Shown here piece after piece: positions 1 to 64,000 of a stretch of DNA of 64,000 nt (positions are counted from its first letter, which is position 1; the number at the start of each line of letters is the position of its first letter). The notes below the pieces were generated by a model that saw only the letters and a list, made by a program, of their open reading frames with translations, was not told the origin of the DNA and made no database searches. The translations under genes were made by a program, and so were the position numbers. This DNA comes from a virus (Duplodnaviria; Caudoviricetes), in IMG/VR virus record IMGVR_UViG_3300028591_000073, positions 32,001 to 96,000 of that record, one strand, 5' to 3'.

Positions 1-1
1 A

Positions 2-340
2 GAGTTTGGTGCAATGTTGGCGAAACCGAAGAAATTGAAACCGATTCCTCGTGAAGTAGTTGCCTATATTATCACACAGAAAAATGCAATTCGTGATGCA
101 AATGACCAATCTATGATTGCTGGATATTGTTGTTCTAAACTGGAATTGGTTGATTTCTATTTAAACTGCTTGGACACACATGACTATCGATACATTGTGC
201 CACACAATCGTCAATATCTGGTACAAATGCAAAATGATCTCAATCGATGTCTCCAAGAAATTCTTCGTATGAGACCGGTTAATCGTACAGATCGTATGTG
301 GCAAGTTGGCGTAAATTATCCTGAAGGATGGAGGGGTTGA
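2..340 (+). CDS. Virion/head-associated protein, C-terminal part (gene starts before the window)
   Basis: Frame is open from the window edge and ends YPEGWRG-TGA. It lies directly upstream of the structural cluster. Function is inferred from context. Confidence 0.5.
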   Translation, partial: EFGAMLAKPKKLKPIPREVVAYIITQKNAIRDANDQSMIAGYCCSKLELVDFYLNCLDTHDYRYIVPHNRQYLVQMQNDLNRCLQEILRMRPVNRTDRMWQVGVNYPEGWRG

Positions 341-342
341 GT

Positions 343-900
343 ATGGAAGATACATTAGCTGTACAAGATTATGTATTGAAGAACCGTGATTTGTTTACTG
401 CGGTACAAGATTCCTCCCATCGTAATCAGGGTAATTCGAGAATCGGTGAACACACCATATTGAATTACACAAAAATTCTGGATGAGATGATTAAGTATCT
501 CAAAGGATATCGTGAATACAAAAGCTCGGGTGAGAAGACATATAAACACAAAGTATTGGAATCCACCTATACATTTTACAACAAGATGTTTGAGAGTGAT
601 AAGTATCGTAAGAAAATCACAATATCTGAATTTCCAGATTTGAATTATAAATTCATCGAACGTTCCAAAGAACTAAATGCTTTTATTCGTGCGATGAAAA
701 AAAGTGTGGATAATGAAACATTAAATGTCGCAAGAGTGACGGAAAAACAGTATAAGAAATTGGCAAAGGTGAATCATGATGATATGCTAATCTACATGTG
801 GTTGACCACAAATCAATCCATTTCGTCAGAACTTCGCGTATATTATAATGACCCAACCACACCAGTGATGCATAAAGCAAATTCAAAATATAATAGATAA
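343..900 (+). CDS. Hypothetical protein
   Basis: ATG at 343 preceded by GGAGGGG. The ORF fills the gap between its neighbours. Confidence 0.75.
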   Translation: MEDTLAVQDYVLKNRDLFTAVQDSSHRNQGNSRIGEHTILNYTKILDEMIKYLKGYREYKSSGEKTYKHKVLESTYTFYNKMFESDKYRKKITISEFPDLNYKFIERSKELNAFIRAMKKSVDNETLNVARVTEKQYKKLAKVNHDDMLIYMWLTTNQSISSELRVYYNDPTTPVMHKANSKYNR

Positions 901-914
901 GGAGACTGATTATC

Positions 915-2495
915 ATGACACAAACAATGTTTGATATTATTAATGAATATGCAGTATCTGCTGAATTGGATGCAGCTTATGATTTAATGAATGATTGTAT
1001 TAAGAATTCTACAATTTTGGAGCAATATGATTTCGATGAATCTATGATTCCTGAGGAGTTCTTAATGGAAGCTGCTACAACAAATAATGGTCCCGGATTT
1101 GGGACAAGAGTGAGAGCTCGTATGTATGAACATCGTGTAAAAACAGACCGTGCAATTGATCAAGCGAATGATAGACTTGCAAGACGTCCTGGTGAAAAAA
1201 TGTTGACAAGATTCCTGCTATTCTTACCTCGTCTGATTATGGCGATTATCAATTTCTTTAGATGGTTGATTCGCAGATTGACTCGTCGTAGAAATACTGT
1301 ACACACTGCTGCAAAAGCTGTAGCTGGAGCAAATACTGCAACTAAAAATAAAATTAATACTTCCTGGAATACTACGACATTCACCGTAAACATTCGCTCT
1401 GGTAGTACATTGTCATCTGCGACAAAAGCCGCACTCAGCAGTGGTCATCAGCTTCCTGGACCAACACCAAAAGCTGGAAGTACATTTGTCGTTGGTAATA
1501 AAAATGGAAGACCTGCGTCTGTAGGCCATCAGCTTCCGGGTGGTGCAAAACAAGGAAGCAATAATGGATCAAATCCATCTGGTGGTGCTGGTAGCGGAAG
1601 TCGTGCAACAACGGGTCGTCAGCTTCCGGGTGGAGGCACTAGTTCAAATAAAGGTAACGGTCAGCCTCCGGCAAATGTTTCATCAGGTAATTTTGAAAGC
1701 TGGGCAAACCAGGCCAAGTCTACTGATGGACTTAAGAAAGAAAAGACAGTAAAAGAAGTCGTTGATGAAAAATTCACAAAGACTGCTGTTGATGCAGCTG
1801 TTACTGGTAAATTCAGAGGTCTCCCAATTCTTAATAAGAAATTTGTTTCTGCATTAAATAATGCAAGCAAAGCACTTGACGATTTGAATGACTGGTGTGG
1901 CAGACTTGATAGAGCTGATAATAAGGTTACTTCAGGCGGTGGTCACATCAATGATCATGGTGATAAATACACAATCGGATTTAATCAAGCACAGGGATGG
2001 GCACGTTCCTTAGAGACAAAGTCTAATAAACTTCGTGAGTGCTATAATAAAATGGTAGAAACCATTAAGAGTGAAGATCATACAAGCTTTACAGGTCAAC
2101 AACTGACTGAAGCATATGATGCAATTTCCGATACATTGAACCATATGAATGATACACTCACAAATCTTCAGCATGAAGTAAGTGGTTCTGGAAGTTCTCA
2201 GCTTGCAAAAATTGTAAAGGCATTGCAGAAGAAAGATGCTGAAATTGATCCTCGTGCACAAGGTGCATATATGAGTGGTGTGAAAGCATTGGCTGAAGCA
2301 ATGACAAAAATGAAAGAAGCAGTTGCTATGACATCTGAAGGTCTGGATTACACTGTTCATTGTTGCGAACTCATTATTGAAATGATCAAACAGGCTGGTG
2401 GTAATGTCGAAAACCCAAGAACAGTTGGATTCTCCACTGCGGTAAGAAATGAACGTGGTCAACTCAACGACAGTGAAAAGATGCCGGAAGACTGA
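915..2495 (+). CDS. Putative inner-head virion protein (paralog family)
   Basis: RBS AAGGAG. Acidic N-terminal propeptide-like segment ending FLME, an amphipathic helix, and a Gly/Ser-rich linker with G(H/R)QLPG x3. Confidence 0.6.
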   Translation: MTQTMFDIINEYAVSAELDAAYDLMNDCIKNSTILEQYDFDESMIPEEFLMEAATTNNGPGFGTRVRARMYEHRVKTDRAIDQANDRLARRPGEKMLTRFLLFLPRLIMAIINFFRWLIRRLTRRRNTVHTAAKAVAGANTATKNKINTSWNTTTFTVNIRSGSTLSSATKAALSSGHQLPGPTPKAGSTFVVGNKNGRPASVGHQLPGGAKQGSNNGSNPSGGAGSGSRATTGRQLPGGGTSSNKGNGQPPANVSSGNFESWANQAKSTDGLKKEKTVKEVVDEKFTKTAVDAAVTGKFRGLPILNKKFVSALNNASKALDDLNDWCGRLDRADNKVTSGGGHINDHGDKYTIGFNQAQGWARSLETKSNKLRECYNKMVETIKSEDHTSFTGQQLTEAYDAISDTLNHMNDTLTNLQHEVSGSGSSQLAKIVKALQKKDAEIDPRAQGAYMSGVKALAEAMTKMKEAVAMTSEGLDYTVHCCELIIEMIKQAGGNVENPRTVGFSTAVRNERGQLNDSEKMPED

Positions 2496-2511
2496 TTAAG
2501 GAGGTATTAAT

Positions 2512-3996
2512 ATGACCGATTTTATGATGAGAGAACTGGAATTAGAAAAATATTCCAGTGAATTTGATACATGTATTGCAATTCTTGAATATGCCCAAAA
2601 ATGTAATCTTCTAGAATCTTATTATTCTGAAGGATTATCTCCCATATCTCCAGCTCCCGCTGGTTCACAACCACCAGCTGGTGGTGGAGCAGGTGCCCCC
2701 GCACCAGCACCAGCTGCAGCACCGGCTCCGAATCCAAATGCTCCAGGAAATATTAAACCAACTTCTGGAAACACCATTCCGAGTCCACAGGCTGGTGCTA
2801 CAGGTGCCGGTGCGACATCTGCTCAAACAAAAGTAATGAAACCCTCAGGTGGTAATCCAACACAGAAAAGGAACATTTTCCAAAGAATCTTTGATGCAAT
2901 TATTGGAGTCTTCAAAAAGGTTGGTGAATTTTTCACTGGTAAACAAACAGAGGGAATTGTTGATGAGGCAACACAAGTTGTTGAAAAAGCCAGATCCAGT
3001 GGTATGTCTGAAGATGAATTCATTTCTCAAATGATGACAAATTGGCAGAATAAATCCGGTGGTATGTTCAAAGGACCGATGGATGATTCAACAAGTGGTT
3101 CACAATCTTCAAAACCAACAAATGTAGATACTGGTAAATTGGAGGAATTCTATCGAATCTGGTTCAGAGAAGGAAACATTCCCACCCACATGTCAAAAGA
3201 CAGTGTAAATGCGATGCAAGCTTTGACTGATTTGATTAATCAGATTGCAACAAAGTTAAAGGGATATACAGCACAACAGATTACCGCAGAAGGAAATGGT
3301 ATGATTCAACAATTGAATCAGAGCTCAGAAGTTTTGATGAAAGCATTGAATCAAAATGTACAATCCCCTCCTTCTGTTTGGAAAGCTTATTTCTTTAAGG
3401 CTGGAAGTATGTGCAGAAAAATGAACGATGCATTTTCCAACTTACAGAAGACAATGAATCAATTATATGCTGATCCAGAAAAAGGTCCAGCAGTCGATCA
3501 GGCATTTGGTCAAATGACAGGTCCGATGAAAGCTGTTATGAATGCGGCAAAAATTGTGAATCAAGAAGTGCAAGCAATTCAATTAACTGCTGCTGATGCA
3601 AATTATGCAAAACATAAAGGTGCTGAAGGACAGAGATTGTTTGGCACAAGTGACCATGTGATGTCCAAGGGTAAACAAGACACGATCAAAGCTGGTCAAC
3701 AGAGTTATGAAGAAAAACTTCGCGCATCTGGCGATTACAGTGAGAAAGAAATTCAGCGACTTGTTAAGATGGCAGGTAAAGAATTTGGTAAAGAATATAG
3801 CAACAAATTTGATCAAGCACATGATGAAGCGACTGCTTATTATGACATCAGAAATGGTAAACGTCGTAAAGCTGATCGTAAGGAAAAACAAGCAGCAGAC
3901 TTGGAAGAAAAAGCAAGAAAAGCGCAAGAAGCTGCAGATAGAGCAAAGGCTAAAGCCGATGCATTATCTGCAAGAAAAGCTGCAAAACGTGGTTAA
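2512..3996 (+). CDS. Putative inner-head virion protein (paralog family)
   Basis: RBS AAGGAGG. N-terminal LLE/YSE motifs, Pro/Ala linker, NIFQRIFDAIIGVFKKVGEFF helix, Lys/Ala-rich tail. Confidence 0.6.
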   Translation: MTDFMMRELELEKYSSEFDTCIAILEYAQKCNLLESYYSEGLSPISPAPAGSQPPAGGGAGAPAPAPAAAPAPNPNAPGNIKPTSGNTIPSPQAGATGAGATSAQTKVMKPSGGNPTQKRNIFQRIFDAIIGVFKKVGEFFTGKQTEGIVDEATQVVEKARSSGMSEDEFISQMMTNWQNKSGGMFKGPMDDSTSGSQSSKPTNVDTGKLEEFYRIWFREGNIPTHMSKDSVNAMQALTDLINQIATKLKGYTAQQITAEGNGMIQQLNQSSEVLMKALNQNVQSPPSVWKAYFFKAGSMCRKMNDAFSNLQKTMNQLYADPEKGPAVDQAFGQMTGPMKAVMNAAKIVNQEVQAIQLTAADANYAKHKGAEGQRLFGTSDHVMSKGKQDTIKAGQQSYEEKLRASGDYSEKEIQRLVKMAGKEFGKEYSNKFDQAHDEATAYYDIRNGKRRKADRKEKQAADLEEKARKAQEAADRAKAKADALSARKAAKRG

Positions 3997-4023
3997 TTTT
4001 TCACAATAAAGGTGTGATGTAAT

Positions 4024-4782
4024 ATGAATATCTCCGATGTAACAAATGATATCAAACTCACATTGGGTTTGAATACAATTGCATTACCATATAAAGATTC
4101 CACAGAGAATGTGATCGGAGAAATTTTAAAAGTATCGATCCGGACATTTTCTCAATTTAAACCTTTGATCAAGGAAGGATTTGAAGAAAAGAAGAGACTT
4201 CGTTCTCCGGATGATATTGCAAAGAAGAATTGCATCTATTATGTGCCTGAAGCATTAACAACAACACCAGTGATTTATGCAGACGCCTACGTGGCGTCTG
4301 CTACAAATCAAGATGGAGAGATTTTAACAAATGCTTTTACGGTTGGATCACCGTTTGTCGGATTTGGTTCTTATTATCCACAAGATATTCTAAACGCGAC
4401 ACAAACAGGTGCTGCCATTAATAAATATGCAGGCATTACCCAAACCACTCCAACATCCAAATGGCTGGGCTATAATAAGATACAATTATTCAATTTTCCC
4501 GAAAACATTTTTGTGAAATTTGTGGTAAAATGTGAACATGACTTAACTGGCGAAACGATTCCAGAATCTTGTCGTGAGTCTTTCATGGAACTTGCTGTAT
4601 TAGATGTGCAACGAGTTCTGTATAATCAATTAAAGAATATGAATCAAGTTGGTTCTGCATTTAAAGAAATTAATGTTAAAATTGATGACTGGAGTGGCGC
4701 AGAAGCAGCACGTAAAGAGCTTGTTGATAAATGGACACAGTCTTTCCATTATGACGATCTGGAATTGGTTCAATTCTTCTAA
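4024..4782 (+). CDS. Conserved virion protein, possibly neck/head-completion protein
   Basis: RBS AAGGTG. 252-aa globular ORF within the head cluster, resembling jumbo-phage neck proteins (recognised from memory, not searched). Confidence 0.5.
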   Translation: MNISDVTNDIKLTLGLNTIALPYKDSTENVIGEILKVSIRTFSQFKPLIKEGFEEKKRLRSPDDIAKKNCIYYVPEALTTTPVIYADAYVASATNQDGEILTNAFTVGSPFVGFGSYYPQDILNATQTGAAINKYAGITQTTPTSKWLGYNKIQLFNFPENIFVKFVVKCEHDLTGETIPESCRESFMELAVLDVQRVLYNQLKNMNQVGSAFKEINVKIDDWSGAEAARKELVDKWTQSFHYDDLELVQFF

Positions 4783-4802
4783 TACAGAAAGGGTGAAAGA
4801 AA

Positions 4803-6506
4803 TTGAATCTAAATAATGTAATTTGTGAAATTGATGATGCACAGGTATTTTATGATACAGAATCCCTTCTTCAGTTATGTGAATACTATCAGAAAGAATT
4901 GTCAATGAGAATCTACATGGAGAATATGGGTTACTACATGGAAGATGAAACACCACCTGACAATACATCTACAACTGATAACAAACAGTCAGATGCTGAG
5001 GTTGATGTAGGAAATAGTGCCCCATCTCAGGGTGAACAAAAACAACCACCTGCTCTGGTACAACAACAATCTGGTGATAATAATCAACAACCTGAAACTG
5101 AAGAAAAGCCTGTTGTGTCAAATGATAATAAACCCAACGAAAATGCTGAAAATAATGATAATCAAGAACCAGGATTCTTACAAAAAATCATCGATACTGT
5201 TAAAAAGATTTTTATGTGGATTCCAAATTTGATTACGAAATGTATTGAGAAAATGGTTGACAAAAAACTTGCTGAAAGTAAACAGGAATTTTCAAATATA
5301 GTTGACAATATGTCAGATCAAGAGATTGATACATTGCTACAGAAGATTGAAGCCAAGAAGGGAACGCAAGGCGATGGTCAACCACTGACAACGGATACAC
5401 AAACGCCTGTAGCTGATCAACCATCTTCAACCGTGCCAACTGGAGAAGAAACAAAGGTGGATTATTCCATACATGATTTCCGTTCATTTGATGAAATTTA
5501 TCAAGAACTGGGAACTGCATTCGGTGTTGCTATGGGAGCGAAAGGTGCAAGAACTGCGGCAAGTAATGAAATTGCACGACAAAATGTTATGGCTTCTGCA
5601 ACTGGTCAAAACAATTTGTCAGATGCAGAACTTGCAAAAAGGTCTTCCCTTGGTATGGTAGAAAATAGTGCAAAACAGGTTGCAACGACTGCGGCAAAAG
5701 CTGGTATGGTTGCCGGAGCTACTGCTCTTGGTGGAAGCGGTATCGTGTTAACAGGTGTTGGTTTGCTTGCAGGTATTGGTGCTGGAAAGTTATGGGATTT
5801 TGTTAGTAACAAAATTAAAGATGCTCGTGATAAAGATAAAATCACACATCTTCCAAGATATGAATTGATCGAAAAAGCTTGTCAATCGAGTGACCAAGAA
5901 CTTTCCAAAAAAATACAATTGCTTCAACAAGGTATCCCCAAATCAGATCCAAATGCTCCAAAACCGGATATCAAACAATCATTACAAAATATCTTACAAA
6001 ACTTCACATTGGTTGAAGATAAAGAATCGGAACAAACGATTCGTGTGATGAATTTGTGGTATGAGAAATTTGTGAAGTCATCCGCATTATTTGCAACTCC
6101 ACAACAAACGCAAGTCTCAAACATTACACCGGAAGAAGATCAAGCAATGTCAGAATGTGAACGTTTCGTAAAAGATATGAATGATCAAACCATGAACCCA
6201 TTACTGACCCAATTAAAACAGAAGTCTGAGCAACTTGTCAACTGGTTTAATGATCCAAGCAATCCCATTTTTGGAATGCAGACATCCGCTCGAATCGCAC
6301 AAGGAATTGCACAAAAAGCCCGTGTGGAAATGGGAATACAAGAAGACCAAGAAAGCAAAGGTTTGTTACAAAAGATTCTAGGTGTATTAACCAAGATTGG
6401 TCAAGGAATCATGTCGGTTGTAAATAATATCATAAACATTATTCGTATTGGTGGAGATGTAATACAAACTGTTGTGAATGGTGTCAATTCTGCTAATGCA
6501 ACATAA
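4803..6506 (+). CDS. Putative inner-head virion protein (paralog family)
   Basis: TTG start after GAAAGGGTG. YME motifs, Q/N/E-rich linker, GFLQKIIDTVKKIF helix, central Gly/Ala hydrophobic segment. Confidence 0.6.
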   Translation: MNLNNVICEIDDAQVFYDTESLLQLCEYYQKELSMRIYMENMGYYMEDETPPDNTSTTDNKQSDAEVDVGNSAPSQGEQKQPPALVQQQSGDNNQQPETEEKPVVSNDNKPNENAENNDNQEPGFLQKIIDTVKKIFMWIPNLITKCIEKMVDKKLAESKQEFSNIVDNMSDQEIDTLLQKIEAKKGTQGDGQPLTTDTQTPVADQPSSTVPTGEETKVDYSIHDFRSFDEIYQELGTAFGVAMGAKGARTAASNEIARQNVMASATGQNNLSDAELAKRSSLGMVENSAKQVATTAAKAGMVAGATALGGSGIVLTGVGLLAGIGAGKLWDFVSNKIKDARDKDKITHLPRYELIEKACQSSDQELSKKIQLLQQGIPKSDPNAPKPDIKQSLQNILQNFTLVEDKESEQTIRVMNLWYEKFVKSSALFATPQQTQVSNITPEEDQAMSECERFVKDMNDQTMNPLLTQLKQKSEQLVNWFNDPSNPIFGMQTSARIAQGIAQKARVEMGIQEDQESKGLLQKILGVLTKIGQGIMSVVNNIINIIRIGGDVIQTVVNGVNSANAT

Positions 6507-6517
6507 TATGATCGAAG

Positions 6518-9097
6518 GTGAGAAATGTGATATATAAAGAGGATATAGAACTCCAGACTTTTTACACGGAGATGGATGTTCTTGAAAAATTGATTATGTT
6601 TTATGATAAACAAATCACAATGGAATCGTATCTATTTGAAAATGGATGTGAAGTGGATCCATATCATGATGCATTTATTTTTAAAGAAGATGGCGAAACT
6701 CAGCCAAATCCGACACCGCAACAGCCTGAACCAAAGCCACAGCAACCCCAACCTCAGCCACAACCAGACACTTCTTCTGCAAATAGTGCACCTGATGCAT
6801 CTGCTGAACAAAAACAACCACCTGCTGTGGTACAACAACCCGATGCCAATAATGCACTAAAACAAGATGTAAAGCAGCCTAATGCTGGAGAAAATCAACA
6901 GCCGCAAAATCAGCAACCTACCCCAGGTGAGAGACAAGCTGAAGCCGAAAATCAACAACAGCAACAAGAACAGAATGGTGAGGTTCCAAAAACGAATTGG
7001 CAGAAATTCGTTGATTTTGTAAAAAAATTGATTCATGATATTGCACAAGGAATTTCCAAATTAATGGGAAGGATTATGGATAAAACATCCGTTGCAATTG
7101 AGCAAAAGAATGAAGCTGCGATTGAAAAGGCTGGTGATGAACATCCAGATTTGATTGAGGGATTGGAAGCATTTGCAAATGAAAGTGCGAATTCCAATAG
7201 TACACCAACAGTTCAGCAAGCGGCATTTATAAAATATGCAGAACCAAATGAGATGGTCATGCAAGAGTCAGGTGACGAAGTTGTCCAAGAAGGTGTATTA
7301 GATGCCGCCAAATTTATTGTCGAAAAGATTACTGAAAAGCACATGGGAGTTATTCCCATTCCGGATACAGGAAAGGGATTCATCGGATTGATGGAGTCAC
7401 TAAGTGTGTTAAATGTCAGCAATCTTGGTGATTATGTGATGGATGGTACGAGAAACATGGATAATGAAGTTGGTGCAAAAGGCAGTTTCGCTTATGCGAC
7501 AACGAATATCAGATGGCTTGACATTATGAAGAATCTAAAGATGCATGGTGCTGAAATTGATAATCTCGGTCAATTTATCCAAGAATTATCAAAAACAAAA
7601 GATGGTACATCTACAATTCCTATGGATCAGATATTTGTGATCGGGCCACCATTAACGCTTTTTGGTCTCCCGATACCTGAACCAATTCAAAAGGTATTTG
7701 CAGGCATGTCTGATTTACTTGGTGGAAAAATTCCTGGAACAAGTGCAGTTACATCATTGCCATGGCTATGGATTATTTTGGATCTTATTACAAAAACATA
7801 TCGTAGAATGAAAGAGCCGAGCAATAATGATAATGCAGCGACAGCTGTTGTTAATGTTTGTACAAGATCATTGAAGAACATTGCTGATGTATTTTGTTCT
7901 GCAGCAGAAGCTTGTAATACCGTAATTGATCAAGCAATACAGGTAAATGGTTCTAAAGATATAGAAGAAGCAGAAAATGCTTTAAACAATCTGGACAACT
8001 TTTTCCGTGGAATGGATCAAAATGGTGAAAATACCAATCCGACAAACACGCTAATGCACGTGCTACAAACGAAAGTGTACGCTGGTGTTAACGAAAATCG
8101 ATTGTTGGGAAATTTACAAATGATAGTCAATAAAATCGATGATGCATTTTCTAAACCGGATACATTTGCAAGTAACATGGTTGATCTATTGTCAGGAACT
8201 CAGAATCTTGGAACTGTAGAGAGAACCACACAAGGTGGATTGGATTTCTCCGGTGGATTGGATTTCTCCGGTGGTGTGATGAAAACTTTAACAAATGAGA
8301 ATGGTGAGAAGATTGGTTTAAAAATTAATTCTGACAAAAAAGCAGGCGTTAAGTTAGAACAAAGACATAGTATGTGGACACGATTGGCAGTTGGATTTAT
8401 TGGCAAATCTAAACTTCTGATACCAATGATGATAGGTCTAAATACACTAACAATATGGTGCACATCCTTTGTCTCCAATGTTTTAAATGGCTTTATTCAG
8501 TCTTGGGAAGCATTTGTATCTGAAACTCGCGGTGATAAAGTAGAAATGAAACTTGTTCAGAATCAGATGGGTGAAGAAGTTCCAGTTGAAATGACACCTG
8601 AGGAGAAACAAATGATGGATAATTGGAGAGCGGATCCTAATAAAAACAAGGGTAAAGAACCACCAATCAAAACAACATTTGTTACAGTCGGAGCTGGTCA
8701 GAAGAGTACTAAGGATGCATTCAAAGACATGATGTCAAATACAGCCCAAGGTGTCCAGAATGCACGAGATGAATTAAATCAGAGAGTTAATCAAGATGAA
8801 AGTAATTTCAGAGCAAATATGGCAACGATGAAAATTGCACAAGCTGACAATGGAAATGGTCTTGTGCAACAAGATGCTGGGCAAAGATTCCGAGACACAG
8901 GTCAATATCTTAGCTCTAACGCTGGCTCTGATCTTACATCCGATATTAATCAAACAGCACAAAATATCGGTTCTCAGATTAAAACAAAAATCGACCAAGG
9001 ATTTGATCAAGAAAATAAAGCACGTGTTGATCGAATGCGGCATTCAAATGATGGCACATACGGCTTCAATATGCCATTTAACGTTCCAACTTATTAA
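6518..9097 (+). CDS. Putative inner-head virion protein (paralog family); start may be GTG at 6527
   Basis: TME/FKE/MQE/VQE motifs, PQ-rich linker, NWQKFVDFVKKLI helix. Shares EQKQPPAxVQQ with the preceding gene. Confidence 0.6.
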   Translation: MRNVIYKEDIELQTFYTEMDVLEKLIMFYDKQITMESYLFENGCEVDPYHDAFIFKEDGETQPNPTPQQPEPKPQQPQPQPQPDTSSANSAPDASAEQKQPPAVVQQPDANNALKQDVKQPNAGENQQPQNQQPTPGERQAEAENQQQQQEQNGEVPKTNWQKFVDFVKKLIHDIAQGISKLMGRIMDKTSVAIEQKNEAAIEKAGDEHPDLIEGLEAFANESANSNSTPTVQQAAFIKYAEPNEMVMQESGDEVVQEGVLDAAKFIVEKITEKHMGVIPIPDTGKGFIGLMESLSVLNVSNLGDYVMDGTRNMDNEVGAKGSFAYATTNIRWLDIMKNLKMHGAEIDNLGQFIQELSKTKDGTSTIPMDQIFVIGPPLTLFGLPIPEPIQKVFAGMSDLLGGKIPGTSAVTSLPWLWIILDLITKTYRRMKEPSNNDNAATAVVNVCTRSLKNIADVFCSAAEACNTVIDQAIQVNGSKDIEEAENALNNLDNFFRGMDQNGENTNPTNTLMHVLQTKVYAGVNENRLLGNLQMIVNKIDDAFSKPDTFASNMVDLLSGTQNLGTVERTTQGGLDFSGGLDFSGGVMKTLTNENGEKIGLKINSDKKAGVKLEQRHSMWTRLAVGFIGKSKLLIPMMIGLNTLTIWCTSFVSNVLNGFIQSWEAFVSETRGDKVEMKLVQNQMGEEVPVEMTPEEKQMMDNWRADPNKNKGKEPPIKTTFVTVGAGQKSTKDAFKDMMSNTAQGVQNARDELNQRVNQDESNFRANMATMKIAQADNGNGLVQQDAGQRFRDTGQYLSSNAGSDLTSDINQTAQNIGSQIKTKIDQGFDQENKARVDRMRHSNDGTYGFNMPFNVPTY

Positions 9098-9108
9098 TGA
9101 TAATCGTC

Positions 9109-9133
9109 ATACAGCGGGCATTGCCCGCTGTAT
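9109..9133. terminator. GC-rich inverted repeat (terminator-like)
   Basis: ATACAGCGGGCA-T-TGCCCGCTGTAT just after the stop codon. Confidence 0.6.
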
Positions 9134-9172
9134 CTATATTATAAAATATATTAAAGGAGGTGCCGATGATAT

Positions 9173-12100
9173 ATGGCAAAAAAAGGTAGTAGTTTCATTC
9201 CGAATATTCCCGGACAGATTCTTTATATTGGTAAAGAAGTTGCTAAGGATTATTTTAGTGATTATACTGAAAACATCACAACCTTTATCAATGATGCAAA
9301 GGAAGTCGGTGATCAATTAACCCAAGGAAAATCCAAAGTAGTTGATATTGTTGCTGATATCAAACAAAATGGTGGTAAGAAAGCATTAGATTGGTTCATG
9401 CAACGTTCCGATGAATCTGATGAATATGGTTTATTGAACGGAGGTAATGATTCTGATTTTGATGCTGGTTTCCAAGTTGGTGATGGTGACGGCGAACAAG
9501 AATCTCCGAGTTCGAAAATTGCGGATGAAGAAAGCATGAAAGACATTGCTCGTGGACAAGTGAATGCGATGTACCAAATTGGTGCAAAACAAGCAGAAGC
9601 ATCCATGATCAATGCTGCTGAAATCGTATCCCATATTGATGGTCGTGCAAGTGAAATTGTAACATCATTAAACAATATGAACAAATCTATCATTGGTATT
9701 GGTGAAAAGATTGATGCATTGGGTAAGTTGTTACAAACCCAAACACAAATTGAAGAAGAACAAATGAAAGCACAGAATCAATCAGCAATTGATTCAAATG
9801 GACGTGTGACACTGGGTTCATGGTTTAACCAAATGAGATCCAATGTGAAAGATGCTGCAACAAACAATATCGTTGCACAAATGTTATCGATGGGAAAAGA
9901 TGCATTAACACCAGCAGGTATCATCAGTATGTTATTGAGTGATACAAAGGATAAGAAAACTGGTAGAGTTGGAGCAGCTGTTGGTAGTGGTATTGACTTT
10001 CTTACAGAATTGATTGGTGGTAAACAAACCAATTTTTCTGAAAAGTTTGCAAATAATTCACTCAACACAATCGGAAACAGTTTCAATGATATAATTGGTA
10101 ATGCAATCTCCAATGTATTGTTGGGTGGAAATAAGAAACTCAATGATGCATTAAGTAAGATTCCATTTTTTGGTGATATGTTATCCGGAGCATTAAATAA
10201 AGGATTAACATTGAAATCCGGTACAGTTGGGGATTATAAAGCTGAAATTAAAAATGAATACACGAGAGACAAAGCTGTCTTTGATGGTATCACTAGACAA
10301 TCTATCACAGAAATCATCCCGGGTTATTTAAAGATTATTGCACAATCGATGACGGGTGTCGCATGGGATCACAAAAATGGACATGTCACACAACATGGCA
10401 GCTCCCGTAAATCTCAAGATAAAATCTTAGATGCTGTAGATAATTCAAATATTAGTGCAATGAAAAATTCTGACCATGATGCGGTTATTAATAAACATGC
10501 TGCTTATAGAGCCAGCAAAACAAATATCGATGATTCCGAATTGAAAGATAGATGGAATAAAAAACAAGATGAATTGGAAGCTGAAGCAACAAAGAATGGG
10601 GGAACCTATCAACGAGCCGCATTTGATAAGGATGCAGAAAAGCAAATGCGTAGCGAAATCCAAAATGAAAGAGCCCAACAGATTGTTGCAGAAATAAAAA
10701 TGAATACGGCTGATTTTGAATCTGCATTCAAGCTTGCTGTATTGATTGTTTATAAGGGTGATGGAATTGAAGTTCAAAGTGTTGATGAATTTAAGAAAAC
10801 ATTCAGTTGGTCGGCTGTGAAAAAGAAATGTCTCAATATTATGAAAAAATCATTGGAAGGTGCAAATGGAGCTAAGAAACGAGAGAATTTCAATTCATGG
10901 TTTAATTCATTACAAATTGCCATAATGAATCCATCTCTTGGGAAAAATCTATTTGATGATACAAGTACAATTCCTGGTCAATTCATGAATGATGTATTTA
11001 ATTCATTAAAAGCTGCAAATGAAGCTGATATGAAACGAAAAAATGATGATGCTTCCATGGGTCGTTTGAGTGAAGATTTAACAGAGGCTGACGCGATTAG
11101 ATATTTTGAAGAAGGACAATCTGTTCGTACTGCACAAACCAACAATGAACAAAGACGTGCTAAAGAACGTGAAAAATATATGCAGACGGAAGAATACAAA
11201 GAGAGACTTGAAAAATTTAATAAAGCAAATGAAAGTAAATTTACCAGAGGGACCGTAGAAGATCCAGAGAAGTGGCTTGAGGAAATGGTTACCAAGAGCA
11301 TGAAAAAAATGGAAGAGTATGTCAAAGATGAAAAAACAATAGAAAAGAGTCAACGTGAAAAGGCAGGTATTGTTCGTGAAGACATTGATGCAACAAAGAT
11401 TTCTAAAACAGAAACTGTTGGTATTAGTGCAAATTTCGAAAAAGATTTGTTTGGAAGACTAGACGGTATCATCAATGCTATTAACCATCTTAATGTGACA
11501 AATACAACAGGTGGTGGTAATATTCCTTCTATCTTAAATAACATCTATGGTCGTGGTGATGACAAAAAAGAAGGAGACGAAACTTCCAAAGAAGATGAAA
11601 TCATTTCTGATACTGCAACAAAGATGGCACAAACACAAGCCGCTGATGGTGATCTCGCAAGTGATTTACCGTTCTTAAAACGAATCACCTCTCAAATGAA
11701 AAATAAAGGATTGGGTAACAAACTGAGCCAGATGTTCACCATGTGGGGTACCAACATGAAGAATGGTATCAAGGACAAAGTACAAGGAGCTCTTAATAAA
11801 TCCCCACTTGGTAGTGCGATTTCCAAATACATTCTTCCGGCAATTGGAGTCATTGGTGCATGGATTAAAAAGAAAATAGGTGCAGCATTTAGACTTATCG
11901 GACAGAAGGTTCTCACACCAGCATTGAATCTGGTGAAAAAGGGAATGAAATCCGGTATGGATGATGTGAAAAAAGGATGGACACAAATCTGGGGTACGGA
12001 AGAAGAACGTGCAAAACGCAAGGAAGAACGTGAGAAACGTGCAGAAGCAAAGAAAGCCCAACGAGACGAGAGACGTGCACAAAAACGGGCTGAAAAAGAA

Positions 12101-15100
12101 GCAAAAGCATTATCAAAAGCTGCAGAGAAAGGCACACGTGAAGGTTCCGAAAAGGGTGCAAAAGAAGGTGTGAAAGCAGGCACAAATGGAGGGTCCGGTG
12201 GTGGAGGCTTCTTCTCGAATATTAAAAATAAATTCTTTAAAAAGAAAGGTGATTCTGAAGACGGAACCACAACAAGTGATCCAACAATTGGTGCACCTGC
12301 GTCCGGAAAAGGCGGAGCATTGGGAGGTGTGCTGAGGGCTGTAAAAGGAATCGGTAATATCTTAAAGGGTTTTGGTAAAATGATATTGACTGCAATTGCA
12401 TCATTAACTGCTGTGAAAGTCATCATGGATCTCGTTCAAAAAACATTGACAACTGCAGTTCAGCCATTAAATAAAGCATTTAAGAAGTTGACAGGAACCA
12501 TTAAGAAGCTATTAAAAGCTGTTGGCGATTCCATTAAATATGTTGCAAATTTAGTTGTTAAATTAGTTGAGTCGTTAATGCCCGTGCTAAATGTATTGGT
12601 TGATCTAGTTGGTGAGTTGTTAGGTGGAATCATAGGAGCGCTTGATCCCATTTTAAATGTACTAACAGGATTAATCGATGTGCTGGTTGGACCAATTAAC
12701 ATGATATTGGATCTTGTCATGGATGTTGTCGGACCGATTCTTACGTCAGTTGGTACGATCGTTGAATCAATCGGTGAAGTATTAACCGGGGTATTGACTC
12801 CAATTCTACAAGCTGCTGGTGCTTTAATAAGTGCATTAATGCCAATTCTCAATCCATTATTAAATCTGACGACATTAGCAATCAATTGGTTGGTGACAGA
12901 TGGACCATTAGGCAAATTCATTGATGATGCAACATGGCTCTTGACAAAGGTTGCAAATGTTCTTGGTATTCTCGCAGGAGGTATACAAGGTGCAGTTGGT
13001 GCGATCCAAATGGTCCTCGGTAAAATCTTAGAAGGTATTGGTACTGTCATAGATTTAATGCCATTTACGGGAAGTATCGGTAAGAAGATTAAACAAGCGG
13101 GAATCGACATGTTTGGTGCTTCGGAAGAAACATTTGAAGGTGCACAAGAACAGATTGATTCGTCGGTTGGCGCATTGACTGGTAAAAATAAAGAAACCAA
13201 ATCTGATGCGTCCGCTTCTGGATTAAAGGCCGATCAATCGAATGCGATTGCAACACCTATTCCATCAACTGGTGGTTCGATGGATTCTATCAATGGTTCT
13301 GGTGATACCTATAGTGAGGATCAACGGTATAATCCAATCGAAACATTTGGTCCATTCATGGAAGCGATTTGGAATGAATTGAACAAGATGCGAACTGTTC
13401 AAGAAGAAACAGTAGAACCGTCGATGGAAAATAGTAATGCATATCAAGAAATGATGTTGGGTAATGTAACCAAGCATATCAATAAACAAATGATGATGGC
13501 GTCTAAGGTATTCATTCCGATGTATGCATCATTCAAGGCAGATGTTGTTCCCACATTGGAATCGATTGAGTCATTGACAAAATTGTCGATTGGTAATGAT
13601 CAAGCTTATTACGGACAACAACTTGCTGCTGATGCATTACAATTGATCGCTGCTGGATCCACTGCTGCTGGTGCAGCTTTATTCCAAACATCAATTGGTA
13701 TGTCTGCTTCTGGTATGGCATATCAAGCTGAAGGTATTACATCGAAAGCAAATCAAGTATCGTATCTTACAACAGGACAGCCTTTCTATATTTCATCATT
13801 GTATCCGGATGCTACTGACACAACAACATCCTCTGAGATTGCAGAAGATAATACATCAGTTGCCAATGAAACTTCTAATGATCCTACTAATACTAATACT
13901 AACACAACTGTGACAATCCCAACAATACCGGTTACGACAACACCAGTGAGTGGTTATCGCGATTACTTTGGTTCTGGTGATTCACAAGGCAGATATGGAT
14001 CTTATTTGAACATGAGTCAACGTGGATGTGGTCCTGTTGCACTAGCGGATGCTGCCAACAGACGTGGTGGAAATGTAAATGCTGGTGCGTTAGCAAGTAG
14101 CATGGCATCCTCTGGTAGTTATTCTTCTTCTCGTGGTACAAGTGTTGGTGGATTTATTGATACAGCTGCATCCATGGGTATGGGATATCAGGTCGGTGGT
14201 GTGACATCACAATCTTTGAATCGTGCAACTCCAAATAACCCTGTTACACTTGTTGGTAGTGGTGCTGGATTCGGAACACGTTCTGGAAACACACACTACA
14301 TCAACGTCGTTGGTACAGACCATGCTGGTGGTGCTTATGTATCCAATCCATTAAGTGGTCGAGTAGAACGTCGTTCTGCAAATGAATTAGCATCTTCTTC
14401 TGTTGTTGGTCTATATGGTTCTGGAGATGTTCGTGGAACACATGGTACATTGTATGGTTTATATGGGAATGGTCCAACGACAACAACTACTACATTGACA
14501 AATGAAGAATTTGCCAATAGGAGCAAAGCTGTTTACAATTATATCAAATTTGACGATTCATCCACTCAATACTCTGGAACAAAATGGTGGCTGAATGGTG
14601 CTGGTGCAGGCAATTTAACAGATTCGGAGAGAGACGCGATTAATAGCCTCTATAGCATGTATAGTGCAAAAATGACAACAAGTTCTGTTGGCAAATACAA
14701 GTGGCTCGCAAATGAATGGAATGCAGCATATTTCAATGTACAATATTTGTCAAATGGAAAATTAGCGGAAAAAGATTATCAAACATTGATTCAAAAAATC
14801 AAAAATTGGATTAGACAGAATTATGTTATTAACACACTGAATATACCTTCATCCTCTTCTTCTAATGAACAAACATCATCTGTCACTAATACCACTGGAT
14901 CAAATATTGCTAATACTTCAGATGCTGATTCTGCTCGTTTGAAGTGGTGGAGTAATATGTCGGCAGATCAACGTGCAGAATGGGTAATTAGCACAATGCA
15001 AAAACAATCTTCTACATTATACAACGCTGTCAACGCCAACTTCCAAAATGAACTTGCAACATATATGCAGAAAAATCCAAACTCTACACCACCATATCCG

Positions 15101-18100
15101 ACATTAAAGAAATGGATTGCAAACCATATCAAGAATATTAATATTAACACGGTCAATTGGGCAAACCTATTCAAGACAATGGCTGGTTCTTATCTGAAAG
15201 AATATGGATTAACTAGTGTTGCAACAGATATCATCGAAGATTCCATCGATGATGCAACATCTTCTGATTATACAGGTAGCACAATTGCTGGAACAGCCAG
15301 CACTACTATCACCGCAGCTCCTGGTGGTAGTACAGGATACATTAGCACAGAACAAAAACTCTCTGCTGATTCAAATTCAAGTGTGATACCAACAATCGAA
15401 GGTGATAGCTTCTCCGAACGTATTAAGAATGCGATGAGTGGACTCACTGGTATCTTCTCGAATATTCTGAAAATGTTCTCTGCAAATGAAGATTCCGAAG
15501 TAGAAGAATCAGTGAATGAAGCAGAAGAAAAACGTGTTGAAAAAGTAATTCGTGAAGCAGTTGGTAATGAAGAATATGAACAATATGAATCACAAGCATA
15601 TCAATTGCTAGTTCAGAATAATCCAAAATATGAAACTGAAACAGATGATCATTATAATGCTAGAATTAAGGCTCTATGGGATAATGAATCCACAAAACGT
15701 AAATACTTGAATGCTGTTGCTAAGAACAATGCTAACATCATGAATGCTATGAAAGTTAATGGCATGATGGATGCATCTGAAGGTAGTATGTCTTCTATTT
15801 ATGGTGAATATGATGCCGAGACCGGTACATGGAGTGGCGGTATGTTAAATGCTGCTCTCGGCCAAGGTAGCAGTATTGTAGAATCCTCTTATAATGACCC
15901 ATACGCTGGCAAGTTTGTTTCTGATGGTGGTGCTGTCATGTGGACGGATGCATATCAGCCAACCATCTTTGATACAAACATCACTGAAGATGGTGGTGTT
16001 TCACAATCACAATCTCCCATTCATGAATTCTTCTTGAAGACAAGTGGTGCAAGTGAATCAGAATACTCATTCTCAAAGAATAATAACTGGTACACCAGAC
16101 GTTCTGATCCGGATACTAGTGGTACTGGTTCATCTGGTGATTCTCACCAGGGTGTGGATATTCTCACATATCCTGCATCGATTATGCAAGCTGGTAAGTC
16201 TGAATTACATGCAATCACAGGTGGTAAAGTAATCGACGTTCGATATGCTAATGAGGGAAATCCGAATTCCCCATATAACCAAGGTAGCGATGGTGGTTGG
16301 GGCAACTCCGTACAGTTCGAAGATGCTGCCGGATACTTCCACCGTTATGCACATATGCGTGATAAACCGACGGTCAATGTGGGTGATACCATTACGCCTG
16401 GTCAACTGCTTGGTGTGATTGGTACAACTGGTATGTCAACTGGAGAACATCTCCACTATCAAATCAATCCACCTGGACATGGTAATGAAGATGGATCATG
16501 GGTTAATCCATTAACATACTTTAAGTACCATCAACCTGCTGCATCTACGGGAACGGTACAAGGTGAAATCCCATTTGAAGGTTCACTTGAAAGTGGTAAC
16601 GTTTGGGACACTTATGCAACAAGATATGCCGATGAATGGCCAGCATTTATCCAAAAAGGTGCGGCCGCTGGTATGACTCCAGCTGAAATTGCAACAATCA
16701 TTTCCACAGGTATCTGGGAAGATGGTGCAAAAAAACTGGTTAACACAAAGAGCTTAACTGCAACAACATATGATGGATCTGGTCAACGTGCTGAAGGTAT
16801 CATGAACTGGGTTGAATCAGGTGTTGCTGGAAGTACTGTGGAAGAACAATTGAAGTATATTAAAGATAGATATTGGAGAATGACTCCAATGGATGGTAAA
16901 ACCACTTCAGGAACATATCGTGATGATATTGTGAAAGGGGGCGGTGAATCTGTCTTTAAACAAACAACTGGTAGAGCTGGGTTTACACTTAGCCCTGGTG
17001 ATCGTTATGCAGATAAATTGAATACTGATTTGATTGAAGGTTCCACATACTTCTATCAAGGCGACTTGCAACCTCCAAAAGTTTATACCACAAAAGGATT
17101 GGCAGAGAATGTTGGTACTGCTGTCGGTGTCTATAACTGGTTATTGAGAAATGGTTATGCAGTTGCGCCATCATCTTATGAAACAAATGCACAAACCAAT
17201 TATGCTGAGAATGCTTCACAAATCGGAACTGGTACTGGTGGTCCTGATGCATATTCCACATATTCCAACCAAGATACGAATATGGGTGTTATCTGGAATT
17301 ATCTGAGAAATAACTTGGGATATTCCGAAGAGGCATCTGCTGGTGTTATGGGTAACCTTTCCGCAGAAAGTGCATATTATCCGATGGCAGTCTATGTACA
17401 AGGCGGATCCGACCATTCACAACCCGATAGCTTCAACAGAGATTTGGTTGACAAATTTGATTCCACACATAGTTGGCCACTTGGTACAAATGATCCATAC
17501 GGTATTGCACAATGGCTTAGTGGTCGTCGAACAAGCATGCTATCTAAAGCCACATCTGACGGAAAGTCAATTGCTGACTTACCAATGCAATTGGAATTCA
17601 TGAAGAGCGAATTGGAAAGTAGCGAAAAGAGTGCACACTCCGCAATGCAAAATGTTGGTTCTGTACAAGCAGCTGCAGACACATGGATGAATAAATTTGA
17701 ACGTTGTAATGGTCAAGCACAATCTAAACGTCGTGAACGTGCACAACAAGCATATGATAAATTCAAGGGAACAAATGGTGGTGTGGTTGACGTAAACGGT
17801 GGTCAGTTTGATAGTACCAGCACTATTCCAACAGATCCAAAAGATTCTGTATGGGTTAATGCATTAAATAAAGTCATTCATCAAACCGACTTGGAAGGTT
17901 TACATGACTATGCACAAGTAGAACATACAATCACATTGGATGGTCAGACATTACATGGTCGACCCGATTGTACAGGCATGTTCAAATATGCAATTGATTA
18001 TCTCGGATATGATACTGGAAATGTCCAATCTAGTGCATTAGTCAGTGCATCTGATAAAAGCAATCACCCCATTAAGAAAGATAAAGAGGATTCTTCAGAC

Positions 18101-18967
18101 TTCACAGCATACAAATGGAGTGAAATTGGTAAAGAAGGTGTACAACCTGGAGATATACTGGTTTATGATGGACATGGTGAAGTCGGTTATGGAATGATCG
18201 ATGGCCGTTTAAAAGGTTGGAACTATGGGTATACTGATGGTATCTTAAACACACAAAAAATCGCAGAACGTATGTTAAATGGTGAAGCATCTGCTGAAGT
18301 TATGAAAGATGGGGAAAATTTGGGAGGAAACTATACTTACGTCATCCGCCCATCTGGACCATTATCTGTATCTGCAGCAACTGGTGGTACCAGCGGTACT
18401 GGATTGGCATTAAGTGGATATCAAGTTGGTAAACATCCAACTGCAGTAAACTGGGCAGCTAAGACATATGGCTATACAGGCATTGCACGTAACAGTGGCC
18501 AAGGAAAAGGATTCTCCAACTATGCATTTGGATCTATTGGTGGTATTGCAAACTATGTAGATGCATCACAGTATGCTGGATTGAGTAGTGTTGTAAACAA
18601 TGCCATTACTGGTAGCGGTGATGAGATACCGATTCCACCAATTGATCAAAGCAAAATCATGCAAACTGTTGGTACAAATGATCTATCCAATCTAATGATT
18701 GATACAAACGAACTTCCGCAAGCATCTACTACGAATGTGATTGTCACAAAGTCTTCTAAAGCAGAAGATGAAATGATAGATCGTATGATGAATCATACGT
18801 ACAATGTTCGTGCGGAACAAGTGGAAATTCTGTTACAACAGATTCTGGATAAAATGGATAACTTATCAGGCAAACAACAAACCACAACTCCAAAACAAAC
18901 ACCACAGAATGCTTTCCCAGATAACAATATTCCAAAACAAATTCAACGTCTTGCAAAAGGTGTTTAA
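9173..18967 (+). CDS. Tape-measure-like giant tail protein with cell-wall hydrolase domains (C39-like peptidase, M23 peptidase, phage tail lysozyme, NlpC/P60-like)
   Basis: 3264 aa with helical Leu/Val/Gly-rich tape-like repeats. Motifs: GCGP...HY..V.G...NP (C39-like), HQGVD...YAHM...STGEHLHY (M23), AGVMGNLSAES...YGIAQW (tail lysozyme), DCTG...PGDILV..GH (NlpC/P60-like). Confidence 0.85.
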   Translation: MAKKGSSFIPNIPGQILYIGKEVAKDYFSDYTENITTFINDAKEVGDQLTQGKSKVVDIVADIKQNGGKKALDWFMQRSDESDEYGLLNGGNDSDFDAGFQVGDGDGEQESPSSKIADEESMKDIARGQVNAMYQIGAKQAEASMINAAEIVSHIDGRASEIVTSLNNMNKSIIGIGEKIDALGKLLQTQTQIEEEQMKAQNQSAIDSNGRVTLGSWFNQMRSNVKDAATNNIVAQMLSMGKDALTPAGIISMLLSDTKDKKTGRVGAAVGSGIDFLTELIGGKQTNFSEKFANNSLNTIGNSFNDIIGNAISNVLLGGNKKLNDALSKIPFFGDMLSGALNKGLTLKSGTVGDYKAEIKNEYTRDKAVFDGITRQSITEIIPGYLKIIAQSMTGVAWDHKNGHVTQHGSSRKSQDKILDAVDNSNISAMKNSDHDAVINKHAAYRASKTNIDDSELKDRWNKKQDELEAEATKNGGTYQRAAFDKDAEKQMRSEIQNERAQQIVAEIKMNTADFESAFKLAVLIVYKGDGIEVQSVDEFKKTFSWSAVKKKCLNIMKKSLEGANGAKKRENFNSWFNSLQIAIMNPSLGKNLFDDTSTIPGQFMNDVFNSLKAANEADMKRKNDDASMGRLSEDLTEADAIRYFEEGQSVRTAQTNNEQRRAKEREKYMQTEEYKERLEKFNKANESKFTRGTVEDPEKWLEEMVTKSMKKMEEYVKDEKTIEKSQREKAGIVREDIDATKISKTETVGISANFEKDLFGRLDGIINAINHLNVTNTTGGGNIPSILNNIYGRGDDKKEGDETSKEDEIISDTATKMAQTQAADGDLASDLPFLKRITSQMKNKGLGNKLSQMFTMWGTNMKNGIKDKVQGALNKSPLGSAISKYILPAIGVIGAWIKKKIGAAFRLIGQKVLTPALNLVKKGMKSGMDDVKKGWTQIWGTEEERAKRKEEREKRAEAKKAQRDERRAQKRAEKEAKALSKAAEKGTREGSEKGAKEGVKAGTNGGSGGGGFFSNIKNKFFKKKGDSEDGTTTSDPTIGAPASGKGGALGGVLRAVKGIGNILKGFGKMILTAIASLTAVKVIMDLVQKTLTTAVQPLNKAFKKLTGTIKKLLKAVGDSIKYVANLVVKLVESLMPVLNVLVDLVGELLGGIIGALDPILNVLTGLIDVLVGPINMILDLVMDVVGPILTSVGTIVESIGEVLTGVLTPILQAAGALISALMPILNPLLNLTTLAINWLVTDGPLGKFIDDATWLLTKVANVLGILAGGIQGAVGAIQMVLGKILEGIGTVIDLMPFTGSIGKKIKQAGIDMFGASEETFEGAQEQIDSSVGALTGKNKETKSDASASGLKADQSNAIATPIPSTGGSMDSINGSGDTYSEDQRYNPIETFGPFMEAIWNELNKMRTVQEETVEPSMENSNAYQEMMLGNVTKHINKQMMMASKVFIPMYASFKADVVPTLESIESLTKLSIGNDQAYYGQQLAADALQLIAAGSTAAGAALFQTSIGMSASGMAYQAEGITSKANQVSYLTTGQPFYISSLYPDATDTTTSSEIAEDNTSVANETSNDPTNTNTNTTVTIPTIPVTTTPVSGYRDYFGSGDSQGRYGSYLNMSQRGCGPVALADAANRRGGNVNAGALASSMASSGSYSSSRGTSVGGFIDTAASMGMGYQVGGVTSQSLNRATPNNPVTLVGSGAGFGTRSGNTHYINVVGTDHAGGAYVSNPLSGRVERRSANELASSSVVGLYGSGDVRGTHGTLYGLYGNGPTTTTTTLTNEEFANRSKAVYNYIKFDDSSTQYSGTKWWLNGAGAGNLTDSERDAINSLYSMYSAKMTTSSVGKYKWLANEWNAAYFNVQYLSNGKLAEKDYQTLIQKIKNWIRQNYVINTLNIPSSSSSNEQTSSVTNTTGSNIANTSDADSARLKWWSNMSADQRAEWVISTMQKQSSTLYNAVNANFQNELATYMQKNPNSTPPYPTLKKWIANHIKNININTVNWANLFKTMAGSYLKEYGLTSVATDIIEDSIDDATSSDYTGSTIAGTASTTITAAPGGSTGYISTEQKLSADSNSSVIPTIEGDSFSERIKNAMSGLTGIFSNILKMFSANEDSEVEESVNEAEEKRVEKVIREAVGNEEYEQYESQAYQLLVQNNPKYETETDDHYNARIKALWDNESTKRKYLNAVAKNNANIMNAMKVNGMMDASEGSMSSIYGEYDAETGTWSGGMLNAALGQGSSIVESSYNDPYAGKFVSDGGAVMWTDAYQPTIFDTNITEDGGVSQSQSPIHEFFLKTSGASESEYSFSKNNNWYTRRSDPDTSGTGSSGDSHQGVDILTYPASIMQAGKSELHAITGGKVIDVRYANEGNPNSPYNQGSDGGWGNSVQFEDAAGYFHRYAHMRDKPTVNVGDTITPGQLLGVIGTTGMSTGEHLHYQINPPGHGNEDGSWVNPLTYFKYHQPAASTGTVQGEIPFEGSLESGNVWDTYATRYADEWPAFIQKGAAAGMTPAEIATIISTGIWEDGAKKLVNTKSLTATTYDGSGQRAEGIMNWVESGVAGSTVEEQLKYIKDRYWRMTPMDGKTTSGTYRDDIVKGGGESVFKQTTGRAGFTLSPGDRYADKLNTDLIEGSTYFYQGDLQPPKVYTTKGLAENVGTAVGVYNWLLRNGYAVAPSSYETNAQTNYAENASQIGTGTGGPDAYSTYSNQDTNMGVIWNYLRNNLGYSEEASAGVMGNLSAESAYYPMAVYVQGGSDHSQPDSFNRDLVDKFDSTHSWPLGTNDPYGIAQWLSGRRTSMLSKATSDGKSIADLPMQLEFMKSELESSEKSAHSAMQNVGSVQAAADTWMNKFERCNGQAQSKRRERAQQAYDKFKGTNGGVVDVNGGQFDSTSTIPTDPKDSVWVNALNKVIHQTDLEGLHDYAQVEHTITLDGQTLHGRPDCTGMFKYAIDYLGYDTGNVQSSALVSASDKSNHPIKKDKEDSSDFTAYKWSEIGKEGVQPGDILVYDGHGEVGYGMIDGRLKGWNYGYTDGILNTQKIAERMLNGEASAEVMKDGENLGGNYTYVIRPSGPLSVSAATGGTSGTGLALSGYQVGKHPTAVNWAAKTYGYTGIARNSGQGKGFSNYAFGSIGGIANYVDASQYAGLSSVVNNAITGSGDEIPIPPIDQSKIMQTVGTNDLSNLMIDTNELPQASTTNVIVTKSSKAEDEMIDRMMNHTYNVRAEQVEILLQQILDKMDNLSGKQQTTTPKQTPQNAFPDNNIPKQIQRLAKGV

Positions 18968-18978
18968 TACACAAGAAA

Positions 18979-19006
18979 AACAACCGGGGCATATGCCCCG
19001 GTTGTT
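18979..19006. terminator. Bidirectional terminator-like perfect palindrome between convergent genes
   Basis: AACAACCGGGGCATATGCCCCGGTTGTT. Confidence 0.7.
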
Positions 19007-19016
19007 CATTGTGTGA

Positions 19017-19607
19017 TTAATATTCATCATCATACTCATTGCATCTCATTTTTGATTCCAGCTGCATGTCAATTGGAATTCCACCATCATCCATTTCTTT
19101 ATCAAGGTCTTTGATTAAATTGTAAATCCAATCAAACATTGCTTCATTGTTGAACCGCTTGATAGCTCTGTCATGTTTCATGATACTTTTATATTTTCTA
19201 CCATAATCGATGAAACAAATACTGTTGATAGTCGAAGCCAATTCTACTGGAGATGGACTTGTTTGCACATTCACGGATGGATTATTTACCAAATTTGATG
19301 TGTATCCGTTCGGAATACGATGGGATTGTTCTCGAGCTGATTGTGCTTTTTCACTTATTCCGATATATGCAACAGGTGTTCCATTTGCATATACCTGCGG
19401 AATGATACGCATGTCATATTCAAATGTTCTACCGCCAGTATTAAAGGTAGCACAGATATTAATCATGCTTGGAACACCTTTCACTGTCAATTTTAAATCC
19501 GGATAAGTCTCATATAATTTGTCAACCATTTTTGCCAATACATCATATGCGAATTCGATATCCGGAATCATCTGTTCTTTGAGCATCTTAAATACATTAT
19601 TTTCCAT
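19017..19607 (-). CDS. Hypothetical protein
   Basis: ATG at 19607 with GGAGG RBS. The ORF track start at 19637 falls inside a palindrome. Confidence 0.75.
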   Translation of the reverse strand: MENNVFKMLKEQMIPDIEFAYDVLAKMVDKLYETYPDLKLTVKGVPSMINICATFNTGGRTFEYDMRIIPQVYANGTPVAYIGISEKAQSAREQSHRIPNGYTSNLVNNPSVNVQTSPSPVELASTINSICFIDYGRKYKSIMKHDRAIKRFNNEAMFDWIYNLIKDLDKEMDDGGIPIDMQLESKMRCNEYDDEY

Positions 19608-19666
19608 GATAAAAACCTCCATAAAGTCATCCCCCACATATGTGGGGGATATTGTTGTGATACTGA

Positions 19667-20107
19667 TTAGTCTTTGAACTGTTTGTTGTTGCTCTTGATT
19701 TTGTATTCATCATGAGCAGCTACCTTGGATTCATATGGCTGACCTTTCTTGTCACCCATCTGAATGATACCTGTATTGACAGTTTCATACTTGTGAATGA
19801 GTTTGAGTGTTGCAGGTGCTGTATTCTTGTCTGGTGCGGGAAGATTCAGTGCACGGCCTGTTTCAGCCATGTACTTGGCAACTGCATTGGGAATCTGTTC
19901 GGCAATCGGTGTCACATCGAAGTCATTGATTTCATCGATGATACCGAGTTCTGCTTCACAGCTCGGATAATTTGCTTTCTTAATACCAGCTTTCAAAGTC
20001 TGGCGGAAAGCTTGCTGAAGTTCGGGAGTAGTTCCATTCACATTGTTGAATGCCTGGTTTCCCCATTCAGCGATGGCGGCTAACGAATGATTTGCTGTTG
20101 TAATCAT
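19667..20107 (-). CDS. Small protein, possibly divergent HU/IHF-like DNA-binding protein
   Basis: AGGAGG RBS and an upstream TATATA-type promoter-like region. The C-terminal beta-arm-like segment (KVAAHDEYKIK) suggests an HU-like fold, but this is a weak inference. Confidence 0.45.
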   Translation of the reverse strand: MITTANHSLAAIAEWGNQAFNNVNGTTPELQQAFRQTLKAGIKKANYPSCEAELGIIDEINDFDVTPIAEQIPNAVAKYMAETGRALNLPAPDKNTAPATLKLIHKYETVNTGIIQMGDKKGQPYESKVAAHDEYKIKSNNKQFKD

Positions 20108-20203
20108 AATAGATTACCTCCTGTAATAAAATAATTAATTTATGATTAGGATACATTGTATCTCTAATACACTGTAATACTATATATGCCAAAATTATTT
20201 TAT

Positions 20204-20404
20204 TTATCCTGGCATAACACAATCAGCAACACCGACTGTATTGAGTAATTCGGATTCACTCATTTCCAATCCAGTTGCCATGTTAATCACAACCATTCCT
20301 TTTCTCAGGAACTTTAATACATCTTCCATGGATGCATTCATTGCATCTGCGATGTGGTTGTGATTGATATCTAGAATCTGAATGTTAAATGTCATAATAT
20401 TCAC
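20204..20404 (-). CDS. Hypothetical protein
   Basis: 66-aa ORF in tandem orientation with a purine-rich upstream sequence. Confidence 0.65.
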   Translation of the reverse strand: MNIMTFNIQILDINHNHIADAMNASMEDVLKFLRKGMVVINMATGLEMSESELLNTVGVADCVMPG

Positions 20405-20416
20405 CTGCCTACGTTA

Positions 20417-20830
20417 TCATATTGACCTATCCAATATTGGAGTGAAGAAGTTTATTATCATACCATGTGTAATATCCAAACTATCAAATGGAATCGGTAG
20501 TATTTGTAGTATGGTATAATCATCTGTTATGATAAGCGAATGCTTTAATGGAAATTCAATTAAATCATGCAACATAGAAGAATACATGTTCTCTCGAGTA
20601 TCTGATTGATATACTTCATCAAATGGTTCATCAAATAATATGAAATCCGGATCATTGAATTCTTCAGCTGTCAATGACATTGTTGGGAATTTCCATTTGA
20701 ACAATTGTATGATGTGTGATGTAAATTGATTTAACACATCTTGGTCTAAGTGTAATGGAAGCCGTTTATAACTCAAGTAGTAGTAATATAACATCATTGC
20801 ACTTGTTTGTATTGCTTGATACAATATCAT
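20417..20830 (-). CDS. Hypothetical protein
   Basis: GAGGGGGTG RBS, 137 aa. Confidence 0.65.
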   Translation of the reverse strand: MILYQAIQTSAMMLYYYYLSYKRLPLHLDQDVLNQFTSHIIQLFKWKFPTMSLTAEEFNDPDFILFDEPFDEVYQSDTRENMYSSMLHDLIEFPLKHSLIITDDYTILQILPIPFDSLDITHGMIINFFTPILDRSI

Positions 20831-20936
20831 TGTATCACCCCCTCAATTAAACAATATGTGTGTACAAGAAAAGAAAAAAGCAGAGAGGTCAATATACGAT
20901 AATTCATATACTCACCTCCCTGCTTTTCGCAGGGTT

Positions 20937-21071
20937 TCAGGTATCGTTATTCATCGCCTTAATGGTGTCGATACCCATCTTCCAAATTTCTTCGCTGGTA
21001 TAAATATATCCAGCATTGGAATTATTTGAGTCATTGATTTCTACTTCTTCAATTTCATCGATTTCAAACAT
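20937..21071 (-). CDS. Small acidic protein (44 aa), not in the ORF track
   Basis: AAAGGAGG RBS. Translation MFEIDEIEEVEINDSNNSNAGYIYTSEEIWKMGIDTIKAMNNDT. It has its own upstream promoter-like motif and a downstream hairpin. Confidence 0.7.
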   Translation of the reverse strand: MFEIDEIEEVEINDSNNSNAGYIYTSEEIWKMGIDTIKAMNNDT

Positions 21072-21147
21072 AGTAATTCCTCCTTTGGAATATCGCTCGG
21101 TTTCTTAAGACATGAGCTGGTCTTATAATAATATTATTGATATATTT

Positions 21148-21170
21148 CTATATCATATTAATTATATATA
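21148..21170 (-). promoter_or_regulatory. Putative phage early promoter (TATATATnATTAATATGATATAG)
   Basis: 22/23 identical to 55440-55462 and similar to 62930-62953. Each copy lies upstream of small non-structural genes. Confidence 0.6.
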
Positions 21171-21226
21171 GATACAAAATTAAAATAATAGAAGAGGGCC
21201 CATATGGGCCCTCACATTATATCATT

Positions 21227-22402
21227 TTAGAAATCGAGATCTCCCGTGTCAACCTTTGGTGGTTTGGGTTTCTCTTCCGTCGGTTTTTGTTCAGATGGGG
21301 AAGGTTCTGGCTTCGGCATTTCTTTTGGAACAGATGTTGTTGGCTTTGGAATAGAAGAAGTCGGACGTGTCGGTTCTGGTTTGGGAGCTGGTCTTGTATT
21401 CTCCTTTCTTTCAGAAGCCTTTCTTTCCGCTTCTTCTTTCATCTTCTGACGTTGTTCCATTCTTGCTTTATACATCTTTTCTTCCGCTTCTGCTTGTGCA
21501 CGAGAGTCATAATGCGCAAGCTTTGCTTGTAATGTTTTCATGGCAATGTTGTATTTCTTGAGGTTTCTCATATATCTACCTTCAATCGCTATATCTTTTC
21601 TTCCGGGAGAATTCTTATATTCTTCATAAGCTTCTTTTGTTGCATTATACATCTTCTGTGTATCTTCAAATCGATCTACCAAAGAATCATAACTTTTGGT
21701 CAAACGATGACTGATGAAGGAGATCGGATTCAATTCTTTTCGAGCACCGAAGATGAAATTGAAAATGTCACGGAAGAATGCGGTAATCGGTCCAAGTTCA
21801 TGTGCACGAGAGAATGTAGATAATGCAGTAACACCAGAGCCAATTGCGGAGAACAAAGCACCTTCCTGATGCATTTTGGGTTTGTTTCCATTTCTACGAA
21901 CAGCTTTGTTGTACTCTTCATCAACATTCTTATTGAATGCTTTAATGAAGGATTTTGTTAATGCACGTTGTTTTGCAGCTTGGTCAGGATGGTATACGAT
22001 ACCACTTTCTGTGGCTTCCGTTGCTGCATAGATACGTGACAAATCTCCCAATAACGTACGATAACCAAGTGTGAAGATTGTTGTAAATGCAGTATTCTGT
22101 TCATTCGGAGATTTCAGATATTCAGCAACCATCTTCTTGTACATGGGTTTGTGCAATGCATTAAACAGATTCTGGTAATCTGAAACATCTTGTTTTGGAA
22201 AACCTTTTAATGTGCTCAGATTTGCAACAGCAGATTCAATTCCATCATAGACAGGAGACTTGGTAATGTCTCCTGCCATCTTGTATTCGTCGGAACTTTT
22301 ATTCTTATAAATGTCATTTAATTCTTTCATCACATTTACAATTGCTTTTTGAATTTGATCATCTGACAGATTTCCTTTTAAATTGCTTTCAGGTTCTTTC
22401 AT
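21227..22402 (-). CDS. Putative virion protein
   Basis: AGGAGG RBS, internal HQE motif, coiled coil and P/K/E-rich tail. Last gene of the tail operon. Confidence 0.55.
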   Translation of the reverse strand: MKEPESNLKGNLSDDQIQKAIVNVMKELNDIYKNKSSDEYKMAGDITKSPVYDGIESAVANLSTLKGFPKQDVSDYQNLFNALHKPMYKKMVAEYLKSPNEQNTAFTTIFTLGYRTLLGDLSRIYAATEATESGIVYHPDQAAKQRALTKSFIKAFNKNVDEEYNKAVRRNGNKPKMHQEGALFSAIGSGVTALSTFSRAHELGPITAFFRDIFNFIFGARKELNPISFISHRLTKSYDSLVDRFEDTQKMYNATKEAYEEYKNSPGRKDIAIEGRYMRNLKKYNIAMKTLQAKLAHYDSRAQAEAEEKMYKARMEQRQKMKEEAERKASERKENTRPAPKPEPTRPTSSIPKPTTSVPKEMPKPEPSPSEQKPTEEKPKPPKVDTGDLDF

Positions 22403-22417
22403 AAATCAACCCTCCTA

Positions 22418-24028
22418 TTACTTAATCAATTTGAACAGGTCTCTTGTCTTAGAACCTGCAGTGGATAATTCAGCAAGTTGTTTTTCAACACTTGCGAGTG
22501 AGTGGATTTCCCAATCTTTATATAATTCAGGAATATAAAGTTTAATGGATTCTGCATCTTGGTCAATTACCACAAATGAAATGAGGAATAATTCATTACA
22601 CAATCTCTTTGCCAATGATGGTTTCAATACATCAAGTTTGGTTTGAGATTTAATATTTTCCACATCTCCATTTGTAATCATAATGGTTGCATTTGGAATC
22701 AGACCAGTTGTACCATTTCCAGATACAGATCCAGACACATTTGCATCACCTTTGGAATGTGCCAATTCATATAAACGACGATACCATTTCCGTTTTGGAT
22801 CCTTTGCATCAACAGCGGTTTGTTTTCTTTCTTTAATCTGGAATACGATATCTCTCATGAATTTCAATTCGCCAGCTTTCCATTTTGCACGACGAGCAAT
22901 TGCATTCATCTCTTTCAATGGGAACTTAACAACATCTGGCAAAGTAGATGGTTCAATCAAACGAGCATGACAGTGTACACCGATTACAAATTCACGTGGA
23001 TCATCTGGTTGACCTGGACGAGTAACCCTCATCTGAAGTTTCATCAATAAAGGTTTCATGGAATTCATCTTTCTCATGTCTTCCTCTTTCAATACTTCAG
23101 GAGAACGATTCATCATCTTCATACGATGTCCTTCTGTGTTCTCACGTTCATGTTTGTTGTAATTCTTCAAATCACGTGCAGCAATTTCAGCATCGGCAAC
23201 AGCTTTTTCGGAATCAGCTCTGTTCTTAAGACGACGACGGAATACGTCCCTGTTATACTGCTCAAAAGGAGTGTCCTGATGACGTCCAACAATGTTTCCA
23301 TGTGCATCATAATCCACACGATTTCCACGAGCATCTACATTTTGAATATCCTGACGGGCTTGTACGTTTCTTGCATTTGCAGCTGGAATAGGATTTTGAC
23401 CATTTCCTCCATTACCAGCTCCGGCACCTGCTCCGGCCCCGGCTCCTGCGCCAGCACCACCGCCTTCTTGGAAGAAGTCATCGAATTCAGATAATGCTTC
23501 ATAATTCATTTCTTGTAGAATACCTTCCGCATCTTCATCAGATACATCAATCATATCAAATACGAATTCTGCATCTTCCGTGTAGATTTCATTATGACAA
23601 GCATCATGTTGATATTCTGTGTCTGTTAATGCAACATATTCAACATACTTTGTGATGTTGGTATTGAACTTGGCTAATAGACCACCACATTCAACACTCT
23701 TTGCATCAACATATGGATTCTGAGATACCGCCATCTGTACATATGCCGCATACAATTGTTCCAATAACATTGTTGTTGCAGTCGCATAATCCAGAGGTAC
23801 ACTCTTGGAAATAAAAACTGGGAAATCAAAGGTGTTACGAGAAGCCATACCAATAATAGATTTGGTACTTTTCGCTTTCTTCACTCCCTTTTGAAATCTA
23901 CCAAGTGAAGATTTATATAAATCTTTTGTATTACCAATCGTATCCATGGTAGTCTCATAATCTTCATCACTCGGACCACCATTTCGTGATATCCAATCTT
24001 TGTATTCATCACGTGGCATATCAATCAT
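22418..24028 (-). CDS. Putative virion structural protein
   Basis: 536 aa with FFQE followed by a GA repeat. The FPVFIS N-terminal block resembles conserved jumbo-phage virion proteins. Confidence 0.55.
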   Translation of the reverse strand: MIDMPRDEYKDWISRNGGPSDEDYETTMDTIGNTKDLYKSSLGRFQKGVKKAKSTKSIIGMASRNTFDFPVFISKSVPLDYATATTMLLEQLYAAYVQMAVSQNPYVDAKSVECGGLLAKFNTNITKYVEYVALTDTEYQHDACHNEIYTEDAEFVFDMIDVSDEDAEGILQEMNYEALSEFDDFFQEGGGAGAGAGAGAGAGAGNGGNGQNPIPAANARNVQARQDIQNVDARGNRVDYDAHGNIVGRHQDTPFEQYNRDVFRRRLKNRADSEKAVADAEIAARDLKNYNKHERENTEGHRMKMMNRSPEVLKEEDMRKMNSMKPLLMKLQMRVTRPGQPDDPREFVIGVHCHARLIEPSTLPDVVKFPLKEMNAIARRAKWKAGELKFMRDIVFQIKERKQTAVDAKDPKRKWYRRLYELAHSKGDANVSGSVSGNGTTGLIPNATIMITNGDVENIKSQTKLDVLKPSLAKRLCNELFLISFVVIDQDAESIKLYIPELYKDWEIHSLASVEKQLAELSTAGSKTRDLFKLIK

Positions 24029-24605
24029 CCTTCTTTCTTAATTTCATAATATTCTTAATACATTCTGGAATTTTTGTCATATAAGTGATTGTGATTTCAT
24101 ATCGTGGTGTAGCTGAATAATACTTGTTGGAATTTAATTCAATCACCAATGAGTCATCTGCGAGAATACCTCGATGACCACGTTTCTTGTTCGGTTGTAT
24201 TTGATCCATCGCCGATTTACAGTAGTTATCAATATCACCTGTATGTGCCCACGGGCGAAGTATTTTCATCTCAGCCAATAACTTTTGTGCTTTTGAGAAA
24301 GATGTTGGTGTTTTTGCGTAGATATCAACATTCATCTTACATGGTGTATCAATCCATAGATCTCCAAGCTTGGGTAATACGTTCTTATTGAAAAAGGCAG
24401 CATTTTTGTATGCTCCTGGAACGTAAACTCGATATCCAGATAACCTGGGTCTTTGGGATGGCTTTGGTTCATTATTTACAACAATCTTTACCGTAGACCA
24501 ACCGATATGGCTCCAGTATCCAATGACAGTTGCAACATTATTCAGTATGGAATTAGAATATTCCTCTCGCATCTTCAATTCATTTTCATGATTTACATCA
24601 GACAC
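24021..24605 (-). CDS. rusA: RusA-family Holliday junction resolvase
   Basis: PKPSQRPR, DIDNYCKSAMD and ILADDSLV..KYY...PR motifs carrying the RusA catalytic Asp/Lys pattern. Confidence 0.85.
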   Translation of the reverse strand: MSDVNHENELKMREEYSNSILNNVATVIGYWSHIGWSTVKIVVNNEPKPSQRPRLSGYRVYVPGAYKNAAFFNKNVLPKLGDLWIDTPCKMNVDIYAKTPTSFSKAQKLLAEMKILRPWAHTGDIDNYCKSAMDQIQPNKKRGHRGILADDSLVIELNSNKYYSATPRYEITITYMTKIPECIKNIMKLRKKDD

Positions 24606-24623
24606 GAAATCACCTCCTCATAG

Positions 24624-25979
24624 TTAATTCGCATAGATTCGATAGTTAATCAGAATTTCCCAGTTTTGAGAAATCGGAATACTATTGAATGTATAATATG
24701 TGACCAGTTTGATTCTCTGTGCTTCATCCAATGTCAAGTTTACAGTATCAGCATCTTGTAATTTAGTCAAGAAATTATCTTCCACATACTGAATGGTGTC
24801 ATCCTGATTATAGAATGCTTGTGCACCGATATTACTATCAGCGGAAAATTCTTGTTGCAACAACTGATAATTCTCAACTGGATATTCATCAGATTCCAAA
24901 TCTTCTGCAGTAAAGTCAGGAATTGCTTCAATAAATGCTTGAATATTGCTTTGACTGATTGTAGATGCAAGTGGTCTTAGAATCGTTTTGATTTCGGTTG
25001 CTAATAACTTGAACATCTTATTTTGATTGGATGTTGGGGTTTTATTACCTTTTGCAGTATATACAATCTTCAAGAAATCATAAATCTTTTGATTGTAACA
25101 TGTTTCGATGATAGAACGTTCACCCAAAACAGTATCAAATGCAACCAACCCGAGTTCATTGATTTGTGCAGTACTGGTAACACCAGCATGCTTGAAGTAA
25201 TCTTGGCAATCCGTATCGGAAATGGATAATTTGCATTCCACATATGTCTCAATACGATTTGTCTTCCAAACAGTTGTATCTGTATCAGGACCAAGATAGT
25301 TCTGTGTAACTGGATCGACATAATCCCATCTCTGATCATCTACCCACCAAGAATGATAGATATGTGGGGTGGAATCAAACTTCTTAATGTATGCCGCCTT
25401 TACAATTTTACCAACATTCGCATCTTCATTACCAAAGTAACAACCAAGATATTTACCAGCGGTTGTTGTGTCGGTAGAGGTTGTTTCACGGAATGGAATC
25501 GGATTTCGAAGATTAATAAAGGAATAAGATGTATTCTTTGTGGTAACAGAATCTTCACCAGCACCACCATTACCAATCATAAATCCTTGACAGATATGAT
25601 TTACGGCGATATTATCTTCCATTCTGGTATATCCATCGATTGAACCAGATGCACTTCCTTCTGGTGTATCTTCACCGGGATTAACACCAATTTGCATTCT
25701 GTTATTCAAATCTGGAATTGCCAATGTGGTATCTCTTGTCAAATCATCTGTCACTTTACCGTGAGAACTGTCCAAGAACAAACCGAACATCTTCATCAAT
25801 ATCCATTGATACCCACCCAGTACGATCGTGTTCTCACTTTCATCCCAGAATGAAACTTCACCAGTTTCTTTGTTCTTACGATAAATCTGAATGACACCAC
25901 GAAGGCCATGTTTTTCTTCAGCTAATGACGATTTATCCTTGAATGACATTTGTTCATTTGCAATGTATTCTTTTTGCAT
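24624..25979 (-). CDS. Baseplate/tail structural protein
   Basis: ATG at 25979 with AGGAGG RBS. NTIVLGG, IGNGGAG, PIPFR, INELGL and terminal YRIY pattern resembling phage baseplate/tail-collar proteins. Confidence 0.6.
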   Translation of the reverse strand: MQKEYIANEQMSFKDKSSLAEEKHGLRGVIQIYRKNKETGEVSFWDESENTIVLGGYQWILMKMFGLFLDSSHGKVTDDLTRDTTLAIPDLNNRMQIGVNPGEDTPEGSASGSIDGYTRMEDNIAVNHICQGFMIGNGGAGEDSVTTKNTSYSFINLRNPIPFRETTSTDTTTAGKYLGCYFGNEDANVGKIVKAAYIKKFDSTPHIYHSWWVDDQRWDYVDPVTQNYLGPDTDTTVWKTNRIETYVECKLSISDTDCQDYFKHAGVTSTAQINELGLVAFDTVLGERSIIETCYNQKIYDFLKIVYTAKGNKTPTSNQNKMFKLLATEIKTILRPLASTISQSNIQAFIEAIPDFTAEDLESDEYPVENYQLLQQEFSADSNIGAQAFYNQDDTIQYVEDNFLTKLQDADTVNLTLDEAQRIKLVTYYTFNSIPISQNWEILINYRIYAN

Positions 25980-26007
25980 ATTTGCATTCCTCCTACAATA
26001 AATGTTA

Positions 26008-26901
26008 TTATGAAATATTGTAATCGCTGTCTTCATAAATGTTAGTTAAATCCCACTGACCATAGTCCCTTGATGCTGAATCATGAGTTCCTAGTAAATA
26101 AGAACCTTTTGTCCATCCATAACTATTTGCGAATATCGGGAATGATGTTTGGTCGCTCCACAAACATTTCAGTCGAATCTTCATCAAGCATTGATAAGTA
26201 GATGGTGTTGCACCCGGAAATGTTGATTTGGAATAATTCTGTTTGTTTGCACCAGCTTCTGTATATTGTGCACGTGTAACCATAAACAATGCATAAATCT
26301 TTTGTGGAGCGGTCAACTTCTCAATGGTACTTCCATTTTTTGTATAAGTGGTCAAACAAGGAAATCTGGTACCGTCTTCATAGATTCTTGTTGAACCAAC
26401 CGTCGTTCCATAGACCACATCGGAAAATGCAATTAATGAACCGGGTCTCGGGGTTACTCGAGATGCGGCATAAGAACCATCAGATTCTTTTGCTGCATAA
26501 AAGCGTTGTAAATTGATTTCTCGAACCAAATCATCTGCGGATTTTAAATCATCTGCAGTTGCAACAGATGGGTCTTTTGTACGAAGGATACGAACACGGT
26601 CTGGATCATCTGCATCATCAGAAGACCACAATCGTTTTGTTCGCAACATGCAAAATACATAACATCTCCCAACAACTCTGGCATTGCCATAAATGGTTCT
26701 TTCATCACCAGTTTCATTTGGTTTGGTGATCACACTCCATTCATCCGTACATTGGTCACTGAGTGTCTTCTGACCTTTTGCCCAAATCCCATTTTCAGAA
26801 CCTTTTAATTCTGTTGATTTAGAAGCATCCAATGCAACAGTGAGTTCACCATCATCGGTGATTTTGATTCCCTTTCCAGCTTCAATATCAATCGATGGCA
26901 T
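26008..26901 (-). CDS. Tail fibre-associated protein (MPxIE paralog 3)
   Basis: Starts MPSIDIEAGKGI. TAATG overlap with the upstream gene. Confidence 0.6.
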   Translation of the reverse strand: MPSIDIEAGKGIKITDDGELTVALDASKSTELKGSENGIWAKGQKTLSDQCTDEWSVITKPNETGDERTIYGNARVVGRCYVFCMLRTKRLWSSDDADDPDRVRILRTKDPSVATADDLKSADDLVREINLQRFYAAKESDGSYAASRVTPRPGSLIAFSDVVYGTTVGSTRIYEDGTRFPCLTTYTKNGSTIEKLTAPQKIYALFMVTRAQYTEAGANKQNYSKSTFPGATPSTYQCLMKIRLKCLWSDQTSFPIFANSYGWTKGSYLLGTHDSASRDYGQWDLTNIYEDSDYNIS

Positions 26902-27314
26902 TAACTCCACTCTCCTTTGTATGTTTCATTTTTGGCATAAGATTCCTTTGGCCAAAAAGTAACACTCAAATCATATCCATCATTTGTCATGAGTTCAGTA
27001 AACAGACCAATCAAATTAACACCGTCTCTACCTTCCACTCCAGTTGCTCCAGTTTCTTTCACGTCACCATTTGTATCGTTCCAGTTTGCCAAACGTGTAC
27101 ATGAGGAATCAGCGCCAATCTGTTCTAGATGGACATCATATTCTCCAATGACACCATTCAATGGTAGATAACCTGTTGCCTCTATCTCTTTTAATGTCAA
27201 TTCACCTTTATCATTAAATTCCAATCGATTTGCCGATCGTTTGGATAATTGTAATGACAAACCATCATCATTTGATACCAATGATGTATCTGTTGTAATT
27301 TCAATCACTGGCAT
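26901..27314 (-). CDS. Tail fibre-associated protein (MPxIE paralog 2)
   Basis: Starts MPVIEITTD. TAATG overlap with the upstream gene. Confidence 0.6.
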   Translation of the reverse strand: MPVIEITTDTSLVSNDDGLSLQLSKRSANRLEFNDKGELTLKEIEATGYLPLNGVIGEYDVHLEQIGADSSCTRLANWNDTNGDVKETGATGVEGRDGVNLIGLFTELMTNDGYDLSVTFWPKESYAKNETYKGEWS

Positions 27315-28066
27315 TACCAATCACCTGCAATTCCTAAAGAAGCCCAAGATACTGGCTTATTACCCGGCAACCCGATTAACTCATCAACACCTTCGGTTGA
27401 TTGTTTTAGTATGGGTTGTCCACAGATCGGACAAATCTTTGGTGCTTCATAATTATTTTCATTCACACTTGTTACTTCATTTCCTTCTGCTTCAGGATCA
27501 TATGCGGGATTATCAGTTTGATTATAATAATATTTTGGATTACCGTGTTCACAATATCCATCATATGGATAGATTAATTGACCACATCCAGAACATGTTC
27601 TTGTTATTGGACCTGGTGATACTTCCGTGATGATGAAGTATTCATATCTGTTTTCATCTACTTTGACACGGAAGAAATCTCCCGGTAATACCCAATCGAT
27701 TTCCGGACGAAATTTGTCTTCTTCATTTTTTCCAGATACTAAAGTTGGCACTCTGGTTGCTTCATCATCTGTATCAAACGTAGCATCCCAACAACGATGT
27801 GCTTGACAATCACAACAGATGTAGTTATCAAATTGATCATTATCTCCATTATAGTTTGCATCCCATGGACTCATATCTGTATTGATGTAATAATAATGGA
27901 GTTTCTTTTTCAATTTAATACCACCAGAACCATCAGAGGTGCTACCGTTCACATATAATCCATCTGCGTATACACATAAATCATTATTTGGTGTGACAGC
28001 ATCCAATTTTACTTGTAATTTAGAAGTGGACAAACCATCACCCGTATTCAATTCAATTAATGGCAT
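27314..28066 (-). CDS. Tail fibre-associated protein (MPxIE paralog 1) with Zn-ribbon-like Cys pairs
   Basis: GGAGGTG RBS. Starts MPLIELNTGDGL; contains CSGC and CPIC. Confidence 0.6.
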   Translation of the reverse strand: MPLIELNTGDGLSTSKLQVKLDAVTPNNDLCVYADGLYVNGSTSDGSGGIKLKKKLHYYYINTDMSPWDANYNGDNDQFDNYICCDCQAHRCWDATFDTDDEATRVPTLVSGKNEEDKFRPEIDWVLPGDFFRVKVDENRYEYFIITEVSPGPITRTCSGCGQLIYPYDGYCEHGNPKYYYNQTDNPAYDPEAEGNEVTSVNENNYEAPKICPICGQPILKQSTEGVDELIGLPGNKPVSWASLGIAGDW

Positions 28067-28079
28067 ATTAACACCTCCA

Positions 28080-30491
28080 TTATGCTGGTTTTATTTTTCC
28101 CTCGTAATCTGGATATTTTGTAACATACAACGTTTCAAGATCAGACGTTGTTAATCCAATACTCAATTCTGTTGCGGTTTTACCCAGTCTAGCTCCCAGA
28201 TGTAATAACATACCATAGCTAACAAAGTTTTCCACATAATCATTTTTATATAAAATGGATTTGCTATCGGATACCAATTTATCATAATCCAACCCATCCG
28301 TAGAATGGTACAATGTTGCAATTCTTGTTTTTAAATCAACAAATGTCATATCATCCAACACATGATTTTCATCAAAGATTCCACTATTTCGCAATTGTGA
28401 CATGGTAAATTGGAATAACAAAAGTTGTGGGAAATCCTCTTCAATATATTTTAAGCGTAAACCATCACCCAAACGGAATATGGTTTTTGTTTCCGAACCA
28501 TCCAGCAACTGATCTTCATGCATGATTTGATGTCGATTTGGATTGTTAACAATCTCATTCAGATATTGATAAGACCCATCTCCATATTGGAATTCAATAA
28601 TTCGATCAAATGAGGTATCCGCACCGAATGCACTATCTGCAATTTCAATACGTCCATAATCATCGAATGTCAAACCATTGCCGATACGCACATTCACTTT
28701 CCCTTGTGTATTGAAATCTTCACCATGTTCTGGTACTGCTGTTGGCATGATTTCCAAACCTTTCCCAACATTCACCATGAGTCCACCTGTAAAGGGTAAG
28801 TCAAATGGTGATGAAACATTTGCATCTTTCAATAATCGTTCACTATCGACTGTTTCATCTAGTCCTAAATCAGCCCATGTTAATGCTCCATGTTTATTGG
28901 CATCATATGCATCAATTACTTTTAATCCAGAGATGGGGATTAAAGTAATTGCAGTGTCACCACCATCTTCAACCTCATTTTTCCATTTCACAAGATTAAT
29001 ACCGATGAATGTTGGTTTGTTAAGATAACCCTCATGAGATTCCAATTGTGTTTGATCCAGATGGTATGGTGTATTTGCAAACCAGTTATCAATTCTAGAG
29101 GATGATAGTTCTGTTGATGCATTCTTTAATTCTGGTTTTAAACCATATTCATCATAAGAGTATGTCATTAATGATGCATCTGTCGGAATAAACAGTCCAC
29201 CTTGTCTGGTAGATGCGGTTGTATAAATTGTATGAATTCCTTCTGGAGTAAACTTCCAATTCATTTGTGAATTCGGGATAGACTTATTGTAATTACCATC
29301 ATTTGCCACATTTGCAATGTCATATTGTGTTGGTTTTGATAAAGCTTGAATGCCGGATGTATCGCCGATTGTATCCACTCTCAAAATACTGTCATTGATA
29401 TGTCGAATCGTGTTTGGTGTTTGATATACAGAATCTGTTGTCAAACCCCATGATGCTGCTTGCTTTATTGCAATAAGTCTTAACATCCAATTACCAGTGT
29501 TACTGGAATGACTCAAAATACCAACCAATGTATTATGATGAATCAATTCTGGTGTGATCGACAAAGAATCAATATTTTCAATTTGAGCAATATCATTTTC
29601 ACTATTTGTGATAATGATATATGCACTAGATATCCCATCTTCCAATAATTTAAAACCTGCTATATTGGAAATACTGTCATAATTTAATTTAAATAAAGAT
29701 TGACCTGTTGTCTTATTAATCACATTTCGATCATTAATTCTGACATATATATTTGGAGCTGATTCATCTCCATAATGATCATCTGTCAATAATAACCCAT
29801 CTAATGCATTATTTAAATTTGAAAAATCATAGATGGAATTAAAAGTATACAATAAATGTCCTGTTGTATTCCAGTCTACAGATAATCCATCATCTGCATT
29901 ATATAATACATTTGCTAATATAGCAGATATACCTACTTCCAATTTTCCATTTTGGTAAATGAGGCTTTGGTCTGTTTCACCAACTGTATTGATGGCTTTG
30001 TGTCCAGATATATACAATGCATCATTGTTTGTATCATATTTCAAATAACCAATCATACCACGATATTCGTTGTTTTCATCAATCGATTGTATATAGAACA
30101 ATACGTTGTCATAGATTGGGTCATTATGGTTCTCCATCCAATCATCCAATGATGCTTGTGTATCTGCCAATATGAGTCTCTTGTTTGCAAACATTTGGAC
30201 GATGGCATCATCTGTCCATTCTTTGATTTCTGCATAAGACACATTGTCTACATTTCCCAAACCAACATCAGATGCGTCCAATACAACAACACCTGTTCTA
30301 TTGTTAACAGAATTCACAACACGTGTGAGTTTGTCATTGATCATTTCTACAAGATAATCCAACTTGACATCCAACGATGCTCCAGTCACAGGATCTTCAA
30401 CAGATGTGGTATCTGTTTTTGGATAAATATCGGATAATACAACTTCTTGTCCAACAATCTCTTGTTCTTTTAATTGCACTTTCTTCTCCAT
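28080..30491 (-). CDS. Tail fibre protein
   Basis: VNSVNNRTGVVVLDASDVGLGNVDN fibre motif and GxGL shaft repeats. Confidence 0.7.
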   Translation of the reverse strand: MEKKVQLKEQEIVGQEVVLSDIYPKTDTTSVEDPVTGASLDVKLDYLVEMINDKLTRVVNSVNNRTGVVVLDASDVGLGNVDNVSYAEIKEWTDDAIVQMFANKRLILADTQASLDDWMENHNDPIYDNVLFYIQSIDENNEYRGMIGYLKYDTNNDALYISGHKAINTVGETDQSLIYQNGKLEVGISAILANVLYNADDGLSVDWNTTGHLLYTFNSIYDFSNLNNALDGLLLTDDHYGDESAPNIYVRINDRNVINKTTGQSLFKLNYDSISNIAGFKLLEDGISSAYIIITNSENDIAQIENIDSLSITPELIHHNTLVGILSHSSNTGNWMLRLIAIKQAASWGLTTDSVYQTPNTIRHINDSILRVDTIGDTSGIQALSKPTQYDIANVANDGNYNKSIPNSQMNWKFTPEGIHTIYTTASTRQGGLFIPTDASLMTYSYDEYGLKPELKNASTELSSSRIDNWFANTPYHLDQTQLESHEGYLNKPTFIGINLVKWKNEVEDGGDTAITLIPISGLKVIDAYDANKHGALTWADLGLDETVDSERLLKDANVSSPFDLPFTGGLMVNVGKGLEIMPTAVPEHGEDFNTQGKVNVRIGNGLTFDDYGRIEIADSAFGADTSFDRIIEFQYGDGSYQYLNEIVNNPNRHQIMHEDQLLDGSETKTIFRLGDGLRLKYIEEDFPQLLLFQFTMSQLRNSGIFDENHVLDDMTFVDLKTRIATLYHSTDGLDYDKLVSDSKSILYKNDYVENFVSYGMLLHLGARLGKTATELSIGLTTSDLETLYVTKYPDYEGKIKPA

Positions 30492-30525
30492 ATCATTCTC
30501 ATCTCCTTCTATTATATATGATATA

Positions 30526-30540
30526 AAAACGAAATCATAA
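30526..30540 (+). promoter_or_regulatory. Putative late promoter AAAACGnnnTCATAA
   Basis: The same motif lies on the minus strand at 48774-48788. Both copies precede structural genes. Confidence 0.45.
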
Positions 30541-30623
30541 GTTCGTCAACGTGCGAACACCTATGGTGCACGGACTTACATGTCCGTTCCACCTTTATAT
30601 ATTACACTTAAGGAGGAATTCAC

Positions 30624-33600
30624 ATGCCAGATATTGTTTTAAATAACTATTCGGATGACTCACGAATCAAACAATATATCCAGCAAAACTTGATGTCACG
30701 TGTATTTCACGACATTCCATTGAATGTGTTGAACACCGGTGCATTCAGTATTATTAATGAATACATTTCACAAGCAACTGAACAGATGGCATTCACATCA
30801 TCTTTTTATTTTAATGAATCATTCATCACAAAAGCAGTGTTGCCAGATTCCATTTATGCAGAAGCCGCCATCTTTAATCTGGGATATGCTTTTGCAACTC
30901 CTAGTTGTACGAATCTATTATTGGAACTTCGCATGTCAGATTTGATGAATAATGCAGTTGATAATCCAAATACCGGATTCAAAGAATTCATTTTGGATAA
31001 AGATACCAAGTTTAATCTTCCAAATGGAAATGTATATTCATTGGATTATGACATCTTATTCCAATACAAAACGGTGGAAACTGCAACCAATCATGGTGCT
31101 GCAGCTCCTGCATGGAATATTCAATATACCAATTTTGAACCAAACTGTGTTGCTGTCAATAAAAACCGATATATCGTTTATCGTGTGACAGACACATGGT
31201 TGTGTTTGTTTGTTTCGGTATCTGAATATACGAGAACAAAATATACCGTCATTAATTCTAATACACAAGCCATTCCCAATGAAGATTATCTGATTCAAAC
31301 AGATAGACATATTTGTGGATTCGATGTCACATATGTCTACACGGATACGGATGGAAATGAAGTTAGAAAACCATTATCCAGAGATCATATCTTAGCAATC
31401 CATGATGATGTAAAGGATATGGAACCATATGTACATTACATCATGGACAATCCAAAAACGATTCGTCTCATGTTTCAATTAATGGGAACTCGTTTCTTTG
31501 TACCGAAAATGAACTCTTCATTTGAGATTGTGGTGTACACTTCTCATGGACAAGCTGCTAACTTCACGGAAGCTCCATCCGTACAACCCAGTGTCATTAC
31601 AGCCACAACCAAATATCCGAATAATGCAAATGTAACAAAAGCCGCATTTGTCATTAGTGGTTCTTTGGGCGGCACGGATATTGGGAATACCGAAACACTT
31701 CGTCGAGAAACCATCGAAGCATATAATACCGCAAATGTTATTTCCACAGATCATGATATTGATGAATGGTTTAAGACATTTTATTTCAAGAATATCTTAT
31801 ATCCCTTTTTCTATAAACGACGCGATGATCCATGGGGAAGAATTTGGAGTGGTTATCTTGCATTGAAAGATGACAATGATAATGTATATCGGACGAACAC
31901 ATTACATGGTAAAATTCCATATTATATGTTATTCAACAACTCCGACAACACCATTACACAAAATGAAATTGTCATTCCACCTGGCTGGATTTGGAGATAT
32001 GGTGATGAAAATACATGGACTGTTGTTCCGTATGTCTCCAAAGGTTCTACTGTCATTGAAACGGCAAAGACATTACAATCCATCAATGAGAAATTTGTCT
32101 TCACAAATCCATTTGGTGTAAAGATTCAAAAAGATCCATTTGCAATTGCATACTTTAATCCATGGGTGGATTTAGTAGTATTGCCAACACGAGTTCCTTC
32201 TGTGGATAAAATTTCTTATAAAGATATCAATACGGAAGATATCTCACGCATTTATCATGCAACACCAATTGATGTGGAGATTTCTCGCACATACAAAGAT
32301 GACTATTATCGTGTGCAAACCTATGTGGATTTGTCACAATTAACAACCGTACATGGGGAAGCTTGGGTGAAGCAGTTATTAATCAATGCAACATCCCCAG
32401 AAATTAATGAAATCATTTGGACATATTTCAATCGTCCACGTGATATATTTGCAACAGACATTCCATTATTGCCTCATCTGAAATCAGAAGGTGCATTACC
32501 ATTTGATCCTGCAAAGACATATCTATGTGTCAGAAATAAATATGTTCGTGATGATGGAAATATTTCTTTGGGAGATGTATGGATTCGTGATGAATCTGTT
32601 GTGGATAATGTAAAAGAAATCGATTTGGACATTGCCAACATGGATTACTTGTATGGACATACTGATTTATGGGGCGTGGATGGTACATGTGAAGCTATCG
32701 CAGTAACAGGGGATACAAGAATCATATGCTATGGTATGGAATCGATTGATGTACTCAAATTCAACAAATCTGGAACGGCGGATTATTATACATTACAACT
32801 GAAAGAGGATATCAGTATTGATGATACCGAAGGACAGAATCGACCCATTAAGATCCTCAGTGCTGTCATCACTGTCGATACGGCATATAAGACTTCTCGT
32901 CAAAAGTTTGGTGAAGCTGCCATTTGGAATGTGGGTGAAGCATATCGGACGGTCACATTAAATATCGACCTTTCTTATTCATTTATTGAATACGATGATG
33001 ATGGTGAAGAAATTGATGCAACAGATGGTGGTACACTCCACTATGTATACAATATCCAGAATGCAGTGAATGTATGTTTGCCATATGCAACAAATGCACA
33101 ACCCACACAAACAGCTGGCGTATATCAATTCTCATATCCCGTTACATCAGATGGCAGTGACCAAGGATTCTTGAGTGAAGGTACCATTTTAGCTTATGCA
33201 ACGATGAAAGCATCCCCTTCGTCTAATACAATTGACTATTATCGGATTCCATTCTCTGCTTTCTCCGAAGATGAAGCGATGTTGTATATCAAATCCTCTT
33301 CGGTAGAATTAGAAAAGAATAATTTACGTGTGGTATTACATGCGTATTTGAATGGTGTAGAAACTGGACATGTAGAAATGTTACCAGTACAACGTGAATC
33401 TGACGGTGCATATCTATATCAAGCAGACATGTATCCATTGAATGAAATGTTGGATGTGGATAATATTATTCGTATTGCTTCTTTGGATGTGGGTGGTGGC
33501 AACTGGACTCCTGTTCGCAGTGGTAAGGTTGTCACCATCAATGCCATCGAACCAGAATTGCGTATTTCCATCTTATTCAAATCTGATACAAACCCAGATC

Positions 33601-35012
33601 GTATTTCTGATATTGTAACTGGAGATACCTTCACTGGTTATTTATTAAATGATCAATATTATGTACGTGACTTCTCGTTGGTACAAGAGTTGAAAGAGAT
33701 GAGAAGTGTTGTGGATTTCCAAGAATCCAGCATGCCAACAATTGCACAAGTAGATGCTTACAATGAAATGTCGGCATTCTATGATTATAATGTGAATGGT
33801 TCATTATATGATGTTTATACAGTTGCAGAACACCAGATGTTGTATAAAACAAATATGAACAAAACAACACGTGCAGCATTGTCTGTTACATCCAATCATG
33901 TAAAAGAACAATTAGAAACTTTGATTACAGATATCAAAGGTAGAGAAAATGTTTTAACAGATCATGATGTATATTTGTTGGATAAAAACATACAGCCCAT
34001 TTATGATGTATTGGACATTTTAATTGCGGATGAGTATATAGAAAATTTCTCATATCAAGATGATAATATACAAATTGTTTATGTCAAGGAAGTTAAGAAA
34101 ATTGAGGATGTAAATGTAGATGATATTCCTGAAACGGAAAAGAATTATTCTACACTATATGAAGATGAAGATTGCACAATTGAACTCACACCTGTTGAAG
34201 ATGTATATTATGTGATAAAAGAAGATGACGGTCTGGATACGATATTCAAACTTGTAGATGGTACATTGACCAAACAGGATAATGTGATTGTTTGGGAAGA
34301 TATTTATGGAATCCTGTGCAATTACAAAGATATCGTCAATACAGTATTCGAAACATCTAATGTGAATGGTGGAATGACAGTCCAACTCATGCCATTTGTA
34401 GAATATTCTTTGATGAAATCCGACAAATTCAAAGACTTTGTCAAAACCTTCACACAGGTACACAAAGCCATTGAACCGGTGATCTTCAAACGTTTGGAAG
34501 GCAATCATTATCTGGATTGCAAACTAGTCGCCACATATGGTCTACCACACAGCTATTGTTCTGATAAACAATATTATGCAAGTGATGATTTGTTCTGGCC
34601 GGATCTAAATATTCAAATTTCATTTGATGTAAAATTGTACAATCGAGCATTAGCTTCCAATACAAAACAAGAATTAAGATTGATTGTACGTGATTATTTC
34701 AATCGCTTAACCACCGTGCATACACCAAAGCAATTGGTAACGATGAATAATAACATTTACGTTTCTCATATCATTCAACGTATGGAATCACATGATAATG
34801 TGGCATATTTGAAATTCAATGGTTGGTATACGAATGAAAAGAACGATCCAAATGGAAATTATATGGACTCGACGACACAGAGCGTTGTGCAGAGGTGGAG
34901 GCGTTTGGAGGATATGCCAACAAATGAATTAGAACGATATGTTCCGGAGATGTTTGTATTGGATGAAGAAAATATCGAAATTAATATTATTGATGATGAG
35001 ATTTTAGTATAA
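30624..35012 (+). CDS. Baseplate wedge-like protein
   Basis: 1462 aa. N-terminal NESFITKAVLPDSIY..A...GY and TSHG..ANF...SLGGTD motifs are typical of baseplate wedge (gp6/J-like) proteins. Confidence 0.7.
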   Translation: MPDIVLNNYSDDSRIKQYIQQNLMSRVFHDIPLNVLNTGAFSIINEYISQATEQMAFTSSFYFNESFITKAVLPDSIYAEAAIFNLGYAFATPSCTNLLLELRMSDLMNNAVDNPNTGFKEFILDKDTKFNLPNGNVYSLDYDILFQYKTVETATNHGAAAPAWNIQYTNFEPNCVAVNKNRYIVYRVTDTWLCLFVSVSEYTRTKYTVINSNTQAIPNEDYLIQTDRHICGFDVTYVYTDTDGNEVRKPLSRDHILAIHDDVKDMEPYVHYIMDNPKTIRLMFQLMGTRFFVPKMNSSFEIVVYTSHGQAANFTEAPSVQPSVITATTKYPNNANVTKAAFVISGSLGGTDIGNTETLRRETIEAYNTANVISTDHDIDEWFKTFYFKNILYPFFYKRRDDPWGRIWSGYLALKDDNDNVYRTNTLHGKIPYYMLFNNSDNTITQNEIVIPPGWIWRYGDENTWTVVPYVSKGSTVIETAKTLQSINEKFVFTNPFGVKIQKDPFAIAYFNPWVDLVVLPTRVPSVDKISYKDINTEDISRIYHATPIDVEISRTYKDDYYRVQTYVDLSQLTTVHGEAWVKQLLINATSPEINEIIWTYFNRPRDIFATDIPLLPHLKSEGALPFDPAKTYLCVRNKYVRDDGNISLGDVWIRDESVVDNVKEIDLDIANMDYLYGHTDLWGVDGTCEAIAVTGDTRIICYGMESIDVLKFNKSGTADYYTLQLKEDISIDDTEGQNRPIKILSAVITVDTAYKTSRQKFGEAAIWNVGEAYRTVTLNIDLSYSFIEYDDDGEEIDATDGGTLHYVYNIQNAVNVCLPYATNAQPTQTAGVYQFSYPVTSDGSDQGFLSEGTILAYATMKASPSSNTIDYYRIPFSAFSEDEAMLYIKSSSVELEKNNLRVVLHAYLNGVETGHVEMLPVQRESDGAYLYQADMYPLNEMLDVDNIIRIASLDVGGGNWTPVRSGKVVTINAIEPELRISILFKSDTNPDRISDIVTGDTFTGYLLNDQYYVRDFSLVQELKEMRSVVDFQESSMPTIAQVDAYNEMSAFYDYNVNGSLYDVYTVAEHQMLYKTNMNKTTRAALSVTSNHVKEQLETLITDIKGRENVLTDHDVYLLDKNIQPIYDVLDILIADEYIENFSYQDDNIQIVYVKEVKKIEDVNVDDIPETEKNYSTLYEDEDCTIELTPVEDVYYVIKEDDGLDTIFKLVDGTLTKQDNVIVWEDIYGILCNYKDIVNTVFETSNVNGGMTVQLMPFVEYSLMKSDKFKDFVKTFTQVHKAIEPVIFKRLEGNHYLDCKLVATYGLPHSYCSDKQYYASDDLFWPDLNIQISFDVKLYNRALASNTKQELRLIVRDYFNRLTTVHTPKQLVTMNNNIYVSHIIQRMESHDNVAYLKFNGWYTNEKNDPNGNYMDSTTQSVVQRWRRLEDMPTNELERYVPEMFVLDEENIEINIIDDEILV

Positions 35013-35019
35013 TCAATTG

Positions 35020-35039
35020 TGGGGGCCATATGGCCCCCA
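35020..35039. terminator. Bidirectional terminator-like palindrome between convergent genes
   Basis: TGGGGGCCATATGGCCCCCA. Confidence 0.7.
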
Positions 35040-35044
35040 ATCAT

Positions 35045-38000
35045 TTAATTTATACCATATCCAAGGTGTTCCAAATTGTTCGATCTTGTCAAGGTGTATG
35101 TCTTTTCATTAATCTGTAATGGATTATTGAATGAATTGATTGTTTTAGATTGTACCGTAATTTGCATTGGCAGATAATTCTCTAATGGACGATATCCAAG
35201 TTGAGAAGTTTGTGCACTGGACTTACCATCACGCAATCCAATTACACCTTTATCGTATATATAGCAATATACATTTGCTCCAGTATTTCCAACATTTCCT
35301 GTATTAAAGAATCCATCTGGTTCACCATCTTCCCAACTCTTTGTTTGTAACCATTTGCCAATATCCAATACAATTTTCGGCCGCGTTGTATAATTGGTAC
35401 CATTTGTATTATAACCATATGCTGCTAATAGTAATTGATTTTTGGGATTCTCCGATGTTCCCCAATTCACCGTCTTCAATTGCAATGAAGTAAAACATGA
35501 AGAATATCCATACAATGTGTGAACTGTCGATGGATCATCTTTTGTAATACAATAAATCGCAGATCCATAATTAAATGAATCATTTGTGATGGAGTTGCTA
35601 TTAACTGCCCCGCAATAACACAATACGTCATCATTTGCAACGAAACAAGCATGCCTGTTTGTCGTGGAATCATTAAATCCACCCCATGTTTCCAATAATT
35701 GTGTTAAGGTGCGTTCATTCAAATCATACATCCAAAATGAGTATATATTATTTTTGTCATTCATTCCAATGTAAGCATAATGTGAAAAACCAATTCCACC
35801 ACTATATGTTCCACCGATAAAGTTTGGATCAATTTCAAAAGAATCGATAACTTTTGGATCACCATTTCCATCTATGGGATCTGTCATATCAATCACATTC
35901 CAATGTTGTAATTCCACGCCTTCAGAAATGTCATTATATATCATTTTATTGGATGATCCTTTGATCACAATACCATGTTTTGCATTCTTAATACATGGAG
36001 CATCAGATCCATAATTCTTATTATTTGTATACCAAACATCCCTAATGGTTGTATCCATACCACGATATTTCACCATTGCAACTTTCATATATTTTGCATC
36101 TGGATGTGTGATAACATATGGGGTATATCTTATGCTGATATTGTGTAAGATATTGTGATTCTCGTCATATACAATACCACACCATTCATTTCCACCACTT
36201 GGGCTATATTCGGAATAGAACTGGGTGAAAAACATAACACAATCACCTTGTTCAATTTCAAGATATTCTTCATCTTTCATGATCCATTGATAATTATAAT
36301 AATAATCATGGTCATTATTACAAACAGCTCTCCATTCTGTCGAGTCCGCATATTTACATTCCAACATTAATTTGATATTTGATTCCGTAGTTGGATATTG
36401 CGTTTCCGCATCAATATTAGTATCAAATATGGTAATGCATGCTGGATAATTGGTTAAAGCATTTCCTTCCTCATCAAAATATTCAGTGGAAGTTGAAATG
36501 GAGTTTGTAGATAATATCATAAATCGATGATTATGATCTTCATAAGCATCCACAGTTGGATATTTTGGTCCAAAGAAATGATTCTTTAAAGAACCACAAG
36601 TATTGCCATATCCAGGTATGATGGATTCTTGTGTGATATCTTGAAATGTGATAAACTGACATAATGTATTGTAACTTGCCACTTTATTGAATGGAGAAAG
36701 ACGATATACAATATTCTTACCATTTGCAATTCGAGAATGATATAATGAAACAAACAATTTATCATGTTGAATAAAATATTGCTTATCACATTCCAATGTA
36801 TTTTGGGAACCTCGACCTGGCTCACCTTTCATTTTAATCACATAATTCCCAATTGTAAAGTATTTGTATTCATCATCACCAATCATTTCAATAATATCAT
36901 GGTTTGTAATAGTTAATGCATCATCTTCATCTGTTGTGTCATTGTGTTTTGTCAAATATGTGACATCTGTTTGGGGAATGACTTTGGGTAAACATTCTTC
37001 TTTAAATGTAACATCAATAATACGTTTTTTCAGCTCAGAAGGTGCATACATTACAAAATATTTCTTTTGTACCAAAAGCTGATGATTGGATGGATCTTCT
37101 TGTGTTGACACATCACCAAGATTTACAAATTGAATCCATGTCGATGTATCCCAATATTTATCCGCAGCAAATAATATAATACCCGTTACATTAAATGATG
37201 ATATGATCATTCCAGGATGTATACCATCATAATCAGTATCACCATCTTTATGTGCAAATGGATTAAAGTAACATAATATGTCACGTTTCACACCATCTGG
37301 ACAAATGAAATTATTCAATATGATATTCTCAATAAATGTTCTCCATCCACCATAATAGTATGCTGGTATCGTAATATCGATTGGGATATCACATTCTTTT
37401 GTATCATAATTGAACAAATAAGCTTTTGTGATAGAAGATGGATTTTCAACACATGTGATGGGCATCAATCCATTCTTGTATGATGTATCTGCAACCAATC
37501 CAAATTGGTCACTGATATTGAGATCGATTGTGGTATTACAATAAATTTCAGTCGTAATTTCATCAGCTTCATCCAACTCATCAAACGTAGTTAACCAACA
37601 CCATTTTGAAAAATCGGTGGTATAATTTGTATTATTGGGATACATATCTCCCGAATAAGTATCACCAAATACAAAATGGGAAATAAAACACCATTTATCT
37701 TCCATGAGTCTACGGGATGTTTTAAGTTGATATGTGATTGATACACCATCATCAGTTCCATATGGATTATTATCCCATGGGTACCCTTCACCTTCTTCAG
37801 TTAATTTGTGTTCATAAAAACTACCGTACATGTTCAAATAGGAATAACTGTAACCATCATCGTGCCAGAAATTGGTAATTGGATTTTGATTACTCCATGC
37901 TTTAGCTCTCATATTACCCGAAACAGGAGCGATATAAACTGCAACATTATTCCGGTTATTGCCATTATTATATCCTTGCGGATTTAATAATAAATACTTT

Positions 38001-38917
38001 TTATCTTTCCATAAATCCATGATTAGTTTTTCAGGTGCTACCAACGTGATATAAGTATAAATATATAGTTTTTGATTCTGTCGTTTTTTGATTGGCGCTG
38101 GAGTATTATTATCATCCACTAACAAAAAATGATATGCAAGATTTTTTTTGGAAAAATCCTGTGTATTTCTATTTTCGGCAGGATATAATGAATTACACCA
38201 ATATGAGTTCCAACCAGTACTAGTGTAACATTGAAAATACATATCATCGGTAGTGAATAGTTGAGAACCTCCGGACCCAGACCGCCAGCTACCAAGGCAA
38301 CCACCAATTTCTGTAATATTAAAATACCACGACCCATCGGATGGGTCTTGTTGCCATCTCGTATCAATTGTTTCACTATCAGGTGTTCCACCAGTATGCC
38401 CAGTTACTGATGTTGCAACCAATTCTTGTTGATAATTGAACATGGCTCTACCAACTCGTGCATTCAAATAGATAAAACCATTATCCATCGTATTTCTATC
38501 ATCATATCCAGTTTCAATAATCGATAACATATCTGATCTTGTACATTCACTTGCACGTGCTGCAAATTCATCCATACATTGATCTGTCAACTTTGGAGCA
38601 CCTGTATATGTTGCACCATTATCATTTGTATAACCTGTACCAATCAACAACCATGTGTCTTGATAATAATATGGATTTGATTCATGTAAGTTAGAGCCGA
38701 GCTGACCATTATCTGGACCACTTGTACTCGAGTAATATTTTTGACGAAATCCTCGATTGGTTAATAGATTTGCACCATATCGTTCTTCTGCAATTGTATC
38801 ATCTTCATTTACCGTAATCGCATAATACAAATTATGTCCAATCAAGTTTGGATTCTTCTTTTGAAAATCCAATATCTTTTTATCAACCATTTCATTCGTT
38901 AAATCATGATATTTCAT
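35045..38917 (-). CDS. Large beta-rich tail/baseplate appendage protein (paralog of 39507-42362)
   Basis: The N-terminus (GHNLYYAITV..D..EERYGAN) and C-terminus (LPMQI...KTINSFNN) align by eye with 39507-42362. Confidence 0.6.
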   Translation of the reverse strand: MKYHDLTNEMVDKKILDFQKKNPNLIGHNLYYAITVNEDDTIAEERYGANLLTNRGFRQKYYSSTSGPDNGQLGSNLHESNPYYYQDTWLLIGTGYTNDNGATYTGAPKLTDQCMDEFAARASECTRSDMLSIIETGYDDRNTMDNGFIYLNARVGRAMFNYQQELVATSVTGHTGGTPDSETIDTRWQQDPSDGSWYFNITEIGGCLGSWRSGSGGSQLFTTDDMYFQCYTSTGWNSYWCNSLYPAENRNTQDFSKKNLAYHFLLVDDNNTPAPIKKRQNQKLYIYTYITLVAPEKLIMDLWKDKKYLLLNPQGYNNGNNRNNVAVYIAPVSGNMRAKAWSNQNPITNFWHDDGYSYSYLNMYGSFYEHKLTEEGEGYPWDNNPYGTDDGVSITYQLKTSRRLMEDKWCFISHFVFGDTYSGDMYPNNTNYTTDFSKWCWLTTFDELDEADEITTEIYCNTTIDLNISDQFGLVADTSYKNGLMPITCVENPSSITKAYLFNYDTKECDIPIDITIPAYYYGGWRTFIENIILNNFICPDGVKRDILCYFNPFAHKDGDTDYDGIHPGMIISSFNVTGIILFAADKYWDTSTWIQFVNLGDVSTQEDPSNHQLLVQKKYFVMYAPSELKKRIIDVTFKEECLPKVIPQTDVTYLTKHNDTTDEDDALTITNHDIIEMIGDDEYKYFTIGNYVIKMKGEPGRGSQNTLECDKQYFIQHDKLFVSLYHSRIANGKNIVYRLSPFNKVASYNTLCQFITFQDITQESIIPGYGNTCGSLKNHFFGPKYPTVDAYEDHNHRFMILSTNSISTSTEYFDEEGNALTNYPACITIFDTNIDAETQYPTTESNIKLMLECKYADSTEWRAVCNNDHDYYYNYQWIMKDEEYLEIEQGDCVMFFTQFYSEYSPSGGNEWCGIVYDENHNILHNISIRYTPYVITHPDAKYMKVAMVKYRGMDTTIRDVWYTNNKNYGSDAPCIKNAKHGIVIKGSSNKMIYNDISEGVELQHWNVIDMTDPIDGNGDPKVIDSFEIDPNFIGGTYSGGIGFSHYAYIGMNDKNNIYSFWMYDLNERTLTQLLETWGGFNDSTTNRHACFVANDDVLCYCGAVNSNSITNDSFNYGSAIYCITKDDPSTVHTLYGYSSCFTSLQLKTVNWGTSENPKNQLLLAAYGYNTNGTNYTTRPKIVLDIGKWLQTKSWEDGEPDGFFNTGNVGNTGANVYCYIYDKGVIGLRDGKSSAQTSQLGYRPLENYLPMQITVQSKTINSFNNPLQINEKTYTLTRSNNLEHLGYGIN

Positions 38918-38934
38918 AATACATTCTCCTTTCT

Positions 38935-39492
38935 TTATGTGACATTTGTAACATTGGCAACTACACCACCAAAACTCTTAATTTGTAATGAAGGTGGACC
39001 AGAAGGACTTGTGACAGATTGTTTTGGTTGATATGGTGTTGTTGTGATATTTCCGGTAGACATGTCTGTCAACCCAGTTAAATAGGAATCCACATCTTTT
39101 GCATTTTCAAACTTAGTTGAAAACTTCAAGAATGTCATATTTGTTGATGTAAAACCGGTTAATCCCGTCAGATAATTGGTATCGTGCACATCTCCGGTGC
39201 TTTGTGTGAATCTAATAAAGGTTAAATCTGTTGATGTAAAATTAGTTAATCCTGTCAGATAATCTGTAAGATGTACATCTTCTTCTCTTTCTGAGAATGA
39301 TTCAATTCTTGCAGATTTATTATTTCTCCCAATGTTTGTCACAAATAATGTTCGATCAATAAAGTGTGGGGGTCGCCAGACCCCCGTTACATATAACCCA
39401 CGTATGGTTCTCATATGTTGTCCGGATTCATAATGAGTATTAGAGTTATTTGCATTCTTTAATATTTCTTTTGCATAAAGGATATTAGACAT
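38935..39492 (-). CDS. Tail-associated protein with three YLTGLT repeats
   Basis: YLTGLTNFTST / YLTGLTGFTST / YLTGLTDMST. Confidence 0.6.
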   Translation of the reverse strand: MSNILYAKEILKNANNSNTHYESGQHMRTIRGLYVTGVWRPPHFIDRTLFVTNIGRNNKSARIESFSEREEDVHLTDYLTGLTNFTSTDLTFIRFTQSTGDVHDTNYLTGLTGFTSTNMTFLKFSTKFENAKDVDSYLTGLTDMSTGNITTTPYQPKQSVTSPSGPPSLQIKSFGGVVANVTNVT

Positions 39493-39506
39493 ACAATCAC
39501 CCCATC

Positions 39507-42362
39507 TCAGTTTATTACACCAGGTGGATAACCCGGTTTATCTTCATCCCATTCATTTGGTGGAGAATTTGTAAATGTCACATCAAAGGTTTTATCTGAT
39601 AAATGTTTCGTATTATTTATAGCAGATATCGTTCTTGTTTTTCCTTTTATTTGTATCGGCATCATCAATGCAATTGGAATTTGGCGTTTGCCATATATCA
39701 CATTTTCACCATATGTGATATATGATGGATGATTATCGGCTGATGAATAATTATGTTCTAATTCGTAATATATCTTTGAATAGATGGGGTCATATCCAGT
39801 TGGAGGATTGACATATTGTCCAAGATCAATTATGATATGATAGATTTCGCCATAATAGCGATCAGTATAAATATCTCCGATCAATGCCAATGTGTTCCCA
39901 TTCTCGATATATTTTAATTTATAATAAGATCTAATAGCATAACCACTTTTAGAGAATTCAAAATCTCGCAAATCAAATATTGTCGTTTGCATTTCATCAA
40001 TACGATTGAAGTATACATGGGATAGATTAACATCTTGCACATCATATAGCATAATAATATCATTAACAGCAGTAATGCGAGCACGATACAAATTTGCTTT
40101 ATTTGAGAATAAACTAAAGTTATTCAAACATGATTCACCAACAGTGTCTCCAGATGATAAATCCCAATGCCATGTCCACGTAGATCCATTAGACGCCCAT
40201 AAATGATCATTCAATCCCCAAATACATATGATATCTGTCAAAGCAGTTCCGCTACTGTTGGGAGGTTGTAATTCCAATACATCACTGGATTGATCAAAAT
40301 CATATATCTTAATAGAAGGATTTGTTGTATCTGTTGTCAAATAAGCAATTCGTTGATGGTGATTTGTAGATGTTGTTGCACGTGTATCAAAAATAGCACA
40401 TGCAATTTTTGATTGGAACAACTTTTTCACATATGGGTTGACAGAGCCAGGTTCTCTACGTGTTAAATCCAAAACAACACATTCATCAGCACTCAAACTT
40501 TGGAAACAAATCAACCCCGTATTAGATTCTGTTTTGTATGTGTGATTACCCAAGTTCCAATTGTTGATTGTAGTAAATCCTTCAGAAACTCCCATCATTT
40601 GATAGTTGACACTCACAGGAGCTGTAATATCATCAACGCTTGTTAATATGATATGATTTCTTGTAGTACCATATTCTGTTGTCACAATCATTTTTCCATA
40701 ACAGAAATGTTGAATATGATCAGTATTTGGACTTCTTTCCGATAATTTATCACCAGAGATACCAATCTGGTATATCAAACCTGATGTCGGGACATATAGA
40801 AGATTGTTTTTGCAAAAGTATCCTTGATCATGATTTTCACATGACATATGGGATGACATTTCAACAGATTGTGTTCTCAAAGCATATTCATATGTTTTGC
40901 TTTCACCTTCACTTGGAATAAGTGTGAATGGTCGTTTTTGTCGAACTGGCTCCAAAGCAGATGTATTTGAATTTGTGATATAATACCGACATGTTTGCAA
41001 ATTGGATGGTATTGCGAATGGGTTTTCAATACGTGTCCATTTTGCACGATTCCAATATTCATCCGTACCATAAATTGTACCAATCGTTGTATTGTTGAAT
41101 TGTAATATTGGATTTTCTGGATGCAGATTCTGATGAACATATAATTCCACAATCGTATCGTTTATATCAGTTACATAAATTGGACATGCTAGATTAGACT
41201 GCATGGATGTTTCTGTATACCAATAATCAGAATCATTAGTATATGAAATAGGATTGGAATATCCCTCTTGATTTGTGGCATGAAATCGATTATACAACCA
41301 GCAACCTTCACCATTTGCTGGTGTGATGGATAATTGTGTGACTGGAATTTGTGGATCACTTTTCTTTCCAAATAACTTGGAAATCGAATATGGATAGAAG
41401 TTGCCAAAGGTATCATGCATTTCCGATGAGAATTGTTCTGCATCATTTGCACTCAGATATTGTGGTTCAATGACAACGAAACCATTTGTGTGTGAATAAA
41501 ATCCATCGATATACCCTTGGTCATTGGCAGATGAATTCATGATATTAAATGATGTCAAATACCTTGTTCTGGTTTGTGAATGGTTTTTAATTTCTGTATG
41601 CGAAACACTACTAACACTATTTCGACTTACTATTGTATCATATCGACCATATGTGCCAAACGTTGTTTCATCCATGCGATTACCAATGAATCGTTCCAAT
41701 GTTGTCATCACAGGAAACCTTCCATTTGCATATTCATCTGTAATCACATTTGTCTTATAAGACATACATAAGAAAATAGTAATCTCCAATTCTTCATTTG
41801 GAGATTTGGTGATGTAGGTATACCTACCGGTCTTGTCATATACCCAAGAGTGCGTCCATAGATGTTGTAAATCCGTACCAATTCCGTATTCGGTAATTTG
41901 GATTGGTTGACTGATGCCATTAATACTGTATCCAAATTTACATTTACGGAATTTTGCAACACATGTAACGATCCCATTCTCCGGATTCGTCCCGGGAATC
42001 TTATAATAATACATAGGGTATTTGTAATCGATTGTTGTATCTCTTGCATTATCAACGTCATGCTCAGTTGTATCATATGAGAATAATTTATGACCACCTG
42101 TCACATTATCATTGATTTGTGATTGACTTCGGTCTGTACTATTTCCAATATACAAATAGCTTGGCCAATTTGGTTTGGAATTATTTGCAAAATATTGGTT
42201 CATCCCATATTCAGTCATCATATTCATTCCATATGTTTCAGAAGTCACATTTCCATCTTGATCAATTGTTCTCGCAAGATATAAATTTCCAAATCCACCA
42301 TGTGGGGATTTGGCTTTTGCAAATGTCATAATCTTATGATAATCTTCCATCTTTTGATTCAT
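39507..42362 (-). CDS. Large beta-rich tail/baseplate appendage protein
   Basis: 951 aa, paralogous to 35045-38917, with a probable beta-propeller C-terminal half. Confidence 0.6.
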   Translation of the reverse strand: MNQKMEDYHKIMTFAKAKSPHGGFGNLYLARTIDQDGNVTSETYGMNMMTEYGMNQYFANNSKPNWPSYLYIGNSTDRSQSQINDNVTGGHKLFSYDTTEHDVDNARDTTIDYKYPMYYYKIPGTNPENGIVTCVAKFRKCKFGYSINGISQPIQITEYGIGTDLQHLWTHSWVYDKTGRYTYITKSPNEELEITIFLCMSYKTNVITDEYANGRFPVMTTLERFIGNRMDETTFGTYGRYDTIVSRNSVSSVSHTEIKNHSQTRTRYLTSFNIMNSSANDQGYIDGFYSHTNGFVVIEPQYLSANDAEQFSSEMHDTFGNFYPYSISKLFGKKSDPQIPVTQLSITPANGEGCWLYNRFHATNQEGYSNPISYTNDSDYWYTETSMQSNLACPIYVTDINDTIVELYVHQNLHPENPILQFNNTTIGTIYGTDEYWNRAKWTRIENPFAIPSNLQTCRYYITNSNTSALEPVRQKRPFTLIPSEGESKTYEYALRTQSVEMSSHMSCENHDQGYFCKNNLLYVPTSGLIYQIGISGDKLSERSPNTDHIQHFCYGKMIVTTEYGTTRNHIILTSVDDITAPVSVNYQMMGVSEGFTTINNWNLGNHTYKTESNTGLICFQSLSADECVVLDLTRREPGSVNPYVKKLFQSKIACAIFDTRATTSTNHHQRIAYLTTDTTNPSIKIYDFDQSSDVLELQPPNSSGTALTDIICIWGLNDHLWASNGSTWTWHWDLSSGDTVGESCLNNFSLFSNKANLYRARITAVNDIIMLYDVQDVNLSHVYFNRIDEMQTTIFDLRDFEFSKSGYAIRSYYKLKYIENGNTLALIGDIYTDRYYGEIYHIIIDLGQYVNPPTGYDPIYSKIYYELEHNYSSADNHPSYITYGENVIYGKRQIPIALMMPIQIKGKTRTISAINNTKHLSDKTFDVTFTNSPPNEWDEDKPGYPPGVIN

Positions 42363-42368
42363 AATTAA

Positions 42369-45300
42369 TCACCCCTCTTTTAGAATTAATTCCGATTTAT
42401 TTAAAAAATATCGATAATCAGATTTGGAGATTGTCTCAGTTACATACACATGCTCCATTAAAGATGCCGAAAATGTATATTGTAAATAACCTTCATGCAC
42501 TTGGATGTTGCTTGATGATAGAGACACAAATCTTTCATCATAATGAATCTGTTCAATATTGGATAAATTCAATACAACCATATGTTTATCAGTTCTTGGA
42601 CCAAATTTGTATTTTGCATATGCAGAATATGGGATTGTCAATAGACTTGTATGTCCATAGTAATATACATCATTTACAACATAAGGCAAGTAACAAGAGC
42701 CATATGTTTTATTGGAATAATGTGTCCAAGGTAAATAAATAGATGTAAACATCGGTATTTCATTTCCAGCAGCATCATATTGTTTGAAATCTGTTCGATA
42801 AATGAATAGATCTGCTGCATTATAATATTGCGATATCATTACCGCACCATTACAATATCGAACTGATTCAGGATATGCCATTGTACCAATATTGATTGTC
42901 TTCACAATTTCAGATGTTTCTTCATCATATGCGTAGATATAATATCTTGTCACAATATAAAATAGATGGTTTCCGTCATAACAAATGCAAGGTGCTGTAT
43001 CAGCCTTTGTCAATTGAAATGTATTAAGCAATGCGAATGTATCCTTATCAATAACACAAACATTCTTATTGCTACCATTTGTACCAACTGCAATGATTTG
43101 TGTATTACCAATTGCCCAATCTGTAACAGTTGTGGTTGATGTACCATTGATGGTGTGTGGATATTTTGTCCATGTATTAATTATGGTATTATATAATAAT
43201 ATGGATTTCTGTCCAAAACAAATGATGGTATGATCATCCCACCATGTCATTTGACCATATGCGATAAATGATTCATTACCACATGCTGCAGTAATGGAGA
43301 CTTCGAATGTTTCTTTGTTGATTCTCGTCAAGCATTGATTATAATTAGCATTATTATTATATGCTTGCGATTGATTGAAATAGAAATATTTTTCATCAAT
43401 CAACATTGGTCCAAGATATGCTCGTGATGCATAGTTTTCTCGTGGATATACTTGCGATAACGTGAATTTATGAATACCATGAACGGTATGATCGATTAAA
43501 TTCATTGCGTTTATCTTAACAAATGGACCACTTTCTATTGTGGACTCAGACACATATGCAACATATAATGTGCGATCATATTCACACATCGTGAAATTAG
43601 TTAAATTTTTCGCATCCCCATCTACCAATCCATCATAATATTCACTCGGAACATCTAGTTTTGATCCAACTGGTAATAACCATTGTGCAGTCTGGATACT
43701 ACCATCTTCACCACGATAATCCTCTGGGTCTTTCAATTCCATAGTTCGTTCTTCCACAATAAGTTTGTCTTGGTTGTCAATATCAAAATAATAGTGTTTG
43801 AAAATACGTCTACCATGCTCATCCAACTTTACATACGTATTTCCAGTACTTTGATTTGCGGTATCTAATTGCAACAAATATGCTTTGTATCTTTTTTGGT
43901 TATTTGTCAAATGATCAACTGTGAGTTCGATTGTGGTTTTTTCATCATCATGTGTGATATTATAATATCGATCAAATGATTCCGTGTCATATACATCATC
44001 AATATCGCAATTTATAACGGATAATGTTTCTGGAATATCAATTGTAATGGTTTGTGCATATGGTATTACATATAATTGAATTGCATTCACATCATCATTT
44101 TCAGCATAAGATATGATTTTATAATTATCTGATAAACCATTATCGGATGTGAAAGAACTTCCATATGTTTCAAATGTTGTTATATCAATGGATTGGTTTT
44201 CTAATAATACCCATGTGTCATTTTCTTTATCATAATATTTATATCCGTATTCATCACGGCAAATACACTTTGCCAAAACAGATATTGCTTCAATTTGTGT
44301 TTTGGTATGCCATATTGGTAAATCATTCCCGCCTTGTACAGTGGTGGTTTCTGTCAAATAATATTCCTCTTCATTACATGCATATCCACTTGGAATATCA
44401 GTTATAGGTGTATTTGCAGTTAATGTGAAACCAGAACCACCAGCTCCACCTCTTTGCCAGTCATAGTTAGATGTTCTGACGGTGGCATATCCGCCATACC
44501 ATCCACCACCGCCACTTCCAGGGTATGCACTACTGTAACCTACACTTGCTTCACCTTCACCAAATGCATATCCGGTTGATTGTGTGCCAGGACCACTGTT
44601 ATTACCTTGATTCGTGGTGGCAGGTTGTCCGCCGGTTTCACCACCACCAACACCACCGTATCCACCAACCATACCTTCGGAACCAGCACCACCGGCAACA
44701 ATGACACGGTGATACAAATCATCCACATCAAAACGAATATCAGTTCCGCCACCAGATGAAGATATAATTCTGGTACGATTCTGCATGCTCTTTCCACCAT
44801 TAAATTTTAATGATGGTAAATTTGCGATTGCCATCGCATTTGCAAATGTATCAGAATATCCAATATCCGCACGAGGACCGCCACTTCCACCTGTATAAAC
44901 ATAAATCTCATGATCATTTTGTGTATTGATCATTCCTTCGGAATATCCACCTTTTACACAATGGGATGTCCTTGCACGAGAACCACCATCTCCACCCCAC
45001 ACTTTTAATTTATATTTTCCCGCTGGTAAATCGTGAGATACTAAATTACCGGTACACGGATAAACAATAATATCACCTGTTTTGATGTTCTCTTCTAACT
45101 TACAAATGTAAACATGACCATTATTCCAATCTAACGGATTATTGGAAAACAAATCTCCCATTGCTTGTCCGCCATGTAATAATACTTTTGTGAAATAATA
45201 TTTGGAATCAGGGTCATATCCATCAGGTTTATACGAGGATGCTGTTAATACATAACTAGAGCCACCACCACCTTGTTTTGTCATATTGGTGGCGTTTTGA

Positions 45301-46688
45301 TTATGTGGTATAGATGCATATCCGGAATACCATCCACCACCTCCACCACCACATCCTTCTGCAGAATAATTATTTGATGATGTTCGTTTTACGGGATGAC
45401 ATCCATAACCGAATGCATATCCGTCAGTTTGCGACGGATATAGATCACAAAATCCATCTGGCCCGGTACTATAACCGGGAGAAACAGACCCATATGGTCC
45501 ACCACCATATGAACATCCGTCATTCCAGTTACCTGTTTCGATTTGATGACAACCACCGCCACCGCCAGCAGCAACCATGATTCGAGAATTTAATGATGGA
45601 TGATTCGTTTTCGGAGGACCTTGCAACCATGTTCCAATATTTGATGTGATGAAGACATGATTTATGATATCAAACAATCCTTCTTTGTGATCTGCATTAC
45701 GATATGCCGGAACATAATTCTTTATAACAGTCTCATCACCTGTTTCCGTATCGATCTCCGATATCTTGAAAGAATACAATTTAAATTTATCCCAGCTACC
45801 CTCTGATGAAAGACTATTATTACTTGCATTATTTGCAGTATTAATCAATAACGGACAAATGCAATCATTCACAATACCAGTAGATATTACACTTCCATTT
45901 GGTGTTTCGGAATCATCGAAGAACCATTCTGCTTTATCTTGATAACAGATGAGTTTAATTTTCTCATTATATAAGAAATCAGCACCTTGTGTTTCAGCAC
46001 CACTTCTATTATATACTGGAATATTGTTGTTATTAAAACGGGAAAAGAATACAAATGCATTGTTTTGATATGAATAATTTTTGGCACCGAATAATATCTC
46101 ATATGCTTGAATCGTATTCTCAAAACAAACGACCTCTGTTTCAATTTTTGTATTCGATTTTGGAATATATTCCGTATTAAAATATCCCGAGTTATTACTA
46201 CCTATGGCATAGATGTATTCTAGTTGTGTATATGTGTTATCATCCACATCAATAAGAGTTTCTGATGTTGGAAATATAATACTTCCGTCATCACTGTATG
46301 TTGGATATTCGGTTGGGTCATATGGAAGTAAACGGATATCAGTTGCCCCACCACCGCCTGGTCCATGTGAATATGTTGATGAATAACTCATACCGCCATG
46401 TGCTCCACCATTAAATCCACCGGTGCATAATGCGTAATCTATGTTGTAATCAGCACCATCAGACCCAACAACGGCATGGAATGTGGTTGTTTCATTTAAT
46501 GTAATTTCACCATATGTGATACCACCGTATTCTTTGATATCACGAGAACCCTTTCCACCATGAGCTCCTTCACAGATAAACAAATATGTTCCGGGTTCTA
46601 ACGTAAATGGTTGATCTGTTCCTGTATAAAAAAATTCTTGTTCTACTCTCCATAATTGGTTATCATAACCAATGAGTTTGTTTGACAT
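42369..46688 (-). CDS. Glycine-rich receptor-binding/tail protein
   Basis: Two glycine-rich domains (GGGGATDIR...RIMVAAGGGG; GGGTDIR...RVIVAGGAG). A lectin/ConA-like insert sits in the first, and the C-terminus is propeller-like. Confidence 0.7.
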   Translation of the reverse strand: MSNKLIGYDNQLWRVEQEFFYTGTDQPFTLEPGTYLFICEGAHGGKGSRDIKEYGGITYGEITLNETTTFHAVVGSDGADYNIDYALCTGGFNGGAHGGMSYSSTYSHGPGGGGATDIRLLPYDPTEYPTYSDDGSIIFPTSETLIDVDDNTYTQLEYIYAIGSNNSGYFNTEYIPKSNTKIETEVVCFENTIQAYEILFGAKNYSYQNNAFVFFSRFNNNNIPVYNRSGAETQGADFLYNEKIKLICYQDKAEWFFDDSETPNGSVISTGIVNDCICPLLINTANNASNNSLSSEGSWDKFKLYSFKISEIDTETGDETVIKNYVPAYRNADHKEGLFDIINHVFITSNIGTWLQGPPKTNHPSLNSRIMVAAGGGGGCHQIETGNWNDGCSYGGGPYGSVSPGYSTGPDGFCDLYPSQTDGYAFGYGCHPVKRTSSNNYSAEGCGGGGGGWYSGYASIPHNQNATNMTKQGGGGSSYVLTASSYKPDGYDPDSKYYFTKVLLHGGQAMGDLFSNNPLDWNNGHVYICKLEENIKTGDIIVYPCTGNLVSHDLPAGKYKLKVWGGDGGSRARTSHCVKGGYSEGMINTQNDHEIYVYTGGSGGPRADIGYSDTFANAMAIANLPSLKFNGGKSMQNRTRIISSSGGGTDIRFDVDDLYHRVIVAGGAGSEGMVGGYGGVGGGETGGQPATTNQGNNSGPGTQSTGYAFGEGEASVGYSSAYPGSGGGGWYGGYATVRTSNYDWQRGGAGGSGFTLTANTPITDIPSGYACNEEEYYLTETTTVQGGNDLPIWHTKTQIEAISVLAKCICRDEYGYKYYDKENDTWVLLENQSIDITTFETYGSSFTSDNGLSDNYKIISYAENDDVNAIQLYVIPYAQTITIDIPETLSVINCDIDDVYDTESFDRYYNITHDDEKTTIELTVDHLTNNQKRYKAYLLQLDTANQSTGNTYVKLDEHGRRIFKHYYFDIDNQDKLIVEERTMELKDPEDYRGEDGSIQTAQWLLPVGSKLDVPSEYYDGLVDGDAKNLTNFTMCEYDRTLYVAYVSESTIESGPFVKINAMNLIDHTVHGIHKFTLSQVYPRENYASRAYLGPMLIDEKYFYFNQSQAYNNNANYNQCLTRINKETFEVSITAACGNESFIAYGQMTWWDDHTIICFGQKSILLYNTIINTWTKYPHTINGTSTTTVTDWAIGNTQIIAVGTNGSNKNVCVIDKDTFALLNTFQLTKADTAPCICYDGNHLFYIVTRYYIYAYDEETSEIVKTINIGTMAYPESVRYCNGAVMISQYYNAADLFIYRTDFKQYDAAGNEIPMFTSIYLPWTHYSNKTYGSCYLPYVVNDVYYYGHTSLLTIPYSAYAKYKFGPRTDKHMVVLNLSNIEQIHYDERFVSLSSSNIQVHEGYLQYTFSASLMEHVYVTETISKSDYRYFLNKSELILKEG

Positions 46689-46771
46689 AATCTCACTTCC
46701 TTATTTCATGAAATTAAGTTAATAAAAATATGCGGGGCATATGCCCCGCATACATGAAACGATATGCGTTA

Positions 46772-48748
46772 TTAGCCAGTCCATACGACCTGACAATCTT
46801 CTGGAGCACCCCAAGGAGCACCAGTAATGGAATTCTCTGCTTTATTGATTGTGATTCTCTTAAGATTTGGACAATCTTTAAATGCACCATCCAATCCACC
46901 ATCTATGTCTTCTTGTATTTCCGTAATTCCAGAACCGATTACAACTTCTTCAAGTGCGTCACATGCTTCGAATACACCGGCACCGATGCTGGAGCAATGA
47001 TCTGGAATTGTAACATTTGTTAATGATGGACAATATGCGAATGCACCATTCTTTATCTTAAGATCAGTACCACCACTTTCGAATGTAATGTTCTCCAACC
47101 AGGGATTGTAATTGAAAGCACCATTGTCAATTAATGTCACGGATTTCGGAATTGTAATTTCCGTAAATGCATTATATGTAAATGCAGAAGTATCGATTGT
47201 TTCAACACCATTCTCAAGTGTTAATGTGACAGCAGATACATTACGCATTTCCGGATTTATCACAGTACGACCTCGGAAAGCAGATTGTGTGATATTTTTA
47301 ACACTACCAGGAATTGTGATATGTCGAATAGATGTCGTCTCAAATGCACCTTGTTCTATTGTGGTAAGCTGATTTGACAGAGTGAGTGATTGTAATGATG
47401 TCATATTACTCAACCAACCAGAACCCAATGATCCAGTAAATCCATTGTTCATATGATAGAGAACAATGTTCTTGACAGCCCAGTCTTGAGTACCCCACAT
47501 ATCAGGATAACGTCTGATGAATGCCGTATTTTCATCATTCATACCAGTAGCTGTGTATGTGCAATCATCACCAATCACAACGGAGAACATATTGGTTGGG
47601 TGTGCAACCAGATACGCACACATATCAGAATACAAATCATATGTTGTCAATTCATTTGTTGTCATATTAATGAGATTGATCTTTTCATCATCGATATTAA
47701 GATATGTGATTGTTGCATTCGTAGCACCCCAAGGTGCATTGGAAATTGCTCCTTCTTTATTCAAAACAATGATATTGAGGTCCTCGGCCATATTCCCAAA
47801 CGCATTAGCATGAATTTGTTTGATACTTGGCGGAATCACGAGTGTTTTAACATTTGTACAGAACTGGAATGCAGCTGCTCCATCAATCGATTCCAATGTA
47901 AGTGGGAATTCAATTGATGTAACACCTCTTCTGCCAGAAAAACATTCCGTGGGAATTGATTTAATACCAGTTCCAATCTTAATGGTCTTTGTTGCATCCA
48001 TGATTGCATACATTTCTTCTGCTCTTTCCTCAGTATCAAACTGAGTAGGTCGAGCGACAGCGAAGCATGATGTTCCAAGTGACGTAACAGAATCGGGAAT
48101 GATAATACTTTCAAGTGGACACTCGGCAAATGCAACATTTCCAATGGATTGTAAATTATCATTGAAAATAACAGTTGTCAATTTTTCACATCCACTGAAT
48201 GCAGTATCACCAATAGATTTTAGGTTATCATTCAATTCAACTGTTGTTAGTTGCGCACAGGATGTGAATGTAAGTGCCGGTATTGTTTTCATATTTTTAC
48301 CAAGTTTTACGGAGTCCAATTTTGCCAAACCTTGATATTTGATTGCAATAGTCTCAGATTCATCACCAAACACAATTCGTTTCACATTTGCCAAACTGGT
48401 TGTACGATTAGTAATCTGCATATCCCCAGAGAATACAATTGTGAATTCTTGATCTGCATTCTCAGACAAATCCATATATGCAACTGCATCATCAACTGTG
48501 TCAAAATATTTTATGTCAAAAAAAGTCGATGTCGATTTTGTAGTATTGATGACTGTAACTTTACCATCTCTTGCCAATAATTCTGGATTGACAATTCGCA
48601 TTGGTGTTGGAATGTCTTTTAAAAATGATGCGGCTGGATTCTTTTTAGATGTAGAAGATGCATATGTGTTATTTGATATCAGATCGAGTTTTCTTTCATT
48701 TGATGTTTGTTGAAGACGTGTGCCCCCAACTAAGTCAATTCTAGCCAT
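46772..48748 (-). CDS. BspA-type leucine-rich repeat (LRR_5) protein
   Basis: Repeats such as LKSIGDTAFSGCEKL and two blocks each capped by APWGA. True start is ATG 48748 with GAAAGGAG RBS. Confidence 0.85.
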   Translation of the reverse strand: MARIDLVGGTRLQQTSNERKLDLISNNTYASSTSKKNPAASFLKDIPTPMRIVNPELLARDGKVTVINTTKSTSTFFDIKYFDTVDDAVAYMDLSENADQEFTIVFSGDMQITNRTTSLANVKRIVFGDESETIAIKYQGLAKLDSVKLGKNMKTIPALTFTSCAQLTTVELNDNLKSIGDTAFSGCEKLTTVIFNDNLQSIGNVAFAECPLESIIIPDSVTSLGTSCFAVARPTQFDTEERAEEMYAIMDATKTIKIGTGIKSIPTECFSGRRGVTSIEFPLTLESIDGAAAFQFCTNVKTLVIPPSIKQIHANAFGNMAEDLNIIVLNKEGAISNAPWGATNATITYLNIDDEKINLINMTTNELTTYDLYSDMCAYLVAHPTNMFSVVIGDDCTYTATGMNDENTAFIRRYPDMWGTQDWAVKNIVLYHMNNGFTGSLGSGWLSNMTSLQSLTLSNQLTTIEQGAFETTSIRHITIPGSVKNITQSAFRGRTVINPEMRNVSAVTLTLENGVETIDTSAFTYNAFTEITIPKSVTLIDNGAFNYNPWLENITFESGGTDLKIKNGAFAYCPSLTNVTIPDHCSSIGAGVFEACDALEEVVIGSGITEIQEDIDGGLDGAFKDCPNLKRITINKAENSITGAPWGAPEDCQVVWTG

Positions 48749-48818
48749 ATAAATAGCTCCTTTCTTAAATAAGTTATGAAAACGTTTTATATGGAAGGGG
48801 CCAACGGCCCCTTCATTA

Positions 48819-49811
48819 TTAAGCATCCGTAATTTCATCAAAATAATTGCATTCCAGATTTCCAGCTGCCGCATGCACATGTCCATTCCCATTAAAGTAC
48901 TTTTGACAGATTTCGGCACAATTAAATTGTGAATTGCCATTGGAGTAAAAGGTATATGTCCATTTATCAACACTGCCATCATATGAGAATTTGCACACGA
49001 AATCATATTCAATATACTTATCGCCAAATAATAGAGAATTGCCAATTGGGCAGTTTACAACCCATCCCTTGAATCCATCGATTTCCATTTCAAATCCATT
49101 ATGATTTGCTTGTTCATAAATCGATTTCTGGTATTTCGCAATTCCACGACCAAGTTCTACCAATGAAACAATCTGTTTATAATCGCGCTCATATAACAAC
49201 ATTTCCCACACATCATTGTTCAAGGGTTGTGTATCGAGCGTTCTTAATGCAGTCTCGAAATATCTGGAATTGTCGAATTGATGTGTCCATGTATCGTGAT
49301 CGTTAATATAACGAACGGCATCTGGGACACCATATTCTCTCATACGTCTTTTGTCATTTGGATAAAATGCCAGATGAGTATAATCTTCTGTGAAATCATA
49401 TTCTACTGAATTGGGATTCAACTGCTCATCCATTGTCATACAGGAATAAACATATGTCAGCATACATGCAGAAATATCCACACGATAAAAGTTTGTAACA
49501 CGTTCATACAAAATCTTATCACGTTCACTCAGGTTCTTTTCGAATTCTTTTCCACCAATGTGATGGTCGATATGGATGATATCGCAATCTTTCTTTAAAC
49601 ATTTTCGAATTACTTGCATCACATTTTCATCCAATGCCAAATCCACAATCATAACTCGTTCTTTGTTATGAATGTCTTCTTCATTTAATTCAATGGCTTT
49701 TTGATGTCCATATTCGATAAATGTCTTTGGTTCAAAATCATTTGCAATCTGCATTGCAACAATCGCAGCTGCACAACGTCCATCTGCATCATTGTGATGA
49801 ATACATATCAT
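48819..49811 (-). CDS. DHH-family phosphoesterase
   Basis: HHNDADG, IVD, IDHH and C-terminal GNGHVHAAA motifs. Confidence 0.9.
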   Translation of the reverse strand: MICIHHNDADGRCAAAIVAMQIANDFEPKTFIEYGHQKAIELNEEDIHNKERVMIVDLALDENVMQVIRKCLKKDCDIIHIDHHIGGKEFEKNLSERDKILYERVTNFYRVDISACMLTYVYSCMTMDEQLNPNSVEYDFTEDYTHLAFYPNDKRRMREYGVPDAVRYINDHDTWTHQFDNSRYFETALRTLDTQPLNNDVWEMLLYERDYKQIVSLVELGRGIAKYQKSIYEQANHNGFEMEIDGFKGWVVNCPIGNSLLFGDKYIEYDFVCKFSYDGSVDKWTYTFYSNGNSQFNCAEICQKYFNGNGHVHAAAGNLECNYFDEITDA

Positions 49812-49822
49812 ATGATCACTCC

Positions 49823-50263
49823 TTACTTCTTAAAATGTTTCATTGCATTCTCTTTGAAATCGAGATATCTCTCAGGCGGATATGCAGATTCATTCTTGAT
49901 TGCGTTCTTACGACGAGTACACGTGGATGGTGAATAACCGGTGAATGCTGCAATCTCACGTACACGATATCCCATATCAAATAAGACATTGATTGCCATG
50001 ACTTCATCATCAAATGTTTTGAAATCAAATATCTTAAAACGATATGTGCGATGGTATTGTCTCTTGACAGTTTTGCTGACTCTGGTATATTCCCATATGA
50101 TGAGTTTCCCATCATGTGTTTTTGCACGAACGAATGTCACATCTGTCAATGGATTCGTTACCATCGCAATTTCTCTGATGTCATTGGTATCAATTTCATG
50201 ATTTGCATATAATGCAAGACCAGCATCTACTGCACTTACGATTGTAATTTTTTCTTGTTTCAT
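49823..50263 (-). CDS. Helix-turn-helix DNA-binding protein
   Basis: GYRVREIAAFTGYSPSTCTRR HTH motif. Likely start is ATG 50263; the ORF-track extension runs through the RNA repeat. Confidence 0.7.
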   Translation of the reverse strand: MKQEKITIVSAVDAGLALYANHEIDTNDIREIAMVTNPLTDVTFVRAKTHDGKLIIWEYTRVSKTVKRQYHRTYRFKIFDFKTFDDEVMAINVLFDMGYRVREIAAFTGYSPSTCTRRKNAIKNESAYPPERYLDFKENAMKHFKK

Positions 50264-50274
50264 AATGTTAATCC

Positions 50275-50398
50275 TGACATATTGTTTCCTACCCATAAGA
50301 ACTAATGTTCTTGGCGATAGGCTCATACCGTGTGTCGCCACGGCTGTTTATATTCACGAATCAAGTAAGTCAGGAACAACCTACTTTCTTAAATTATT
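50275..50398 (-). ncRNA. TnpB omegaRNA-like scaffold, copy A, with shared 5' hairpin segment
   Basis: CCGUG-GCGACA-CACGG hairpin, UAUGAG, CCUAUC/GGUAGG stem enclosing AAGAAC-AUUA-GUUCUU, and terminal UGUCA complementary to loop GACA. Covaries with copy B and lies just 3' of a tnpB remnant. Confidence 0.6.
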
Positions 50399-50518
50399 TT
50401 ACGACATACAAATGTCCTTGATTGTGAATTTTCTCATACTCCAAGAGTTTATTTGTCTTAATGCTTCATTACGTAGATTGATAGCAGCATTATAATCTCT
50501 ATCAATTACTAATCCACT
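50399..50518 (-). pseudogene. tnpB: tnpB 3'-end remnant (RuvC-III) followed by a degenerate scaffold copy
   Basis: Translates SGLVIDRDYNAAINLRNEALRQI, matching the CG..xDRDxNAAxN C-terminal motif of IS200/IS605/IS607 TnpB. No start codon or remainder of the gene. Confidence 0.8.
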
Positions 50519-50521
50519 TTC

Positions 50522-50641
50522 CGACAATGTTTCTTACCCAAGGACACCATTGTGTTCAGACAGTAAGCTCATACCCAGTGTCGCCTGGGCTGTTTATCAC
50601 ACATTAAGTAAGTCAGGAGTTCCTCACTTTCTTAAATTATT
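50522..50641 (-). ncRNA. TnpB omegaRNA-like scaffold, copy B
   Basis: CCCAG-GCGACA-CUGGG, UAUGAG, CUUACU/GGUAAG stem and terminal UGUCG. Compensatory changes relative to copy A. Confidence 0.6.
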
Positions 50642-50652
50642 AAATCCTCCAT

Positions 50653-51741
50653 TTATAGCCCAAAAAAATAATAACGCCACATTTCTTTTACGTATGATTC
50701 ACCCATCGAACTCAGGTATCTCAAATCTTCAATAAACTGTTTCTCCAATTGCTCCTTATCAGAACCCCTTTTATCAAATAACATAGCAAGCAAGTCCTCA
50801 ATACACATTTGTTCAATTTCTGGTTCATCTTTCACATCTTCATCAAGGTCCATAGCCGCTGTCATCTTGTCAATCTTTTCTTTTTCTTTAGATTTCAGAT
50901 ATTCTTCCTCCATTTTTGAGAACACATTACACAGTTCATCGAAAGCTTCATTGATAGATTTCTTATCCTCTTTGTAAGATTTTTTATTATTCTCCATCTC
51001 ATCCAATACGTTGGAACCTTGTGCTTTTCCGACCTTGGTTGAGACATGGAAAATGCTATCGATTCTGGTTTTGTGGTTGATGTAGAAGTCTTTATCATAT
51101 TCGATGTCTTCAAACAAAGGAAGCATCTTCTTACGGAATTCCAGCAGAAGTGCAATTGCGATTTCTCTAATATTCGGATGTGCAGAAGAAGCACATCTGA
51201 GTTCAAAGAAATGTCTCCATGCACGAATGTCCATGGTGACTTTCATATTTACTTTCAGTGCTTGGGGAAGTACTGCCCTGGCTTCCTGAGGTTTTGCACC
51301 ATTCTTGATAAGCTGATTATATGCGTAAGCAGCAGTTTCACAAGCTTCTTGGAAAATCTTATAACGGATATCCAAGGCTTTTCCATCAGGGAATACCTTT
51401 GCATTTTTATCATATTCTACAGGAATAATGAATTCAACACCTTTAGAATAGTTGACATAACGTGTGGACTCAACGGAATATCCAACACCAATTCTATGGC
51501 GTGTCCATTCTGCAAGCACATCACGTGACGTAATCACATCTACTGTGACAGATTGGTGTTCCAATACGGATGTGTGTCCACTCTTGATAATTCCACGAAG
51601 GAAATCAGCCGTCGGTTTTGTATGTTGCTTGAATTCAGACTGGTAACAGGTCCTTGCACATTTTTCCAGATTTCTCATAATGTGAAAACCGTTTACATCA
51701 TCAACAAACTGGGCACTTGGGGTAATTAATTCAATACTCAT
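50653..51741 (-). CDS. thyX: FAD-dependent thymidylate synthase with C-terminal acidic extension
   Basis: HTSVLEH, RHRxxxxSVESTRY, QEARAVLP, WRHFFELR and AHPNIR motifs. Confidence 0.95.
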   Translation of the reverse strand: MSIELITPSAQFVDDVNGFHIMRNLEKCARTCYQSEFKQHTKPTADFLRGIIKSGHTSVLEHQSVTVDVITSRDVLAEWTRHRIGVGYSVESTRYVNYSKGVEFIIPVEYDKNAKVFPDGKALDIRYKIFQEACETAAYAYNQLIKNGAKPQEARAVLPQALKVNMKVTMDIRAWRHFFELRCASSAHPNIREIAIALLLEFRKKMLPLFEDIEYDKDFYINHKTRIDSIFHVSTKVGKAQGSNVLDEMENNKKSYKEDKKSINEAFDELCNVFSKMEEEYLKSKEKEKIDKMTAAMDLDEDVKDEPEIEQMCIEDLLAMLFDKRGSDKEQLEKQFIEDLRYLSSMGESYVKEMWRYYFFGL

Positions 51742-51853
51742 AACAAATATCTCCTTTATAAGAAAAAATAATACATGGAGAATAATCCATGTATTATTTT
51801 AGTTAAAGCTACTTGATTTATATAAGATAGCGGGGCCGAAGCCCCGCATATCA

Positions 51854-52411
51854 TTATTCTGTTTTATCAAGCTTCATTGAGTCTGAGAGTTTCGCAATGA
51901 TGTCATCTAATGACATACCATCTGTCGGCTTCATGATAACCTCTACCTGTGCAACATGCACGAGTTCAGATACCAATCTGACATAGTCTTCCATATACAG
52001 CAATGCTTCTTCTGCCTTTGTTTCAAAGATGAATCCGGAATAATCCAATTCAGGAACTCCCATCTCTTTGAATGCGTTCTGCACGAGGTCGATAATCTCA
52101 TTCGCCAGATTGGTTCTGTCATCACCAATGGGTGCTTGACGCATGTCACGTGCCTTTGCCATAATCGCAAGCACATTGCTTAACATGGTTGGACCATTGT
52201 TCAACCAAACGGATTCCCAATCCATTGATGAATATTCCATCGTCAGACTGGTTCCAGATGCCAAATGGATTTCCAATTTGTCATCTGCTTCTTCTTCAAT
52301 TTCTTCCGGTGTGTACAGTTCCACATCTGATGCATCTACCTCGATGGTATCTGTGGATTCTGTCAATGCTTCATCGAGCATCTGTGCGGTTGTTTTCAGT
52401 TCTTCGTTCAT
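51854..52411 (-). CDS. Acidic hypothetical protein
   Basis: AGGAGG RBS, 185 aa, downstream hairpin at 51830-51847. Confidence 0.75.
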   Translation of the reverse strand: MNEELKTTAQMLDEALTESTDTIEVDASDVELYTPEEIEEEADDKLEIHLASGTSLTMEYSSMDWESVWLNNGPTMLSNVLAIMAKARDMRQAPIGDDRTNLANEIIDLVQNAFKEMGVPELDYSGFIFETKAEEALLYMEDYVRLVSELVHVAQVEVIMKPTDGMSLDDIIAKLSDSMKLDKTE

Positions 52412-52515
52412 GACGAATTCCTCCTATTTGATAAATTGTATTTGATTGTGTATCACGAAAATGTAAATATCTCATGATATCAATAAAATATTATATATAC
52501 GGAAGGGTGATTTAT

Positions 52516-52815
52516 ATGATGCAATTCAGTATCATTACCATTACATCGTTTGTCACAATGTTGAATAACATCGTAATTTATGTGGCAAAAACTACTTTTG
52601 AATTTGACATCAAAAAATACATCCCCATTATCTCCATCTTCTTTGGATTGATCCTTGGTATTATCGGATACTTCATGGAAGATGTAGACATGGGGACGAA
52701 TTTAGTTGAAGCTATTTTTATCGGCATTAGCAGTGGTGCATCTGCCACCGGCATTGATCAGGTTGGTAAACAGCTGAACAAATTAGATGACTTTTACAAA
52801 TCAGATGACTTTTAA
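52516..52815 (+). CDS. Phage holin
   Basis: Met-Met start after GAAGGGTG, three hydrophobic segments, KYIPIIS and G..SG.SATG..Q..KQL motifs of Firmicutes phage holins. Confidence 0.75.
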   Translation: MMQFSIITITSFVTMLNNIVIYVAKTTFEFDIKKYIPIISIFFGLILGIIGYFMEDVDMGTNLVEAIFIGISSGASATGIDQVGKQLNKLDDFYKSDDF

Positions 52816-53099
52816 CCGACATATTTCAAGTCATCTTTGCCATCTGTTCCTTGGAGAAAGTCGTACTTTACGCCATCTCTCTGAATGAAGCAAGATGTTT
52901 TATCTCCTTCTTTGTAATAACGGAGCTTGGTCCATCTTGGATTATATCCATACATGGACGAGATTCTGTCATCACAAAAGCATGTTCTGACCATGTCTTC
53001 GCATCTCTCCATAATAACAAGAGAGATATCAACTGTCAGTGGAATTGTGCAGATACAATTATCAATCTCACACATACGGTTTCTTGCGTTCTTTGTCAT
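52812..53099 (-). CDS. Hypothetical protein
   Basis: ATG at 53099 with AAGGAGG RBS. Confidence 0.7.
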   Translation of the reverse strand: MTKNARNRMCEIDNCICTIPLTVDISLVIMERCEDMVRTCFCDDRISSMYGYNPRWTKLRYYKEGDKTSCFIQRDGVKYDFLQGTDGKDDLKYVG

Positions 53100-53161
53100 A
53101 ATAATTTCCTCCTTAAAAATGTTGGGACCCGGCATATGCCGGGTCCACTGATTGATTTTAT

Positions 53162-53410
53162 TTAGCAAACATGTTTTCCGTATACATATTTTCCGTCATA
53201 GACAACACGGAATTCTTCACCAATGATGTTTGGATTGTTGAAGATTCTCTTGATGTCTTCCTCATATGTTTCAGATTTATAATTCCCGAGGATTGCACGT
53301 TCTTGACGAGTTGTTTTCATCTCAACGCCATCCTCTGTAATGACCTGCATTTTTCCAAGTTTGTCAATCATGATAATGTCGATTGCTAGACCTTTTTTGT
53401 GTCTACCCAT
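53162..53410 (-). CDS. Hypothetical protein
   Basis: AGAGGT RBS, 82 aa. Confidence 0.65.
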   Translation of the reverse strand: MGRHKKGLAIDIIMIDKLGKMQVITEDGVEMKTTRQERAILGNYKSETYEEDIKRIFNNPNIIGEEFRVVYDGKYVYGKHVC

Positions 53411-53459
53411 TTTTGATTACCTCTTTCATATGATTTTTAGATATATAACTGTTAATGAT

Positions 53460-53726
53460 TCAGCTGACAAGAATCCATACAGTTTCACCTTCTTCAATAT
53501 TCCTGCCATCGATTTTAATAACACGGGAGCCATCCCATGTGGTAGAATACTTATTCGTATCACGTACTGCAACCGTATCATCAATTCTGACGGGATATAC
53601 ATGTGGGGATTCATGCACATTCCCAACAAGTACGGTACGGATACCGATAATCATAAGTACGATAACAATCATTGCAATTGTACCAATCATGGCAAGTTTT
53701 ACACGGACATTATTCTTTTTATTCAT
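53460..53726 (-). CDS. Small protein with N-terminal membrane anchor
   Basis: Basic N-terminus plus a hydrophobic stretch; GAAAGGA RBS. Confidence 0.65.
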   Translation of the reverse strand: MNKKNNVRVKLAMIGTIAMIVIVLMIIGIRTVLVGNVHESPHVYPVRIDDTVAVRDTNKYSTTWDGSRVIKIDGRNIEEGETVWILVS

Positions 53727-53817
53727 AATTAAAATCCTTTCTAATTATAGTCCTTTCACGGAATGATAATTTTGGTATTGTAACACCCATTATTGTTCAC
53801 GCGAAAGGAGAATTTTT

Positions 53818-54330
53818 ATGTTTGATACAGAACAAATCACCGCTATAATTATTGCGGTTCTCGGCTCCGGAGGAGTTGGCTCAGTCATCACAACCATCTT
53901 CCAACGAAAGAAGAATGCAGCAGAAATTGCACAACTCCGGCAACAGGTATCAGATGCTGAGGCTGATACCAAAATCAAGATCGACGATCATATCCAAAAG
54001 CGAATGTTGGAGCTTTCGGATACATACAAAAAGGAGTTTGAGAGTAGAACGGCCGAGCTCAAGGAATTACGTCAGCAAAATGAATTACTTGAGCAAAGAT
54101 TGAAACAGCAAGTGGGGAATCTCGAGACACAGATTAACCAATTGATGTCTTGGGTTGTGTATGACTCGATGCGATATCAGGAATGGTTGGAGAAAGAACT
54201 CTTAGCGAGGGAACCCAATATTCAATTTCCCAAATTTAGGAAACCGCCCAAATTTGTTCAACAATTTATGGATGCTGAAAATGATGCACCAGATACTCCA
54301 CCTCAAGGATTTACAGAAGATTCAGAATAA
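53818..54330 (+). CDS. Single-TM coiled-coil protein (holin/lysis accessory-like)
   Basis: AIIIAVLGSGGVGSVIT TM segment followed by a long coiled coil; GAAAGGAG RBS. Confidence 0.6.
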   Translation: MFDTEQITAIIIAVLGSGGVGSVITTIFQRKKNAAEIAQLRQQVSDAEADTKIKIDDHIQKRMLELSDTYKKEFESRTAELKELRQQNELLEQRLKQQVGNLETQINQLMSWVVYDSMRYQEWLEKELLAREPNIQFPKFRKPPKFVQQFMDAENDAPDTPPQGFTEDSE

Positions 54331-54361
54331 TATTAAGAACGGGGGCTAATGCCCCCGTCTA

Positions 54362-54727
54362 TTATTTATTCTGATTTGGATTGTTTGCATCCTTGATAAT
54401 CTGCAGTGTTTTAATGACTGTATCAATGTCTTCAATATCGATACGTCCACATTCTTTCAATATTTGTTGAATATCATATGCTTCTTTAGCCAACAAACGA
54501 TTGTATGCTTCCAACCAAATCTGTTGAATATGGCTGAAGACGCCATATGATGTAATCGATGTCAATAAGAATGTGATGACTCTCGCTGTTGTGATTGGAA
54601 TGTTGAACTGATTTGACAATTCAGTTGGAATCAGCATCGAAGCAAGCGATGTACCAACCACACATGCCACACCAATACACTTATAAGTTGATAACATTCC
54701 ATTGGCTGTTGTTGCTTTTGCTCTCAT
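54362..54727 (-). CDS. Two-TM membrane protein
   Basis: GAAAGGAG RBS and two hydrophobic segments. Confidence 0.65.
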   Translation of the reverse strand: MRAKATTANGMLSTYKCIGVACVVGTSLASMLIPTELSNQFNIPITTARVITFLLTSITSYGVFSHIQQIWLEAYNRLLAKEAYDIQQILKECGRIDIEDIDTVIKTLQIIKDANNPNQNK

Positions 54728-54899
54728 AAATACTCCTTTCGGATAAAAAGAAAATCATGGCACAGATGGGATCATGATTTTCTTTGTGGGATGGGTTATC
54801 GATTGATAACCCATCCTATGTGGATGTTCGGATGATTGATTCACCTATCGGCGGCCGGAACTATTGCTCCGGGTTCACCTACACGGTGATTGATTTCAT

Positions 54900-55379
54900 T
54901 TACCAGATGATTTCACATCTAGTGTTAATGAAATCCATGATGCGGCTATAAAGGCGGCGATATGCCGCATCACCGTCATGCGGGTGTACTCCGTATACTC
55001 CTACAAGTCTTGCAAGGTCGCGAAGTTCACGGCGGGCAAGGCATGAGCACGGATAATATCCATGCCAACCAGATTCACATCCTTCGTGAATCTGGTATGC
55101 AATCTCTCTGCCCACAGAATGGGCTTTGAAATTGCAAACATGCTTCATATCATCAAGGACGTCGAGCGTCTCCTGATGAATGACGTAGCGCTGCTGTACA
55201 GGCGGCGTTGTGGTGCTGTAAGTGCCGCGATATACAGGTCTACCACCCTGATGGTATTGCGGTTGGGGGCTTTCAGGTACAACATAGATTCTGTCGTTAG
55301 ATGTTTCTTTAACTGCATCCTTTACAATCTCTGCGCCGACTGCCACACCGAATAAACCTGCTGCAATTTTTCCTAACAT
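54900..55379 (-). CDS. Hypothetical early-type protein
   Basis: AAGGAGG RBS and upstream promoter motif at 55440-55462. Confidence 0.7.
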   Translation of the reverse strand: MLGKIAAGLFGVAVGAEIVKDAVKETSNDRIYVVPESPQPQYHQGGRPVYRGTYSTTTPPVQQRYVIHQETLDVLDDMKHVCNFKAHSVGREIAYQIHEGCESGWHGYYPCSCLARRELRDLARLVGVYGVHPHDGDAAYRRLYSRIMDFINTRCEIIW

Positions 55380-55439
55380 AATTAATTCCTCCTTTTAATT
55401 TTTTATTTTTTTAATATTATGATTAGGAATGATATATAG

Positions 55440-55462
55440 CTATATCATATTAATCATATATA
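55440..55462 (-). promoter_or_regulatory. Putative phage early promoter
   Basis: TATATATGATTAATATGATATAG, near-identical to 21148-21170. Confidence 0.6.
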
Positions 55463-55464
55463 TA

Positions 55465-57015
55465 TCAAATTTTAGTTTTATCGGAATCTTCTTCGTCATC
55501 AGGTTCCCATGTGATATAGTTCGTCTTTGTTGCCAATGACTTAAATACCTTAGAGCGACTCTTAATCCAGTATCCATCCATTCTGACAGAAGCATCATAA
55601 ATATCATAGAAGTGACAATCTTTTCCACAATAACGAATTCGACCAAAGACTTGTTTGGCTGTTACTTGAGATACAAACGGAGAACAATTGATGATATCCG
55701 TGATTCCGGGAATATCCGTGCCAGTACCACATGATGCAACTGTTGTCACAATCACATCCGCATGTTTGTTCTCTTCATTCTCTGCTTTCGTATTCTTGGA
55801 ATTAATTGTTCGAATGGTCAAGTCATATGCGAATGATTCATCATAATTCAGATTCTTCGTTAAGAAGTAAGAACATTCGGTACATAAGTCAATCAATGGC
55901 ATAAACAATAATACCTTAGCTGATGGATCTTTCTCATAAATCATCTTCAGAATATCTCGACAACATTTGAAATGTGTTTGTTTCTTATCATAAGCAATTA
56001 CCCATTTCCCATACGTGGCTGGATTCATTCCACGACCACCCTCTACACGATACCGAACAATGTTTTGTTTGGCATGTGTGTTTAATTGCACCATGTTATA
56101 TTCCACCCATTTGGATGGTTGGTTGGATGTTAACAATGTGGATGGACGATAGAATGTGGTATTGGCAAACACATGTTTGAAGATAGAATTCTCTGCTTTG
56201 GTACTTCTACCATCTGTTGCTGTCAGATACAGATTTCGTTGCACATTAAATACAAAATCCATGAGTAGTGTATCACGAAATTCCAAATGTGCTTCATCAA
56301 TAATCTTCAATCCAATCCCTAAGTTCTTTGTGATATTTGATGCATCTTTTAGATTCCCAATTCGTTTCAACCCAGCACGGAATGTGGCATGTGTCATCAG
56401 ATATACATCATAATCAAATTCATGATAATCGTGAGCGATATCATATAACTCTTGAGAGTCCTGAATTTCATGAACTTCATCTTCAGATAAACCACACATC
56501 TGATACAATGATTTCAACCATTGTTTTCTTAAAGAATCTCGATGCATGATAATCAATGTTTTCACTCCATACCTACAAGCCGCCACACCTGAACAAAATG
56601 TTTTCCCGACTTGCTAGAAGCCAGGATTTTTAACCAAGAATATTTGCCGGTCATTCTCGTTGTTTTTATGCTGATTAATACCCATAATGAAATTGATACA
56701 ATCGACCTGTTCATTGTTACGAGGTGGAACAATCTCTTCGTATTCAAATTGCATATGACGGGCATCATCTGCTGGCATGTGAACAACTTTTGCATTCCCC
56801 AATAGACGATGGATATATGAAATATCCACACCTTTATGGAAATACAATAAGTCTTGTTCTTCATCGAGAATATATCCAAGTGTCTTTGTCATCTCCTGAA
56901 ACTCATCCTCATACGTTAATAAGTTAATGAGTGGAGAGAGAGGCTCAACAGCCTCTCTTCCAGGATAGATACGAACACTTGTTGCATATACTCTAATTTC
57001 AAATCCTGTACTCAC
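55465..57015 (-). CDS. SF2 DEAH (UvsW-like) helicase interrupted by one in-frame TAG at 56616-56614
   Basis: The two track ORFs are in the same frame: ...KNPGF*QVGKTFCSG.... Downstream motifs: IIDEAH, LTAT, GTDIPG, QVFGRIR. Confidence 0.85.
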
Positions 57016-57053
57016 GTGGCATCACCTACCTTTCTAATTAAAAATCTAATTTG

Positions 57054-57764
57054 TCAGTTCAAACCATCATTTGTATATAATCTCTCCAATTCTTCTGGTG
57101 TAAACTTGGCATATTCATTTGCTCTTTTCTCCGCGGGTATCTCCTCATAATACATCCGGTCATATGTGTAAATCAAATCCTGTTTGGAAATATTATCATC
57201 TTTATTAGCCTTTTCTTTAAACTCATTCATTCGTTTATAAACATCTTTTTCAATTGAATCTTCCTCTTTTGCTCTTTTTACAAATTCAGAATAACTTGTA
57301 CCATTTAACATCACATAATCGATGAAATGACCATATTCATGACGAACAATCAACTTGTAATGATTGATGATATCAGCTATACTGCGTTCGGGATGTTTAC
57401 ACATGGTTCTGCAAATAGCATCCGAAGATATATAGATTGACACATGGTTTATTACGCATTTATCATCATCACAATCCATAATCGTAGTCTGTGTTCTAGC
57501 CGAGCATTCTGGATTCAAACAATTTTTTTCACGAATCCATCTCGCCACTATTTCATCAATTTCCTCATCTGTATAATGTGAATCATGCAGTCTTTCTGTT
57601 TCATCTATCAGAAACCGATAATCCGATGTGATAAGATTGTCAACTGTCAGCCCATGAGTCAATTCCTTCAGTTTAGATTTGATTGGCTCTTCTTTTATTA
57701 CTTTGGATAAGTGTTCATCCATAAAGTTGGTAATCTCGTTAATTACCATTTCAAGATTTGTCAT
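57054..57764 (-). CDS. HExxH zinc metallopeptidase-like protein (ImmA/IrrE-like), copy 2
   Basis: RHEYGH ... EIPAEKRANEYA. Confidence 0.65.
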   Translation of the reverse strand: MTNLEMVINEITNFMDEHLSKVIKEEPIKSKLKELTHGLTVDNLITSDYRFLIDETERLHDSHYTDEEIDEIVARWIREKNCLNPECSARTQTTIMDCDDDKCVINHVSIYISSDAICRTMCKHPERSIADIINHYKLIVRHEYGHFIDYVMLNGTSYSEFVKRAKEEDSIEKDVYKRMNEFKEKANKDDNISKQDLIYTYDRMYYEEIPAEKRANEYAKFTPEELERLYTNDGLN

Positions 57765-57838
57765 AATAAAACTCCTTTCAAAATGTGCGATGCCTAGGAT
57801 ATCCTAGGCATCAGTTACCTTTCTAATTAAAATCTAAT

Positions 57839-58567
57839 TTAGCAGTTCAGATTGTATTTGTTATATAACAACTCCAATTCTTCTGGAGTGAAACCGGCTT
57901 GTTCATTGGCACGCTTCTCAGAAGGTATTTCGTTATGATACATTAAATTGGAAGCATATATAATGTCTCTTAAAGGCAACATCCGATGTTTGAATTCTTC
58001 CAACTTCACAAGAACCTCTTTCTTCTTTTTCTCATCAGCTTCATGCTGTTTCTTCCATTGTTTGATAGGTGTGCCAACTTGACTGATATAGTCTCTGATA
58101 TGACCCATTTCATGACGGAGTGCCAGTTTATTGAATGCTAATACATCATCCAATCTATCCAGATTCAGAAATGCTTGACGATAGAATTCGTCAATCGACA
58201 TATAGATTGTCAAATTTCTATCGAGAACAATAATCTCCTTTTTGTCGGGGTCTTCATCCAAGACTGCTGTACACCACTGACAAATTGACAAGGCTGGTGC
58301 TTGTGGACCGAGAACGGTATAGTCTTCAATCATTTCCAGAATTGCTTTCTCGAAGTAATCCTTTTTATCATCCCCATATAGCTCTCTTAGTCTGTCACGT
58401 TCTTTACGAATAAAAGATGCATCACCAATTGTCTCGATATTGATAGACAACTGTTGATGATATTTGTTACATCTTTCTCTGATAGCTTTATCTTTGAAGA
58501 GTTTATCACATTCCTCATCAAATAAATCCATCAATTCTGTCTGCATTTTCTCAACTAAATTTTCCAT
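57839..58567 (-). CDS. HExxH zinc metallopeptidase-like protein (ImmA/IrrE-like), copy 1
   Basis: RHEMGH ... EIPSEKRANEQA. Confidence 0.65.
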   Translation of the reverse strand: MENLVEKMQTELMDLFDEECDKLFKDKAIRERCNKYHQQLSINIETIGDASFIRKERDRLRELYGDDKKDYFEKAILEMIEDYTVLGPQAPALSICQWCTAVLDEDPDKKEIIVLDRNLTIYMSIDEFYRQAFLNLDRLDDVLAFNKLALRHEMGHIRDYISQVGTPIKQWKKQHEADEKKKKEVLVKLEEFKHRMLPLRDIIYASNLMYHNEIPSEKRANEQAGFTPEELELLYNKYNLNC

Positions 58568-58621
58568 AATAAAACTCCTTTCAAAATGTGTGATGCCCGG
58601 GATATCCCGGGCATCTATCGT

Positions 58622-60880
58622 TTATGATACGAATGCTCTGATGACTTTGACACCAGGTACATGCTTCGGACGAACCGGTGGCATGCTCATTGTAGTTGGG
58701 TCAATACTGTCTACGTGAACTGTCGTGACTCTGGAGTCAGCATGATTCAACGTGACAGTTTGTTCCTTGGTCACACATAATACCGCAATCAAATCATCAT
58801 TGGCAGATAATTTGATGAGGGGTTGTGTATTTCCAAACTTCTTACCAGATATGAGGAATCTGGATTCGTTCAATCTCATTCTACCAAGTCTTGTCACATA
58901 CATGAGAAGTGGCTTCTTAGGATTGAGCATGAACATGCCAGATGCACCATGGTCTTCCTTCATAATGAACTGACCAACAGAATCCAATGATGCAACCTCA
59001 TTCAGTTCGGATACATTGAATCGTTTTCCATATCCATCTGGTGTATACATGAGAATGTCACAATGTTCATCCGCAATATCCAGAATGGATACAATCTCTT
59101 CATCTGCATCTAATGGAATGAGTGGTTTCTTCGTATTCACCTGCAGTTTGTCAATTGGCATATACTTGATTCTACCTTTGTTGGATAAGATAGCTATCTT
59201 GTGAGAGGTATTGGAGACTGCCATGATGCATCTCCCCATTTGCACTTTACCAACGGAAGTTAATGTGAACTTGGTATTATGGGACAGCTTTGTGGTATCC
59301 AACCAAACAAACTGTCCCTTTTCATCAATGAGACACACTTCATCACCTTGAATGGGAATCACATCCGATGATAAGTGTTCGGGATTCTCTGTTTCTGTTA
59401 AGATGAAACTCCCATCAGGTAAGATTTGTACACATCCAATATTTACCACATCAGATGTATTTGCATTGATAATCTTACTTCTTCTGGGATATCCATACTT
59501 CTGTTTGATTTGTTTGATTTCATTGATAATTTCATCGTTAATCTTCTGAGGGTCCTTTACGATTTCCTCAATTCTATTAAGCTCTTCCGTCAGTTCTGCA
59601 ATCTTCTTTTCTGTCTTCAAGAATTCTTCATGGGTGAGTTGATACATCTTCACATCCATCATGTATCTGGCTTGTGATGTTGATACATTTGGATGGAATA
59701 CATCCACCAGTGCTGGAACGATATCATCTTTGGTTTTACAATCCTTAAATGTCTTGATGGTAGTCTGGAGATTCTTGGGAGATAACATAAACATCTTACC
59801 TTCCAGCATGTTAATATCTGTCTTCAACTGAACTGTCTTCCTGAGGAACCATGCACGTTTGGATTGGATGCGAGCACGAATCCATGCCAATAGAATCTGT
59901 TTGACATTATACTTGTGATTCATACCATTATCTACCACCAACATATTTCTGGCGGAGATGGCGATTCGTAAACCATCCACACGTTTGAAGAGTTTATTCA
60001 ATACCTGATACAGATTGCATGGCTTACAACGAATCGTATATTTCAGTTTATCATGAACCAAGTCAGATTCATTATCTGCTGATATAATCTCCGGAATGGG
60101 ATTATTAGAATCTTGAATTTCACAAAGCTTCTTGTTAATCTTGGTCAAGAATTCCTTGTATGGGGTATTAGTGAATGTGATGGTATAATTCACATTATCG
60201 ATATCAAAAGATGATTGCATCCAAAAGGATTCTTCATCCTTGACGATGATATCACATCCAGTTGGTGAATCTGGAACAAGATGAATGTTTGCATTTGGAT
60301 TCTTCAATAACTTAATCGTGGCATCTGCAATCTCCGAAAGATTGTAAGGATAGATATCGGATGATAACGTATACCCGATTCCTGTAGTTCCGTTCAAGAG
60401 GATGATGGGGAACTTCGCCGGAAACCTAATGGGTTCTTCTGAGGTATTATCGTAGTTTGGTTTCATGTCTACCTTACCATCAAATTCATCAAACAATACA
60501 TCATACGCAAATTCAGACACGGACACCTTCCAATATCTTCCTGCACTGGCATTGTTACCGGTATCTTTCGTACCAGCATTTCCATGTGCAACAAACAGTG
60601 GAACATTGTTGGAGAAGTCTTGCGCCATATTTGCAATGATGTCTCTCATCCCCAAATCACCATGGGGATGATATTTCAATACCGCACCACCAAGTGTTGC
60701 CACGGATTCCGTTTGACCTTTACCGTGCGTCTTCAACATGGTGTACAGCAATCTCCGATGGACGGGTTTCAATCCATCATATACCTCAGGGATTGCACGT
60801 TGTACATTTACATTCACACCATAGAGCTTCATCCAATATTCAGCTTGATTGTACATCTCTACTTCTGGAATTTCATTCAT
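58622..60880 (-). CDS. Type IIA DNA topoisomerase subunit A (GyrA/ParC-like)
   Basis: DGLKPVHRRLLY, YHPHGD, catalytic ASAGRY, NGTTGIG and C-terminal beta-pinwheel repeats. Confidence 0.92.
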   Translation of the reverse strand: MNEIPEVEMYNQAEYWMKLYGVNVNVQRAIPEVYDGLKPVHRRLLYTMLKTHGKGQTESVATLGGAVLKYHPHGDLGMRDIIANMAQDFSNNVPLFVAHGNAGTKDTGNNASAGRYWKVSVSEFAYDVLFDEFDGKVDMKPNYDNTSEEPIRFPAKFPIILLNGTTGIGYTLSSDIYPYNLSEIADATIKLLKNPNANIHLVPDSPTGCDIIVKDEESFWMQSSFDIDNVNYTITFTNTPYKEFLTKINKKLCEIQDSNNPIPEIISADNESDLVHDKLKYTIRCKPCNLYQVLNKLFKRVDGLRIAISARNMLVVDNGMNHKYNVKQILLAWIRARIQSKRAWFLRKTVQLKTDINMLEGKMFMLSPKNLQTTIKTFKDCKTKDDIVPALVDVFHPNVSTSQARYMMDVKMYQLTHEEFLKTEKKIAELTEELNRIEEIVKDPQKINDEIINEIKQIKQKYGYPRRSKIINANTSDVVNIGCVQILPDGSFILTETENPEHLSSDVIPIQGDEVCLIDEKGQFVWLDTTKLSHNTKFTLTSVGKVQMGRCIMAVSNTSHKIAILSNKGRIKYMPIDKLQVNTKKPLIPLDADEEIVSILDIADEHCDILMYTPDGYGKRFNVSELNEVASLDSVGQFIMKEDHGASGMFMLNPKKPLLMYVTRLGRMRLNESRFLISGKKFGNTQPLIKLSANDDLIAVLCVTKEQTVTLNHADSRVTTVHVDSIDPTTMSMPPVRPKHVPGVKVIRAFVS

Positions 60881-60896
60881 AACTTATATTTCCTCC

Positions 60897-62726
60897 TTAT
60901 ACTAAATTGGCATCAAGATAAGCAAATACATCTGTGATGCTTGGTGCATTAAACCAATTGTACATCGTAGATGCGATATTGCCATTCTTATATGAGTTGA
61001 TGATTTGACCACTAAGGTCCTTTTTGTGTCTACCTCCATCAGAATCAAACCACCAATATTCTTGATTGAAAGAACGATTCTTGTGAGAACCATTCAACCA
61101 TATTTCTTCGTTATTCACGATGACTTTATATTCCAATGACATGGGGTCTTGATTCTCACCCATTTTCGTGGATGGATAATAGGAAGCTGCATCTGCATCT
61201 AACGCTCCATATATCACTTTATTAGTTTTCTTACCATTAATGATTAATCCCACACAATTGTTCAATGCTGGGTCGGCGACATATGCTCCTTCATAGGCAG
61301 TATCAATTCCAGGAGGTACTAACAGACGACAAGCTTGTACATATTGTTCTTTCTCAAAGTAGTATTCACGAGAATCTCGCACAATATGCGTTTCTTGGAA
61401 ACACTTGGAGAATTGGGTACAGAAAGAATATGACCGAGAGGCAAATGCACCACAGTCCCCACAGTTAAACTCAATTGCTTTTTGTACCACGGTATCTCGC
61501 ATATTATACAACAAGAAGTTGATAAAATCCGTATATGCAAACTCACGGAATTTACCACTCTTTGTATCTGTCAACTTTACAATCTTAGCTGTCATCTTAC
61601 CCACATAATTCAAGGAATAGGAGCGAGGTTTCTGTTGAGACTTTCGTGTCGCACCCCATAATCGTTCCTGACACAAATATTGTGTGTAAGACGAGCAATA
61701 GAAGAAGTCCTTGGAATCTGGGATTGCCGCACTTGGATTCTTGTCTTGAGAGAAGTATAACGACCTTGTCTTGAATTCCTTGGGGATAAAGAATGTGAGC
61801 GGGTCATATCCGAGCCACTTGATACGATTCATGAGATAATTATCATCAAACGGTGCATTCCACGATAAACAGAACCATGGTCGATATTTGTTGATATATT
61901 CAAATATCAGCTTAATCATATATATCTCCTGGTCGAATGGAAAGATATGCAATCTGATATCATATCCCTCCAAATACTTCTTATTGTCTTCATCTGTGTC
62001 AACAATCTTGTGTTTGAATTCCTGTTGATGTTGTTCCAACCATGCGAATGCTTCTTTTTGCTTCAATAATAACGGATGATATTTCTTGTCAATCTGAGAT
62101 TCATCACGTGGACCTAATACGAATAATGCTGCAATCTTCTGTTCATCTAAGATTAACGAAACTGCATTCACAGGTTGTGGTGCATTCTGATAATCTCGAG
62201 GGTCGATGGATCTATCCAAGGTATCCACCTCAATATCTAAATAAGCCACTTTCACCTTGGAGATATCGAAATCTCGACCATACTGATTCAACCACCGTAA
62301 TCGAAAATATACATCCTCTTTGAAATCTGCCTTAAATACCCATGGGCATTCACACATCTTTTTCTTTAAATCATATACGCCATAAGCATCCTTCATGTCA
62401 TCAAATAACTGACCCCATTCTCCACCTATCTCTTGCGCAATTACATTTGCAATTTTGGATGGTTGACAATAGACCGGATAACAATCTCCAAGTTTGGCTT
62501 GTGCAATCTGATACTGGTTTGTTCGACACTCAGGTTTCAAGAACCAGATATCAACGATTGGCTTTTCATATTTGACTTCCAATCGTTCTGTTTTAGGGTT
62601 CCAATATACAACCTCGAATTCTTCAGATGGTCTGCGAACATATCTTACATCAAATAAGATACTTCCTTCTGGATAATCTAATGGTTTTGGAATTCCGTAT
62701 GTTTTTACCTTATTCAGTCTATCCAT
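60897..62726 (-). CDS. Split family-B DNA polymerase, exonuclease plus motif A subunit
   Basis: DIEVD (ExoI), WNAPFD (ExoII), YNMRD (ExoIII), YEGAYVADP and DADAASYYPS. The ORF ends before motifs B and C. Confidence 0.85.
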   Translation of the reverse strand: MDRLNKVKTYGIPKPLDYPEGSILFDVRYVRRPSEEFEVVYWNPKTERLEVKYEKPIVDIWFLKPECRTNQYQIAQAKLGDCYPVYCQPSKIANVIAQEIGGEWGQLFDDMKDAYGVYDLKKKMCECPWVFKADFKEDVYFRLRWLNQYGRDFDISKVKVAYLDIEVDTLDRSIDPRDYQNAPQPVNAVSLILDEQKIAALFVLGPRDESQIDKKYHPLLLKQKEAFAWLEQHQQEFKHKIVDTDEDNKKYLEGYDIRLHIFPFDQEIYMIKLIFEYINKYRPWFCLSWNAPFDDNYLMNRIKWLGYDPLTFFIPKEFKTRSLYFSQDKNPSAAIPDSKDFFYCSSYTQYLCQERLWGATRKSQQKPRSYSLNYVGKMTAKIVKLTDTKSGKFREFAYTDFINFLLYNMRDTVVQKAIEFNCGDCGAFASRSYSFCTQFSKCFQETHIVRDSREYYFEKEQYVQACRLLVPPGIDTAYEGAYVADPALNNCVGLIINGKKTNKVIYGALDADAASYYPSTKMGENQDPMSLEYKVIVNNEEIWLNGSHKNRSFNQEYWWFDSDGGRHKKDLSGQIINSYKNGNIASTMYNWFNAPSITDVFAYLDANLV

Positions 62727-62929
62727 ATTTACTCATATCCTTTCTATCTGTGATGGTACTTACCTGTTATACTTCTTTCTTCTATTTACTATGTTATTAT
62801 ATCTGGATTGACCTCCGGTCAATCTAATAATATACATGGATATTTAGAAAATAATAGACAGTATCAACAGGTACTATATTGCCATTTCCCAGTAGCATAC
62901 AAAATTTGCTATTTTTTTATTTTTTGATA

Positions 62930-62953
62930 TATATATCATTTATATGACATTAG
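62930..62953 (+). promoter_or_regulatory. Putative phage early promoter
   Basis: TATATATCATTTATATGACATTAG, similar to the two other copies. Confidence 0.55.
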
Positions 62954-63188
62954 GGAAATCTAATGTCTTAAATACCTCATTTACATACCCCACACCAACA
63001 ACGGGGTATGTTCATATATAGTCCAACCAAGAGAGGACCACATTATTCTTTTTGAGTAATGTGGTCCTCGGTTCACCAGTCCACACAAGGGATTGATGAA
63101 TTTCTTCTTGGGTCCGAAACAGAGAATATCAAAGCCGCCCCGAAGGGCGGCCAAGATAATCTCACACATAATGAAAGGGGGTGAGTGA

Positions 63189-63338
63189 ATGGAACGCTCA
63201 ACCATTGTTGAAACAAGCATCAATGATATTCTGGAGATTTGCAATTTAAAAGAACCAGAACATTCGTCATTGGATAGCCTGACATTCGATGATGTTGCCA
63301 TCAACATTGATGCTTGTATCAAGAAATTACAAGCTTAA
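63189..63338 (+). CDS. Small protein (49 aa), not in the ORF track; paralog of the next gene
   Basis: AAGGGGGTGA RBS. Translation MERSTIVETSINDILEICNLKEPEHSSLDSLTFDDVAINIDACIKKLQA. Confidence 0.75.
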   Translation: MERSTIVETSINDILEICNLKEPEHSSLDSLTFDDVAINIDACIKKLQA

Positions 63339-63360
63339 GCTTGTACAAGGGGGTGAAACG

Positions 63361-63516
63361 ATGGACCGTCGTTCACCAATTGTTGAGTTCAATATGGAGG
63401 ACTTCAAACACATGATTGGCTCCGCAAAAACCAATCAGTCTTCTATTGAACAACTGACATTGGACGATGTCAAAAATAACATTGATAAATGCATCTCCAA
63501 GCTCATCAATGTTTAA
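63361..63516 (+). CDS. Small protein (51 aa)
   Basis: AAGGGGGTGA RBS. Translation MDRRSPIVE...SSIEQLTLDDVKNNIDKCISKL. Confidence 0.75.
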   Translation: MDRRSPIVEFNMEDFKHMIGSAKTNQSSIEQLTLDDVKNNIDKCISKLINV

Positions 63517-63560
63517 GATATCGTCATCTTGAATCAAAAGAAATATGGAGGTACAATCCA

Positions 63561-63809
63561 ATGGACAATGAAAAGACAAATGTGATTGCTGAAGCTGTAG
63601 GCAATCGTCCTCTCACAGCAGAAGAAAGACATGAATTCGAGCAGTTATGGAAAGAATATTCTGACGTAGACAAGTTTAGAATGGCTTCCAGAATCATCAA
63701 TGTTACACAAGATGTAGCGAAGATGACAACTATCGAATTCATCCGCACATGTGCCATGGTTGCAGATTTGGACCAGCGTTATGGCACGGAAACAATCAAA
63801 CACAAGTAA
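63561..63809 (+). CDS. Hypothetical protein (82 aa)
   Basis: GGAGG RBS before ATG 63561. Confidence 0.7.
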   Translation: MDNEKTNVIAEAVGNRPLTAEERHEFEQLWKEYSDVDKFRMASRIINVTQDVAKMTTIEFIRTCAMVADLDQRYGTETIKHK

Positions 63810-63828
63810 TCAAAAGAACCAGGAACTG

Positions 63829-64000
63829 TGGAGAAGGTACACTAAGCGTCGGACTGATCATCCGTTACTACGAGCAAGTAGTAGGCGTCGCAAACCCGTA
63901 AGTGCAATACATACCGATATGGCCATGCATTCACATGTATGGTGTGCCTATTAACGAGGGACCTCAGGTCGAGAGACTCATATCGATATGCCTTCATCCA
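63829..64000 (+). ncRNA. Candidate structured RNA (unknown family)
   Basis: Nested long-range stems and several hairpins with G-U pairs on the + strand; no convincing ORF. Confidence 0.45.

What the first reader, a model, noticed from the sequence alone, without database searches (positions are those of the whole stretch)
50273..50650. Tandem TnpB omegaRNA-like scaffolds with covariation, orphaned from their nuclease
Seen: two ~120-nt imperfect direct repeats on the minus strand (50522-50641 and 50275-50398) whose differences preserve pairing. The stems are CCCAG/CUGGG vs CCGUG/CACGG around an invariant GCGACA loop, CUUACU/GGUAAG vs CCUAUC/GGUAGG, and AAGUGAG vs AAGUAGG against CUUACUU. G-U pairs fix the strand. 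Each copy ends UGUC(G/A), complementary to loop GACA (pseudoknot). Between them lies a TnpB RuvC-III tail (GLVIDRDYNAAINLRNEA), followed by a third, deleted copy keeping AUAAAC..GUAUGAG..CAAGGACAUU..UAUGUCG. Established: TnpB omegaRNAs start at the tnpB 3' end, close with a pseudoknot, and use the next ~16-20 nt as guide. Inference: the TnpA-binding right-end hairpin appears absent. These may therefore be domesticated guide scaffolds (a mini guide array for a TnpB/TldR encoded elsewhere) or non-autonomous IS607/IS1341-type elements. Putative guides are GAAAGUGGAUUAGUAAUUGA, which is itself tnpB sequence and so possibly anti-transposon, and GGAUUAACAUUAUGAAACAA, which covers the HTH gene start.
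Basis: partly seen in the sequence, partly recalled or inferred. Interest (0 to 1): 0.85.

Follow-up and report, generated by a model that had tools for sequence, protein, structure and literature searches.

The report
Spare TnpB guide-RNA scaffolds in phage
A 373-base insert in a sheep-gut jumbo phage holds two complete guide-RNA scaffolds and the last piece of a TnpB nuclease gene. The same phage encodes an intact TnpB 52 kb away, so this is a gene-less leftover of a selfish "homing" element, a kind already known, and not a new system.

Summary
The core observation holds. Two ~125-nt minus-strand repeats, A (50518-50642) and B (50274-50398), flank a 119-nt tnpB 3' remnant, and their differences keep the base pairs.

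They are TnpB omegaRNA (right-end) modules:
- The same scaffold directly follows an intact, catalytically complete 416-aa TnpB 52 kb away in this 294.5-kb phage.
- A covariance model built from the copies hits the 3' end of tnpB in 13 relatives.
- The loop/3'-end pseudoknot covaries (GACA:UGUC versus GAAC:GUUC), as in ISDra2.

The block is a 373-bp insert bounded by a 6-nt AGGATT repeat. Two sister phages and a near-identical strain have the empty site.

Guide B's first 16 nt match one sister's empty site exactly. I read the insert as a protein-less derivative of TnpA-less TnpB homing elements that may still home using TnpB in trans. This is inferred, not shown.

The claimed third, deleted copy is not above chance. 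The anti-transposon reading of guide A is weak.

Orphan scaffolds recur in two other jumbo-phage contigs that carry tnpB relatives. Standalone omegaRNAs acting in trans are published, and this scan has already reported similar phage cases on other DNA. Interest is therefore modest.

A side observation is short flank duplications at the element ends, often next to a GGAG ribosome-binding site.

The parts
50643..50648 (-). Left copy of the 6-nt flank repeat AGGATT, which is part of the resident GGAGGA ribosome-binding site after the thyX stop
   Evidence: Empty sites in L009 and L010 read ATGGAGGATT(A/G)A... The X5 contig joins 50269 to 50643 with 6 letters fitting both sides. Sequence verified.
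50518..50642 (-). Scaffold A, a complete compact omegaRNA module. The stem-1 hairpin is at 50574-50589 with loop GACA at 50579-50582. The pseudoknot 3' strand UGUC is at 50523-50526. The right end reads ..UUGUCGG(AAA).
   Evidence: Covariance model hit of 132.8 bits, E 6e-23. It is 84% identical to the scaffold behind the intact tnpB. A-like contigs in X3 and X4 stop matching exactly at 50518.
50503..50520 (-). Putative guide A (AAAGUGGAUUAGUAAUUG). It reads into the tnpB remnant, in the zinc-finger CGL(T/V)ID codons.
   Evidence: It lies next to the scaffold end by the pseudoknot register. It has 2-4 mismatches to the family's tnpB genes, whose 5' context is TTCAT. An RNA-library contig ends at 50503, which is not proof of an RNA end.
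50399..50517 (-). tnpB 3' remnant of 39 codons plus the stop, including RuvC-III DRDYNAAINL. It is still in frame.
   Evidence: tblastn gives 79% identity to residues 377-415 of the intact TnpB. It is 89% nucleotide-identical to that gene's tail. Intact-tnpB contigs match from 50517.
50274..50398 (-). Scaffold B, a complete omegaRNA module. The stem-1 hairpin is at 50328-50343 with loop GACA at 50333-50336. UGUC is at 50276-50279. The right end reads ..AUAUGUCAG.
   Evidence: Covariance model hit of 149 bits, E 5e-26. All stems are paired, with compensatory changes relative to A and C. The right-end boundary is fixed by the empty sites.
50258..50273 (-). Putative guide B (GAUUAACAUUAUGAAA). 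It covers the spacer and start codon of the HTH gene.
   Evidence: It matches the uninterrupted site of sister phage L009 16/16, where it is preceded by TGGAG. L010 has 3 mismatches in 20.
50270..50275 (-). Right copy of the AGGATT repeat. Its first two bases (AG) are the last two of the right end, and it re-creates an AGGA ribosome-binding site 10 nt before the HTH start codon.
50653..51741 (-). Upstream gene, a flavin-dependent thymidylate synthase (ThyX). It is on the same strand, with no terminator-like site between it and the insert.
   Evidence: Pfam Thy1, E 1.8e-47. Terminator scan.
49823..50263 (-). Downstream gene, a small protein with a weak helix-turn-helix match. Its start region is the target of guide B.
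   Evidence: ORF list. Pfam HTH_38 below threshold. The gene is conserved in L009 and L010.

Best explanation
The 373-bp block (50270-50642) is a protein-less derivative of the TnpA-less, TnpB-only (IS1341-type) elements that circulate among ruminant-gut jumbo phages.

Composition. It holds two right-end modules from two different element lineages, scaffolds A and B. They are joined through the last 119 nt of a tnpB gene. Each module is a full compact omegaRNA scaffold with three parts:
- a stem-1 hairpin whose GACA loop pairs with UGUC just before the guide (a pseudoknot);
- a nested stem 2/3;
- the guide, which is the DNA that follows the right end.

Proposed mechanism.
- The block lies on the same strand as thyX and the HTH gene with no terminator between them, so it is probably transcribed with them (inferred).
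- The intact TnpB at 135 kb carries an 81-84% identical scaffold, so it could process and load these RNAs in trans (inferred from published trans activity of standalone omegaRNAs).
- Guide B equals the uninterrupted thyX/HTH junction of sister phages. TnpB with omegaRNA B would therefore cut insert-free genomes in a mixed infection, and recombination would copy the insert in. That is non-autonomous homing.
- Guide A is a by-product of the rearrangement that fused A to the tnpB remnant, and probably has no target of its own.

Shown: the identity, anatomy, insertion polymorphism and match of guide B. Not shown: transcription, loading and cutting.
For: - The same scaffold sits directly 3' of an intact 416-aa TnpB in the same genome. 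That TnpB has invariant D218/E302/D385 and a zinc finger, and is related to ISDra2 TnpB.
- Model R1 hits lie just 3' of tnpB in 13 of 14 cases among relatives. On that alignment, 92.6% of cells are paired and 29 of 36 pairs change on both sides. No shuffle out of 500 reaches these values, and slid controls give 33-44% paired.
- The pseudoknot covaries and matches the ISDra2 architecture.
- Empty sites exist in L009 and L010 and in a near-identical strain.
- Guide B matches the L009 empty site 16/16.
- The genome holds no Y1 or serine TnpA.
- Gene-less derivatives recur in G005 and G006. Two of them are 90% identical mini-elements at different loci.
- Standalone omegaRNAs work in trans (PMC10691335), and PATEs encode omegaRNAs (PMC10055086).
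- The A|tail junction is present, without a difference, in an RNA library of another study.
Against: - There is no direct evidence of a discrete RNA, of loading by TnpB, or of cleavage.
- The TAM of this TnpB is unknown, so the cuttability of the empty site is inferred only from a recurrent GGAG 5' of the sites.
- Intact stems do not prove selection here. The insert is a recent polymorphism, and the compensatory changes may predate the loss of tnpB.
- How A came to sit exactly at the left junction without any left end is unexplained.
- Scaffold A has one A-C mismatch, a 2-nt deletion before the pseudoknot strand, and an unusual end (GUCGGAAA).
- An X3 contig shows the thyX junction plus A followed by unrelated sequence, which I could not place.
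Confidence: 0.55

Rival explanations
1. Inert debris. The block is only the decayed remains of two TnpB elements, nested or adjacent, reduced by deletions. The scaffolds are not loaded or used. The insert persists only because it is harmless, since the AGGATT repeat keeps a ribosome-binding site for the HTH gene.
For: - A truncated tnpB lies between the scaffolds.
- A and B are only 75% identical, so they come from two separate elements.
- Scaffold A has small defects.
- Guide A points at a remnant.
- Insert-free strains coexist with the insert.
- The intact stems can be explained by recency.
Against: - Both scaffolds are complete from stem 1 to the pseudoknot, whereas the protein-coding part is almost wholly gone.
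- The same retention bias is seen in G005 and G006, where 4 orphans stand beside 3 intact copies and a mini-element exists in two copies.
- A compatible TnpB is present in the genome.
- Guide B matches a real sister-phage site exactly.
Confidence: 0.32
2. Domesticated multi-guide set. The phage keeps orphan scaffolds as a small array of extra guides for its single TnpB. It would use them to exclude competing phages or rival tnpB elements rather than to spread the insert itself.
For: - There is one TnpB and three scaffolds with three different guides in one genome.
- Guide A lies on a conserved tnpB segment.
- An earlier scan note reports a phage-type promoter before the intact tnpB (not checked by me).
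- Phage-borne solo guides are known for other systems (bioRxiv 10.64898/2026.10.15.759431, abstract only).
Against: - By construction the guides are only the local flanks.
- The insert is absent from close strains, so it is not a fixed trait.
- There is no regular array structure.
- Guide A mismatches its only candidate targets, and their 5' context differs from the other sites.
Confidence: 0.1
3. Not a guide RNA. The repeats would be another kind of structured element, such as a 5'-UTR regulator of the HTH gene, a transcription terminator or an RNA stability element, duplicated in tandem.
For: - The position is in an intergenic leader.
- There is no Rfam family match.
- The plus-strand scan flags the stem-1 hairpins as terminator-like.
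Against: - The module follows tnpB in this genome and in 13 relatives.
- The G-U pairs fix the minus strand.
- The terminator-like calls are on the non-coding plus strand.
- Sister phages express the same operon without the element.
Confidence: 0.03

Closest known systems
ISDra2 TnpB with its omegaRNA/reRNA (IS200/IS605 family; PDB 8bf8, 8exa, 8h1j; PMC10097598, PMC8612924)
   Same: - The TnpB is a clear homologue (E 6e-46).
- The RNA lies at the tnpB 3' end.
- The stem-1 loop pairs with the 3-4 nt just before the guide to form a pseudoknot.
- There is a nested stem 2/3.
- The guide is the flank beyond the right end.
   Different: - There is no TnpA in the genome.
- This subfamily lacks stem 4, which more distant relatives keep with the ISDra2-like UUUA loop.
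- The core is only about 75 nt, plus an optional 5' hairpin.
- Several elements are bounded by short flank duplications.
- The sites follow GGAG rather than TTGAT.
Standalone omegaRNAs and PATE-like protein-less IS200/IS605 derivatives (Altae-Tran et al. 2021 as summarised in PMC10691335; Meers et al., PMC10055086)
   Same: - These are gene-less copies that keep the omegaRNA.
- They sit in the same genome as an effector-bearing copy.
- They are reported to act in trans with a compatible effector.
   Different: - Those were described in bacteria with conserved left and right ends that TnpA mobilises.
- Here the host is a jumbo phage with no TnpA.
- The window copy has no left end at all.
- Two scaffolds lie in tandem around a tnpB stub.
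Free-standing homing endonuclease genes of T-even phages (intronless homing) and 'transposon non-restorative homing' (review PMC13565253)
   Same: - The proposed spread works by cutting the insert-free allele of a co-infecting relative and copying by recombination.
- The insert sits between conserved genes.
- Presence/absence polymorphism exists among close strains.
   Different: - Target recognition would be by RNA guide.
- The nuclease would be supplied from another locus of the same genome.
TldR (nuclease-dead TnpB-like repressors) with their guide RNAs (PMC10705468)
   Same: It is a TnpB-derived protein with an adjacent or nearby guide RNA, some of them on phages, and its guides lie over promoter or start regions.
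   Different: The TnpB here keeps all three RuvC acidic residues, and the guides are only the insertion flanks.
Phage-borne solo guides of other systems (VIPR solo vrRNAs, bioRxiv 10.64898/2026.10.15.759431; viral sgRNAs, bioRxiv 10.64898/2026.06.01.729453)
   Same: Both are orphan guide RNAs carried by phages that depend on an effector encoded elsewhere.
   Different: The effector families are unrelated, and those guides are reported to target competitors or to redirect the effector. I read only the abstracts.

Membership tests
TnpB omegaRNA (right-end RNA) | Encoded at or overlapping the 3' end of tnpB, on the same strand | tested here: met
   Copy C follows the intact tnpB stop codon directly. 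B follows a tnpB 3' remnant. Model hits lie just 3' of tnpB in 13 relatives. A has no tnpB upstream in the window, but A-type scaffolds follow tnpB tails in other samples (joint).
TnpB omegaRNA (right-end RNA) | Conserved secondary structure, with a pseudoknot between the stem-1 loop and the nucleotides just 5' of the guide | tested here: met
   On the relatives' alignment, 92.6% of cells are paired and 29 of 36 pairs change on both sides. Two pseudoknot pairs switch together, GACA:UGUC versus GAAC:GUUC. The geometry is as in ISDra2.
TnpB omegaRNA (right-end RNA) | The scaffold ends at the element's right boundary, and the guide is the adjacent flank that matches the empty site | tested here: met
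   For B, the empty sites in L009, L010 and X5 place the boundary after ..GUCAG, and the guide matches L009 16/16. For A, the boundary is at 50518-50521 but the flank is a tnpB remnant.
TnpB omegaRNA (right-end RNA) | Bound and processed by TnpB, and directs TAM-dependent DNA cleavage | not testable with these tools
   This needs RIP-seq or interference assays. The only RNA hint is one contig from an RNA library.
TnpB omegaRNA (right-end RNA) | Match to a curated RNA family model | tested here: inconclusive
   There is no Rfam 15 hit at E up to 10. I do not know whether Rfam holds a model for this omegaRNA type.
Canonical IS200/IS605 transposon | Y1 TnpA transposase in the element, or in the genome to act in trans | tested here: not met
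   PF01797 gives no match in the complete 294.5-kb genome, and the controls ring. The host genome is unknown, so a host TnpA cannot be excluded.
Canonical IS200/IS605 transposon | Conserved left-end and right-end hairpins, and no target duplication | tested here: not met
   - The left ends are 13-105 nt long and poorly conserved between elements with about 80% identical TnpB.
- The right-end stem 4 is absent.
- Flank duplications are seen at the window insert (6 nt), at L254 (7-9 nt, 4/2000 shuffles) and at L015 (121 nt).
IS607-type element | Serine recombinase TnpA | tested here: not met
   PF00239 gives no match in the genome.
PATE / MITE-like non-autonomous IS605 derivative | Both transposon ends retained around a gene-less core | tested here: not met
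   The window insert has two right ends and no left end. By contrast, mini-element L263 in G006 keeps 72-78 nt of left end plus the right end.
TldR (nuclease-dead TnpB-like repressor) system | Loss of the RuvC catalytic residues | tested here: not met
   D218, E302 and D385 are invariant across 34 family members, including this genome's TnpB.
CRISPR-like array | Short regular repeats that alternate with spacers of similar length | tested here: not met
   There are two 125-nt scaffolds that are 75% identical, separated by a 119-nt gene remnant.

The most novel reading that the evidence does not exclude
Jumbo phages of the ruminant gut keep more omegaRNA scaffolds than tnpB genes: in the three genomes I examined, 6 gene-less scaffolds stand beside 4 scaffolds still attached to an intact tnpB. 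One TnpB would therefore be armed in trans with several guides. These gene-less modules would spread between co-infecting phages by RNA-guided cutting of ribosome-binding-site-proximal targets (a GGAG-type TAM). Imprecise repair would leave short flank duplications. That would be a TnpA-independent, virus-borne, multi-guide stage between a transposon omegaRNA and a CRISPR-like array.
Probability: 0.2. Interest if true: 0.7.

Novelty: new variant of a known kind. Interest (0 to 1): 0.4.

Why it matters
If guide B really works with the distant TnpB, this is a natural case of a single RNA-guided nuclease in a virus that serves several gene-less guide modules. Those modules would parasitise it to home into sister phages. 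That bears on how TnpB elements survive without a transposase, and on how multi-guide (CRISPR-like) arrangements could start.

Two practical by-products follow. The subfamily offers a naturally minimal omegaRNA, with an approximately 75-nt core and no stem 4. It may also have an unusual GGAG-type target motif.

As it stands, the finding mainly adds a well-documented phage example to a published phenomenon, one that this scan has also met several times on other genomes.

Tried and rejected
- Rfam gave no match at the repeats, either over 3 kb at E up to 10 or over the whole window at gathering thresholds.
- blastn of the block against 50,697 phage records gave no match.
- A single-protein scan of viral contigs with TnpB found only one relative. 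The profile scan worked better.
- I looked for relatives of the gene upstream of the intact tnpB to find its empty site. None were found. The downstream gene gave only distant relatives, and one contig was cut inside the gene.
- A DNA pattern scan of the metagenome and viral collections with a 15-base scaffold motif returned nearly all chance hits. Only L184 is a true copy.
- Two contig look-ups returned no DNA.
- The 'third deleted copy' was rejected.
- I tried to infer the TAM from flanks. GGAG recurs, but L014, L253 and L015 do not fit, so I left it as a hypothesis.
- The 5-nt repeats at own_C, L014 and L253 are not significant on their own.
- RNA evidence is a single 233-nt contig from one metatranscriptome covering 50503-50735. 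The rest of the stretch has no exact cover in that run, and contigs cannot show ends or levels. I do not count it as proof of transcription or of a 3' end.
- I could not reconstruct the steps that produced A-tail-B. Nested insertion plus deletions, tandem insertion plus deletions, and recombination between elements all remain open.
- Complex prediction and structure prediction were not used, because they cannot address RNA loading.

Full report
**What is there**

On the minus strand, the order downstream of the thyX stop codon (50653-50655) is as follows.
- The resident ribosome-binding site ATGGAGGATT.
- Scaffold A (50518-50642).
- The last 39 codons plus stop of a tnpB gene (50399-50517).
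- Scaffold B (50274-50398).
- GATTAACATT, followed by the ATG of a small gene with a weak helix-turn-helix match.

The repeat finder recovers the two copies. A is 75% identical to B. Each is 81-84% identical to a third copy, C.

The window is bases 32001-96000 of a 294,548-bp virus record that CheckV rates complete. Runs from sheep and bovine gut metagenomes hold the sequence.

**The key outside fact**

The same genome carries an intact 416-aa TnpB at G000:C1:135105-136352 on the minus strand.
- Pfam finds HTH_OrfB_IS605, OrfB_IS605 and Cas12f1-like_TNB.
- D218, E302 and D385 and the CxxC..CxxC zinc finger are invariant across 34 family members.
- It is related to ISDra2 TnpB, E 6e-46.

Its stop codon is followed at once by copy C of the scaffold. 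C ends ..AUAUGUCAG, 8 nt before the start codon of the next gene. A covariance model built from A, B and C finds exactly these three copies in the genome. The genome has no Y1 transposase and no serine recombinase.

**Is it an omegaRNA?**

Three lines of evidence say yes.

1. *Covariation among the three copies.* They give 36 predicted pairs, 7 with changes on both sides. Several G-U pairs fix the strand.
2. *Association with tnpB.* In 83 loci of relatives, 13 of the 14 model hits lie just 3' of the tnpB reading frame on its strand. This holds down to about 33% protein identity. On that alignment 92.6% of cells pair and 29 of 36 pairs change on both sides. No shuffle out of 500 reaches this, and slid controls pair at 33-44%. 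The alignment was fitted to the model, which inflates these figures somewhat.
3. *Pseudoknot.* The stem-1 loop GACA and the UGUC that lies 2 nt before the right end switch together to GAAC and GUUC in L087, L003, L058 and L068.

This is the ISDra2 layout, where nucleotides -5 to -3 pair with the stem-1 loop (PMC10097598).

The more distant relatives also have a stem 4 with a UUUA loop, as ISDra2 does. The subfamily of this genome lacks stem 4. Its core is about 75 nt, plus an optional 5' hairpin that L253 and L015 lack.

**The block is an insertion**

Sister phages L009 and L010 (ThyX 79-80% identical) read thyX..ATGGAGGATT(A/G)A(C/T)ATTATGAAA..HTH with nothing between.

A 4.7-kb contig of a near-identical strain in another sheep-gut run joins 50269 to 50643. 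It skips 373 bases, with 6 letters fitting both sides. The insert is thus a strain-level polymorphism bounded by the repeat AGGATT (50643-50648 and 50270-50275).

Because of that repeat, the HTH gene keeps an AGGA ribosome-binding site 10 nt before its ATG.

**Guides**

By the right-end boundary and the pseudoknot register, guide B starts at 50273. Its first 16 nt match the L009 empty site exactly, where TGGAG precedes it.

Guide A starts at 50520, or at 50517 if AAA belongs to the end. It reads into the tnpB remnant. Against the tnpB genes of the family, including this genome's own, it has 2-4 mismatches, and the 5' context there is TTCAT. The 'anti-transposon' idea is therefore weak.

A-like scaffolds with 3 differences occur in other samples. 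They stop matching exactly at 50518, and intact tnpB contigs match the remnant from 50517. The A|remnant junction is therefore sharp. That junction is present without a difference in a 233-nt contig of an RNA library from another study (50503-50735). This shows that the composite exists elsewhere. It does not prove transcription or an RNA end.

**How it most likely works**

No terminator-like site lies between thyX and the HTH gene on the minus strand, so read-through transcription of both scaffolds is plausible.

Published work reports that standalone omegaRNAs function in trans with compatible effectors (PMC10691335, citing Altae-Tran et al. 2021). It also reports that PATE-like elements encode omegaRNAs that need TnpB from another element (PMC10055086).

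I therefore read the block as a non-autonomous derivative. With TnpB from the 135-kb locus, omegaRNA B would cut insert-free sister genomes during mixed infection, and the insert would be copied in by recombination. The 2026 review PMC13565253 calls this route 'non-restorative homing' and notes it as theoretically possible for co-infecting phages.

The steps from transcription onward are inferred. The main rival is inert debris.

**Recurrence**

Two other jumbo-phage contigs that carry tnpB relatives show the same bias towards keeping the scaffold.
- G005 (258 kb) has one intact element and two orphans. One orphan is an internal-deletion derivative.
- G006 (240 kb) has two intact elements and two gene-less mini-elements. 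These are 90% identical to each other and sit at different loci. One retains 72-78 nt of the left end.

Earlier notes of this scan describe similar one-TnpB-plus-solo-scaffold phages on other DNA. I did not check those. One of them gave me the lead to the published statement on standalone omegaRNAs, which I then read myself.

**What does not hold or stays open**

- The 'third, deleted copy' in the tnpB tail is not above chance.
- The origin of the A-remnant-B arrangement is unresolved. A and B stem from different lineages. A begins exactly at the left junction with no left end. An X3 contig shows that junction plus A followed by unrelated sequence.
- The TAM is unknown.

**Side observation**

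Several elements of this clade are bounded by a direct repeat of flank sequence that starts right after the right end ..GUCAG.

| Element | Repeat |
|---|---|
| Window insert | AGGATT |
| L259 | AGGATT |
| L254 / L255 | (AG)GAGCGTT |
| L256 | (AG)ATGATCA |
| L257 | (AG)GAAAA |
| L263 | (AG)GAAA |
| L015 | 121 nt, re-creating the 3' end of the upstream gene |

Only some of these repeats are significant on their own, and L261 and L258 show none. In most of these sites the left flank ends in GGAG, the ribosome-binding site of the next phage gene. IS200/IS605 elements are described as making no target duplication (PMC13565253).

Imprecise processing of the left break end during homing, or integration through short homology, could explain the repeats. 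I did not test either.

**Verdict**

The function as trans-acting guides is plausible but untested. This is a new variant of a known kind, of modest interest.

Noticed in passing
window 50270-50275 and 50643-50648; L254 about 1990-2000 and about 3415-3425; L256; L015 2860-2981 and 4314-4434; L257, L259, L263: Elements of this TnpB clade are often bounded by a direct repeat of flank sequence that begins right after the right end ..GUCAG. The repeat is 4-9 nt in most cases and 121 nt in L015, where it duplicates the last 39 codons of the upstream gene at about 88% identity. IS200/IS605 and IS607 elements are described as making no target duplication. L261 and L258 show no repeat, and the 5-nt cases are not significant alone.
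   Followed up: partly
window 50643-50652; L004 (own_C left junction); L256, L254, L257, L259, L261, L263: The left flank ends in GGAG, the Shine-Dalgarno core of the next phage gene, at most sites. The right end CAG plus the repeat often re-creates AGGA(G). This suggests either a GGAG-type TAM or selection for harmless sites. L014, L253 and L015 do not fit.
   Followed up: partly
L087, L003, L058, L068, L023, L028 (3' of tnpB) versus window A/B, L014-L017: Distant relatives have an extra hairpin (stem 4, often with a UUUA loop as in ISDra2) between stem 2/3 and the pseudoknot strand. The subfamily of this genome has only about 8 nt there, which makes it a naturally minimised omegaRNA.
   Followed up: partly
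L259 (G006:C1:158481-158603) and L263 (G006:C1:27335-27466): These are two gene-less mini-elements of about 300 nt, 90% identical over 269 nt, at different loci of one 240-kb phage. Each holds the last roughly 24 nt of tnpB, the scaffold, and a shared stretch of about 80 nt with an inverted repeat (CACAAATTAA..TTAATTTGTG) that is absent from the intact elements. L263 also keeps 72-78 nt of left end.
   Followed up: partly
L262 (G005:C1:35905-36240): This is a tnpB internal-deletion derivative. The reading frame runs to about ..SITKMYDVI and then jumps straight into the scaffold. One TGA lies inside the match.
   Followed up: no
window 50518-50653 as seen in run X3 (record 13): A contig with 3 differences covers the thyX-side junction and scaffold A, then continues (on the minus strand) with TATGATGAAGATGAAAAAGGAATGAATGAG instead of the tnpB remnant. 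This may be another allele of the locus or an A-type element elsewhere. The continuation is not found in this genome or in any fetched locus.
   Followed up: partly
window 50653-51741: ThyX is 362 aa, but the Thy1 domain ends near residue 206. The acidic, lysine-rich C-terminal extension is conserved to about residue 346 in sister phages and then diverges just before the insertion site.
   Followed up: no
window 46772-49045 (minus) and 48819-49811 (minus): A large ORF (757 aa in the ORF list) has many repeats of the kind AF..C..L..I.IP.SV..IG, which by eye resemble BspA-type leucine-rich repeats. Its 5' end overlaps a 330-aa ORF with DHH-like motifs (HHNDADG..DHH), so its real start is probably further downstream. 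Both are by-eye readings only.
   Followed up: no
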